Source of the DNA: Cyanophora paradoxa CCMP329
Lineage: Eukaryota > Plantae > Glaucophyta
Length of the DNA: 64,000 bases
Assembly: GCA_004431415.1 (NCBI GenBank)
Contig: QPMI01000411.1
Span: 186,001-250,000 of the forward strand
Reading direction: 5' to 3'
Shown: piece by piece, positions 1 through 64,000 of the stretch
Layout: the number at the start of each line of letters is the position of its first letter
How positions within the stretch are numbered: position 1 is the first letter of the stretch
The notes under the pieces: generated by a model
The model's input: only the letters and a program-made list of their open reading frames with translations
Told to the model about the DNA's origin: nothing
Database searches by the model: none
Position numbers and translations under genes: made by a program

Positions 1-3000
1 GCGCACCGTTCATATTTGTGCGCAGCTACGCCGGGCGTCGCGGTGGTTTCTTGTCCAGACACGCCGATGACGGCTCGGGCTTTCAACTGCTCGGTCGCAT
101 TCTACGACGTCGCTGATGGAACGTCGCTGTACGTTCACCTGGACGAGGTGGCGGCGGCGGTCTTGGGCGGATCGGTGAGCTTTGTGCCAACGAGCGACGG
201 CCCCGTGCAGTCCACCACCGTCATCACCGTTCAGCCGGCCACGGACCCGCCTGCAGGCCTCAGCGGAAGCATCGCGGTTCACGTCAAGCTGACTTCGGGG
301 CAAATTCTTGGATCCGCCCTTGTGCCGATCGTGTACGTCGCGGACAACAGCAGCAGTGTTGCGTGCACCAAAGTGCAGGTCGCCCTGGGAGAAGCGATTG
401 ATTGCACGCTCACGCCAAGGCGGCTGAGAGAGCCTGTGTGGGTGGACGCCGCCAGCATTGGATTCAACGGCGACGTGGCGCTTGCTCCAATTGCGGGCAC
501 ACTCACCCCGGCAACTGGTCCAGTGCAGTCGCTGTCGTTCCAAATGACCGGCCAGTCACCTGCAGGGAGCCTCTTGACGGGCCCTTCGGTTGCCATGGTC
601 TTTTCGAACGGAGTTTCAATTGCGAACGCAAGTGCTATCGTCTACACCTCTCCTGACGACACAAGCAACGCGGTGCGCATGTGGTAATACAACTCTCAAT
701 CCCTTAAGACTCTGAAGAGCACCATCGCAACCAGGTCTGTCCCGACCGCGTGTGGGCGGGAGCATCTGTGGTTTGCACTTTCTTCGCTCGGAAAGTATGT
801 CCCATTGAGAGTTGTTTGAGGTTGCCCAGTTTAATCTTTGACTTCAGACATCGACCGTCATCTGGGCGAACCTAGGAGACATCTATACTACCGGACTCGC
901 GAGTGTGAAGGGCGCGTCGCTGATGTCGGGCTATGCCGTCGACGGCCGTTTTGAGATCTACACAACCTCGAATCCCTCCCACGACTACTCGGGCCCTGGC
1001 CGCGTCGAACTGTTGTCCTCCTCGAATGTCTTACTCGCTTCCGGCTCAACAACAGTTCTTGGTGAGCCTGCGAGTGGCTCGCGATCATAGTGCACGCGGC
1101 TCTTGCTGACGAAATCGGCGTGCACTGCGGCAGACACGCCGTCGTTTGATGAGTCATCCTTGGCATGCCCGCCAGCGACGTTTAGTGCGCTTTCCCCCTT
1201 TAATTGCACGTACTTTCCCAAGCGAGTCGGCTTCACCATCTACGGCGTACCGGAGAACGTTTCCCTCAACGCGACAAACGCCGAAGTCACCATGGTCGAT
1301 GCTTCGGGCACGTTTGGACCGCGCTTCGTTCTCACGGTGGTGGCGGGCGCGGACCCCGTCATCGGCGGAATGAGCGCCATCAAAATTTTTGCGTGGCTGG
1401 CGGGGAACGACGAGCCGCTCGCGGAGGTGACCACATCCATCTCGTATGTGGCGGACGCGAGCAGCAGCCTGGAGTGCTCAACAGAGCAGGTGGCACTCAA
1501 CGCGATGGTCGATTGCACTCTCACGCCGCGGCGGCTGGGGGAACTTGTGTGGGCGCTGCCATCGACCATCGGATTTACGGGCGACGGCGCATTGGCCCCG
1601 GTCGCGGGCTCGCTGCGACCAGCAGCCGGACCATCGCAAATGATTGTGTTCCAGCTGATCGGGCAGTCCGGGCGTCTTCGGACGGGAGGCTCGACCGCGA
1701 TGGCGCTCTCAAACGGAACATCAATTGCGAACGCGACGGCACTCGTCTTCGGCTCCCCAGATTCTTCAAGCTCAATTGTGCGCATGCGCGGCTTTTTTTC
1801 GGGTTTAATACACGTCGATTTGCCGCAGTGCGCTTACCAGAGCCCGCGGCTCACCGCAGACATGCGACAATCCGATTGCAATGTGGGCGGGATCTGTCTC
1901 AAATTGCGTCTTCGTCCCGAAGCTGGTGCGGTGGCAGAGCTTAGGCCTGCTGATTCAGATTCAATTCACGAATTTACTTTTGATCAGGGCAATACCCCAA
2001 TCTGGGCCTTTTTAAATGATACGGTTTTTTCGGTGACCGGCAGCATCAAAGGATTTGTGCGCGTCACGATGGACGGGCACCGAGCGGAAGGGAATTTTAC
2101 GGTGCTCACACAAAGCGTGCCGGACGCGACGTACACCGGTCCGGGCACTGTGAGCGTGTTGGACGCGGTCTCGAGCAGCAGTCTCGCGACGTATTCCTTC
2201 ACCGTCATCGGTACGGCACAAATTAAATTTAAACCTGCTATTTTCAATCGTGGCCATGCTACTGTGATCACGATCACTCCGCTTGACTGCCGCTACAGAT
2301 AGCCCGGACAGCGCCGTTGCAACATCAGTGCTCGACTGCCCTACAGTGCACCAGACGGCTCTTGTACCGTTCAACTGCACTTTCTTCCCCAAGCGTGCCG
2401 ATTTCGTCATCTACGGCATTGCGGCGGACGTTGTAGCATACTCCGTCAACTCAAGCGCGTCTGTTGCCGATCCGCCGACGACTGTTGCGACAAGCTTCAC
2501 GATCACGGTGACGGCCGCAGCATCTCCGGTTGCTGCGGGCGCGAGCAGCATTGTGGTGGTCGCGTATATCGTATCAACGTTAACGAACGGCTCATCTGTT
2601 GGCATGGCACTCGCACGCAGCACTGTTCCGATCGTCTACATTGCGGACGAGAGCAGCAGCCTTGCGTGCAGCGTCCCGCACCTTGTCCTCACAGCCGTCG
2701 CCGACTGCACCCTCACGCCGCGACGCCTGGGCGAGCTGGTGTGGGCGGATGCGGCGACGATTGGCTTCATCGGGGACGGGGCGCTGTCGCCGGTGGGCGG
2801 GTCGCTGAGCCCCGCGGCGGGGCCGGCGCAGTCTTTTGTGTTCCAGCTGGTCGGGGAGTCAGGGCGGCTGCTGACGGGCCCGTCGGTGGCCATGGCGACC
2901 TCGGGCGGGGCCCCGGTTGCAAACGCAAGCATCCTCGTCTTTGGGGCTCCGGACAGCTCCTCGACAGCGGTGCGGCATTTTCTGCATGCTTCTGCAATTG

Positions 3001-5290
3001 AAGCAGCCGGTATCTGAACCCTGTTCAGGAGTGTGAGGAGAGAATCTGGGCTGGAGGATCGGGAGTTTGCTCGTTCACTCCCAAGCTGGTGCATCAATGT
3101 CCAGTTTCTCGTTGCATGGCTTCCTGAATTCTCATCATATCGCGTTGCAGGGCTCGGAAATTATATGGGCTCGTCTGGATGACGTAATCCCGCGACCCTC
3201 CGCGAGCGTTAAGGCTTCCACCACCATGACGGGATACGCGACCGACGGAGCCATTGTTTTCGATACGTCTGCGGTCCCCATGGTAGACCATACCGGTCCT
3301 GGGGGCGTTGAGTTCTGGCACGTGTCGGGTCAGCTCCTCACTACCGCGAGCACCATTGTGCAAGGTCACGATTTCCCTTTTTGGAAACACTGCAAACTCG
3401 AAGCTGATTCCAGCGTTGCGAAGATGTGCCACTTCACCTGAATGATGGCTGCACGTTGGCATGTCCGCTCGTGCAACAGCCTGCAACTGTTCCATTCAAC
3501 TGCACCTTCATCCCCAAGCGCGCCGGCTTCGTCATCTACGGGCTCGCCGAGAACGTCACGGCCAACGCAACCAACGCTGACGCTGTTGTTGTTGAGCCTC
3601 CCGGGACGCTTGCGACCCAGTTCACCATCACCGTCACCGCGGGGGCAGCGCCCGTGGCGAACGGCAGCAGCGCGATCCAGGTGTTTGCGTGGCTCTCCGG
3701 GACAGACACTCAGCTCGCGGCGGCGGCCAGTGCAATCGTCTACATTGCGGACGAGAGCAGCAGCCTTGCGTGCAGCGTCCCGCACCTTGTCCTCACAGCC
3801 GTCACCGACTGCACCCTCACGCCGCGACGCCTGGGCGAGCTGGTGTGGGCGGATGCGGCGACGATTGGCTTCATTGGGGACGGGGCGCTGTTGCCGGTGG
3901 GCGGGTCGCTGAGCCCCGCGGCGGGGCCGGCGCAGTCTTTTGCGTTCCAGCTGGTCGGGGAGTCAGGGCGGCTGCTGACGGGCCCGTCGGTGGCCATGGC
4001 GACCTCGGGCGGGGCCCCGGTTGCAAACGCAAGCATCCTCGTCTTTGGGGCTCCGGACAGCACCAGTGCCATTGTGCGTGTCATTCTGCAAGCTCTAACA
4101 TCTCCACATTAAATATTCATGAGGTTGCGAGCAGGAGTGCCCCTCCCGGATCTGGGCTGGCGATTCTGCCGACTGCATTTTCACCCCCAAAATGGTGCGC
4201 GCGTCCGTTATACCGGAATGCTGGCGGCGTCAGTGCTCGCTTACGTCGCTCAGAACGGGTCTTCGATTTGGGCGCTTCTCGATGACACGAACGTAATTCT
4301 CCAGAATCTTGTGCTGGGCGCTGACTTTGCAGCGAGCCTGACGGGCTTCGTTCCGATGCTCGGATACTCGACGACTGGGCTCCTCGTCGTCAACACGACA
4401 GCGGCTCCTTCCGAGTTCTTTTCTGGGCCGGGCCGGGTGGTGATTGTGGCACGGGGCGATCCATCCTTGACGCTCGCATCTGGTTCAATTGAAGTCGCAG
4501 GTCACTTTCCTCCTTTACGGCCAATACTTCTGCAGTCATTTATGACTTTGCGCTCTTTGCAGATATACCGCAGTCAAAATTGGACAACTGCACCCTTGCA
4601 TGCCCTGCGGAGTCCATTCCAGCGCTCGTTCCGTTCAACTGCACCTTCATCCCCAAGCGCGCCGGCTTCGTCATCTACGGGCTCGCCGAGAACGTCGCGG
4701 CCAACGCAACCAACGCTGACGCTGTTGTTGTTGAGCCTCCCGGGACGCTTGCGACCCAGTTCACCATCACCGTCACCGCGGGGGCAGCGCCCGTGGCGAA
4801 CGGCAGCAGCGCGATCCAGGTGTTTGCGTGGCTCTCCGGGACAGACACTCAGCTCGCGGCGGCGGCCAGCGCAATCGTCTACATTGCGGACGAGAGCAGC
4901 AGCCTTGCGTGCAGCGTCCCGCACCTTGTCCTCACAGCCGTCGCCGACTGCACCCTCACGCCGCGACGCCTGGGCGAGCTGGTGTGGGCGGATGCGGCGA
5001 CGATTGGCTTCATCGGGGACGGGGCGCTGTCGCCGGTGGGCGGGTCGCTGAGCCCCGCGGCGGGGCCGGCGCAGTCTTTTGTGTTCCAGCTGGTCGGGGA
5101 GTCGGGGCGGCTGCTGACGGGCCCGTCGGTGGCCATGGCGCTATCGAATAACATATCCATTATCAACGCCTCAATCGTTGTGTATTGGATTGCAGACAGC
5201 TCCAGCAGCCTAGTTTGTCCTACTGACTATGTATGGGCTTCCAACCATACGAATTGCACCTTCTTCCCTCGTCGGGTGCGAGACGCCTGA
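1..5290 (+). repeat. Intragenic tandem array of five ~1.1-1.2 kb coding repeat units
   Basis: Near-identical DNA blocks at 2631-2955, 3735-4060 and 4874-5140, and at 3495-3734 vs 4634-4873. Units 1 and 2 are more diverged but share the protein motifs. Confidence 0.95.
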
Positions 5291-8200
5291 CGCCCTGCTT
5301 GCTGTCAAGATCTGATCAGCTGTTATGCAGTCCTCGCAGCGAATTACAGTCCTCATGGACGACTATGTAGCCGCTTGGAGTGGCAGCGTGATGCAGGTGG
5401 ACGTTCCAAGCGGCGTTGTATCCGAGTCGCACTTGTCTTTGTCAACCTATCCTTTTCCGACGTCCGGATGTGCGATGCATCAATCCTAAATCGCTTACTA
5501 CCCCGATCGCAGCCGCTTACTTAAACCTGATGCCAGATACCGGTTCTGGCGAGGTCAGACTACTACTGAGGGCCAACGACACAAGTGCTTTGGCTTCGTC
5601 GTTCGTCACAGTGATAGGTAAGCGAATCCGCGTTCCACCATATGCATGAATTCCTGGTGAAACTCCAAGCTGATGAACAGAACAGATGTGCCCCGCGATA
5701 CCTCTTCCAGCCTTGTTTGCTCGTCGTTCAACCTCGTCGGCGGTCAATCCGTACGCGTTTTCTTCTTCTAGCAGTGCTTGCATGCACTTGCTTAAGTTTA
5801 TTATGTGCTGCACAGGTCAACTGCACTTTCAGTCCTGCGCAGACGGGCATTTCACTGATGGCACCCCTCGCAAACATCTCCGTCGTGGTTCGCGGCATGG
5901 TTGGCTCGGCCGCTTGGGCCCCGCACTCCCCTGCCATCGGGGAGGCGTTCCTCATCTCGCACGCCGCGCCCATGATCTCCACGGGCGGGTACACGCTCGC
6001 CGTGTATGCCACGGGACTCAACGGGACCATCTTCGATGACGTCGCCACCACCGGGCTGTATGTCACTAATCTGGTGCCTGGGGAAGCGTCTCCCAATGTC
6101 GGCCCGCTAAAAGGCGGCACACGAATCACTCTCTCTGGGGCAGCTCTTCCCCCTAACACGGGGGAGCCACTCGAGGCCAAAGTGTGCGGCAAGCCCGCAG
6201 TCGTCACTTCCCTGTGCGTGCCCCGCTTGTTTAACAGCCTACAGCAGCTTGTGATGTATATGCGAATCCGCAGCACGTCCACTGAAGCAGTGATCATCGC
6301 ACCTCCTGCACATGCGCCGTCTGCTTTGAGATCAATTGTAAATCTGACTGCGCCGGTCAACGCCTCGACCACCTCGTTCAACACCTCGACCGCGCACAAC
6401 GCAACATTCAACGTTAACGGAACCTCGATCCTCAATGCGACGAACGACCTCCAGGGCCAACCGCAGACCGCAAGCATTTCTTACTGCGACATTGAACTTT
6501 TCATTGGCGGTGTCCCTGCGGGGGTCTGGCCCTCCAGCTTCAGGTCAGCTCGCTGCAACACTCAGAGGTCGTCTCTCGATCCGCTGATCGAGATCTAAAT
6601 ATTGCTCTTGCAGATACAACTCCGCGCCAGTGGCAATAATCGAGCCTGTCCCACCGCGAATGGCGCTGCCAATTCAGAGCTTACAGTTGTCCGCGTTTAT
6701 GTCGTACGGTGAGCTGGAGTGGTTCGAATTAAGAATCCTCGGAATCGAGAACTGAATTTGACTCTCCGGAATCAGACCCCGACGTCGTGATCGGGCGCGG
6801 CGCCCCGGCGCCTTCAGAGGGGCTAAGATTCGAATGGACCGTGATGGGCCCGGGCTCCGTCAGCCTCGCGATCGCAAACTCGACGCTTGCAAACCTGACG
6901 GTGTCGAACATCACCGCACCGGGCGTGTACACGGTCGTTGTCGACGTGACTGACGCCGACGGAAACGAAGTGACCAGCGCATCGGTGTCGACGGAAGTCG
7001 TGTTGCTCCCTGGTGCACCCGCGTCGCCTATTATAGCTATCTGCCACCCTTGAGCTCACAAAAGCTGCATCGCAGTGCTCGTGACGACCGTGAGAGTCGA
7101 AGCTTCATTCGAAGAATTCAATCAACAGTTCGCGGGGCGCTCGTATCGCGCGGCTCTGCGTAGCACTCTCGCAAAGTCTTACGGGATTCCAGAAGAGTAA
7201 GAGCTCTGTAAACTCGCAATTCTAGATCTTATTTACATTGAACGCGCCGTCTGTGCAGACGCATTGCGGGTATATTGGCAAAACCCGGATCGGTCATCCT
7301 CAGCATCAACATAACGGCGACAAACCTCACGGAGGCAGATTCGCTGTCGCAGATAGCGGATGCCTTTGCCGTGCAGCCGTTAGCAGAGATGCTGCAGGTC
7401 TCAGCGAGCGCCATCGTTCAGATGAACGCGAGCGTCCTCGACCGTGGAGAGAACGCGCCCCCGACGCCTGTGCTCCGAGGTCCCAAGGACGTCGAGGTGA
7501 ACGGTTCCTCGGGTTTCTGGACGGGTGCGTCGTAAACGAAATAATGAAGTTCGGATGTGCCAAAGCTCATTTACGTTTTGCAATCCTTATTCTCCTCAGT
7601 GCTGGATGGCGTTCAGAGCGGCGACTTGGATGGATCTGTAGTTTCTTACATCTGGAACCTCATTCCAGATCCGGGCTGCCCTCTCACCCCGTGCGCTTTC
7701 GCGACTCTTTCCGAGCTATGACATCTCCAACACCGCATCCCACGGACAGTGCGGATCTGGATACATCAGTTCCGGGGCTGTGCAACATTTCGATAACGCA
7801 ACAAGGTTTTTGTCAGGTCTGAAACTGCGCATGCTCTGACTCGAAGTCTCCGAATGTCTGACGAGTCCCTCGTTCTCGCATCGCAGATTGAGTTCAATGT
7901 GCAGGACGTGGAGCTGGCCGTCTCCAATGAGCCAGTTGTGGTCAATGTCGTGATGAACCCGCGGCAGAACCTGCCCCCTGTCATATTCGGCACGAGGAAA
8001 TTCAAGACGAGCTTCAATGCTGCTGCAGCCTCCGGATTCGCAACCGTCAAGATCGAGACGCGCATCGCCGATCAAGACGAGGACGGTGCGCTGTCGCCGA
8101 GTTCATCGCTGCTACGCTCCTCCAATTAACGCAAATGTTTGCATAGGCTTCATTGCATCCGTTCGGTGGGAGCAAGTGTCCGGACCTGGAAATGCAACCC

Positions 8201-11200
8201 TGAAGGCTACTGGGCAAACCGCGGTCGAGGTGAAAAAGGACGCTCTCGCGAGCTCCTCGTCATTTTGAGACTTCTGAGCATTACCCTTTCGCACGCAAGA
8301 TCTCCGGAATGTCAGCAGGCAAGTGGCGATTCCGCGTCATAGCAACAGACAACGGGGTGCTCGGCGTCCTTCCACCCCTAAGCTCCAGAGCCGACTTCGA
8401 TGTAGACGGTGCGCTGCTGGAGTTTTATTCAAACATCGACTCGGGGATTCTCATATAATTCCTTGAATATGTATACGTAGTTGTCGCAACGAGCGTTGTG
8501 GACTCGGTGGACCCGGCGACGGCAAAAGCCGCCGGCGAAACCGTACGTGCAGGTCGAACATCGAGATCGATATCCATTTCTTAAACGAACGCGCCTGCAG
8601 ATTGCAACCGCTGTCGCCGCTAGCGTCGCCGCAAGCGTCGCGATCGCAGTCGCGGGAAGCGTGGCAGGCGCAGTGGCGGGAGCAGCTGCGAGCGCGGCGG
8701 CAGGAGCGGCGGCCGGGGCCGCGGCTGGCGCAGCCGGCGGTGCGGCAGGCGGCGCGGCCGGCGGTACGGCTGGCGGAGCTGGGGGCGCTGGAGGAGGCGG
8801 CGGCGGAGGCGGAGGTGGAGCTGCGGGAGGCGGTGGAGGGGCTGATGGACCAAACCCGAAAGTCGAGGGGGATACGAACACGGGCACAACGGTCTGCGCC
8901 AACTGCTTGCTTGCTTTCTTTGCCAGACTGGCTGTAACGCTGATGCACATCGCCGCAGACGCTGATTAACCAGACACAGAAGATTGCGGTGATCGGAGGC
9001 CTGTCCGGCGAGAATGTGCCCGAATCGTATAAGGCGATGTCCAGCGCTCTTGGCACTTTCATGCTGCAGGTGCGCGATTGAAATTTGAAGTTTCAGTTTG
9101 CTTCTTAAATAATTACTTACATAAATCGTTTCGGAGCAGTTTAATGCTGTGCCTTTGGAGGGATCGGGCAGCGCGTCGTCAAGCGAATCGAGTCCCACTC
9201 CGTTGTGCGCGCTTATTGAACTTTTGGGATCTGCTCCAAAATCTGACCGTTTTCCCGCCCCACCCAAATAATAGGCCGATACCTCGCCCGACTGCTCGCA
9301 AGATGCTCCAGGCCGCGGCAGCTGCGGCAACAGTGAGCACAAGCGAGGCAGCGCGGAAGGCGTTCTACAGCGCTCTCTTCTACGGCTTTGGGATTCTCGC
9401 CATCGTCACAGTGCTTCATTTCGTGCTGCATCTTGTCCTGGTCCGATGGCTGAAGAAGCTCCCGAGGCTTCCTGGAAAGCTTGGTGCGCTTTTCTGATTG
9501 ATTTGGGCCGGAGATCGCTCACTCAAATGAAACTGTCTTCATCGCCGCAGCATTCCCTTTCCCTGAGCTTTCTGTGCTCCTATGCGTGTACCAACCAATG
9601 GCGCTGACGTCAGCCGCGTACCTCCCGATGGCTCCCAAGAACGTACAGATCGGGATCATTTTCTTTCTGGTGCTATTCCACCTCTCGCGATCGAGCGGGG
9701 ATCCTGAGGTGATGCTGACCTTGCGGCTCGCAGTTTTTGGGTTGCCTCGCGCTGCCCATATTATTCCTGAGCATTCTCGTCTGGCGCATTCGCCATGATC
9801 GGCTCCTGATCTACGAGCCGAATGAGCCGCTGTTTCGGGTACGTCGTTTTGGATACAGACAAGAGTGACCGTCTCCTGAACCGACTGCACGCAGACGTTT
9901 ACGGGACGGCATGCGCCAGAAGAGCTGTGGGGCGAACTGCAGGAGGCTCAGCGGGGCAGGGTAGAGATGGGGGAGTACCGGCGCCCCGGACAGCGCGCGT
10001 TCGGCCATATGCACGGGTCCAAGGCGTCGGCGTCGGCGAGTTCGGCCAGCTGCAGTGGGAGGCGCAGCGCTAGCGTCGGAAGCGACTGCTCTTCCGAGCG
10101 CAGCGATGGGCTCCTGGAGGAGCTCGAGATCCACGGCTCCGACTTCGATCCCCGCAATCACGGCCGACACAAGAATTTGGCCACCCGCGTTGCTGTTTCT
10201 GTACGTCGTCTGCTGACGCGCTTTGCTGTGTGGAGCGGAGATGCGGTGGACTTCTTCTTCAACAAGGTCGACTCTCGCGGACTCGGCTTTTCGAACATTC
10301 CGCTGATGCAGACGGGCGCAGCTTGATTTGGTCATGTTCCGCGGAGAGTGGACCGTGAATGAGAAGGAGCGCGGAGACGCAGCCAAGGCCTTTGCAGACG
10401 GGTGGAACGTGCGCGCCGATCTTCTTCGCGACAATTAATCTAGACAGCTAGAAATTAAACCCGATGGCAGATTCTCTACGCGGATTTCACCGACAAGCAA
10501 ATGGGGTTTTTGTGTGGCGTCTTGACGCTCGTCCGCCAGCTGCTGACGGTCGTCATTGTTGGCGTCATGTCGGCTCAGGAGGTGGCCTCGAAAAGCACCG
10601 ACGATCCGAGCGACTCGAACGCTGTCGGTGATGCCCTCGCCTCTTTAGGCGAGTCGTTCGCCCCCATGCTTCAAGTCACGCTGCTTCTGGGGATCAACAT
10701 TTTCACGCTCGTCCTGCACATTGTTTCCCGGCCTTTCATCTGCCGCTGGTTCGTTCGAATGCCGGTTTCAGAGGGCGCGAAAAAGCTGATAGCATGCAAC
10801 CACTCGCCAGGGTCGGCTTCGTCGAGGGCTTCACCTTGCTCCAGGAGTCCATTCTTCTTTTCGCCGTTCTGCAAGTCGATTTGGGCTGGGGATGGGACGC
10901 AGGTGAGCCCGCAGTCGCGATCGCGCGCGCGCTGTGTTAGAGACTCCTACCAATATTGTGATTGATCGAGATTTCCGTCAGGCGCGATTATGCTCCAGGT
11001 CTCGATGATGATGAGGTTCGTTTACTGTGTAACGTTGAAACTGTTACCATTCTAACCGAAACTCTCTATTTAGCTTCATTCTCGTGGCCGACAACATGCT
11101 GGGAAAGCTCCAGCTGCTCGGGGCGCTCCTAGCGAAACGGCACGCGGTTCTGAATGCCGTCCGGTCCGCCACGGGCGCTGCGACGGACTTCATCACTGGG

Positions 11201-12889
11201 AGGGTGCGCGCCCTGCGCGTGGAATGCGCCGAGGCGCGAGTCGCGTTGGACCTCCTCGCCAGCACGTGAGTCGGATTGTCGTGATTTGGGGACATTCCGT
11301 AACGTCATGGCTCTCCCGATAGGGCCCGAAACGCCTGGATTGTGATTTCCGATGTTGAGTGGACGCTGCGAGAAAGCAAACGGGAAATGGCAAGCGATGA
11401 ACGCGACAGCAAGCTCAAGCTCAAGCACACGAGCGTTTCAGCCGACATCGAGTCGCCATATCGGTGCGTTCCCAGCCTACTGCGATTGGTCTCGCATTAA
11501 CAAACTTCTTCTTCGCTGCGCAGGTCCCGCTACGATTCGGCGCTGCTCGGGCTGTACCGCGCGTTCCGCAGGACCCCTGCAGCGCTAGCCGTCAACGGGA
11601 CGACCGCGCTTCGGATCTCTCTGCCCGACGCCAGGGAAGGCGCTCTCGATATCCGTCGCGACCTCGACAAGGCTCTGGAGGCTTTAAAAGTGCTGAGAAA
11701 GCAGAAGCAGCTGCAGCACGAAGACGTGAACCGCAAGCCGTCCATCGCCGAGAAGCTCCGTGCTCGGTTCAGGCGCAAGCCAGTCGATCGCTCACATAAC
11801 AACAGCGGTGGAGCAGGAGAGCTCGACCGGCGTTCCTCTGCCGAAGAATCCTCTCTCCGCAGCCAGCTGAAGATCGACGACGATACAAACCGCATGATCA
11901 AGGACAGTCAAGCTCGCCAGCCCGCGCCAGAAGCCGACGTTCCGCGGGCTAGCAAGCGCCTGAACGACGACACCGCGCTCGACGGCCTCCTCGGCGAGCG
12001 CGGCCTCTTCTCAGAGGAGGCGCACGCGACCGAGCTCGAGCGCCGCAAAAGGCTCCTCCAGCGCCGCGAGGAGCGCGGGCAGCTCAAGGGCGACCGCAGG
12101 CGGACGCGCAGGCTCAAGGCCGAGTGGGAGGCTGCGGACAGGGCGCGGCTCCGCAGGCTGCGGTACTGGCGCAGCGTAGTGCGGGAGCTGTGGCGCTTCG
12201 GGCATGTCGAGATCCTGTCGACGTCGGCGGGCGAGGCGGAGTCCAGATCTACAGCACCCAGATCTCCCGTGGAGATACACCGGGCGGCCAGCACGCGCGC
12301 GCGCCGCCGCTCGCTATCATCGCCGGCTCTGCTTCGCATCTCCTCGGAGCCGACCGAAGTCGGCGTCGACGAGCCGAATTCCAACGTGTCCAGTGACATC
12401 CCGACGGCACTGGGATCGCGCTTGGATCTGGATCTCAGTTCCGTCGACGTCGGCCTCATGATCAAGCTCCAGGACGCACCGGCGATTGACCACACGGCGC
12501 CGGCCTCGGCCGCACGTGCACCGCGTGCACCGCGATCACCCATGGCCAACGGCCACTTTGATACCACGTCGACGTCGCCCGCTTCGAATTCTGCCCGGAC
12601 CCCGGCGCACTGCGCATCCACTGCTGCGACGCCGCCCCCGCCACGAGTCACGCCTAGGGCTCTCTCGCCGCTTGCTCTCCACTCGAGCTCCCTGCTCCCC
12701 GACCAGCGATATCAGGCTCCTTTCTTTGGCTGCGGCGAGACTGCAGCCGCGGGCGAAACGTTAGCTGTCCCCGCATCCCTGGCGCTGCGCATGCCGCCAA
12801 GCGCCACAGAATTTCTCCACTCATTAGATCTAGAGTTTCCACCTTCAAGCTCCAACAGTATTATAATCAGTGATTATTATTCGATTTGA
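1..12889 (+). CDS. Giant multi-exon cell-surface protein (5' end outside the window): tandem Cys-containing Ig-like repeats, IPT/TIG domain, PKD/Ig-like modules, Gly/Ala-rich first TM, multi-pass TM region and long cytoplasmic tail
   Basis: Repeated SSSLxC...CTxxPRR modules (1-5800). IPT/TIG-like SPNVGPLKGGTRITLSG (~6090). PKD-like FEWTVMGPG...PGVYTVVVDVTD (~6830) and DLDGSVVSYIWNL (~7620). Hydrophobic IATAVAASVAASVA (8600), then several TM segments 9370-11090 and an open last exon to TGA 12887-12889. Exons are joined by short GT-AG introns; internal boundaries are approximate. Confidence 0.8.
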
Positions 12890-13899
12890 ATGCAAATAAC
12901 AGTCCCGCTGAATGATTGAAGACCGGAGCCTGTCTTTTCTGGCGCGGCCCTCTATAGCTAGCTAGCTATAGATCTTCGATTCTTGCGCATGCGATCTTGC
13001 GATACGTACACCTCAACTCGCGATCGATATCGCCCCGGCCCATGCATATGCATGTACATGTCCTTCCTCGTACTCCTTCTACATAATTAATTATAAGTAA
13101 GGAAAATTAGTCGCTCTTTACGTATACCCGCCGCCGTGTTGTCATAATTACCCTTACGAGAGTCAGTGACATACACGTGTTGTCCTATAGAAGTAATGCA
13201 GTAATTGTCAAAAACAAAAGCCGATGCCCATTGCTACCGGTCACATATGCGTCTTCTCATACAAACATGTGCCTAAGGGAAAGCCCGGAAATCCCATTCA
13301 CGCCGATGGTCTCGGGGTACCCCATCGCCGAATGGGGCCCGCGGGGCCCAGAGGGCCCGCGGCGACCCAGATCTAGATCGAGGACAGCGGGGACAAGGGC
13401 CGGCGGGCGGAAGGGGCGGCCCGCGTGCGGAATTCGAAGGGCCGGGGGAGGGCCGCGCTGGGGGGCGGGGCCGGCGGGCCGGGGGAAGAGGGCCCGGGGG
13501 GGTGGGGAGGGTCTCTTCGGCAACTTAATCCTTTGTACCCAGCGGTATCAGCGGTGTCCCTACCCCCCTCCTAAGCCCCTATCTCCCTCCTCGGCCTTCG
13601 CTTAGTGCGAGAGAATTCGAAGCTTAAGGGGGCAAATTCGATACCCATCCGCCGGGCCGGGTAGGGGTACAGCAAAGGGGGCAAAGGGGTACAGCGCGGG
13701 TAGGGGGGTACGCCAGCCTCGCTGGAGCCCCCGCACAGGACCACCGCATGCGCAGGCCTTCAGGGGCTCCCCGCGGTCCGTTAATTATTCGGCAGTGGGC
13801 GGGTACGGGCCGGGCCATTGCCGCGCATGGGGGGGTATAGCTAGCGGGGCGTGAGACTCTGAGAGGGCTGGGGGGACATGCAAAGTGACCCGCCCGCGC

Positions 13900-13965
13900 G
13901 AAAAGATGGAGAGGAGAGTATTCTACCCTCGCGCGAGGGCAGAATACTCTCCTCTCCATCTTTTC
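13900..13965. repeat. 66-bp near-perfect palindrome/hairpin
   Basis: GAAAAGATGGAGAGGAGAGTATTCT-A-CCCTCGCGCGAGGG-C-AGAATACTCTCCTCTCCATCTTTTC, with a single mismatched pair. Confidence 0.95.
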
Positions 13966-14331
13966 CGATCGCGATATCGATGTACACGTCTTGTATCCGT
14001 CCTTGAAGGCCCCGCGGCCGAGGCTTCCCCTCGGCCTTCCCTCACTGAGTCACTGCTCATGATCACCGGCACCTCCAACTTCTCTCCCTGGCCTCCTGCA
14101 GGCTTATGCAGGGGCATCTGCAGCTGGGGCATGCAGGCTTATGCAGGCAAGGCCTGTAGGCTATAGCTAGGGGCCGTCGAGCCGGCCGCGGCAAGAAGCC
14201 TAAAAAAAGGGGGGGGAAACTTGCAGTTTAGCCATCCGAAAAAAGACCGTCTTGCGAACTGGCCGACTTGGACAAAAGGACCGTCGACGTCGGACAGACA
14301 GTTGCAATAGCAAGGGAAGGAAAGCAGCTGA

Positions 14332-14360
<29 letters not shown>
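14332..14360. repeat. Poly-C tract downstream of the cobW stop codon
   Basis: About 29 consecutive C. Confidence 0.9.
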
Positions 14361-14363
<3 letters not shown>

Positions 14364-14438
14364 CCGCCCTTGCAATATGCATTGCGATCGGTTAATCCGT
14401 AAAACGACAGGGTCGACGTGGGCATGGTGGAGCGGGGC

Positions 14439-17010
14439 CTAGGCGCTGGCGGCCGGCTCCTGCTCGGGGGCGAGGAGCTCGCCGAGGGAGGACCGGAGCG
14501 ACTCGAAGTCGACGTCGCGCCCGATGAAGACCAGCTGGTTCTTCCGCTCCGCCGTCGGCCAGTTCTGCGCGCGCCCCGGCCCGCTTCGAGACCCAGGCGC
14601 CCGAGGCCGGCGCGGGTCGACCGGGGCGCGCGCGGGCGCACGTCGGCGTCGATGTTGTAGCGGCCGCCGGCGAGCTGGAAGACGACGCGCTCGTGCTCGT
14701 CGGCGAACCAGAGGATGCCCTTGGCGCGGAAGACGGTCTCGGGGAGCTCGGCGTCCACCCAGCGCTCGAAGTCCTCGTAGGAGCGGAAGGGCCGGTCCGC
14801 CACGAAGCTCATCGACGCGAACCCGTCGTTCTCCAGGTGCCGCGAGTGCCCGTGGCTGCCCGCCCCGCCCTCAGCCCGCCGCCCGCATCCAAGGCGGGGG
14901 GGCCCTCGCCTGTGGTCGTGCGTCGGGTCCGTGCAGTTGGGGTCCCCGCAGCTGTGCCCGTGTTCGTGGTCGTGCTCGTGCTCGTGGTCGTGGCTGCCGC
15001 GCCGGCGCTCGGTCGGTCGGGCCGCGCGACGGGGCGGGCGGGTGGGGGGGCGGGGAGGGAGCGCGGGCGGACCTGTGCGAGTGCGCCACGGTCGTGTGCT
15101 TGTGGTCCTGCGGCGCATCGCCGAGTCGGTGGAGAGGGCGCGAGAGGCGGGGGCTGCCGCGGCGGAGGCCGGCGCACGTGCTCGTGGTCGTGCTCGTGGT
15201 CGTGCGAGTGGTTGTGCGTCGGATCCGTGCAGTTCGGGTCCCCGCAGCTGCCCTTCGGTGAGCCGTCGATCGAGGCGGGGCCCACCCCCATCCCGAGCCC
15301 CCGACCCGCCCCCCGCCGATCCCCGCGGGGGCGGGCACCTGTGCTCGTGGTCGTGGTCGTGGTGGTGCTCGCGCGCGTGCGCCTCGTCCTCCTCCTGCCG
15401 CCCGCCGGCTCGGCGCGCCCCGCGCTCCACGCCCGCCCCGCCCCGCGAACGCGGCGCGGCGCACGAGCATCATGGTGCGGAGGATGTCCTCGTTCGAGAG
15501 GCCGACGTCGATGATCAGCGGGAGCGGCACCTTCCCCTTCTCTGCGCACCAGCCGCTCGCCTCCCTCCCGCGGGGTGCAAGGGCGGCGGGAGGGGCGCAC
15601 GGGCGTGGACGATGCGGGCGCCGGGGCGCTCCTCGCGCACGTACGCCTCCACCTTCTCCAGCTGCGCGCCCCGGCGTTGGAGGCCGGCCGGTCGCCGCGC
15701 GGCGCCCCTCGAGGGCCGGGGGCGGCGGGGCGGGCCTGCTCCTTGGTCGCCACGTCGGTCTTGTTCAGGATCACGACGTCCCCGAGGCAGATCTGGGCGA
15801 CGCCAGGCCGGCTCAGGCGCGCCGGTCCGACCCGATCCTATTCGACCCGAGGCCGCGGGGCGGGGAGGGGGTACCTGGTTGTACGCGGCCTCCGACTCGT
15901 AGTGGTTCTCGTCGAAGGTCGAGGCGTCCACGACTGAAAGCGACCGGGCGGGGCGGGTCAGAGGCGAGGCAGGGGAAAGCGGGGCGGGGCGCACCGGTGA
16001 TAATGGAGTCGAGGGTGGTGCACTCGCGCAAGTCGGTGAAGACGAACGTTCGCGCGATCGGCAGCGGGTCCGCCACGCCCGTCGTCTCCACCACTGCCGC
16101 CCAGTCAGCGGCCACGGCGAGGCGCGGAGACGCCGTTCCGCTCACCGATGTAGTCGATCCTGCGCGAGCGGCGCGCGTCAGCGGGCGACGGCCGGCGGGG
16201 CGCGCCCGAGGGGCGCACTGCGACTTCTCGCGGCGCTCGATGATGCCCTGGATCGAATCGTAGAGCGAGTCATTGATCGAGCAGCTGCGGCGAGAGTCAG
16301 AGACGGCGCTCGCGGCGCCGCGCCGCGGTGCCGGGGCGCGCCAGATGCAGCCGTTGGTGAGCTCGACGACGTCGTCGTCCATGTTGAGGACGAGCTTCGA
16401 GTCGATGTTGATGTCGCCGAACTCGTTGACGAGGACCGCGACCTTCAGGTTCTCGCGGTTCCTGACGGCCCGGGCGCCCCGATCAGATGCGCTCGCGCGC
16501 GAGGCGCTGCGCCGCGCACGTGAGGATGTGGTTCAAGAGCGTCGTCTTGCCGGCGCCAAGGAAGCCCGTCTGCGGAGGATCAGGAAGCAGCTCTCGCACG
16601 GATCGGCTGCGGGCGCACGATAATTGTGACAGGAAGGCCCTTCGTTGGCACGTTCGGGAGGTCCCGCTGCACGCCAGTTGCGATCAGAAGCGCTCTGAGC
16701 GCTGCACGGCAGAGGCGCTGCACCGTGGACTTGAACGACGCAGCATTATGATTGTGAGCGCGGACGTCGAAGGTCCGACGGGGCGCAGCTGCACGCGGGG
16801 TCAGGCCCAAAAGCGCTAGCTATGCGCCGGGATCGACTCGCCGACGAAAGAGGAGGCCCGCTGGCCCTGGAGCTTTGCGCCGAGGAAGGTGCGAGAAGTC
16901 GAGAATGCGGGACGGGCCGCCTGCCGAACGGAGCCACGCACAACCCGCGCCGCCGGGGTCGTGACGGGCGCGCGGCTGCCGGGAACGGCCGTGAAGGGTG
17001 CGACGAACAT
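14439..17010 (-). CDS. cobW: COG0523/CobW-family metal-binding GTPase (zinc metallochaperone-like), predicted plastid-targeted, ~18 exons
   Basis: After splicing: PVTIITGFLGAGKTT (Walker A), VAVLVNEFGD, ELTNGCICCS (CxCC), VETTG, ILNKTD, a His-rich linker, and CobW_C FRAKGILWF...QLVFIGR. The N-terminus MFVAP...FLGAKL...RRTFDVRA resembles a transit peptide. Stop TAG at 14439-14441. Confidence 0.93.
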
Positions 17011-17170
17011 GGCAGAAGGTGCGTGCGAACGCAGGAAACGCGTACCCAACCGGCAAGCCAAGATGAGATAGAGAAGCCCTCGGAATGCCCTAGTAGAAGC
17101 CCGATTCCGTAGTTTTCGCGTAGTAGAAGCGTAGCACACCAGGGGAACGGCCTGCCCGGCCGCCGCCGGG
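17011..17170. promoter_or_regulatory. Probable bidirectional promoter between the cobW and CPBP genes
   Basis: Only 160 bp separate the divergent ATGs (17010 on -, 17171 on +). Direct repeat TAGTAGAAGC at 17091 and 17121. Confidence 0.6.
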
Positions 17171-19564
17171 ATGAGCTTCGCCGCAGGCACTCCAGCTCAT
17201 CCCGTCGCCGGTGTTCGGTGCCCAGCTTGGCAGGGATTCGGCTCTCAGAATACGAGCCCGACCGCCCGCCCGAACCGTCCAGTTTCCCGCGTCGGCGGTT
17301 TCGGCGGGTTGGGCGTGCTGGCGAGGCCTTTCTTCGCGGGATCCGAGTCCAAAAGGCGGTTGTTTAGCTCCAGCAGCTGGCATTCGCGCCTTCGCGGTCG
17401 GTTTGCCGCCGAGCGCGCCTTCACGGTAGGCTTGCCACATGCACCGGCCGTTCAGGCCGTTCTGGTGCGTGCCCCTGCGCGTACGCCAGTCCCGAGGCTT
17501 AGCTTTAGCCGCGCTGAATGTCTGTCGAGCGTTGCCCCGTCGCGCGCCGCTCCTGGCTGAGATCGCGCCATGCTTGCAGAGCCCCGCGCTCGTCGAGATC
17601 TTCATGTGCCTGGGGACGAACGTCCTGCTCTCCTGGCTCTTCCATAAGATATCGACGACACGGCCGCAGCAGGTCGGCACGGCGAGCGGTTCGTCGCTTC
17701 GACATCCCGCGCTCTTTCGCGCCCGCGTTTCGTACGAAGCACGTGCGCTGAGAGGGGCGCTTCGCAGGGCTCTTCGCGAGCCCTCTTCAGACGCTGATCA
17801 TCGGCGGCTGCTTCCTCAAGGCGGTCTCGGGGATCCACCCCATCAACCTGGAGCGCATGCTCTCCCGCCGCCTCTTCCAGCTCAAGGACCGGTGCGCTGC
17901 GCCTCGCTGCCGCCTGCCCGCCCGCCGGCGCGGCGCGCTCGAGCCGGCCCCGGGGCGCAGGCACGTGGCGCAGGCGATCCTCTTCGGCTACCTTCTCGTC
18001 CAGCTCGCCTCCCTGCGGGATGTCATCCGCCGCGCCCCCGCCCGGCCCCTCATCCACATCGGTCCGCCCGCGCCGCGCTCCGCCCCGCCCCCCGCCCCGC
18101 GCCCCCGCGCCCCGCGCCGCGCCCCCGCGCCCCGGCGCCTCACGCGACGCGGCGGGGCAGACGGGGAGACGCCGTCGCCGTCGGCGGAGGACGACATGCT
18201 GAGCCCGGCGCCCGAGACGCCCACGCCCTCCCCGCCCCCGACGCCCCTCGACGACGAGTCCCCGCTGCCCGCGGCGCCCGCGCCGGCGGTCTCGCCGGCC
18301 GCCCTCGCGGAGCAGTTCCCGCGCGTGGCGAAGCACCCGGCGGGGGCGCTGATCATGGCGGCGCGCTCCTGGCGGGAGGTCTGGTGGACCGTCCTCGCCG
18401 CCTGCGTCGTGGCCCCCGTCTTCGAGGAGTGGTGCGCGGGGCGGGCCCGCCGGGCCCAGCGGGCTGGGCTCTGACGCGGGCGCGCTCAGGGTGTACCGGG
18501 GGATCGTGTTCCGGCGCCTCGTCGTCCTCTCCTCGCCCGTCTTCGCGGGCCTCGCCACGGCCCTCATCTTCGGCGTCTCCCACTGCGTGCGCCTCCCAGG
18601 CGGGGCCCAGCCCCCATAAACCAGATGGCTGCCTCGAGCTCGGGCCGAGCCCTCCGCCCGGGGGCGCTTCGATTCGCGCTCGCCGACGCCGGCGCCGGCG
18701 CAGCTCTTCCCGTTCTTCGCGGCGCGGGACGTGACGCGTCGGGCGCCTGGGATCCGCAAGGAGATGGCGCGGCAGAAGCAGTCCGCCCGCATCCGCCTCA
18801 ACGTCCTCCGCTGCGGTGCGAGGCGCCCCGCGCGCCCAACGCCCCCCTCCCTTTCCCCCGCCCCCCAGCACCCACCGGCGCTGGGAGCAGCGGCCGGGGG
18901 GGACTGGAGCTCGGCGACGGACACGGTGGTGGACGCGTGGACGGAGACGGCGGGGCGGCCGGGGAGCTCCTGGCCCTTCCAGGCCCTCTCCAAGGCCGAG
19001 GTCAAGCAGCTCCAGGCCCGCCCCCGCCCCCGCCCCCGCCCCCGCCCCGCTTCCCCGGGGGCCGCCTGACGCCGCCTGGCGCTGGCGGGCAGGTGTGCGA
19101 GTACCCGGAGGACGTGGAGGACCTCGCCGAGTGCGAGGCCGTCATCGGCCGCCGTGCGCCCCCGCCCCGCCCGCCCCGGTCCCGCCCGCCCCGCGCCCCC
19201 CCGACCCGCCCCGCCCCCGCAGTGCTCTTCCGGTGGTACGAGGAGGGCGGGGGCAAGCCGAGCGAGGCGCCCCTGCACGCCATCCTCGGCACCCGCCGCG
19301 CCGAGCGCGTCATCCGCGCCTCCGCGTCCGCCCCGCCCGCCCCGCCCGCCCCGCCCCGCCCGCCCCGCCGGCGCCTGGCGAGCCGGTCGGCAGCGGGAGG
19401 TGGAGGAGTGGGAGGGGGCGCTGGAGGAGCTGGAGGGCCAGATCGAGGCGCAGCGGCGGGCGGCCGCCCTCCCCACCCTCGCCTCCGACTCCCTCGCCCT
19501 CGCCCCCATGGGCGCCGCCCTCTCCGCCGCCTACGTCGCCGGTCCGCCAGCCCCCGCCCGCTGA
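17171..19564 (+). CDS. CPBP (Abi/CAAX protease type II)-like membrane protein, predicted plastid-targeted, multi-exon
   Basis: MSFAAG... transit-peptide-like start. Spliced VAPVFEEWVYRG (EExxxR) and LIFGVSH (FxxxH) motifs. Helical C-terminal extension ending at TGA 19562-19564. Confidence 0.75.
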
Positions 19565-20453
19565 GCCCAGCTTGGCCGAGCTGAGCTGGGGGGGGGACAG
19601 CCGGGGGGCGGCTGCGGGCCTCCATCGCGTGCCACTCGCTCCTCAACGCCCTCGCCTGCCTCGCCGCCCTCGTCCTCTCCGGTCCGCCCCGCGCCCCCCC
19701 CCCCCCCCCCTGTCGAGCCGCCCACGCCCCCCCCCCCCCCCCTCCCCTCGGCGAGCGCAGGCAAGCTCGTCTTCGCAGGCCACACCCGCCGGAGATGACC
19801 CCGCCCCCTCTTCTCCCTCCCTCGAGCCCCCCCCCGCTCTCTCCTCTCGCTTGCTCCCCTGGTCGCTCTTGAGTCGCGTGCTGGCGTGCTTTTGTTTTTG
19901 TTCTTAGATCTTGCTCACTTGTTTGAAACATGTCGTCATTGAAGCGTTGCTGGCCAATTGTAGACGCAGCCCTGCGGCCCAGAGCCCCGTGACCCGTGGG
20001 GCATGCGCCTGCAAGTCGCTCTGAAATAGAACCACCGTCACCGAGTTAGACGCTGCGTGCTCTTCAGCTGCCAATGATCGCAATTCAATGATTGCAAAAC
20101 CTGATTAGGAATTCGATACCTATTCTTCGACTAACCTGGTAGCGGTGAACTCGACTTGGCATGCGCAAGGCCGTAAGGTTCTCGATCTAGATCTAGATCT
20201 GTAGCGAAAAATCGATATGCAACTGTACTGCACGGCTCAACGATAACGTGGCTGTCGGCATGCGAGCATTGATTCGGTGATGCTAAAAGCAGAAGGCAGT
20301 TGCATAAGAAATTCTTAAGCTTTATCTTCGACGATCTTCTTCGATGTCGACTGCTGAAGCTCCTAACAAATATGATCGAAACAGCCAAGAATGATTTTCA
20401 GATTTACCGATTGCGGGCATCCTGACTACAAGCTTTCTAGATCCGGATCCGAT

Positions 20454-23400
20454 CTAGACCTGCACAACCAAGAAGCCGCCCTGGGGGTTGACGGAGCCGG
20501 GCGCGGCTCCCGTCTGCGCCGCATGGGCGCTCGAGGCCGACGCGGAGGCGCCGGCGGCGCTGCCGGAGGCGGCGACGGGCCGCCCGAGCCTGCGCCACGC
20601 GACGAAGAAGGCGGCGACGAGGACGGCGACGCCGGCGGCCGCGCCGATGGCGATCGCCGCGATGTGGCCCCCCTCGAGGCCCCCCGAGCCCGAGTTGCCA
20701 GCGCCGACCGCGGTGGAACCCGACTGGCTGGGGGCGAGGCCGCCCGCGGTGCGCGCCGCGTCGAGCGCCCGCCTCAGAGCCTCCCCCGTCTGCCCAGTCT
20801 GCGTAGCGTGTAAGGGATGTGCTCAAAGCCCATGTACAACCAGAGCAGCTCAGGATTAGCGGCACACCTGCTGGACCTCGACGAGGCCGGCGCCGGTGAG
20901 GGGCTGGTAGGCGGCGGGGAGGGCGCTCTGCTGGAAGTAGAGGGGCGAGCCCGGCTCGACCGTGTACCCCGGGCCCAGCTGGATGATGAGGAGCGCGCTG
21001 CTCGAGGCCGCCCCGGCGAGGCTGCGGCGCGAGCTCGAGGCCGAGGCCTGCTGGACCGTGCACTTCGGCGCTGCGACACCGTTGTGATCGCGAGGTTAGA
21101 TTGATCATGATTCGAACTGCGAGGCGCGAAGAGCACGGAGAGGAAGGGACCGGAGGCGGCGCACCGGAGCCGAGGGAGGCGGTGCTGTTGGCGTCGAGGA
21201 GGGAGGCGCACGGGAGGGCGGCCGAGCTCGCGCTCGAGGCGGCGCCGACGGAGACGGGCACGTCGAAGGAGACGGAGATGGACCTCATGTCCGCCCCGAA
21301 GGCCGCCGAGCCGACCACCACCCACGGGCTGCACGCGCGAAAAGGAGAGTTGGTGCGTGAGCGGCACTGAAAGCGTACGCGTGCTCGTCACGATCATCGC
21401 GCGCACCAGGTCTCGTTGTTGCAGGCCCCGATCGTGCTGCACCAGTCGACTGCGAGGGGAGACAAAAGAAAATCAGAAAAGCTAGCTTTATATACACACG
21501 CACGGTGCGAAATATGCGGGGGGCTGGAGGGGGCTTCAGGATCGCACCGAGGTCGGTCGGGAACTCGCACTTGCCCGAGTCCGGGTTGCAGAGCTGGCAG
21601 GGGCTGCAGGCGGCGCAGCCGAGGCCCGTCCAGTTGCCGCTCGCCTTCATCTCCGCCACCTTATCCGCCAGGTACACGTTCTTGTACTGCCCCCGCCAAG
21701 TGAATAAAGTCAATATAAGCCGCCACGCTCCTGATCTGAATGGAGCCGGCCTCGGTCGCACCGGGCCGGGGGCCTGGTTGGCGGTGGCGCGGAAGGTGGA
21801 GCCGGCGGCGAGGCGCGTGCCCTGCACGAAGAGCCCGGCGCCCTGCCCGTTGCCGCCCTCCACGCTGTTCTGCACCAGCACGGGTCCCCCCAGCGCCACC
21901 TCGCCGGCCTTGACCAGCGCCAGGCCGCCCCCGAAGCCGCCCCGCGCCCGGTTCTTCACGAAGCGGACGCCCCGGGCCACGGAGGAGCCGCCGGCGCCCG
22001 CCGCGAAGAGGGCCCCGCCCCCGACCTGGTTGTCGCTGCCGTTGTGCCACCTGGCGCCAACGCTCGCTCAGGATTCGGCTCTTCGTTTGTAGAGATACCG
22101 TGCGCGCACTGGAAGCCGGCGACGTTCGCCTGGAAGAACGTGTTCCCGGCGATCTCGACCCTCGACATCGCGAACAGGCCGCCGCCCATGTAGGCGTTGT
22201 TCTGAATTCCGAGGAGCGCTCGGATCAGTGAACCGAGAGCCGAACTTGCCCGCATCGATATCGCAGCCAATTGCAATGGCGCGGACCTCGGCGAAGAGGC
22301 AGTCGGTGATGCGCACGGGGGCCTCGGAGGCGACGACGGCGAGGCCGCCCCCGACGCCCCTGCCGGCCGGCAGCTTGACCGAGCGCAGGTTCCCCGCCCC
22401 GTTCCCCTCGAACGAGCACAAGGCGAACGATGCCCCCCGCGCCTTCGCGCCGGACGGCGAGCCGACGAGGGCGCCGCCGCCCACGATGCCGAAGTTGTCT
22501 GCGAAACCACAAACGTTGGCGTGTGGAACGTTGACGGTCTCCAGGTCTAGATACGTGGGCAATTGCAATTTGTTGGCGCACTGTCAAACTGGGACCGCTC
22601 GACTGTCGCAAGGCACTCCGGCTGGACCCACAAGGCGCCACCTGGGCCCCCGCGGCCGTGAGACACGCGCGGGGCTGGCTATAATATTAGATTCGTGCCG
22701 TGAAGCGCGCACCGAAGACGCCGAGGTTCGCAGAGAACCGCGTCGAATTGACGGCGAGAGAGGACGAGGGGCCGCCGCAGATGATGCCAGCAGACCCTGG
22801 GGGGCATTAGTTGTAGAGTAAAGTTGGGCATGACCGGAATCGATCGAATGAGACAGAACACGAGCGCACTGCCGTCGCCGCGGCCGCCCAGCCCCGTGCG
22901 GTTGTTGAAGTTCATGATGAAGAGGGAGTGGTCGACGGTCGCCGAGGTGCCGTTCACGAGGAGGGCCTCCCCGTACGAGCGCCGGAACGCGCAGCGGGAA
23001 ACGGCGAGCAGGGCGGCGGCGTAGATGCCGGCGCCCTGCGGCGCGGCGTTGACCTCGAGGGTCGTGTTGGCCACCCGCACGGGCTCGAGCCCGCTGATCG
23101 CGAGAACCGCGATGGCGCCGCCCGTCACCTTGGCCGCGTTGTTCTGCGACAAAGTTAACGAGTCAGCTGCAACGAATTAGATCTGCGCTGGATGCAGGTT
23201 CTCACATTAAAGAAGCAATCCGCAAAAGATGCTGAGGCAGCGCCGTCGATAAGGACAGCACCTCCGACGAGAGCGCGGTTGCCAACGAAGTTGCAATGCT
23301 CGAAAGTGGCGTGAGCCCCGTTGCTGATTGCGACCGCCCCTCCGGACGAGCCGGCCGCGTTCTGCAGTGACGTGCATGCGGGTGATTCACGATAAGTCAA

Positions 23401-26400
23401 ATTCTAGCGCGTTCGCCGGCGCCGGGCATGGCGTGCGCGGACCGAGAGGAACGTGCAGCCCTTGAAGTGAATTGTCGCGGCGCCCGACACACGGACGGCT
23501 CCGCCGGCGCCCGTGTTGTTGTTGTACGCGAAAACAACGTTCTGCAGCGTGACAGCGTCCCCCCCGCTCAGGGAGAGCGCGGGGGTGTCGGGGCCGCCGC
23601 AGAGGCCGACGGTGATGCCGAGCGGCACGACGAGCGGCGAGCTGTGTCGGATGTCGAACGCGCCCTGGTCCTCCGTGCAGTACAGGCGCGTGTCCGAAGC
23701 GGATCCCGGCCCGGCGGCCCGTCCGCTGATTGAGCGGATCTGGCAGAAAGCACATCGATAGGGATCACTCGAGCTCGAGTGCGTGTAGTGCGAATCGAAA
23801 TTATTGGACTCACGTAAACACGACTGCCGGCGGCGGAGGCCGAGCTGGGAAGGCTCCAGCGGCTCGTCGTCCCGTTTTGCGGGTAGTCGCCACTCATGAG
23901 GAAGATGCCGACCTGCAGCAATATTTTTATTCGCGGCTGGCTTAAATTCGAATGCAGGAGCATTGGTATGCAATATTTGACGCGCGCGCACCTCGACGGC
24001 CGCTCCCGCCGCGAGGATGCGGCGCTCGGCGTACGACAGGGCGGCGTCGAGCGTCGCATAGCGCCGGACGGGCGCCCCCGTGGAGTCAATGCTGACGTTG
24101 GACGCCGCGCCGTAGGTCGTGAGGAAGGGCCAGCTGTCGCTGCCGAGGAAGGGGTCGACGAAGAGGCGGAGGCCGTACGATGCATCGGCGGCGACGTCGA
24201 GGGCGACGGGCCGGTCGACGCAGGAGCCGTTGAAGGGCGCGACTGTGACGACCACCGAGGAGCCCTCGACGAGGAACGCCGAGATCTCGCTCAGCTCGGG
24301 GACGAACTCCCGCACCCCTGATCATGAGCGCGCGAAATCAGTCGAAAGGCCCGCAAACTCGACGGTCGACGTGGAACAGAAAAGATCGCCGACCTGTCTT
24401 GGGGGCGTGGCAGCCGACGCTGGCGCACGAGCCGGCGAAGACGAGCCCAACGACGGCGTCGAAGCCCGAGGCGGCGGCGCTGAAGCGGAAGACGCCCGAC
24501 GTCGTCGCGTTGAAGGCGAAGTGGGCGACCTGCGCCACCGCCACCCCGCAGTAGCCCGTCGTCGTCGGCGGCGCGGCCGGGCAGAGCGAGCCGAGCTGGT
24601 TCCGGCCGAGGCGCGCGGGGCGCGCCAGGTCCGCGTAGCAGTTCATGATGCCTGCGATTCGAAGTCGCAATTTTAATCAGAACCTGGAACGTGGAAAGCC
24701 GTCCGCGGGCTAGCGCTTCGCTTTCTTCGCACCCCTCACGAGCATCGGGGAGGTGATTGCGCTGCTCGCGTCAGGGCCCGTCGGTTCCGCCGTCTTGAAC
24801 TTCAGGAACCCCTCCTCGCGCGCCGCTGATTCGATTTGGAACCGACGAATGTAAGCCGAACGCGTAACGCCATGGCCAGCAAGAGATTTAGAGGAGCGGG
24901 CGGACCGGAGAGGGCCTCGGAGATCTGGCGCGTGAAGTTGTCCATGGCGAGGCGCGTCGTCTCGACGTCGAGGACGAACCGGCTCGCGACGGCGTACGCG
25001 CCGGCCTCGGCGAGCGCGCTCTCCGTCCCGTCCGGCGCCGGCACGTCCCGCGCCGCGAAATCCATCAGCGGCTCCAGCACGTTGGCGGTCGAGTTGTAGA
25101 GCGGCTCCGGCACGAACGGCGGCGGCGCGCTGAGCGCCTGGCTCGCATCCAGCAGGCGCCGGCCCCTGGCCACGGGTTTCGCGGCGTCTGCAGCGTCGAC
25201 GTCTGCAGTGCCTGTCGCAGGGAGCTTGTGCACCTCCGCCGTCCCATTCGACCATTCTGCGGAATGGAAGCCAGTTCAGCTTCCAAAGTTTTCCACGTTT
25301 GTACTTTATCGCACCGTATGCGTGCAGCAGGGATCGGCGGCTGCTCTTGCAGGGCGAGCACACAAAAGCGTTGGGCGTCCCCTGGCGGTCGCACCAGTGG
25401 GAGTAGATAGTCCCCGCCACGATGCCGGGCTTGTTGCACCATTGCTCGCATGTGTATTTCGTGGCACTCGAGCTCAGGCCGTACGGAGTCGTCGGCGCCG
25501 AGCACCTGCGCGTACGCGTGCAGCCGTCAGAACTCTGTGCGGAAAATTTCATGTCCCCGTGCGCACTCGCTGTTGCAGTCAAAGTTGATGCGGCCATTCA
25601 CACAATCACAGTAGCCTGCGCGCACGCATCTGTCAGTAACTCTTTTTGCTGCTGTACATGTACAACCATCTCGCTTTGTTCACCCGCTTTGTTGTACCAG
25701 ACCGTCGCTGTGTCGAAACTGTCCATCATCGTGTTGCGTCCTCCGTCGAACTTGCAGCTTGTGTAGTCCGCCTGCTTCCAGCACTTCGGATAAAGAGGAT
25801 CGAACTGATTCATCGTCGGGTCGCTCGGCTTGATGCAGCCGCCGAGGCTGCGTGAGAAAGCGTTAAATCGATCAGATGAGCGAGCGATGAGATCCGGGCG
25901 TGATGAGTCATTTCACTTCGCGCGCATGTTTCTTCGGTATCATTCATATGCAATTTGATCAAGTTATTTTTGTGGCCTTCCGCGCACCCTCCGCTTTGCT
26001 GTGGCTCGGTTGCTGCTGGCGTAGGTGTCGGCGCCGGCGGGTTGGGGCCCGGGTCCGGGTTGTTGTTCGCGGGGGGCGTGACCGGGGCCGGCGGGGGCGC
26101 GGGCTTGCTCTCGGGCTCGGGCGGGAGGCCGCACTCCTCCTCGGTGATCTGGACGGGCTCGCCGGCCGCCTGGACGCCGCTGAGCGCGATCGCCCGGTTG
26201 CGGGCCTCGAAGTTGAAGATGCGGCGGGTCGGGCCCGGCTTGAACGCGTCCGGGAGCACCCGGTAGCGGACAGTGTCGCACTTGTCGCTCCGCCCGCCGA
26301 AGCCGCAGATCTGGTAGCTCTCGAACTTGGGCCAGATGGCGGGGAGCTCGACGGTGAAGTTCTGCGAGGCCGAGATGTTGAAGTAGGAGTAGAAGAACGT

Positions 26401-29400
26401 CCCGTCCGCGAACTCGTTCCGGACCTGCCGCGCGCAATCGCGAGCTTCAGCGCAACTGTGTTAACCTGCTCTAAACTCGCTTTAAGGCGGGCGGAAGTAT
26501 AGCGCGGACCTCGAGCGTGATCCGGTCGAACGGTCCCCCCCATTCCTCATTCTTCTGTATGTGCTTGGAGAAGGGGATCTTCTCGTAGTAGCCGCGGAAG
26601 CTGCGGCAGCCGGCGAGCTCGATGCTGAAGCTGAAACCTGGCTGGTTGTACTGGAGCGACTTGATCCGGTCCAGCTCCGTCGACAGGACGCCTGCGCTCC
26701 GTTGCGCCGGCGTTCAATTCCACGCACCGCGAGATCGTAGCGGCACGGCTCGAAAACCAAAGCATGCGCACCCGGGGACTGCACGGCGAGGGCGTCGGTG
26801 AAGTTGGAGGAGAAGTACTCGCCGTCGTCGTCGGGCCCGACCAGCGTCTGCACCGAGAAGCTGCGCGCGCGCGTGTGCGAGTTCAATTGCGAGCGCGTGA
26901 GGCGGCCGCATGCATACGGTGCGAAGCGCGCCACTATGAGAGAGCAGATGGATTTCTAACTACAGCATTAATATTTACGTTCCGCGCACAAGTAAACGAT
27001 TCCAGGCTCGAGTCCGCGAATCGTCATCTGCCAGTACCGGAGATCGCCCGCTCCTTGCGTCGGAATGTAGTCGTACAAAGGCACGGGCTGCCCATGAACG
27101 CGAACGAACGAGTCAGGAGAATTTATGTACATCATTTCGGCTGTTGTAAGAGGGGGACTTGCCGGGGGCACGATGCCGCTGACGAGGGTCTTGCCGGCGC
27201 CCTCCGCGGAGGAGCGGAGCAGCGCGGCGGTGCGGTTCACGAGGTCGAACTTCTCCGCCGAGGCGAGCGTCCCCCCGAAGCTCTTGTACGAGCGCCCCTC
27301 CGGGTTCGCCCTGCAGGCCGCGCCGAACCAGCTCTTCGGGTCGCGGTACTCCACGTCGAGGCACGGCTGCGGCGGGCTCACTTGCCCGCGGCGCGGCGTC
27401 ACGAGGACCTGCGCGTCGCTCGCGATCGGATGCGAGGACAACAGGAATTAAAAATGCAAGCATGTTTACTTGGAAGAAAGCCGGAACGGGTGTCTGATCG
27501 GTGGGCGGATCCCACCGGATGTGAGCCTTGTACTTGCCATCAGTGTCAGACTGAGGGCATTCAAGCTCTCGTCAATGCCGGAATCGTCGTAAAGCAGTTC
27601 GGGACTTCAGAAAATTAAACACCTGCATATCCTGGAAGCGGAGTGATGTGGGGGACTTTGGCGGGACGCCTGCACGCCGGCGGAGTGAGACGGAATCTTC
27701 CGAGATGGACTAGAAACGCTTGGGGAATTCGCCTTTAGTCTTAAAGGTCCTTTTCCCGCTTGACACCGGAGAAGTCCCATCGACGCGGTGCGCCTGGACC
27801 TGCACCTCGTAACCTGCCAGATCAATTAAAATATACGCTGCGTGTCCGATATTGAAACAAAACACACGAGTCCAGGGCTTGAGATCTAGAAGAGAGGCCT
27901 CATAGTTCTGAAGTCCGTCGAACAGCAGATTTGGCAGACTGAGTGCGCAAAACAACAGTTTCGCCCAGGCTTATGTACAATTAGCAGATATATATAAACG
28001 AGCGCCCGCACTTGGGGACGACGGAGACGTGCGACACGGCGCCGCTCGTCGGCGTCTCGAGCTCGGCGCAGTATGCCGACTCAATGTATGGCAGCTGCTT
28101 GCCGGCCTGCAGTGGGCCCGTGGCGATCATAGCTGCGCGCTAAAGTAAGACGACGCTGCCGCCGGCGCGCCGTCGCGCGCGATATCGATGTAGCGCGCAG
28201 TGCGCACCGTGGTCGAGGGGGCACGCCGGCTTGACGTCCCAGTTCGCCTCGAGCAGCTCGTATCTGTACGGGAGCTCTGCGATGTTCGTCTGGAGCAGCG
28301 GTCTCCGGGTCGTGCCGGCGCTGTCAAAGACGACGGAGTTGGCGACCCTGGCCGGGCCAGCCGTCCTGCGCGAGCGCAAATTAAATATGGTGCGTGAGCG
28401 TGCATTCTTCTGTACATGTTGCAATCGTATGCAATATATTCTCGACCAGGGCAGACTCTAATTAAACGACCAAAGACGCACCGGCTGGCGACGGTCTTGT
28501 AGAAGCTGCGCTCGTTCAGAACGACGCCATTCGAGTCCAGCTCGCGGTAGAAGACCCTGAAAATGGCGACGCCGTCCTGAAATAACCACGCACGGGGCCG
28601 TCGGGCGACGCCGAATACGGTGCTTACGAAGAGAGCTCGAGAGAATTGCGGATGCGGACCTGCGTCATGAGGGCCCGGTCGTAGTCCCATCCGACGCGAG
28701 CGCGTTCATGCGTCCTGCCGCGAGCAATCAAAGCATGTCAAGGTCTTCATTGTGATTGCAAAGTCTAGATCTGTGCTCGGAAAGTGCAGTTAAACTCACC
28801 GTGCGAGGACCGTCAGATTCAGGTCGAAGGAGCGCCGCGCGGAATAAATGGTCGGCGCGCGCGTTGGCGTTGGCCTGCGCGTGCGGAAAGCGAAAGTGCG
28901 CATGTAAGTGATCATTATAAACCAGTACGCGTGGAGCTGAAGTGTGATACTGAATTGCGGGGCCGCGCACGAGGGGGTGGGCGTCGGCACGTAGGGCGAC
29001 GGGGTGGGAGGGGGCGTCGGAACCGGGGACGGGAGAGGCTGGAAGCCCTTTGGCAGCTCGTAGGATGTCCCTGGGGACCGCGAGTAGGTCCACTCGAACT
29101 TGCCCGGGGCCACCTGTTTCTCCACCTTGGTCCCCAGCCCGGCAATGACCTCCGCTGCGGGTCGCGGTCGTCGCGGTCATCCCGCAGATCTACAGAGAAC
29201 GAAGGCACAGCGAGGGCCCGAGCTCGAGCGCACTTTTCTCGCCGCACTTGAGGCGGTAAAGGACAATCTCGTCGAAAGGAGAGATCTTGAACTCCTTGTG
29301 CACGAGGTTGAAGAGCGCACTGCCAGTCTTGTCGAAGTCCTTGGGGAGCTCTTTCTTCCCCTTGGAGAGCTTGTTCATGACGACGTCGATCTCAATGTCG

Positions 29401-32400
29401 GCTGCGTAATTTCGATTATGCTAGACAGTTAGTATAAGAAGACCCAATCGAAAAGAGAAGGCGAAGCGTATCAAGTATTCAAACGTTCCGCGCACCGGAG
29501 AAATAGGGGATAATTCCGCCAGTAATCTCGAAAGACGACACCCCGCATCTCCCGCCCAAGGGCTGCACCCATGGCCAGCCCAAATGCCAGAGTCAATATC
29601 GATATCACCGTTGCAACTGTCCATCCATTTTCAGAATTAATAGGAGCAGACCGTCCATATAAAGCCGAGCCGTAGTTTCACGCCGCCCGTAATCTGGGGG
29701 TTGCAATCAAGCGTTAATTATATATAATTTAATCAACCGCATTTTCTTAACACTTTATCTTAGAGAAATGCATATGGGCTGCACGCACGAGGAAAAATTG
29801 GACGCCGTAGGCGCCGACGGAAATAGAGGCTTCTCCAGCGACCTGGAAGTAGATTGCGAGACCTGCTCATGATCATGATCAGCAGACCGCGATCAGGCCT
29901 CGACTTCGGATCCGGATCCCCATGGCGCCGGCCAGAGGCCCCCACGAAGATCGATCTCGACGCGATAAGGCAGACGTAGGGAGAGCCGGCAAGGGGCTGA
30001 ATGGCGGGGAAATTGAAATGAACGGACGCACTGAGACGGTCCGGAATTCCAGGAGCATCAGCCTGAATCGACAGACAAGGCTTTGGGATCAGCCTGGAGA
30101 CCGGCAGACAGGGACCATATAGAGTAGCATTGGGGAGACTACAGGCGCATACGCACTTGGAACACAGGGTCCTTATTGTTTCTCCTGCAAAGTCGAGCTC
30201 GAGCAGTCAAAATTGAATTTGAAACAAATATTAAGAATTGGAAAACATTGACAAGCGAACCACTGGACCTTCAGCTCCATGCCGTTCTTATACTCGGCAA
30301 TGGCCTCGATGCCTGATTTGTTTCGTTGGCGACTATATAGCTCATGATCAGATGCCATTGGGATGCTTACCGAGGTACATTTGAGTGCGAGCGTCAAACT
30401 GCGACCCAAACGCAGAAGTAAGCCTCTCACCGCCGGCTTTTAAACGCATGCGCGCAAAGGAAAATGTCTCTGCGGGCCTTGGTTTGAATGGTAAGCTCTC
30501 CACTCACGCCAGCCTTGACCTGGCCGGAAAGGGAACTCAGTGCGTATACGCGTAATCATAATATCGCAGATCGCACTTTCAGCTCCGGCACAAATGTCAA
30601 AACGACTGGTCCGAGCGTCACCGTCTTCGGGTTGAAGGCTTTTTCGTAGACAGCTAAAATGACACGAGTCAGATACGAGATTACATATGTTTTAGATTGC
30701 GAGCTCGAGCTCGCTTTTCATGACTTCGATTGCAACTTGTGCGTCAATGTCAATTGTGAGGTCAGTCTTCGTGCCGGTCTCAGCGAACGCTGGATAGAGG
30801 GTCAGAGCATGCATAAAATTATGAGACGTTCCAATGGCCAGTGTGACGAATCGCGATCGCGCATGCGCACCCGTGACCTTGAACGTCTGAACATTGTAAT
30901 TGCTGAGCTTGATTAAGACCTCCACACCCCTCTACGTGTACGTACACAAGCCGTCAAGGTGGCCATCGAAATTCGAAAATGCAGGCCTAGGTTGGGAATG
31001 TGAGGCTCACCTCCTCGTAAAAATATCTGCATAAACGAGCGCATGAGATTCATACTTTTGCGCTAGCTATAGGCATCCAATATACAACGGGCGATAGCGG
31101 ACATTTCTCTCGGATCAAGCTTGATGTTGATGGGTCCCACAAAGGTCGTGGAGCCTTTCCGTGTCCCCTCCTTCAAGAAATAAGCTGATCACACAGTGAC
31201 ATTAGCGAGTCATGGAGTGTACAGATAAGCTTGTGCTCGAAACAAGAGCTGATCATGACGCACGGATGCTGAGCGGCTCGATCTTCCGATTCGAACGAGC
31301 GAGTTGAAATCGAATCAGCGCGTCTGACGCTAATCAAGCGCCACGATGGTGCTTACCCTCGTGAGCTGTTGCTTCCTGCCGAAGTCCCAATTGAAGCCGC
31401 TGCGAGTCGACAGGATTACGTTAACATTCGATCGTCGCAAGTCCATGGCTACAGAAGACATTCAGCTTACTGAGCGCCTATCGTGAACTTGCCGCTTATC
31501 TGGACTCGAAGAGAAAAGGAGCATCATTATTGCATATTAATATTGCATTCAAATACGTGAATTAAATGTCAAGGCAACTGGGTCGCACGGTGCAGTCGCC
31601 GGTGATGCAGTCTAGAAGGTTTGCCACCAATTTAACGGTGTCTAGGAAGCTTTGCGCCTGCCTTTCGATCTGTCCGCTCGTTGTCAGTCATGATCACATA
31701 GTAAGCATCCATGGCCATATGTGATCATGAATATTTTAATACACGCGGATCGGACGTATACGTGGAGCCGATACTAGCTGCATGCAGTCAATGCAATTCG
31801 CTGTCGAATTCGAACCTCGGAAACTGCCGCGTTGGCGGCGCTTTGAGCGATCTCAAGGACGGCGTTGAGTGGCTCAACGATGAAGCTGAGAGATCCCCCT
31901 GCGCTCAAAAACGTGTATTTGCAAAGTCATGATCAGGCCGACGGCCGCTTTTGCCTCATTCAGCGTATACGTATTGAAATTGATCGCGCTCACCCGTAAG
32001 ATCATTGAGCTGCGTGCGTACGTGTAGGCGGCATGAGAGTGAGTGAATTTTCGAAGCTGGCAACACTAGAATTCATTCATCAATAAATTCTTAATGCACC
32101 GCCTTGAGACCGTCCTGTGCGCCAAGACGGTCAGTACGTACGTGAGTGTGTAAATAGATATATATGCGACCGCGCGCGATCCGCGGCCGGAGATCGCGGC
32201 CAGCGCATGCATGCGCACCTGCATCCCGTCGAAGGCGACGTTGATGCCGGTGAGGACCGTCTTGGCCGCCACGTGCACGACGTCCTTCGCCACGTCCGCC
32301 ACGGCGACCTGCGGCGGGGCGATCGGAAGACTTGGAGGTGCGGGCGGCCCGCCCAAGGCCCGGGTACGGTTGCGCACGACGGCGTCGGTCGTGGCGTCTA

Positions 32401-35400
32401 TCGCCGTGTCCACCGCCGATTTCACCGTTTCCGCCGCGCTCACAATCCCGTCGCCGACGTCCTGCCGCGCGCAAGGTCACACCCGGCTGCAGGCACTTCT
32501 TCGCTTTAAATTTCATATGTTCATGGGAGAAGAAATAGAACCTCGAAAAAATCCCCAACCTGCAGGAAATTAAAGCAGCGCGCGGCGTCAATTAATTATA
32601 AGATTGGGTGAAGAGTTTCTTTAATGAATCTTGAGGCGTACGTCGCTGAAAAAGTCGCCAACTGCACCGAAGAACAGGAGAGAACGGCCCAAAGCTGTCG
32701 AAGAATTGCGTTGAATGTCAGTCTTGCATAGCTAGCCGCAGAGCCGCACGCGAACCTTTCCTCGCTGGCGCCGGGTCCTTTGAGCTTGGGCGTTCAGCCA
32801 GCCGCGCTTTGATTGAGCCCGGTGCCTGCGAGGCCCACCCCACCTTCGGATGTCCGAGGCTGCTGGCGCGGACTGGCCCGGCCCGGGTTTTGTTTTCCGC
32901 GGCCTTGCTCGAACCCTCAGGATCCGGAGAGCGACGGAACGTACTGTGATCGAAATCGATAATGTTTAATTGAGTGGTCGCGCAAAAGAAATATACAGAG
33001 CAACACGTGCACACGTGTGGGGAATCGTCGTGTCTCTGAGGCGAGAAAAGTATGAGGCGTCTGATTGAAGTCCGAAAATTAAACAAATTGCAATTGGAGG
33101 CGCACATATCGTAGTAGTAGAGATCCAATTCACCTGCGAGACGCGGACTTAAGCACAGAGAGCACGGCAGTTCCGACAAACTACTATATATATGTGATAT
33201 GAAAGTAATTCGACGAACTGAACACGTCCTGCGCATGCGAAAATCAATCGCGCGAAACTCGCGACGAGAGATTGAAGCTGAATTTTATATATAATTATAT
33301 GATCATAAACGAAATAAAAAGAGGGCGCACCGCGAGGCTTGCCTGCTCCGTCTGCAGGTCCACGCAAGTCCCCAGCACTTCGCCACCGGAAGAGACGGAA
33401 ACCCGGCACGGGCGGCGCTCGGCGGACAGGACGCGCAGCATGAGGCCTCCAACCACGTGCCGTCCCGGGCTCCCTTCCCCGACGGGCCTTGGTGCGGAGC
33501 AGCCCCTGGCGCGATGATCGTGAATAAAACGCGAATAAAAATTGCAACAACACTCTTCGGTTTCATAACGAATTTTTCTGAATCTCAAGTGAATGCCTCG
33601 ATCAATTATGCCTATTAATTATGCCTCGATCAAGTACTAGTAAAAGAAAAGTGCTGGGGCCTCACCAGTGAGGCCCTCCGACGACGACGCTGAGAATAAC
33701 ATCAGGGCCTCGTCAAGTAATTTCTACAGAAAAGGAGCGCACTCTCCCGACTCGAACCGGACCTCCTTCTGGAGGAGGACGTCGCCGGAGAGGGCCACTG
33801 TGATCGAAGCGGGCGCCCGCTCGCAGTGCAGCGCCGCCACTTGCCCGAGCTCGTCGAGGTTGGTCACGTGCGCGTGCTGCACCGCCGAGTACCGAAGGTG
33901 GAGGCTGCGCTGCGAGTCCCAGGAGCCGAGCCTTACAGAGGCAGACTCCATGCATACCGCGTTGAGGGGGACCCCCGCTCTCACTTCCTAGCCGAAGCCT
34001 CCCTCTCCCAATACCTCGACTGGCGCCAGCTTCGCAACGCGGGGGCCGTCCTCAGCAATCCTCACGTTACCCTCGCCCCAGCCCTCTCCCTCGTGTCCGA
34101 CAAGCCACCGGACCGCCGTACCCCCACAGGCGATCACCTCCGCAAAGTCAGATTCCAGTGCATTCTTGGAGGCCTCCCCTCCCTCACCATCCGCCTCCTC
34201 CACGACCCCGACCTATACGGCCCTCTCTTTCCTGACGGTATCGCCCACTGCCCCTTCTGTCACCTCCCCCCACCCCTGCCCCAGTCCCCGAGGACCCTAC
34301 TTCCCCACCCCACCCTCCCCGCCCCTGCCACGTGCACCCCCCGGGCTCCCCCCGCCCTCTTCCCACCGAGGGCCGCAGACCCCAGACAGCCCGACCCTAC
34401 AACCCACCCCCCGAAGACTTCATTCACATATTTACGTGCCCGCCGCTCGCCTCCTCCTCCAAGCTTTCCAGGATGCACTCGTGACCTTCCTCCGCACCCG
34501 GGTTCTCCGCCACTCGCCCAAACCCTTAGGACACGACGACACTATTTTTCAACTCTTTCCTTCCTCCGCCTCGTCTCCCCTGACCCCGCCTCTCCCTCCA
34601 ATCCGCCCTCCTCTCCCCACCGAAAATCCGGCCCTTTTCCGCCCCCAGGTCTTACCGATACCCTATGGACAAAGCTTAGCCCGGCCTTGGCTGACATACT
34701 CCCCTTCCCCGCCCCTGCCCTCCTGCGCCTCGGTACCCCGGCAGGATTGCCCGCCCTCTGCGCAGCCCTGGGCATCAACAAGACCACCACAATGTCAATC
34801 CAAAAAGATTTAGCGCTACTCCTCGACCAACACCTCCGTGCGATCTGGAGGGACCGCTGCGCCCGCAACCACGCCTGGGAGCTCCGACAAGGCATCACTG
34901 ACAGAACCAAACGTCGATACCGCAAACATGCCGACACCAAACCCTCCCGCTCGCCGCTAGTACAGCCGCCTAGTCCCCCCCTCCCCCCCGCCCCCCCGCC
35001 CCCTCCCTCCATGATACCATCTCCATCACTGACTTCTGCTGCGAATTGGACTCGGAAGGCCAACCCTGGGTTCTCCTGGAAAATATCCGCCAAGCAATAG
35101 CACGACTCCCTGCCGCCCCTCACCCCAGGCCGCCCCTCCCCTCAGGCCCCTCCCTCCCCCCAACCGCCCGATGCAGGACCCACCGCCGGGACATCTGACT
35201 TCTCTTGCACCTGTGGCACCCAATTTGCCTCCGCAGCTGCCCTCCAGGCCCACTCCGACGCCAGACGGGGAAAGTGCCCCGCTCGCCCAGAGACCACCTC
35301 ATACTCTCGACCTGCCTCCCAACCTGCTGCACCCCAACGCAGCCTTCCACAAGAACCCCGACAATGGCACCCTGCCCGCTCTGCCCGCGGGCCCTACGTC

Positions 35401-37135
35401 CGCTACTCAACCTTCCAAGCGCCCCGCCCCAACGCTCCCCCTGGCCCTCCCTCGAAACGAACTCGCCCGTCGCCTGCCTCACGCAAACGGACAACCGCTA
35501 CTCCCCCGCCCCGGCACCCAAACGCCCGCGCCTCATGACCCCTCCCCTTCCCGCCTCTGCACCCGCCCACCCGTACCTACGGCAAAAAGAAAGGCAGCCG
35601 GTCGCAAGACCCCCAAGCGCGGGACCAAAAAAGCGCGAACGGTGTCGATACCTGCTGGACAACCCACAATCACGTCCCTCTTCGCACCTGGAGTGTACAA
35701 ACCACTAACGACGCTTCAAGTAGCCGACTCTCCCCCCCCCCCTCGCTTCAGCCGGCCCCCCGACCGGGACCCCGCACGGTGCCGCCCCGCTGCCCCTACG
35801 GTTCCTCCCCAGCCCCAACCGACTCACAAGTGCCGAACCCCTCGTTGACTCCGGCCACCCCTATGGCTTCGGCCCTCCCCTCGGCTTCGGCCCCCCCTCG
35901 GCTTCGGCCACCCCATCGGCTTCGGCCCCCCCCGGCTTCGGCCACCCCATCGGCCTCGGCCACCCCTCTGGCTTCGGCCACCCCCCTACTCAGACCGACC
36001 CTCCCGACCCCTCGCGACCCGCCTCGCCTCCGCACTCCCCGCTCTCTGCGCCGCCTGTCAGTGCCCACGCTCACTCCACTCTGCCGTCCCGGCACCGCTC
36101 CCTGCCCTGCCCCGCATCCGCTGCCCACCCCCTACCGCTGCCTCCGCCCACTCCCTCTCCTTCCTCATATCTTCCTCCTACCACCTTCTTCACCTCGACA
36201 GAACGGGACACCGATTAATCGGGGTCCTGGGGCGCAGGTGAGGAGGAGGGAGGAGGCAGAGTGAGGAGGAGGAGGGGTGGCGGAGCGGCGACAAGGGAGG
36301 GCGGCGGACTGCGAGACATTTCACTTCCAGGGCTCATGAGGGATGGAGGAGTTGATCAAGGGGTGGGCGCGCGGGTCTGGTTACGGCTATCACCGAAAAC
36401 CATGGCTCCCCCACTCAGGCGAACCTCCCATACTGAGCGACCCATGGCCGGCACCTCGCTAGCATCTTCGGCTAGATAGATGACCGGTCGGAAGGGCGCG
36501 TCACGTAGAACATTGATACATGTGCCGTGGTGTATCAATGCGACGTCCACTTTTGCAAAAAAAAAAGAGGCTGCGCTGCGAGTCAGACGAATTGCAATTG
36601 CAAGAGCTTCGATTTGTAACACCACACGCATGCCTAATGAATAAGATCGAAGCTCATATGGATCTAGATTTAGAGCGGAAGGCGCGCACCTTTTCTTCCC
36701 GTCGCGCTCGCGAATCTCTTCGTGCTTGAAGTTTACTCGCCCGTGCGCGTCCTTCCACCTGTGAGCGTCCCAGCCGGGCGCGTGCTCCCCTCTGCCGTAG
36801 CGATGCGCCGCGCTGGGTCGGCTTCTGAACTTGACCGCCTCTGCTCCAAAGGCGCCGGCTGCTGATGTCGCTCTGGAGCTCGAGCTGCCGGCGCTGCTGC
36901 CGGTCGCGGCGCCGGCCGCTGTCGCGGTCGCGGCTCCGGCTCCCCCGCGGCCGGGCCCGGCCGCGGCCGTGGTGGTGGCGCCAGCCAAGAGCACGCATGC
37001 GAATAGCGCGCACGAGGCGGCACACAGAGCGAACGTGTACGTGTACGTATACGTACACGATCGCGACTTGGTGCGGGTCTGCGTCCGAGGGCGCGCGCTC
37101 TCGCGCGCCGCCGCCCCTCCCCAATATCGATGCAT
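20454..37135 (-). CDS. Very large multi-exon single-pass surface protein: signal-like N-terminus, unknown beta-rich and Cys-rich domains, pectin-lyase-fold/PMP-like GGAI...FxxN repeats and C-terminal TM; interrupted by a LINE
   Basis: Continuous chain of short minus-strand exons from FALCAASCALFACVLLAG (~37000) through GGAVAIS...FEHCNFVGNRALVGGAV and NNAAKVTGGAIAV (21700-23600) to the TM IAAIAIGAAAGVAVLVAAFFVAWRR and TAG 20454-20456. That this is a single gene, and the exact start, are inferred. Confidence 0.65.
33901..33918 (+). repeat. Left target-site duplication of the LINE (18 bp)
   Basis: GAGGCTGCGCTGCGAGTC, identical to 36567-36584. Confidence 0.95.
35850..35987 (+). repeat. ~18-nt minisatellite inside the LINE
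   Basis: About 7-8 copies of GGCTTCGGCCACCCC(A/C)TC, translating as (ASATPS)n. Confidence 0.85.
36113..36313 (+). repeat. Long imperfect inverted repeat in the LINE 3' region
   Basis: ~100-nt arms centred on GGAC-A-CCGATTAATCGG-G-GTCC. The strand C/G skew flips exactly at 36216/36217. Confidence 0.8.
36511..36540 (+). other. Terminal stem-loop immediately before the LINE poly(A)
   Basis: CATTGATACA-N10-TGTATCAATG, a perfect 10-bp stem. Confidence 0.85.
36567..36584 (+). repeat. Right target-site duplication of the LINE (18 bp)
   Basis: Directly follows the poly(A); identical to 33901-33918. Confidence 0.95.
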
Positions 37136-38145
37136 ATGTACTAGTACGTGATATACTGCGCTTGTGCGCCGGCGCATGCGGCAGTTGCCTACGTATATAC
37201 AAACGACTCGGCGTCGACTCGGCGTCGACTCGGCGACCCTAGGCCTGCAGCTGCAGCGGCGACTTCGACTCAGCGGCGACGATATCAATCTGGTGCGCTT
37301 TGTGCTACTAGGCTAACTGCGGCAGTTGCTTACGTATACGTATACTAGGCAGTAGCAGCTGAGTAGCAGCTGATCATGAGCTGCTGCTGCGCAACTTTGG
37401 CAATGCGCAATGCGCATGCTCTTCGCCGCAGACTTCGAATTCGCGGCTTAAAGCTTCGCCGCGAGTCCGCGACAGGTATAACGCACGTACCGGGGGGTAT
37501 ACCCCCAATGATGGGCCCAATCGTTGAAATGAGCCCGGGCCGACGAGGCCGGCCGCCGGGCGGCGCCGGCCCCGCGCCGGGCCCGCGCGGCCGCCGCGCG
37601 GCCGCCGGGCGCGCGCGCGCCCCGGCGCCGGCGGCCCGACGTACGCGTACCGCCGGTTATGCGGCCGGTACCGGTAATCGTCGCCTTAGCCAGTAGAGGC
37701 TTAGACCGTCCGACGGTCGGACTCGCCTTAGAGTCGCCTATACTAGTACTGTAACGTACCGGTACCGTTGGTACGCTAAACTTGAAAGCTGGAGCCGCAC
37801 TATAGCTACTAGTAGCTCTGAATTCGAAATGTAAAAGTACTCGGATTCTTCCGAACCGTCAGCCGGCTCTTAAGAGGTGTAGTCGATATATCGATTACAA
37901 TGATTATACAATGATATACATGCATGCGATTGCAATTGCAATTTGCAAGCAAGAATTCGAATTTTTCATATTCTTCTGGAGCGGAATTCCCGGGAATCCG
38001 GAAAAGGCTGGGAAAGGGGTACAGCGCGACGGCGAAGCGAGCTGCCCAGCCAGGCGCCTGGGAATTTGAACAGCGCGCGCGAGCGCGGCCGCGTTCATTG
38101 ACAGAGAGTACGAGCGACACCCTGACGAGCTGGTGTTAGCGTGCG

Positions 38146-38900
38146 ATGGCGGGTGCTGCCTGGCGCGCCCTGCAGTTCGCCTCGGTGTGCTACGTAGTGC
38201 ACGATCGGGTTGCGATCGTCGCCGAGGTCCGCGCTGCATCGCCGCCCGAGCGCGCCGCTATGACACGCTCGAGCCGCCGGCGACAGGTGCACGGGCCGAG
38301 CATGCAGCCGACGCTGCAGACGGAGGACTGGCTCTTCGTGGACCGCTTCTCGCACCGATGGCCGCGCGAGCGCCCGCACGCCGTCGGCGACGTCGTGTTC
38401 TTCGCGAGCCCCATCGCGGCCAACCGGCTCGTCGTGAAGCGCATCGCCGCCCTCGTGCGCGGCCCGCGGCCGCCTCCAGCGGCGCCTTCCCATGCTTTAG
38501 CCGCAGCCCGGCGATTGGGTCGACCCGAGGAACGGCAACAGCCCCTTCCAGGCCCGCCACGCCGCCCGCCGCCGCCGCCGCCGCGGGAGCTGAGGCGCTG
38601 CGCAGGTCCCCCGGGGCCACGTGTGGATGCTGGGAGACAACCCCGGCATGTCGACGGACTCGCGGGCGTACGGCCCCGTCCCCATGGGCCTCATCCGCGG
38701 CCGCGCCCTCTGCCTGGTCTCCGCCCCCGCCCCGCGCTTCCCTGCGCCCGCGCCGACCGCGCACCGCCGCGCCGCAGCTCAAGCCCGGCGATAGGAGAGG
38801 GCCCATCCCGGGACCGCCCCCGGCGCTCTCCGAAGCGCCACCTCCCCTGGATCCGCCGCCGCCCGCCGCCGCGGCCGCCGCCGCCGGCCCGGCGGCGTGA
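38146..38900 (+). CDS. IMP1: Mitochondrial inner membrane peptidase subunit 1-like (S26 family), 5 exons
   Basis: [10 protein letters not shown] (catalytic Ser), [14 protein letters not shown] (catalytic Lys), [12 protein letters not shown]...[18 protein letters not shown]. Confidence 0.9.
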
Positions 38901-39445
38901 GGCAGCCGAAGGCTCTCCCACGCCATCGTCCTCCCAGCGCCGCAGGCCGCGCCGTCCACTCCGCCCGGGCCGCCTCGGCCGCCGTCCGGTGCGCCCCTGC
39001 GCACGCCGCCGCCGCCGCCGCCGCGCCGCCGCCGCCTCCGGCGCCTCCGGCCGCCCGCTGCAGTTGACCCGCCGCCTCCCGCGCAGCCGCGCGCCACGTC
39101 CGGCCCGCCGCCGCCGCCAACTCGTCCCCCAGATCCTCCACATCACTGCGATGAGTATGATATAATTGTAATACACGATACACATCTGCTGAGTCATGGG
39201 GAGTCGGGGTGGGGGGTGGGGGTGGGGGTGGTGGGGTGGGGTGGGGGGGGGGGGGGTGGGGGGGGGGGGGAGGCAAGAGAAGGAGGAAGATCTGGAGGGC
39301 GGAGACGGGGGGACGCGGCGGAGGGGGCGGGGAGCGCGGGGAGAGGGGAGGGGCGGCTGGGCCAAGGCGGAGCCGCATCCGGGACGAGACAGAAAAGGGG
39401 CGAGAAGGAAGCCGAGGGGACTCGGAACTTGGGGGAGAGGGGCGG

Positions 39446-42400
39446 CTAGGCGAAGCCGAAGCCCTGGGTCTCGCGGATGGCGGTGGCGAGGCAGCGCCGC
39501 AGCTGCTCGCCCGACGCGTAGTGCGGCAGCAGCAGCCGGTGGAAGCACGTCTGCCCCGCGCGCATGCCTCAGCGCGGCTGGGCGCAGGGCAGGTCGGGGG
39601 TGGGAGAAGAGGAAGACCTGGGCGCGGGGGAGGCGGTTGGCGGCGGGGGGTCCCGCCTCCTCGTCGAGGCGGACCGTGAAGCGCGGCTCCAGCGCCCTGC
39701 CGGCCCCGCCCCCGCCGGTGAGCGCTGCGGCGCGGCGCCCGCCCGCAACTCCCCGAGGCGATTGGGACGAAAGCGCGAGTCGGGGGAGCGGACCCGAAGC
39801 CGCCGAGGGGCAGGCGGGAGGAGCCGGTGGCGAACTGGAGCAGGAGGGCGAGGTCCTCCTTGCTCATCGCCCCCACCGCCCGCCAGAACCACTCCACCAC
39901 CCGGTGCCGCGCCGGGCACCTGCGCGCACCGGCGCTCGGAGGGGCGCGGCGGGTGCGGCGGGGGTGGAGGGGGGCGCGGGGGGGCGCGCCCGTCGATGAC
40001 GGTGTTCTTGCGCATGTCCGCCACGTCGATCTTAGGGACCTGCGGGGGCAGGAGCTCGGGCCGGGGCGGGGCGGGGCCGGGGCGGGGCGGGGCGGGCGGA
40101 CGCCGCAGAGGAGCAGCTCGAGCTCGTTGGGGGTCAGCAGCCGCAGCGCGCTCTCCTCCACCATCTGCGAGCGAAGCCCGGGGAGCCTTCGAAGGGGCCG
40201 CGGGCGGGGGCGGGGGGACCTCGAAGAGGCCCCTGCGGACGTAGCGGACGAGGGGCGCGACCCGCCCCTCCACCAGCCACGACGCCAGCAGCGCGCAGTA
40301 CTCTGCGGAGGCCCCCCGCCCCTCGCCCCCGAGGCCCGGCGACGAGCGGGGGCCGGGGCGGAGGCGCGCCCCGCCCCGCGCGCACCGTGCTTGGAGCGGT
40401 CGGTGACGCGGATGCGGCGGCCGCCCTTCTTCAGCTCGACCACATCCAGCAGCTTGCCCCCTGCGCGGCCCGGGCTCCGGGCCGGCCCGAGACGAAGCCG
40501 GGCGGGGCGGGGGCGCACCGGGCCCGTGGAGCTCCTCGGCGAAGGCGAGCTCCTCCAGCCCCGACTCCGCCAGCGCGTGCTCCAGCACGTACCTGCCCGC
40601 GCAGCCAGCCGGCTCGCCGCCCCCCGGCCCCCGAGAGCGGGCGTCGGGCGCACCGGATGCGCCGCTCGTAGGTCTCGGGGTCGTCGCTCTGCCGGGGCGC
40701 GGGCCGGGCGGGAGGGCGGGCGGGGAGGTCAGCGGCGGGGGCGCGCCCCCGCCCGCGGGGCGCCGGGCACCTCGAGGTCGGCGAGGGAGACCGGCACGCC
40801 CAGCAGCATCTGCCAGCGGCCTCAGCGGCGCCCGGTTCGAGGAGGAAGGGAAGGGCGAGGAGAGGCGGCCGCGCCTTGTAGAAGGAGCGGGAGAAGTAGA
40901 GGGCGAGGGGCCGGGGCGCCGCCCCCGCCAGCGTCTCCCGCAGCGCCCGCCCGAGGAAGCGCCCCACGAACGTGTACGTCTCCTCCGCCCCGTGGCTCCC
41001 GGGCAGGATCGAGACCGGGTTCGGGTGCAGCAGCCGCGACCTGCAGCCGGCGGGGGACGGCGAGGGGGGGGGTGAGCGAGCCCCGGGGGGTGCGGGGTCT
41101 CCGGGGGCACGGGTACCGCTCGAAGGGCACGAAGAGGCGGTGGGGCTCGGCGTAAAGCGCCCGCGCGACGGTGTCGAACCAGTCCGCTGTCACGCCTGCG
41201 CGGGCGCGTCAGCGGGGCGGGGCGGGGCGGGGCGCGCAAGGGCAGAGCGGGCACCGCCGGCGTCGACGCCCTCCTCGCCCTCGAAGCGGATGCGGAGCTT
41301 CCTCTTGAAGCGCGCCGCGGAGTGCAGCCTGTGGCCGGCCGGGGCCCGGGGAGGGATCAGGGGAGGGGAAGCGAGCGGCCGGGGGCGCGGGGCGCGCTTC
41401 GATATGGAGTCCTCGAGGACGTGCGTCCTCCGCACCCGCACCCCTACCTGCGCGCGCGAGGGGAGCGGCGTCGGCCGTGGCGGCGGGGGATGGGGTTGGG
41501 GGGACGGGCGGGCCTCCCCGGGGTAGAGGCCGCGGGAGGAGATCGAGGGCACGGGGGGCCCGAAGAGGACGGAGAAGAGCGAGTCGTCCCGCCTGCCCCG
41601 CGCCCCTGCGAGGCGACGAGGAGCACGCTCAACACGGCACGAGAGGGGCGCGGGGAGCCTGAGGGCGGACCGCGGCGCCCGACGGCGTCCTCCTCGTCGC
41701 TCCCGTCCAGCTGCAGCCCGAAGGGACCCTGCCCCGCCCGCCCGCCCCGCGTTCACTTCACCGCCCCACGCCCGCCCGCCCGCCCGCTCGCCTCCTCTCC
41801 CGCCGGCGCACGCGCACCGAGCTGCTCTTGCGCGGGGAGCCCTCCGCGACAATGGCCGCCCTCAGAAGCCGCCGCTTGCCCTCCAGGCTGCGCGCGCCCC
41901 CGGCCGACGTGAGGGGCCTGGCGGACGGGAAGGAGGTGGGGGTGGCGAGGGCGCGCCTCCCCGCGCGCTCGCTGGCGCCGGTCGCGGCGACGAGGCGCCT
42001 GAGCAGGGCGGCCGCCGCGTGGCCCTGCGCGGGCGGGGTTCGCGGGCGGGGAAGGCGGGGAGGAGGGGCCCGGGGGCACGCGGCGCGACGCGCCTCGCCG
42101 GGGTCGGAGCAGCGGAAGGGGACCGGGGGCCACTCCGGGCACCGGACCTCGAAGAGGCCCGGCTCGCCCCCCGGGGCCGCCTCGACGCGCAGGCCGGGCA
42201 GCAGCGGCCACTCGAAGAGGACGCGCGCGCCCAGCAGGAGGAAGGGCGTCGAGAGGGCCACGCCCCGCCGCGAGACCCGCAGCTCCGCCTCCTGCCCGGG
42301 CAAGGGGCGTGAGAAGGGCGGCGCGGGGCAGCGGCGGGCGAGCCCGAAGAAGAAGAAGAAGGGCGGCGCGGGGCCAGGCGGGCCCCTCTAGCGCCGGCGC

Positions 42401-44221
42401 GGCCGTGCGCGTGGCGGGCGGCGGAGTGCAGGCGGACCTGCTCGCCGGGGCGGGGCTTCTCGCGGGGCTGGACGAGGCCGAGGGCGGCGGCGACGCCGGT
42501 GGCCCAGGCGCCCACCTCGCCGGCCAGCGCCAGGCCCCGCGACGATGAGGCCGCCGACGAGGGCCCCACCAGGGACCGCGAGCTCGCCTCGCCGCCCCCG
42601 CCCCCGCCCCCGCTCGGGCGGCCCGTGGTGGTGGAGGAGGAGGCGAAGCCGGCGGCCGCCCAGGGGTCCGAGGCGCCGGCCCCGGAGGAGGAGGAGGGGG
42701 CCCCGGGGCGGGCCTCCGCCTGCCGCGCGATCTCCTCCGCCGCCTCCGCGACCGTATTCACGTACCCCCGCGCCGTCGCCAGGCCCGTCTCCACCGCCCC
42801 CACGAACTGCCGCCGCCGTCGGCCGGGCGGGGGGAGGGGGGGTACGGGGCCCCGCAGCACGCGCCTCATCGATGTTGTACCCCGCGAAGGTCATCTTCTT
42901 CGAGCTGGAGGAGGCGATGATGTGCGCCCGCCGGCCCCGCTCGTCCTTCAATCCGGGCCCTCGTCAGAGGAAGGGGGAGGGGGCGGGTGGTACAAGCCGC
43001 CGACCTCCTCGCGGAGGCCGGCGGCCGCGGCCTGGGCGCCCTCGTCGGGGACGTAGACGGGGTACGTCGCCTCGCCGAGCTGGAGGGCGCGCGCGATCGC
43101 CTCGCGGTGCCGCCCCGCCCGCTGCACTGCCAGCGGGCTGCCCGCGCCCCGCCTCGAGTCAGTAGCGCCTTCTGCGCCGGGCGGGGCGGGGCCGGCGCGC
43201 CTGCCCGAAACCTCGACGCCGGCGAGGGTGACGACGATGGTGTACTCCCCCAGCTCGTCCCCGAGCGGCACGCTCGCCCCGTAGTCGCCCGGCGGGTGCG
43301 CCGAGAAGTCGCGCCCCTGAAGCTCCCGCACCCCGCCGCTGCGCCCCGCCCCGCTCGCCGGCCGAAGGGAAGCACGGGCGGGGCGGGGCGGGGCGGGGCG
43401 GGGCGGGCCTGGGGGAGAAGACGTGGGCGCGGAGCTGCCCGGCGCCGCGCATGGTCGGGTTGCCGTACGCGTCCAGCGCGAAGACCACGAGGCCTGCCCC
43501 GCCTCAGCGCGGAGCCGCGCGGCACGAGGAACGAGGGAGGAGGGGAGAAGGCGGACCGACTTCGCGCTCGTCGCCGACGAGCTCGCCGGCGCCGCCGAAG
43601 AGCTCGACGCTGGTGCGCTGCGGGTCCGGCGGGCCCGGCGCGACGTTCACGACGTGCTGCGCCACCATCTCCCCCCGGTGCAGCACCTCCACCGAGACCT
43701 GCGCCCGGAATGGCCCCCCCGCGCCCCTCGCGTGCTCGAGCGCACCTGGCCGGCGAAGGGCGACCGCACGTGCACGAGCAGGTCCTCGCCCCGCTCCGTG
43801 CTTTTCTCGATGAAGAACTCCACCTCTGACATTGGCCTCCGCGTGTTTGGAAGCGTCTGCAGCGGTCGCACGCGCACGCCGTAGTCCGCAGGCTGCAGGG
43901 GCGTGAGAACGACAGCGCACAAGGCGCCTCCGTGCGTCCGCGCGGCGCGCTTGGCCAGGGAATGCGCACATTGGGCGCAGAAGCGAAGAGCCTGTCGAAC
44001 CAGCCCGACGCGGCTCTATCTGGCTTGCGCCGACGGAGAAGCAGGCCGATCAGGCTCTCGGTGTCGACAGAGTCTAGCGTGAGGAGTCGGCTGTGGAACG
44101 GAAGCTGGGTGGGCGGCAGCTGGGGCGGCGTTGGCTGGGGTGGCGGTATCAAGGGCTGGCCGAAGCCTGGCGGAGCGAAATGCCCCGCAAAGGCCGAAGA
44201 CGAGTGCGCGCTGTACGCCAT
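39446..44221 (-). CDS. AREL1: HECT E3 ubiquitin ligase with filamin/Ig-like repeat, AREL1-like
   Basis: Filamin-like GPPDPQRTSV...ALDAYGNP...GEYTIVVTLAGVEVSGSPL. HECT: LRIRFEGEEGVDAGGVTADWF, DDPETYERRIRYVL, ELAFAEE...VVELKKGG, LLQFATGSSRLPLGGF, AQTCFHRLLLPHY, GFGFA*. One apparent homopolymer frameshift at ~39645. Confidence 0.85.
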
Positions 44222-44862
44222 GTGGCGCTGCTGACGCGACCCCTTCAGTGCACGGTCAACTCTCTCCGGCCGTTGCGCAAGGACGTCGGGGCGGCAATGT
44301 CGGCCGTGCTCTTGGTAGCGCGCTGGTCGCCAAAGGACTTCCTGCAACGCCGGCCCGCTGAACGGTGATGCGGTTTTGCAGTACCCGCCGCGAGGCCTAC
44401 CCACGCACCAGCCTGAGGGCGGCGAGGAGACTGGGGCACAGAAACGAAGAGCGAACGGCAAGCGGAACCAGTTGCGTCGCCTGAGACGGGGCGCGAGCGC
44501 GTCGGTTACAACGCGACGCTGGCACGTCGCGCGCACGAGCGCGGACCCTCAATCGCCCGGTCATTCTCTTGAAAGGCCGGTGCGCGATGCGCACGCCGCC
44601 CCCCTCCGCGCCTGCTGGCTCGCCGGCGCCGGCTGCGCATGCATGCGCTGCTGGCCATGGCCGCGGGCCCGCGGCCCGGGGTCCGCTGCGGGTGCCCGAC
44701 GCATAAACGATGAGCTATCGCAGCTTCTGTATATCTATGAACTGATCTCGGTCCCGCTCCGCAGCCGGCGCGCCGCGGGAGCTGACGCAACCCGCGCCCC
44801 AGCCGCGCCGTCACCGCCACGAGGCCGTCGACGCTCGCGGAGCACGGAGCTTTGGCCGCGGC

Positions 44863-46586
44863 ATGAACTTCCCAAAGAAGCGGAAGCCTCAGGGCGGCGA
44901 TGGGGGGGCACAGCAGCCGCAGAAGAAGAAGCAGAAGCAACCGCAGAATTCGAAGCAGGGGGTGCAGCAAGGCGCGCCCTCCCCTCAGGTCCGCATCCGC
45001 TCGTGCGCCGCCGATTTCCTTCCAGATCCAAATTAAACCGCTCCGCGCTGCTCTGATAACGGGGGCGACCCGCATTCATCGCAGGCCCTCGCCGGGCAGC
45101 TGAACACAGCGCGGCAGCAGCTGAAGGCGGCGCGGCAGCAGCTGCAAGAGAAGCAGGCCGAGCTGCAGGAGGTGCGCGCGCGCGGAGCCGGCCGCCACAC
45201 GCTCCCCCCGCTCAGCAGCGCGGACGCGTCCGCTGCGCACCCGCAGGTCACAGAGAGCCTTCAGCAGGCCGAGAACAGGCGCAAGCTGGTGAATACCCCG
45301 CCGGGCCGCGCCCTCGGATTCGTAATCCACGCCTCGCCACTCCGCAGCACTTCAAGTTGCGAGTGCAAGTGCGCCACCTGCCTTCGCGATCGGAGGCCTC
45401 GCCTCCTGCGAGTTCGCTCTGCCGTGGGCGCTTGCTATAGATGCCTCCAGCGGGCCCGCGACCGCCTCCGATCGCGACCTCGAAGCGAGCTCGACGCTCG
45501 AGCCTCAACTGCGCGCGCGGCGCCGCAGAAGGAGAAGGAGCTCAAGGCGAAGGACGAGGAGCTCGAGGAGAAGGAGGGGCAGCTCCAGGAGAACCAGGAG
45601 GAGATCGACCGGGTCCGCTAGATCGAATCGCCGTTGCAGCGCCGACGCGGTGCTAGCGCTGACCACCACCGCCGGACCCTCGCAGCTCTCGGGCGAGCTG
45701 GATGAAATGGTGAGTAGCGAGCGAGGTGCGCGGCCGGGCGCCGCCGCCGCTGAGAGGCGGTCGGCCGCAGCGGGAGAGGGCGGAAAACGCGGAGGAGGCG
45801 GCGCAGGGGGCGCGGGGGGAGCTGGAGGCAGAGGCGGAGCGCGTGCAGGGCCTCACGAGGCGGCTAGGTGGGGGCGCCCAGCAGCCCTTCCGCGGGCTGC
45901 GCGCGTGACGGCGCGCGGCAGAGATCGTGTCACAAGAGGCGGCGAAGGTGGAGCGCCTGCAGCAGCGCCTCGCGGTGCTCGAAGGCATCGGCGACACGCT
46001 GACCAAGGAGCGCAAGCGCCGCTGGGAGACTAAGGAGAAGGCGGAGGAGGACGCGGAGAAGCACCGCAAGGAGTTCGACAAGGAGCGCGCACTGCGCGCC
46101 GCGCTTGAGGAGAAGCTCGCGGAAGTCAGGCGGACCGCCGAGCAGAGGATGAAGGTCCGCGCATGCGCGTCGCAGGCGCCGGCAGGGCGGGGGCGCGCTA
46201 GCCCTGCAGCTGACGCCGGCGGGCGCGGCGGGGCGCAGGACTTCGAGCTGGAGAAGATAGGCAGGCTGGAGGCGGAGAAGAAGCGGGAGGCGGCAGAGAG
46301 GGTGCGAGACAGGGCGCTGGTGGCGAAGGGGCGGCTGAGGGGCGACGTGGAGAACGCGGATGAGGAGGCGGAGGAGGCGAGGCGGGCGCAGGCGGAGGCG
46401 GAGCGGAAGCGGGCGGAGGCGGAGCGGGACCTGAAGGAGGCGCTGGCGGAGCTCGAGCGCCTGCGCGCGCTGCTCGGCGGAGGGCCGGGGCCGGGGGCGG
46501 GGGCGGGACCCGCGGCCGGCGCCGCCGCGAGAGCTGCGGTGCGCGTGAAGCAGGAGCGGACCAGAGGCAGCTCCGAGACGCAGTAA
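44863..46586 (+). CDS. Uncharacterised coiled-coil protein with basic NLS-like N-terminus
   Basis: MNFPKKRKP...QKKKQK start, then E/K/R/A-rich heptad exons joined by short introns; TAA at 46584-46586. Confidence 0.7.
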
Positions 46587-46889
46587 ACGTATTCTAAATT
46601 ACACAATAACAGTCCGAGACTCCTGCCCGCGACGCCCGGAGGTCCGGGCCGCTCCCAGCCAAGCCCCCAGATCCCCGCGGCCGCGACCGAAGTCCGACGC
46701 GACGCCCAGGGAACGAGCGCGAGGTCTAGGGGATGAGAGCCAGCTGGAGAGGAGTGCCAAGGTTCACAATTGAGAAGAAGAGAGATAGCGGCCAACAGAA
46801 CCGGGTCCGGGGGGAGGCGGGGGGGCCGCAGAACGGGGAGGCTGGGGGAGGGGGGGCCGGGGGTGGGCGCAGGGCGGCTGGCGCCGGCC

Positions 46890-47980
46890 TCAGCGGAGGG
46901 CCATGGCGCCCTTCTTGACCTCCATGAAGTTGACCGTCTTCAGCGACGGCAGGCTCGCCACCTGGCCCCCGCGCGCCCCCGTCGGAGGGCGGCCGGGGGG
47001 TACATGATCAGGGGAGGGGGAACGGCGCGGCGCACGTGCTCGGGCAGCTCGGTGATCGCGTTCTTCTGGTAGTTGAGCGTCGTCAGGCTGTGCATGTTCG
47101 CCATCTACCCCGCGGCGGCCATCGTCACAGGGGGTTACACGATCAGGCGGAAGGGGGCAGGGGTACGGACCTCCGCGGGAAACTCGGCGATGACGTTCTG
47201 CTGGATGTCGAGCTCCTTCAGCTCCTCGAGCTTACCAATCTGGATTTTTTTCGGGGAAGGGGGAGCGTGAGGCTGCTGGGGGACCCTGGGGGGTAGGGGC
47301 GGGGCGGCGGGGTACCTCGGGGGGGAGGGATTCGATCCTGTTGCAGGAGACGTTGAGCTTCTCGAGGTTGGCGAGGTCGCCGATCCAGGGCGGGAGGGCC
47401 CGCAGCTGCGCACCCGCGGCGCCCCCCCCCATTCGATGAGCCGGCGCGGGCCCGGGGGAGCGCGGGCCCCGGAGAAAGAAGGGGAGGGGTACCTGGTTGT
47501 TGCGGAGGTCGAGGACGCGGAGGGCGCGGAGCTCGCGGAGCTCGGGCCCGGCGACTTTGAGCGCCTCCGTCGTCAGCTGGTTCCCGAAGAGCTCCAGCAC
47601 CTCCAGGTTCCGCATCGCGCCCGCCTTCGCCGGCGGCGGGATGCTGCCCCCTCCCCGCGTCACCGCCGCCGAGGCGCGCGCCGCCGGCGGGGCGGCCGGT
47701 CGAGCGGCGCCCGGCACAAGCTCGAGCGGACCTGATGAGGTCGTTGAAGCCGAGCTTGAGCTGCCGGATGTTCTCGGGGCCGGCGCGCTTGATCTTGCCC
47801 TCAGGCCACTCCTTGATGGACTTCGATCCCGCGCCCCCACGCTGCAGCCAGAGAAGTCAGGGCTCCAGCCTAGGAGGCCCGGTGGAGCGAAATTTCCGAA
47901 GTTCACGCCTGGAGGTTCAGTACGCCGGTGTTTGGGTCCCACTGCCCCGGTTTGAAGCCCGAAGAAGACGAGCAGCCCAT
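46890..47980 (-). CDS. Small leucine-rich repeat protein with N-myristoylation/palmitoylation-type start
   Basis: MGCSSSS start. Repeats LEVLELFGNQL, LRVLDLRNNQLRALPPWIGDL, LEKLNVSCNRIESLPPEIGKL, LKELDIQQNVI. TGA at 46890-46892. Confidence 0.85.
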
Positions 47981-48806
47981 GCTGATGTGCGGAGTCGAAA
48001 CCTCCGGGCGGGTGCGCGTCGGGTCGTCGGCTCGACCGGATCCAGCAAGTACGTATACCGATGATCAGCTAAGCTTCTGAACGACGCAGGCGACGCGAAG
48101 TGACGATTGACGCTGACAGGGTGAGGGATCGGAGGTCGCGGCCTGGCACGAACACAGGGCACGCTCGCTCGAGGCTGGCGATCCTGCCGATCACAGTGGC
48201 GCAGTGCTGGGTCCGAGCTAGGACGGCGGGGCCGAGCGGGGCCGCAGCTCTTTGTCGGTTTTTTGCCGTACGATGGTTAGGGGGTAGAAGTTTGAGGCGT
48301 CGACGTACCCGTCGCAAGTCGCGGCTCTTCACGCGTGCAGACGGGCGCGTCGGCGCCTTGACCTCTGCGAAGTCGCGATCGCGCGAGTCGGCGCAGCGGC
48401 GCATGCGCAGGAGCCGCGCCCTTCGAGACCTTGGTGGGGCGCGTACCGGATCAGGCAGCTTGCGCGCGGCCCGGCGGGTCGGCCGGCGGGCTGGACATCT
48501 TGCATTCGCATGCGCAGCGCCCGCGATCGGCTTCCAGCAGCTGCAGCAGACTCGTATCGATAGATCGAGATCCAGATCAGCGTGCGGTCGCTCGCCCGAG
48601 TTTCGAGCGCGTGCCGACGCGCACGTCGACCCATCATCAGCTGCAGCAAACGCGAGACGAGCTTGAGAGCACTCGCTGGCGCGGCGTGGCCCACTCGCGC
48701 GATACTCGGTAGTTGCAAATTGAGTCGGAGCAGCGCTAGCTGCAGCTGCAGCTCGGACGGGGTGTATACGGAGTCGGGCGCCCTGGCCGGCGATCGCGCG
48801 AAGGCA

Positions 48807-51800
48807 ATGCCTGCGACGGGCGGTCGCGGCGCGAGCTCCGCGGGGGGCGGCACCGGCGCCCAGCACGCGGAGCAGCGCGGTTGCGATCGGGCAGATTGCG
48901 CGTGCGCGTCGCCGGCGCTGCCGGCGCGGGTCGCCTGCGCATGCAGCTGGCCGCTTTCGACGCAGCTCCGCGGCCTCGCGATCGGCCCTCGGGCGGTGCC
49001 CCCGAGCCCATTGAGCCTACCCGCCAAGTCGCCCTCCGAGCCGGCCTCGCCGCTCGAGCTCCGGCGGGCCTCGAAGGAGGGCGGGCAGCGGCGCCCCTCG
49101 GGGGATCCGGAGGGCCCGCTCGGGAGCCCCGCGCCGGCCACGTACGACCCGTCGGCGGGCCCCGCGCAGGCCGGCGCCGCCGCGTGCACTGAGGGGGCGG
49201 ACCCCGCGCTCGAGGGGCTCGACCCCCTCCTCCGCTTCCGCGACCCGCGCGCCGCCGCCGAGTACCACTCCGAGTGGCGCGCGCCCCTCCCCGCCTTGAG
49301 CTCGGGGCCACATCCGCCCGCGCGCGCGCATTCGATGATTCTGAGCGCCGCGCTGCGCAGGGCGCGGAACCACCGCGGGCCCTTCCGCGCCGCGGCGCTC
49401 GCGTCGACGGCGGCGCTCGCCGCGGCGCTCGCGGCGGCTCAGCGGGGCCCGGGAGGCGCCGCCCCGCCGCAGGATTTGGGCCTTCGCATCCTGTGCGCGC
49501 CTTGCGCGGCTGTTCACAATTAACATTGCCCGCAAGCGTGCGTCCTGAGGCTCACATCCCTCGTGCAGCCTCGCCTGCAGCGCCGCCCTCGCGGCCCTCG
49601 CATTCTCCCCCATCCTCGGCGGCTCCCGCCCCCGCGCCTGGCAGGTGCGCCCCACTCACCCAGCACCACGGCCCTGTGCACGTACCCCGCCGCCGGGAAT
49701 GACGCGGCTCCGCCGCCGCAGCTCGCCTCGAGCGCGCTCCTCGCCGCCCTGTACGCTTCGGATGCGGTACCCCTGCTCCTCGGGGGGATTCCGGCGCGCC
49801 CCTCGGCCCTCGGCTGCTTCCGCGTATCCCCCCTCCTCGCCGTCCTCGCCGTGGTGCATTCGAGCCCGCACCCCGGCCTCGCGCCGCGCCTGGAGCTGAC
49901 GTGCGGTGGGCGCAGGTGCTGGGGGGCCAGTCCTGGCTCTCCTCGGCCCTCGTTGGCGCCGCGTGGACGGCCGCCGCCGCCGCCGCCACAGCCTCCGGCG
50001 CCCTCGCTCGTCCCGACTTCGGCCCCGCGGGTACCCGTCCGAATCCCCCCCCCCCCCCCCCCGCCCCGCCCCCCCCCCCCCCCCTTCCCCCTCCTCAAGA
50101 TTCGCCGCAGAGGTGGCGGCGCTTGCGGCGTACGTCCTCGCGGGCGCCGCCGTGCGCTGTACCCTACCTCTGCGTGCCTCCTTCTGCTGTCCCCCCCCTC
50201 CGGATCCAACCGGGTGGCGGGACAGGTCTCGTACGCGCACGAGGGGCGCATCAAGCAGGCGTGGGTCCTCTCGCGGCAGCTCCGCCGCGCCAAGGGTCCG
50301 CCCTCGCCCTCCAGATCTAGATCTAGGCCGCTTCGCCGCGCGTCCGCCCCGCCTGCTGGCGATCGTAGACGTGGGACCGTACCGGCGGGCGCCTCCCGCA
50401 GAGGCGGCGGACGCCGGCCTGCGCGCCAAGTCCCTCTTCCTCTCCAACACCAACCACGAGGCCCGCCTCGCCCGCCCCCGCCCCCGCCCCGCCCTGCGTT
50501 GACATGTGTGCGCCCTGCGCGCAGCTGCGGACGCCGCTGCACGGGATCATCGGGACGACGGACCTGCTCTTCGAGACCGAGCTCGACGCCGAGCAGGCCG
50601 AGTGCCTCCAGGTACCCTCACCCCCCTTTCCCCCCCCCCTTCCCGTGGTCTAGAGCGCCCTGGGGTTCTCCTGCTCCACCGCCCACGGTCGCCCCCGATC
50701 GACCCCGCGCGCGCAGACGATCCGCCGCTGCACAGAGAACCTCCTCGCCACAGTCTGCGGTCCGCCCCGCCCCACCCCGCTCACTGCGACCCGGGGCCGA
50801 CGCGGGCCTTGTCCCCCCGCGCGCAGACATCCTGGACCTCGAGAAGGCCGCCGCCGGGGAGCTCGAGCTCGAGGCACGACTCCGGCCTTCTCCCAATCGT
50901 CTCCCGCGTACCCCCCCTGACGATCGCGGGCGCGGCAGGAGCGCCCCTTCGTGCTGCGGGAGGCGCTGGAGGACGTGGCGGGGATCCTGTACCCCGTGGC
51001 GCAGGGGAAGGGGGTGGACCTGGCGTGCAGCGTGGAGGGGCGGCTGGCGGGGGCGGCGTGCCTGGGCGACGCGGCGCGCCTCAAGCAGGTCCTCATCAAC
51101 CTCGCCTCCAACGTCCGCGCCCCCGCCCCCGCCCCCCCCCCCCCCCGCTGCCGTGCTGAATGCGGGCGGGGGCGGGGGGCGGGGGCAGGGGGTGAAGTTC
51201 GCGTCGCGGGAGGTGTCTCCCGACTCCATCCGCGGAGGCTCCCTCGCCCTCCTCGGCCCCGGCCAGGTCCCCAGCCCTCTGCCCGCCCCACCCCACGCGC
51301 CGCCCCGCCCGAGCCCCGCGGCGCGCGCCCGGACCGCAGGTGATGATCCGCGCGGCCCCGGCGGAGGCGCCCCGGGCGGGGGACCCCCGCCCCTGGCTCC
51401 GCCTCAGCGTCAAGGACAACGGCATCGGTGCCCTCTCTCCTGCAGAGCAGGCCTAGGGCGGGGCCGGGGCGCTGAACGGAGGGGCGGGGGCAGGGATCCC
51501 GGCGGGGAAGATGGGCCGCCTCTTCCTGCCCTTCAGCCAGATCGACGCCAAGCACACGCGCAAGTACGGTGCGCCGCCTCGCGCTCCTCCTCGCCCCGGT
51601 CGCCCCTTGTTCGCCTCTGAGCTCGAGCCTCGCGCAGGCGGCTCGGGGCTGGGCCTCTCCCTCGTGAAGGCCTTCGTGGAGCGCATGGGCGGCCGAGTCT
51701 CCGTCTCCTCCACCCAGTGGAAGGCCCGCCGCCCTCCCCCGAGACGCAGAGCTCATGATCATCCCACCGCCTCCCAGGGCTCACAAGGCCCGAGCGCAGG

Positions 51801-52235
51801 GCTCCGAGTTCGTCGTCCTCCTCCCCCTCCGCCTCGTCGACGCCGACTCGGCAGCCTCGAGCCCGCGCCCCGCCTGCCCCGAGGCGGCCCCCGCCCCGGG
51901 GCGGGCCGCGGCGCTCCGGCTGCGGCCGTGGCGCCCGTGCGCGCGGGCGGCGCTGGAGGAGGCCCTCGCGGGGAGGGCTACGCCTGCTCCGAGGCTGCCC
52001 CGCCCGGCCCGGGCGCCGGCGTCCTTCTCGTCACCGACGACCCGAGGAGGCCGCCGCCGCCCGCGCCGCCGACCCCGCCGCCCCCGTCCTCGAGATCGGC
52101 GTCCCCGGGGAGGCGCCGCTGAGGCGGGCCGGCGCGGGAGCGTTGCGGGGAGCGGGAGGGGCGGGAGGGGGAGCCGGCGGGGCGCCTGCTCCTTCCCGTC
52201 CGCCTCGCCGCCCTCCGCGAGGCCCTCCGCTCCTG

Positions 52236-52269
<34 letters not shown>

Positions 52270-53143
52270 CGTAGCCGCTCCAGCTCGCCTGCGGCCCCCG
52301 CCCCCGCCGCCCCGGCCGCCCCCAGCGCCCTCGAGGCCTCCGCAAGCGGCCCCTGGTATGCAGTCGCCTGTATTCCGCGCGGGTCCTGCCTCCTCGCTGA
52401 CGGCGTACCCTTCAGCGACGCGAACGGCGCGCTCTCGCGCCCCCTCGCCGCCCCCTCGCCCCCGCCCCCGCTCCCCTGGCGCGCCACGCGCATCCTGGTC
52501 GCGGAGGTACGCTGCACCCCCCTGCCTCTTCCCTCTCGAGACCCATGACGTGCGCGGGGCGGATCCGGATGGGCGGGCAGGACAACAGTGTGAACGCGGT
52601 GCTGCTGGGGAAGATGCTCTCGCGCCTCGGCTTCGAGCACGAGATCGTGGCGGACGGGCTCGCCGCCGTCCAGGCCTGCCGCACGTGCGCCGCCCCCGAC
52701 CCCGCCCCCGCCCCCGCCTCCGCCCCCGCGCCTTGCGCTTCTTCGCATCTTCTGACCCCCCGCCCCGCGCCGCGCCGCAGGGGCCGTTTCCAGGCCCTCA
52801 TCACAGACATCCAGATGCCGTTGATGGTCCCGCCCCGGCCCCTCCCTCGCCTCGCCGAGCCCTCGCCTCGAGCTTGCGATGACGCGCGCCCCGGCAGGAC
52901 GGGTTCGAGGTGTGCGCGGCGGTGCGGGGGATGCAGGCGGGCGGGGAGCTGCCGGCCTCGTTCCTCGTGCTCGGCTGCAGCGCGAACGCGTCGGGGGAGG
53001 ACCGGGCGCGGGGCGCGCGCTGCGGCATGGCGGAGTACGTCGTCAAGCCCTGCCGCATGCCCGAGCTCCGCGCCGTCCTCGGCCGCCTCGGCCTCATGCC
53101 CGAGCCCGAGCCCGAAGCCGCCCCCAAGAGCTCCGGCGCCTAG
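48807..53143 (+). CDS. Membrane hybrid sensor histidine kinase (multi-TM, HisKA, HATPase, receiver)
   Basis: AKSLFLSNTNHE|LRTPLHGIIG (H box), LKQVLINLASN|GVKF (N box), VKDNGIG (G1), LFLPFSQID (F), GGSGLGLS (G2). Receiver ILVAE|DNSVN...LITDIQMP...SANA...VVKP. TAG at 53141-53143. The start codon is approximate. Confidence 0.92.
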
Positions 53144-53667
53144 GCAGCCGGGGCGCCCCGCCCCGCCCCCCGCCCCACTCGGGCTCCTTGATTACGCTCC
53201 GTGATTTATATAATTAGTCATTTGTGTCATCATTTTTTTCCTCTTATATAATTAGATGCCAATGTTCATGAGCTTCGCCTTTTCTCCTTTCAAAGTTTCC
53301 TGAGCTCGCGATCGGCCCAGTGGCTTTGATTTCACCGAGCCGGCCTGCAGCTAGCGCTGTACGTATACATGTAGAGCGTCGGACGAGCTACAGCAATGCG
53401 GCCTGGCAGTTAGACTTGCCAAAGTTGACACGTCGGAGCTCGACTCGGCAGGCTCATGATCACGATCACTGATCATGAGTTCCACCGAGCCAAAGTTTTG
53501 ACATTCAGAGACTGAGTCGATCAGAGTCTTTCAGAATTCAGACTGATTTCACTTTTTGTGTTTCGAACTTCGTCACTGTGGCACGGTGTGCTGCGGTGGT
53601 CGACGTCACAATTTGCACGTGCGCATGCGCATGCACGCGACGCCGTGACTGTCGGAGGGTCGACTGT

Positions 53668-53812
53668 CTGACATGAGCAGCAGGAGGGATTCGCAGCGGC
53701 GAGTTCACAGCGTCGCAGCGACGCGCAGCTCGCTCCCAGCGATGGCCGCCTCGGCCCTGGTGGACTTCATGGCCAGCGACCTTCTGGCGAGATGCAGCTC
53801 CGGGCGCGATGC
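53668..53812 (+). repeat. Diverged partial copy of 56268-56415 (5' region of the LOTUS/RRM gene)
   Basis: Shared CAGCGACGCGCAGCTC...GATGGCCGCCTCGGCCCTGGTGGACTTC...CTGGCGAG...CAGCTCCGG. Confidence 0.8.
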
Positions 53813-54059
53813 CCTCGGAAGCAAGCGAGCCCCATGGACCGCCCTACAAACGCAATCGCGATGCGTCGCGCTCTGTGAAAGAGATGACGGGTATGAACAC
53901 GAGACTCGCTGGAGACAGCAGAACTGAAAGTGTGCGTGGGGGTGGGGGATGGGGTGGGGGTACGAGTTTCCAACCTCGTGCCCGCTCACAGAGCATCGAG
54001 AAGCTCCGGCGAAAACGCGCCTGTGAAGATCCGTCAGCGCGCGAAGCAATCGATTTCCC

Positions 54060-55975
54060 TCAATCGCAAAGAGGGCTACCGGGTTTCCACATGCGGAAGG
54101 AGCCTCGGAGCTGGAAGGCCTGGCCGGGGATGTTGAGGACCTGCGGGGGTACATCTCAGGATCGCCGGGTATAGAGAAGGACATTTTCGGGGGGGGTACG
54201 GGCGCACCTCCCAGTCGCCCGAGATGGATTCCTCCTCGGCGAATCCGGCGTACTCGACACTGTGCCGCCCCTGGTATGTCTGCCGGCCCCGCGAGCGTGG
54301 GTACAGTTTCAAAGAAGGGCTGGGGCTGTGTGCGAGAGGGGGGTACCTTGACGAAGAAGACCTCGCGGGTGGCAGGGTCGTACTGCCCCTGGATCGTGTA
54401 CCTGGCCGGCGAAGCGCTGAGGAGATGCGCAGCGAGTGCGGGCGCGGGTGGGGGACAGGGGCGCGCGCACCGGCCGACGTTGTCGACGCCGTCGGCGCGG
54501 ATCTTCCCGTCTCGCATGTCCAGGTTCAGCTTCATCTCGTCCCGCTCCCCGAACATGTACTGCGCGAGCCGCCCAGCCGCGCGTCAGCGCCCCGCCGCGC
54601 TCTCTCGCCCGGGCCGGCCGGCGCTGGGTTCGCCGGCGGCTGCGCGGCCGCGGGCTCGCACCTGGTAGAAGCCGCGCCAGAGGCCCGAGACGAAGGGCTC
54701 GTAGACGACGGTCTGGCGCCGCGGCGGCGAAATGCCCTCCGCCGGGAGCGCCGAGACGTCGCCCGGGGTCGCCGGCGCGTAATAGAACGGGCCCTCGGCG
54801 ACAGAGGGCGGCCGGTAAACAGCCGGCTCGGGGTGCCCGGGCGGCGCCAAGGTGGGGGCCTGCTGTCGGAGCTGCACGAGCTGCGCGGCGGCGCGGGCGA
54901 GGTTCTGCTGCGCGAGCCGCTCGGCCTCCAGCCGCTCCTGCTCCCGCCGCTGCTCTTCCAGGCGCTGCTGCTGCCGCCGCTCCTCATCCAACCGCCGCTG
55001 CTGCTCGAGCAGCTGCTGCGCGTAAGCCTGCGCCGAGCCCTTCGGCGGCTCCGCTGCGATTGCCTGCTGCGCCGGCGGCCGCGTGTAGTACAGCGAGTCC
55101 CGAGCCGCGTCCACGCTGCTGTAGTGCGCCGGAGGCTGCAGCGGCGGCTGCGTCACGGTGGCGAGCGGGAGGGCGTGTCCGTAGCTTGCGGAGGAGAGGG
55201 GCGCGGGAAGGGGTTCGTGGGAGGGAGCGTAATCGCCGACATCGCTCGTGTACGGGGCGAAGTGAAGGGCGCTGCGTGCGTAGTACGAGGAATGGATGCC
55301 GTGCGGAAACTCTAGAGAGTCGCCGACCGAGGGCTGCTGCGGGAGGGGCCCGCCAGCGGTGAATGGCCGCGGCGGCGCTGCCTGCTGGGCTGTTCCGGGC
55401 TCGCCGATCGCAAATGCAGGGCCCAGGCTCTCCGTGCTCGTGCGAAGGAACTCGCCGAACTGCTCTTCAAACTTGCGCTGTGACGGCTTCGGCGGCAGAC
55501 GCTGCAAGGGATCCTCGAGGCCCAGAAAACGCTTGATCTGCACCCAGAAGCTGCGGGAGCGCGACCGCTGCCGTCAGCGGTTTGTCGCTTGTCGCGGCAG
55601 GGATGGGCGCAGCGGTTGTGCGGAGCGCGCACCCTTCGAAGCCGGTGCAGCCTACTCCGCATGCCATCTGATCGGCAGTGCTCAGAACGCTGACGTCGAG
55701 GTCCTGGCCGCGTTCCGGCTCGCCTCTGCCGCGCCCACTTTCAATTCCGGAAGAGCGCCTCAAGGCTCTCGGGTGGGCCTCGAGGCGCACCGCGGTCGGA
55801 TGCCGCGTTTCCTTGGGGTCTCCTCGGGCGCTGGGACGACCTGGACTGGGCTGAAGAGTTCACGGACGGGTGCGAGTTGGGAGGCTGCCCAGGGCGTAAT
55901 GGCTGCGTCCTTGGCCTGCTGCGCTTGTAACTCCTCCGTGGGACTGTACACGAGGGCGCGCAGCCCGCGGCCCAT
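54060..55975 (-). CDS. Uncharacterised protein: low-complexity/coiled-coil N-terminal region plus a C-terminal ~110-aa beta-barrel-like domain
   Basis: Spliced SGLWRGFYQYMFGERDEMKLNLDMRDGKIRADGVDNVGRYTIQGQYD...FVKTYQGRHSVEYAG...ISGDWE...GSFRMWK. TGA at 54060-54062. Start uncertain. Confidence 0.7.
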
Positions 55976-56331
55976 CCAAGCGGGGCCGCGCGGTTTGAAA
56001 TTTGGGGTACGTTTACCGATCGATTTGTGGGGTACGTTTTTTGAGGCGTCGGCATAGTGGTTTCTCAATCGCGGGATGGGGTACAAGTGAGCTCGGGTTT
56101 TTTGCTGATGACTTAAATTTGTGGCGGACAACGCACGGCTGTGTCCGCGCCGATTTTCATTAGGAGGGGGGGGGGGTTCGAAAAACTGTGGTTAGGGGGG
56201 AATAGAAGCGGACTTGGTAGTTTTCTGGCGGATACGGCCGATATCGATGCTGTGAGCCTGTGACGACTCTGACGAGCAGGAGGAAGCCGAACGAGCGCAG
56301 CGTCCCAGCGACGCGCAGCTCCATCCTAGAG

Positions 56332-59300
56332 ATGGCCGCCTCGGCCCTGGTGGACTTCCCGGCGAACCGCGGCAGCCCCAGCGGCCTCCTGGCGAGCACC
56401 AGCTCCGGACGCGAGATGCAGACATCGACAGAGAGCGGGTCATCAGCGTCCGCGCGATCCAGTCCCGACACAGATGCGGCGAGTAGCGTCGTCCGGCCGG
56501 AGGCCCCTGAGCTGGCGCTGCCGGAGGCCGGATCCTCGAAGCAGGCTCCGACATCGACGGACCCGTACGTCGTCCCCGTCCCGTCCAGCGGCACGTTCTG
56601 ACGTTATGCGTTACCGCAGACATGATCTGGAGCAAATGCTGGCGTCCCTTCTGGCGGTGTCGGATGAATTCTCATTGGACCCGCAGCAGCAGCGAGCGCG
56701 GCTCTCGCCGCCGCAGTTTCATTCACTCTCGTCGCCATTGATTAGCGCAGCAGCCAGCTTGTCCCCGTCGGCAGCCCCCACTCTTTCCAGCCTATTGTCC
56801 AACGCCGCCTTCCGGTTACCATCAGCCACCGCGTTTCCCCATAGCTTTCACTCCCTTGGCGGTTCCCCTCTTCCCCCTCTTCCCGGTATGCATTTGCAGG
56901 TCTGTCTCTTCGCGCCCGCCTAACGCTTCCACAGGAAACTATGGCGATCTCCTGGGCCGGACGCTCAGCGCGATGTCGCCGGTGGACCAGAACGTACGTG
57001 GCGTTTCTGGGCGTACTCTTGATTCAGAAGCCTAAAACTGGCCGCTGCAGACCGCCGACGCGGACAAGAAGGTCGAAAACTTGTTCATCGTCGCGCTGGA
57101 CCTCGTTCGATCATATAAGCGGCCTCCCTTCGACATCAACACGATCAGCAATGAGATGAAGAGGATCGATCCGACTTATGACGTGCACAACACGAGCTAC
57201 GGGCGCTTTCTGGGTTCGCTATTTCCCCCCTCGTCGGCGTCCGGTGTCCAACCGTCAGGCGCAGAGCTGTGCAAGCACATGTCGGCCAAAGGCTATCTGT
57301 ACCTTACGCGCATCGGCGGCATCCCCATGGTCAAGGCGTACGGCAACGGAAGCAAGGTGGCGCTCCTTTTGCGACGGGAGCGTTTCACTGGGTCGCTGAA
57401 CGCGATCCCCGCCGCAGGACCGGAAGACGGGCCACCTGCCGACGATGCCGCCGTCGAGGCACTTATGGGTGCGGGGGGACGGGGGGCCCGGCGGCCCTCC
57501 CCCCAGGCGCTGAGTGGCGCCGCAGGTGGGGAGCGTCGGGCCGACGGTCACGAAGGAACAGCTCTTCGCGCTGTTCGGGCAGTTCGGGCCCATCGAGGCC
57601 GTCTCGATGCACACGAACATGGGGTCCGCACCGCCCCACTCTCGCCGCCCGCGCGCCGCCGGGCCCGCTGACCCCCGCGGCAGGTACGCGTTCATCGACT
57701 TCCAGAGCACGACGGACGCGTCGGCTGCGAAGGAGCAGCTGCAGGGCGCCGTCGTAGGCGACAAGAAGATTACGATCAACTTCGCCAAGGCACGCGCCCC
57801 TTTTCCCTCCTTTCCCGCTCCTTTCTTGCGGGGGGCGAGCCGGGGCGGGCAGGGCGAGGCGTCGCGGTCCATCCTGGTGGGGAACCTGGCGGACGTGACG
57901 GAGGAGCAGCTCTACGCCGAGTTCAGCTCGCACGGCCTCGTCGAGAAGGCCCGCCGCCCGCCCGCCCACCCGCCCCCGCCGCGCTCCCGGGCGATCGGCG
58001 AACATTCCTCCGCGCAGGTCACGCTCGCCCCGGAGCAGCAGTGCGCTTACGTCGACTTCGTGCGCAAGGAGGACGCGATCTCGGCCTTCTACAGCATGCA
58101 GGACCGCATCCTGGGCTCGCGGCGCATCCAGCTCGACTTCCTCAAGACGCGCGACAATCTGGAGAAGCGCATCTCGCGGCAGATGGCTGTCGAGCAGGCC
58201 ATGGGCGTAGGCGTAAACGTCGGCGTCCCCGGCGGCGCAGGCGGCGCGGCCGGCGGCTTCACGCAGTGGGCGATGAACCTGGCTCAGCGGCGGCAGGAGC
58301 TGGCCCGGCTGAAGCAGCTGCAGGCGACGCTGGGCGTGTCGGAGCAGCGGGGCGCCGGCCCCGGGACGAGCCTGAGCGAGGCGCTGCTGCTGGAAATCAT
58401 TCGGGACGCGCTGGCAGACGTGGGGGAGGTCCGTTTGAACGAGCTCGGCAAGTACCTCACCCAGCGCACCGGCTTCGCCTTCCAGCAGCAGCAGGGCGGC
58501 CTCAAGGGTGCGTGATCTTGCTCTCCTGTCTGCGCGTGCTCGCGGCCCTGACCGACTGCCCCGCGCAGGCTTCATGCTGCGGCACTCGGACACCTTCATG
58601 ATGGTGAACGACCTGCCCGACAACCCCCTCGTCTCCCTCCGCTCCCGCGGGCCCGTGCCCGTCGCCCCCAACCCCGCCGCGGCCGCCGCTGCCGCGGCGG
58701 CGGCCGCGGCCGCCTTCTCGAACGGCTACGGGGATCTGCCGGCGCACCTGCACCCGAACGGGAGCGCGAGCGAGCCGGCGTCGCCGGTGATCCGGCCGCG
58801 CTCCTTCGGGCCGGGCTCGTTCGGGTCGCCCTCGGCGCAGGCCTCGCTCGGCATGCCGCCGCTCCCGCCCCTCCAGCCCAACGACCCCTCGTACGCCCAT
58901 CTCCTCGCCTCCCTCTCCGCCCTCGCCGGCAGCGGCAAGCTCCCCGCCAGCCCCCCCGTCGGGCCCCTGCAGATGTCGGCCTTCTCGCCCCCGATGCTCT
59001 CGCCGGGGGCGTCCCCGGCGGGGCCGCGCCCCGGGGGCCTCTCGGGCCCGCCCTCTCTAAGCCCGCCATCGTCGGCGACGGCGAGCCCGAGCCTCTCGCC
59101 CTACGGCAACCCCTCCCCCTCCTCCCCACCGTCGGCTCCTCGCCCTGGACCCAGCACCACCACCACCACGCCGCCGCCGCCGCCGCCGCCCGCTTCGGAT
59201 CCGACCCCCAGAGCATCTGGTCCTCGGCCGCCGCCGCCGCCGCCCTCCGCCAGGTCCAGGCGCAGCACCACGCGGCCGCAGCCGCCGCCGCTGCCGCCGT

Positions 59301-59367
59301 CGCGGCGGCGCAGGCCGGCCACAGCCACTACGGGGCGCCCCATTACGGGCACGGCTCCCCCTTCTAG
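56332..59367 (+). CDS. RNA-binding protein: LOTUS/OST-HTH, two RRMs, second HTH/LOTUS-like domain and Pro/Ser/Ala/His low-complexity tail
   Basis: ISNEMKRIDPTYDVHNTSYGRFLEL (LOTUS-like). PPSRHLWVGSV...YAFIDF and SRSILVGNL...CAYVDF (RRMs). VRLNELGKYL...GGLKGFMLRHSDTF (LOTUS-like). TAG at 59365-59367. A 1-nt C-run indel at ~59125 is corrected by the duplicate copy. Confidence 0.85.
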
Positions 59368-59689
59368 TCCGAGACAGGCACGGGACTGCCGCCTCCCTGC
59401 GTGCAAGGCAGGGCCCCGGCAGGTCTTTTTTGAACGGTGCGGGATCATGCCCCGCACCTCCGAGTGCAACTGTACCCCCAGCGCTTTTGTCGCTGGCTCA
59501 CCACAAGGAGAGCCAGCCTTTGCAAGGGTAGCAGGCCCTTTTCAACCTGTTACACAGAGTAATCCCATGCACAGACCTGCATCCATGTTCTCTGTCTCTG
59601 TTGTCAATATCCTTCTCTCCTTTCTTTCCTCTAATACTTGATGTATCAGGTAGATATCATCTTTTGTAGTGTCGGGCACTTTGCGACCT

Positions 59690-60048
59690 CCGAGCCGGGG
59701 CGCGGGGCGCGGCGCACGTGCGGAAGCCGGCGCTGACGGAGTCGAGGGCGCTGTAGCTCACGCAGTAGTCCGTCGCCAGGCCGCACACGAACACCTCCGT
59801 CACCTGCCGCCCCCGGCCGAGGCCGCCGTCACCGGACGCGGCGGAGGGCGCCTCGGATTCGGCCGGGCGCCTCTGTGGCGCACCCCGCTGGCTCGGAGCA
59901 GGCTCGCAAGGTTCGTCTGCTTGCCCCGGTTGTTGTCTGTGCGGGGTACGGAGTCAGACGGGGGAAGGGGGGGTGGTGGGGGGCGGGGGGCGTACCCCAG
60001 AAGGCGGAGTACGAGTCAATTGTGGGATCGGTGCCCTTGTGAATGATG
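59690..60048 (-). pseudogene. Duplicated internal fragment of the nicotinamidase gene (copy of 62732-63085, introns included)
   Basis: Essentially identical sequence encoding IIHKGTDPTIDSYSAFW...GLATDYCV; no start or end of the gene. Confidence 0.92.
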
Positions 60049-61499
60049 CAGGCGGCGCGGCCGGCGGCTTCACGCAGTGGGCGATGAACCTGGCTCAGCG
60101 GCGGCAGGAGCTGGCCCGGCTGAAGCAGCTGCAGGCGACGCTGGGCGTGTCGGAGCAGCGGGGCGCCGGCCCCGGGACGAGCCTGAGCGAGGCGCTGCTG
60201 CTGGAAATCATTCGGGACGCGCTGGCAGACGTGGGGGAGGTCCGTTTGAACGAGCTCGGCAAGTACCTCACCCAGCGCACCGGCTTCGCCTTCCAGCAGC
60301 AGCAGGGCGGCCTCAAGGGTGCGTGATCTTGCTCTCCTGTCTGCGCGTGCTCGCGGCCCTGACCGACTGCCCGCGCAGGCTTCATGCTGCGGCACTCGGA
60401 CACCTTCATGATGGTGAACGACCTGCCCGACAACCCCCTCGTCTCCCTCCGCTCCCGCGGGCCCGTGCCCGTCGCCCCAACCCCGCCGCGGCCGCCGCTG
60501 CCGCGGCGGCGGCCGCGGCCGCCTTCTCGAACGGCTACGGGGATCTGCCGGCGCACCTGCACCCGAACGGGAGCGCGAGCGAGCCGGCGTCGCCGGTGAT
60601 CCGGCCGCGCTCCTTCGGGCCGGGCTCGTTCGGGTCGCCCTCGGCGCAGGCCTCGCTCGGCATGCCGCCGCTCCCGCCCCTCCAGCCCAACGACCCCTCG
60701 TACGCCCATCTCCTCGCCTCCCTCTCCGCCCTCGCCGGCAGCGGCAAGCTCCCCGCCAGCCCCCCCGTCGGGCCCCTGCAGATGTCGGCCTTCTCGCCCC
60801 CGATGCTCTCGCCGGGGGCGTCCCCGGCGGGGCCGCGCCCCGGGGGCCTCTCGGGCCCGCCCTCTCTAAGCCCGCCATCGTCGGCGACGGCGAGCCCGAG
60901 CCTCTCGCCCTACGGCAACCCCTCCCCCTCCTCCCCCACCGTCGGCTCCTCGCCCTGGACCCAGCACCACCACCACCACGCCGCCGCCGCCGCCGCCGCC
61001 CGCTTCGGATCCGACCCCCAGAGCATCTGGTCCTCGGCCGCCGCCGCCGCCGCCCTCCGCCAGGTCCAGGCGCAGCACCACGCGGCCGCAGCCGCCGCCG
61101 CTGCCGCCGTCGCGGCGGCGCAGGCCGGCCACAGCCACTACGGGGCGCCCCATTACGGGCACGGCTCCCCCTTCTAGTCCGAGACAGGCACGGGACTGCC
61201 GCCTCCCTGCGTGCAAGGCAGGGCCCCGGCAGGTCTTTTTTGAACGGTGCGGGATCATGCCCCGCACCTCCGAGTGCAACTGTACCCCCAGCGCTTTTGT
61301 CGCTGGCTCACCACAAGGAGAGCCAGCCTTTGCAAGGGTAGCAGGCCCTTTTCAACCTGTTACACAGAGTAATCCCATGCACAGACCTGCATCCATGTTC
61401 TCTGTCTCTGTTGTCAATATCCTTCTCTCCTTTCTTTCCTCTAATACTTGATGTATCAGGTAGATATCATCTTTTGTAGTGTCGGGCACTTTGCGACCT
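60048..61499 (+). pseudogene. Tandem duplicate of the 3' part and 3' flank of the LOTUS/RRM gene (copy of 58237-59689)
   Basis: ~1.45 kb identical except for homopolymer lengths, as far as I compared. Confidence 0.93.
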
Positions 61500-62273
61500 T
61501 AGTCAGAGTTGTAGAGTTTTGGGCCGGGGCTGTGATCACAGTGTCAGTTCTGCGCTTGAGAATTTTGGTTTACAGCATGTAGAGTGCTACCTCCTTATCT
61601 ATGCGATCGTTGTAGCAGAAGTGTGCGAGCGTGAAGCCAAGAGAGATCATGTTTTTATCTCCCGTTTTTATTCCTTCGTTCATTAATTCAGTGTTCGAAT
61701 CCGCCGTGTGATATCCGCTTGCGGACGTGGACCGATTTTTCGCTGCTAGAATGCAGCTTCGGCATCCATATGCTCTGTACATGTGGCATCCACGCCCTCG
61801 TCGTGTGAGGACACCGTCAGTTATCATCAGCTTTCAATAAAACCTGTACATGTCTTTCATAGCATGTCAATAATCAGAAGGCCGATCATGAACAACGACC
61901 CAGCCTGCGGTGCGCGGCCCAGCGGTGCGCGGCCCAGCGCGGGCCTGCAGCTGGCTGGGGCAACTTCAAGTTTCGTAACTTAGTCTTCACATCACTTGTC
62001 AATATTAATGAGCCTCGGACGGAGCCGCGCGCGGTGCCACGTGCACGGGGGGCCGCTGGGTATATATACGTACGCGCACGCGTACGGCCGCGGTGCACGG
62101 ACTTGCAGTGCATGCGTGCCACGGTGCACTGCATGCGCAGCTGCCGCCAGTGCGTGGCAATCGACAATATTACTAGTACTACGGTAATGGTACTAATGGC
62201 AGCTCCGAGGCTCCGATATCGATATGATAACATAAACGTCTGCTGTAACGATGTAACTGCGCTACACATCCCC

Positions 62274-62328
62274 ATAGGCGCCGGCTGACAACTGCGTAGC
62301 TATATATAGGCGCCGGCTGACAACTGCG
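62274..62328. repeat. Short direct repeat
   Basis: ATAGGCGCCGGCTGACAACTGCG twice, 32 nt apart. Confidence 0.8.
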
Positions 62329-62495
62329 AGGCGAATACGCAGCATATGAGGCGATTATACGATGCATTATAACTGCATTATATAAATACGACGTCGATAT
62401 CGATGGCCCAGAATGATGGGCCAACTCTTGAGCATACAGCCGTTAGTTATGCCGATGGGCCGCCTCTCCCTGCAGCCGATCTTCCAGGGCGAGAG

Positions 62496-63822
62496 CTAAT
62501 CGATCTCGTTCGACATGACGATCTGTATTCCCGCCTGCGCGAGCGCGAGCGCTCACCCGGCGCCGGAGAGAGGGGCGTACCCCGGAGGGACGAACCTTCT
62601 CCCACTTGGCCTTCTCCAGGGCGATTGTGTCGAGGCCGATCCCCCGGCACGCGTCCTCCACCACGAACCTGCGCCCCAAACGGGAGGGATGCAGATGAGC
62701 CCCCCGACGAGGCCGTCGCCCCGGCTCGGCGCGGGGCGCGGGGCGCGGCGCACGTGCGGAAGCCGGCGCTGACGGAGTCGAGGGCGCTGTAGCTCACGCA
62801 GTAGTCCGTCGCCAGGCCGCACACGAACACCTCCGTCACCTGCCGCCCCCGGCCGAGGCCGCCGTCACCGGACGCGGCGGAGGGCGCCTCGGATTCGGCC
62901 GGGCGCCTCTGTGGCGCACCCCGCTGGCTCGGAGCAGGCTCGCAAGGTTCGTCTGCTTGCCCCGGTTGTTGTCTGTGCGGGGTACGGAGTCAGACGGGGG
63001 AAGGGGGGGTGGTGGGGGGGCGGGGGGCGTACCCCAGAAGGCGGAGTACGAGTCAATTGTGGGATCGGTGCCCTTGTGAATGATGACGTCCCCGTATGTC
63101 TGCAGGGGGGTGGGAGTGGGGGGTACGTGAGCGATGGAGCGGGCGGCCGTTGCCGACTGCAGGGCTTGAGATCGCGCGGCAGACCCGAGGGGGGGCGAGG
63201 TCCGGGTGGAATTCCGATCCTCTTGTATTCTGAATGCAGTGATCCGGCCACATGACTTGCGTGTACGTCGAGCCCGTCGGCGTTGGCAGCTGCGGCAGGC
63301 GCACGCGCGGCGGTCAGCCAGCCCGGCCGGCGCGGCTGGCCCCGCACGGAGCCCGAGCGCGGCGGCGCGGCGACCTCCTTCGTGGAGAAAGGCGCCTGGC
63401 CGTGCGTGGAGGCGAAGCTAATATGACCGGCTGGGTGCCAGTCTTTCGTGAACCTGTTTGGGTGCGGTCAGATCGACTGCGCGGCCGGCGGGCTCGAGCT
63501 GCCGGAGACTGATCCACGCACACGATCGCGTCCCATTTTATTCTGCTCCTCAGCTCGTTGACGACCGGGACGATATCTTGCCCGTGCGGCACGGCCTGCG
63601 GACGAGTTCAGGGGCCGGGCGAAACCACACACGAGGGCGAGGGGGCTGACAAGATTGCCCCCGTCGCAGAAATCGTTCTGCGCGATACAATTCCGGTATT
63701 ACAATGAGCTCGTATGCGATCAGCCCGACCGCACGCGTGCAGAGCGATCGGCACGCCGGCACCTGAACATCAACACAGAGCAAAGCCCGTTTTGTTCGCT
63801 TCGGGACGGCCTGTGTAGGCAT
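62496..63822 (-). CDS. pncA: Nicotinamidase/pyrazinamidase (isochorismatase family), ~10 exons
   Basis: ALLCVDVQ|NDFC (catalytic Asp), TKDWHPAGHISFAS, WPDHCIQNTRG (metal ligands), IHKG (Lys), CGLATDYCV (Cys). TAG at 62496-62498. An upstream in-frame ATG at 63933 is possible. Confidence 0.93.
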
Positions 63823-64000
63823 CGACGAAGAACGCGGCACTCCTCGTTGAGCAGGCGCATGCGCCGGCTGTGCGACCTGTGCGGGAAGCGGGCCGCTTGG
63901 CCGCCGCTGGTGTGCAGGCTCCGGCGGGCTCATAATGCTGACGCTCCTAACTGAAAGTGTGCTTTACACGCCAGTGCCGTCTCGTGAGGGAGGGATCGAG

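Follow-up and report, generated by a model that had tools for sequence, protein, structure and literature searches.

Here we show that a 2,648-bp, C-rich segment of the Cyanophora paradoxa genome (positions 33919-36566 of the 64-kb window, the whole stretch of DNA analysed) was placed there by non-LTR retroposition between two perfect 18-bp repeats. The duplicated target appears to contain the acceptor of a host exon, so that the gene would now carry two copies of its own 3' splice site. With moderate confidence, we explain the locus by the chance insertion of a young, 5'-truncated copy of a LINE-type element, after which the proximal acceptor would still be used and the message of the host gene would be truncated or decayed. 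A first-pass annotation of the same DNA, which had seen in the duplication a route to removing the element by splicing, is partly supported by these data.

The insertion and its target-site duplication

The insert, 45% C in base composition, lies between direct repeats that are identical at 18 of 18 positions (33901-33918 and 36567-36584). The window contains this 18-mer, GAGGCTGCGCTGCGAGTC, at these two places and nowhere else, and only 0.09 matches with two or fewer mismatches would be expected by chance. Its minus-strand reading is GACTCGCAGCGCAG/CCTC, and the earlier description of an 18-bp target-site duplication (TSD) carrying the end of an intron and four exon nucleotides proved exact in both repeat and reading. 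On the minus strand, the copy at 33901-33918 adjoins the intact exon, with the putative duplicated acceptor AG at 33906-33905 and the exon starting at 33904. The copy at 36567-36584 adjoins what would be the old intron, with the putative original acceptor AG at 36572-36571, and includes the GAC of a CTGAC branch motif with its A at 36583.

Directly before the second TSD copy, on the plus strand, stands an uninterrupted A10 poly(A) tail (36557-36566) that abuts the target as is expected of a non-LTR retroposon, and the 18 bp of the TSD fall within the variable length, roughly 7-20 bp, of duplications made by such insertions. The 3' tail of the insert also contains an 11-bp stem-loop (36511-36540, plus strand) that ends 16 nt before the poly(A); the RNA fold of 36440-36566 has an energy of -42.4 kcal/mol (z = -2.8), a stability equalled by one of 200 shuffled sequences. 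A repeat search of 33500-37000 found no LTRs or terminal inverted repeats besides the TSD. Since TSD, terminal stem-loop and A10 occur together, the insert is identified as a product of non-LTR retroposition. It was the sole insertion found when all runs of seven or more A in the window were scanned for flanking repeats, and a blastn search of the 64 kb for a further copy returned only the self-match. An assembly artefact or a tandem duplication is ruled out by the poly(A) and the unique 2.6-kb insert. No Rfam family matched anywhere in the window, and the 26-nt 3' tail of the insert had no exact match among the JGI metagenome contigs scanned.

By target-primed reverse transcription, a 5'-truncated LINE-type copy would have entered contig tig00020556 through a first nick in the minus strand, four nucleotides inside the exon (...CAGCCTC/CACC), and a second nick in the plus strand, 18 nt from the first. 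Filling in the 18-nt stagger would then have copied 14 nt from the end of a 119-nt intron, including branch A and AG, together with four exon nucleotides of the host gene, g11031. The minus-strand nick site is GC-rich rather than TTTT/AA, as the first-pass annotation had pointed out in calling the target unlike that of L1.

Content and affiliation of the insert

At its truncated 5' end the insert (33919-36566, plus strand) opens with a reading frame at 33919-34263 (KVRF...LPS...L...CPFC) of coding-like composition, with GC of 0.71/0.50/0.72 at the three codon positions. In a language-model search of the ESM Atlas, 26 of the 30 named matches to this frame were PF13966 zf-RVT clusters (top score 0.92); an AF2 model of the piece was unusable (pLDDT 43). 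The sequence PPPEDFIHIFTCP, which resembles the second half that the zinc knuckle should have, was recognised by eye in the three-frame translation at 34404-34442 on the plus strand. It sits about 50 codons downstream of CPFC and in a different frame, frame 3, and its EDFIHIFTCP piece gave no usable match in the ESM Atlas. With its knuckle divided between two frames, the element seems to derive from a source copy that was defective or frameshifted. We also considered that an intron within the insert had caused the frame change and rejected this, there being no plus-strand GT...AG at that place.

Further along lies an internal GC-rich tandem repeat of about 7.6 copies with a period of 17-18 (also 35 and 52), detected by TRF and repeat search at 35852-35986 on the plus strand. 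A word-index protein search with the 393-aa frame of the insert was swamped by proline-rich words, yielding 8,000 proline-rich candidates and no significant one. Pfam recognised no LINE, RT or endonuclease family in the insert's ORFs at E<=1, or at E<=10 for pieces, and returned only a sub-threshold C2H2 match. The absence of RT speaks neither for nor against a LINE family, because it is expected in a copy truncated behind the RT.

The LINE label attached to the insert by the first-pass annotation thus gains the zf-RVT likeness from the language-model search and is left with neither an RT domain nor a Pfam match, so that LINE affiliation, as judged from sequence, is moderately supported. Instead of a truncated LINE, the insert could also represent a non-autonomous retroposon, a reading with which the lack of a Pfam LINE domain and the zinc knuckle split across frames are consistent. 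Most likely, it is a young copy of an undescribed LINE-type family of Cyanophora paradoxa.

The host gene and its putative acceptor

The coding exon next to the insert (LHLRYSAVQH...RFESG, 33743-33904, minus strand) is 96% identical to residues 17-71 of a published gene model, EukProt EP00741_Cyanophora_paradoxa_P011420 (tig00020556_g11031.t1, minus strand). The 177-nt frame at 33727-33903 is strongly coding-like, with codon-position GC of 0.76/0.41/0.86 over 59 codons, and runs on to a TAG at 33724 if the next intron stays unspliced. That annotated intron, of 53 nt (33742-33690), reads GTGCGC...CTCAG with CTGAT at -16, and is followed by a short last exon (33689-33662) that ends in TGA; the whole stretch, 33662-33742 on the minus strand, was placed by the match of the C-terminus DVVVGGPHW.

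When the model is laid on the minus-strand sequence, its start occupies 33905-33951, with the ATG at 33951-33949 in the antisense 5' end of the insert. The first 16 of its 78 residues are encoded by insert and TSD sequence, and the duplicated intron end is read as the codons DSQRS. The gene model g11031 is thus mis-modelled, its start falling inside a transposon. It could be argued that the insertion created this shorter, 78-aa product by providing a new start for transcription or translation. Such a product would be identical to the BRAKER1/Augustus model g11031.t1, and ATG 33951 is in frame where the empty site offers no ATG in that frame. Against this, Augustus has to place a start somewhere when an exon codes this strongly, and its ATG may therefore be an artefact of prediction; moreover, the source paper itself (Price et al. 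2019) warns that its gene models need curation (PMC6704402). We regard a genuine new product as improbable.

The site without the insert was reconstructed computationally, for translation only. There, the frame of the host exon contains no ATG and meets a stop 28 codons upstream, and for these reasons the exon requires an acceptor. The 66 nt preceding the TSD have 41% GC, compared with an exon GC3 of 0.86, and the switch is sharp and falls exactly at the TSD. Two plausible AGs lie at this switch, both within the TSD, and the second of them has CTGAC at -16, paralleling the CTGAT at -16 of the annotated 53-nt intron. Acceptors outside the TSD were considered and rejected on the low GC3 of the codons between such sites and the TSD. 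The TSD would accordingly be read as containing the acceptor of the host exon. Even without the insert, then, the exon needs an intron that ends in the TSD, and the most the insert could have done is to lengthen it.

With the second AG, the original intron is predicted at 36571-36689 on the minus strand (119 nt, 48% GC, donor GTGCGC, ending in CGCAG, CTGAC at -16); the donor-like motif GTGCG followed by C or T occurs at 36 GC-to-AT transitions within the window. Upstream of it lies a putative coding exon (36690-36850, minus strand; ending in FKHEEIRERDGKK and two further bases) with codon-position GC of 0.66/0.51/0.76 and a possible extension to an ATG at 37135. This upstream exon is absent from the annotation, and a word-index search of a 5.8-billion-protein database, with candidates of 81-542 aa, found no relatives. 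The phases agree: the upstream frame ends in AG before GTGCGC (36689/36688), and the C at 33904 completes the codon preceding LHLRYSAVQH. A second model also fits, combining a donor CAG/GTGGAA near 36762 with the first AG of the TSD, and our choice of AG and of donor is correspondingly provisional.

Whether a host gene exists here at all may also be questioned, the exon then being a dead gene fragment or an ORF that is GC3-periodic by chance, and the splice site simply an 18-mer that contains CAG. Such doubt draws on the protein searches, run exon by exon, in which HMMER against 1.84 billion representatives found no relative of the exon besides its own model and one spurious repeat protein and Pfam was blank, on the missing annotation of the upstream exon, and on the frequency of CAG in GC-rich DNA. 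It has to contend with the codon periodicity sustained across 59 codons, with the abrupt fall to 41% GC at the TSD, and with flanking donor and branch motifs that match the annotated neighbouring intron in form and spacing. We consider the absence of a real gene unlikely; g11031 is probably a dispensable orphan gene.

Splicing outcome, chance and comparison with known systems

After the insertion, the two acceptors are predicted to have unequal prospects. From the original one, 22 codons of antisense insert would be read before a stop at TGA 36503-36501 on the minus strand (translation of 36420-36569); the first-pass annotation had placed the same stop after about 21 codons. The original acceptor keeps CTGAC at -16 and a 119-nt intron. 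At the duplicate, the change of branch context that had been described holds: GGGAC stands in place of CTGAC, no yTrAy motif occurs within 60 nt, and use of this acceptor demands an intron of 2,785 nt, some 32-fold longer than the 86-bp average in this genome (PMC6704402). The proximal acceptor is favoured because it combines an intact branch motif with a short intron, as against a motif-less copy that needs 2,785 nt. It is most likely still used, in which case the g11031 message would enter the antisense insert and yield the truncated or decayed transcript proposed above.

The scarless removal envisaged by the first-pass annotation would instead join the donor at 36689 to the duplicated acceptor at 33905 and take out old intron and insert as a single intron, leaving a wild-type message and making the insertion harmless or an on/off switch. 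The 14 intron and four exon nucleotides are identical at both acceptors, the branch A is kept at -13 and the phase is correct; introners, some families of which descend from non-LTR elements, are documented to recruit splice sites from TSDs (PMC9860276, PMC12130899); and decay of the isoform with an early stop may leave the productive one enriched. However, the proximal acceptor is not only intact but encountered first, the distal one has the weaknesses just listed, and in the RNA-seq-trained annotation the upstream exon is not joined to the host exon. In human NF1, moreover, Alu insertions into 3' splice sites (AG or polypyrimidine tract) lead to skipping of the downstream exon and not to clean removal (PMC3219598). 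We find the proposal unsupported as it stands and productive use of the distal acceptor unlikely.

The coincidence of the target with a splice site would be a matter of chance, given the extreme intron density of this genome. Cyanophora paradoxa has 25,831 genes with 9.2 introns each in a genome of ~100 Mb (PMC6704402), or about 238,000 acceptors per 100 Mb, and some 3.8% of random 18-bp TSDs should span one, an estimate based on genome-wide averages, with selection and any endonuclease preference left aside. At this rate, and with LINEs making up 2.47% of the genome, many acceptor-spanning insertions are expected by chance, and splice-site targeting is unnecessary as an explanation. That the element family seeks out 3' splice sites of the CGCAG type, whether by way of its endonuclease or by access linked to the spliceosome or to R-loops, is a notion to which the GC-rich nick site, so different from TTTT/AA, lends some colour. 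It is drawn from one copy, when chance already provides for such a hit, and we judge it very improbable.

The locus is most likely an ordinary recent insertion of an undescribed LINE-type element that has left an orphan gene broken or re-headed. Its value lies in offering a young and clean insertion that displays TSD, tail and stem-loop and from which the Cyanophora element family can be defined, and a specific locus at which proximal and distal acceptor choice can be weighed. Were the distal acceptor used, this would be a natural case of retroposon-driven intron expansion at no cost to the gene, akin to the introner mechanism in that the splice site comes from the TSD, and found in glaucophytes, which receive no mention in the introner papers PMC9860276 and PMC12130899. 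The more general proposition, that Cyanophora paradoxa retroposons whose 14-18 bp TSDs copy a 3' splice site may leave the mRNA together with the old intron via the duplicated acceptor, so that insertions are neutral and 86-bp introns grow to kilobases, strikes us as doubtful.

The insertion can be set beside several known systems. L1-type insertions have TSDs of 7-20 bp. With 5'-truncated insertions of the LINE/L1 type the Cyanophora copy shares the poly(A), the perfect 18-bp TSD, the 5' truncation, the absence of terminal repeats and the 3' stem-loop; it departs from L1 in its GC-rich nick site (CCTC/CACC, not TTTT/AA), and from LINE insertions in having no RT or endonuclease and, behind the zf-RVT-like piece, an extended C-rich stretch carrying a 17-18-bp VNTR. 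Compared with described LINEs, the family is undescribed and no part of it is recognised by Pfam.

In maize and Drosophila alleles (Ds/dSpm in wx, adh1 and bz), transposon insertions are spliced out as introns, with donor and acceptor within the element and scars as the usual outcome. The proposed likeness is that an element would be tolerated because splicing takes out most or all of it, while the sites proposed for Cyanophora are a host donor and a duplicated host acceptor. The NF1 Alu insertions (PMC3219598) likewise place a retroelement and its TSD at an acceptor AG or polypyrimidine tract, but they use a T-rich L1 endonuclease site and skip the downstream exon, and the Cyanophora target is not T-rich.

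Introners (PMC9860276, PMC12130899) are alike in that a TSD supplies a splice site, in that scarless splicing is possible in principle, and in that non-LTR-derived families are known among them. They create a new intron within an exon and are multi-copy across many genes. The Cyanophora site, with its stop 28 codons upstream, missing ATG and 41% GC stretch, was no continuous exon into which a new intron could have been set; both of its proposed splice signals belong to the host. In contrast to the introners, it presents a single 2.65-kb copy at the end of a pre-existing intron, with an intact competing acceptor upstream.

Hallmarks and identity of the insert

The 18-mer GAGGCTGCGCTGCGAGTC occurs exactly twice in the window, at 33901-33918 and 36567-36584 (chance expectation with two mismatches tolerated, only 0.09 matches). 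These copies of a target-site duplication (TSD) flank 2,648 bp of 45% C sequence (33919-36566) in which no terminal direct or inverted repeats were found, and of which no second copy was found within the window. An uninterrupted A10 (36557-36566) lies directly 5' of the second TSD copy, an 11-bp stem-loop (36511-36540) sits just 5' of this poly(A) tail, and the fold of the last 127 nt of the insert beats 199 of 200 shuffles. A flanking-repeat scan of all A runs of at least 7 on both strands of the window recovered this insertion alone; its coordinates and the minus-strand TSD reading, GACTCGCAGCGCAG|CCTC, had been given correctly in the first-pass annotation. These features typify recent non-LTR retroposition, here in plus orientation, and the insert is almost certainly a TPRT-type retroposon.

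The window as a whole is GC-rich (50-79% per 2 kb), and a 2-kb block at 18001-20000 combines 78% GC with a GC skew of -0.15 and an AT skew of -0.17. An inner-membrane/signal-peptidase-like ORF (38146-38500, plus strand) and, in a long ORF on the minus strand (about 39500-40650), a HECT-like C-terminal motif, LLLQFATGSSRLPLGGF, were noted by eye, both in 75-79% GC DNA in which all six frames are open for hundreds of codons.

No ORF of the insert, searched whole or as pieces, matched Pfam, and this copy therefore carries no reverse transcriptase (RT) or endonuclease; a protein database search with the long insert frame was swamped by proline-rich words. The first 115 insert codons (33919-34263) are coding-like (codon-position GC 0.71/0.50/0.72) and by eye have the layout of a zinc-binding module (KVRF..L..LPS...L, then CPFC), a module found downstream of the RT in many LINEs. 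With this piece, an ESM Atlas feature search returned PF13966 zf-RVT clusters as 26 of its 30 named matches (top score 0.92), which are lead-grade and not an alignment; an AF2 model of the piece was unusable. The knuckle's expected second half, EDFIHIFTCP, occurs about 50 codons later in a different frame, and searched alone in the Atlas it had no match. Because the perfect TSD marks the copy as young, this defect was probably already present in the source RNA, so that a non-autonomous retroposon derived from a LINE is a possible identity for the element. The insert is likely to be a 5'-truncated LINE or LINE derivative. It is best classed as a new LINE-type retroposon, so far undescribed, whose insertion is ordinary if neatly placed.

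Other features of the insert include a VNTR with a 17-18 bp unit (35852-35986), 3' of the zf-RVT-like piece, and a single C2H2-like finger, FSCTCGTQFASAAALQAH (35200-35253, plus strand), 3' of the stop of the long frame, for which Pfam gave C2H2_ASCIZ_4th at E = 2.7e-4 and 21 bits, under the 24-bit cut-off. A 225-aa ATG-started ORF (35171-35848), blank in Pfam, contains by eye a PIP-box-like QPTITSLF (Q-x-x-I-x-x-L-F; 35660-35683, plus strand) just after a lysine/arginine-rich stretch, KRKAAGRKTPKRGTKKAR. Near the 3' end, a G-rich stretch (36245-36280) is 72-75% complementary to C-rich sequence 1.2-2 kb upstream (34975-35010 and 34173-34201; 72.6% in a blastn self-match), probably reflecting low complexity rather than a designed long-range helix.

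A probable acceptor within the duplication

The frame of the host exon (minus strand; exon 33743-33904, 59-codon frame 33727-33903) has codon-position GC of 0.76/0.41/0.86. In the empty site, rebuilt by a script that removed the insert and one repeat copy, a stop lies 28 codons upstream in the exon frame and no ATG occurs before or within the exon, so it cannot open the coding sequence and requires an acceptor. GC3 is low in the 66 nt 5' of the TSD, which are 41% GC, and already high in the TSD codons; four AGs occur in the interval, and this change in composition coincides only with the pair inside the TSD (CGCAG|CGCAG|). Within 60 nt upstream the sole yTrAy motif is CTGAC, at -16 of the second AG with its branch A at -13; CTGAT is spaced identically in the gene's own annotated 53-nt intron (GTGCGC...CTCAG; 33742-33690, minus strand). 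The donor at 36689, GTGCGC, shares its hexamer with that intron; its phase fits the second AG, with which it would yield an intron of 119 nt and 48% GC. A second gene model also fits, in which a donor near 36762 (CAG|GTGGAA), in frame with an ATG at 36998, is joined to the first TSD AG; that AG is only 6-7 nt from the CTGAC branch A, and this model likewise places the acceptor inside the TSD. The features of the empty site thus make it probable that the TSD contains the host acceptor, as originally proposed.

In the window, GTGCG[CT] is found at 36 sites of GC-to-AT composition drop (both strands), and a crude intron screen ranks it first among donor-like hexamers, which suggests that Cyanophora introns have a donor consensus, G|GTGCGC, unusually rich in GC.

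Splicing outcome and the published gene model

The first-pass annotation further proposed that splicing to the duplicated acceptor (AG 33906-33905) would remove the element without a scar. That copy has GGGAC where the original has CTGAC, no other branch-like motif lies within 60 nt of it, and its use would need a 2,785-nt intron, against a C. paradoxa mean of 86 bp (9.2 introns per gene; PMC6704402). The proposed junction is absent from the BRAKER1/Augustus models, which were trained and guided by RNA-seq, and in human NF1 Alu insertions in 3' splice sites lead to skipping of the downstream exon and not to clean removal (PMC3219598). Nor does the minus strand of the insert hold a GTGCG[CT] donor able to make its remainder a second intron. 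The original acceptor (AG 36572-36571) retains its branch motif and 119-nt intron, and leads into 22 antisense-insert codons and then a TGA (36503-36501). For all these reasons, the default expectation is use of the proximal, original acceptor, giving a message that is truncated or decays. Scarless removal is unlikely; the part of the earlier interpretation that stands is the copying of a probable acceptor, and self-removal finds no support.

A full HMMER search of 1.84 billion representatives with the 59-codon minus-strand exon (33903-33727) gave one real match, P0001, a 78-aa protein 96% identical to the exon over residues 17-71 (EukProt EP00741_Cyanophora_paradoxa_P011420, named tig00020556_g11031.t1), a match that confirms the species as C. 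paradoxa. Since the exon has no other relative in that set, the host gene appears to be an orphan. The minus-strand model takes as its start an ATG (33951-33949) in antisense sequence from the insert's 5' end, from which its first 11 codons derive; the next five, DSQRS, are the duplicated intron end read as codons, the first exon runs to 33743, the 53-nt intron is spliced out, and the stop is a TGA at 33664-33662. Its N-terminus is either a novelty made by the insertion or a prediction artefact, because the rebuilt empty site has no ATG in the model's frame; a genuine chimeric start, as published, seems quite improbable. The proposed upstream exon (...FKHEEIRERDGKK), ending at 36690, has coding-like periodicity over its last 53 codons in the originally proposed frame (codon-position GC 0.66/0.51/0.76), and is absent from all proteins of 81-542 aa in a 5.8-billion-protein database, and so lies outside the published annotation.

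Chance placement and comparison with introners

Published figures (25,831 genes with 9.2 introns each; PMC6704402) imply about 238,000 acceptors across some 100 Mb. At each acceptor, 16 positions of an 18-bp duplication would include both the AG and one or more exon bases, a placement expected, from genome averages, for 3.8% of random insertions. LINEs make up 2.47% of the C. paradoxa genome, about 2.5 Mb (PMC6704402), which implies roughly a thousand fragments or more; tens of acceptor-spanning cases are therefore expected before selection. A single such insertion thus needs no targeting, and the suggestion of an element family that targets splice sites has no support.

Recruitment of splice sites from TSDs is an established mechanism in introners (PMC9860276), and non-LTR-derived introner families exist, at about 5% of classified families (PMC12130899); neither source mentions glaucophytes. 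Creation of a new intron is one defining feature of introners, besides multiple copies and splicing of the insert, whereas the insertion described here could do no more than extend an existing intron.
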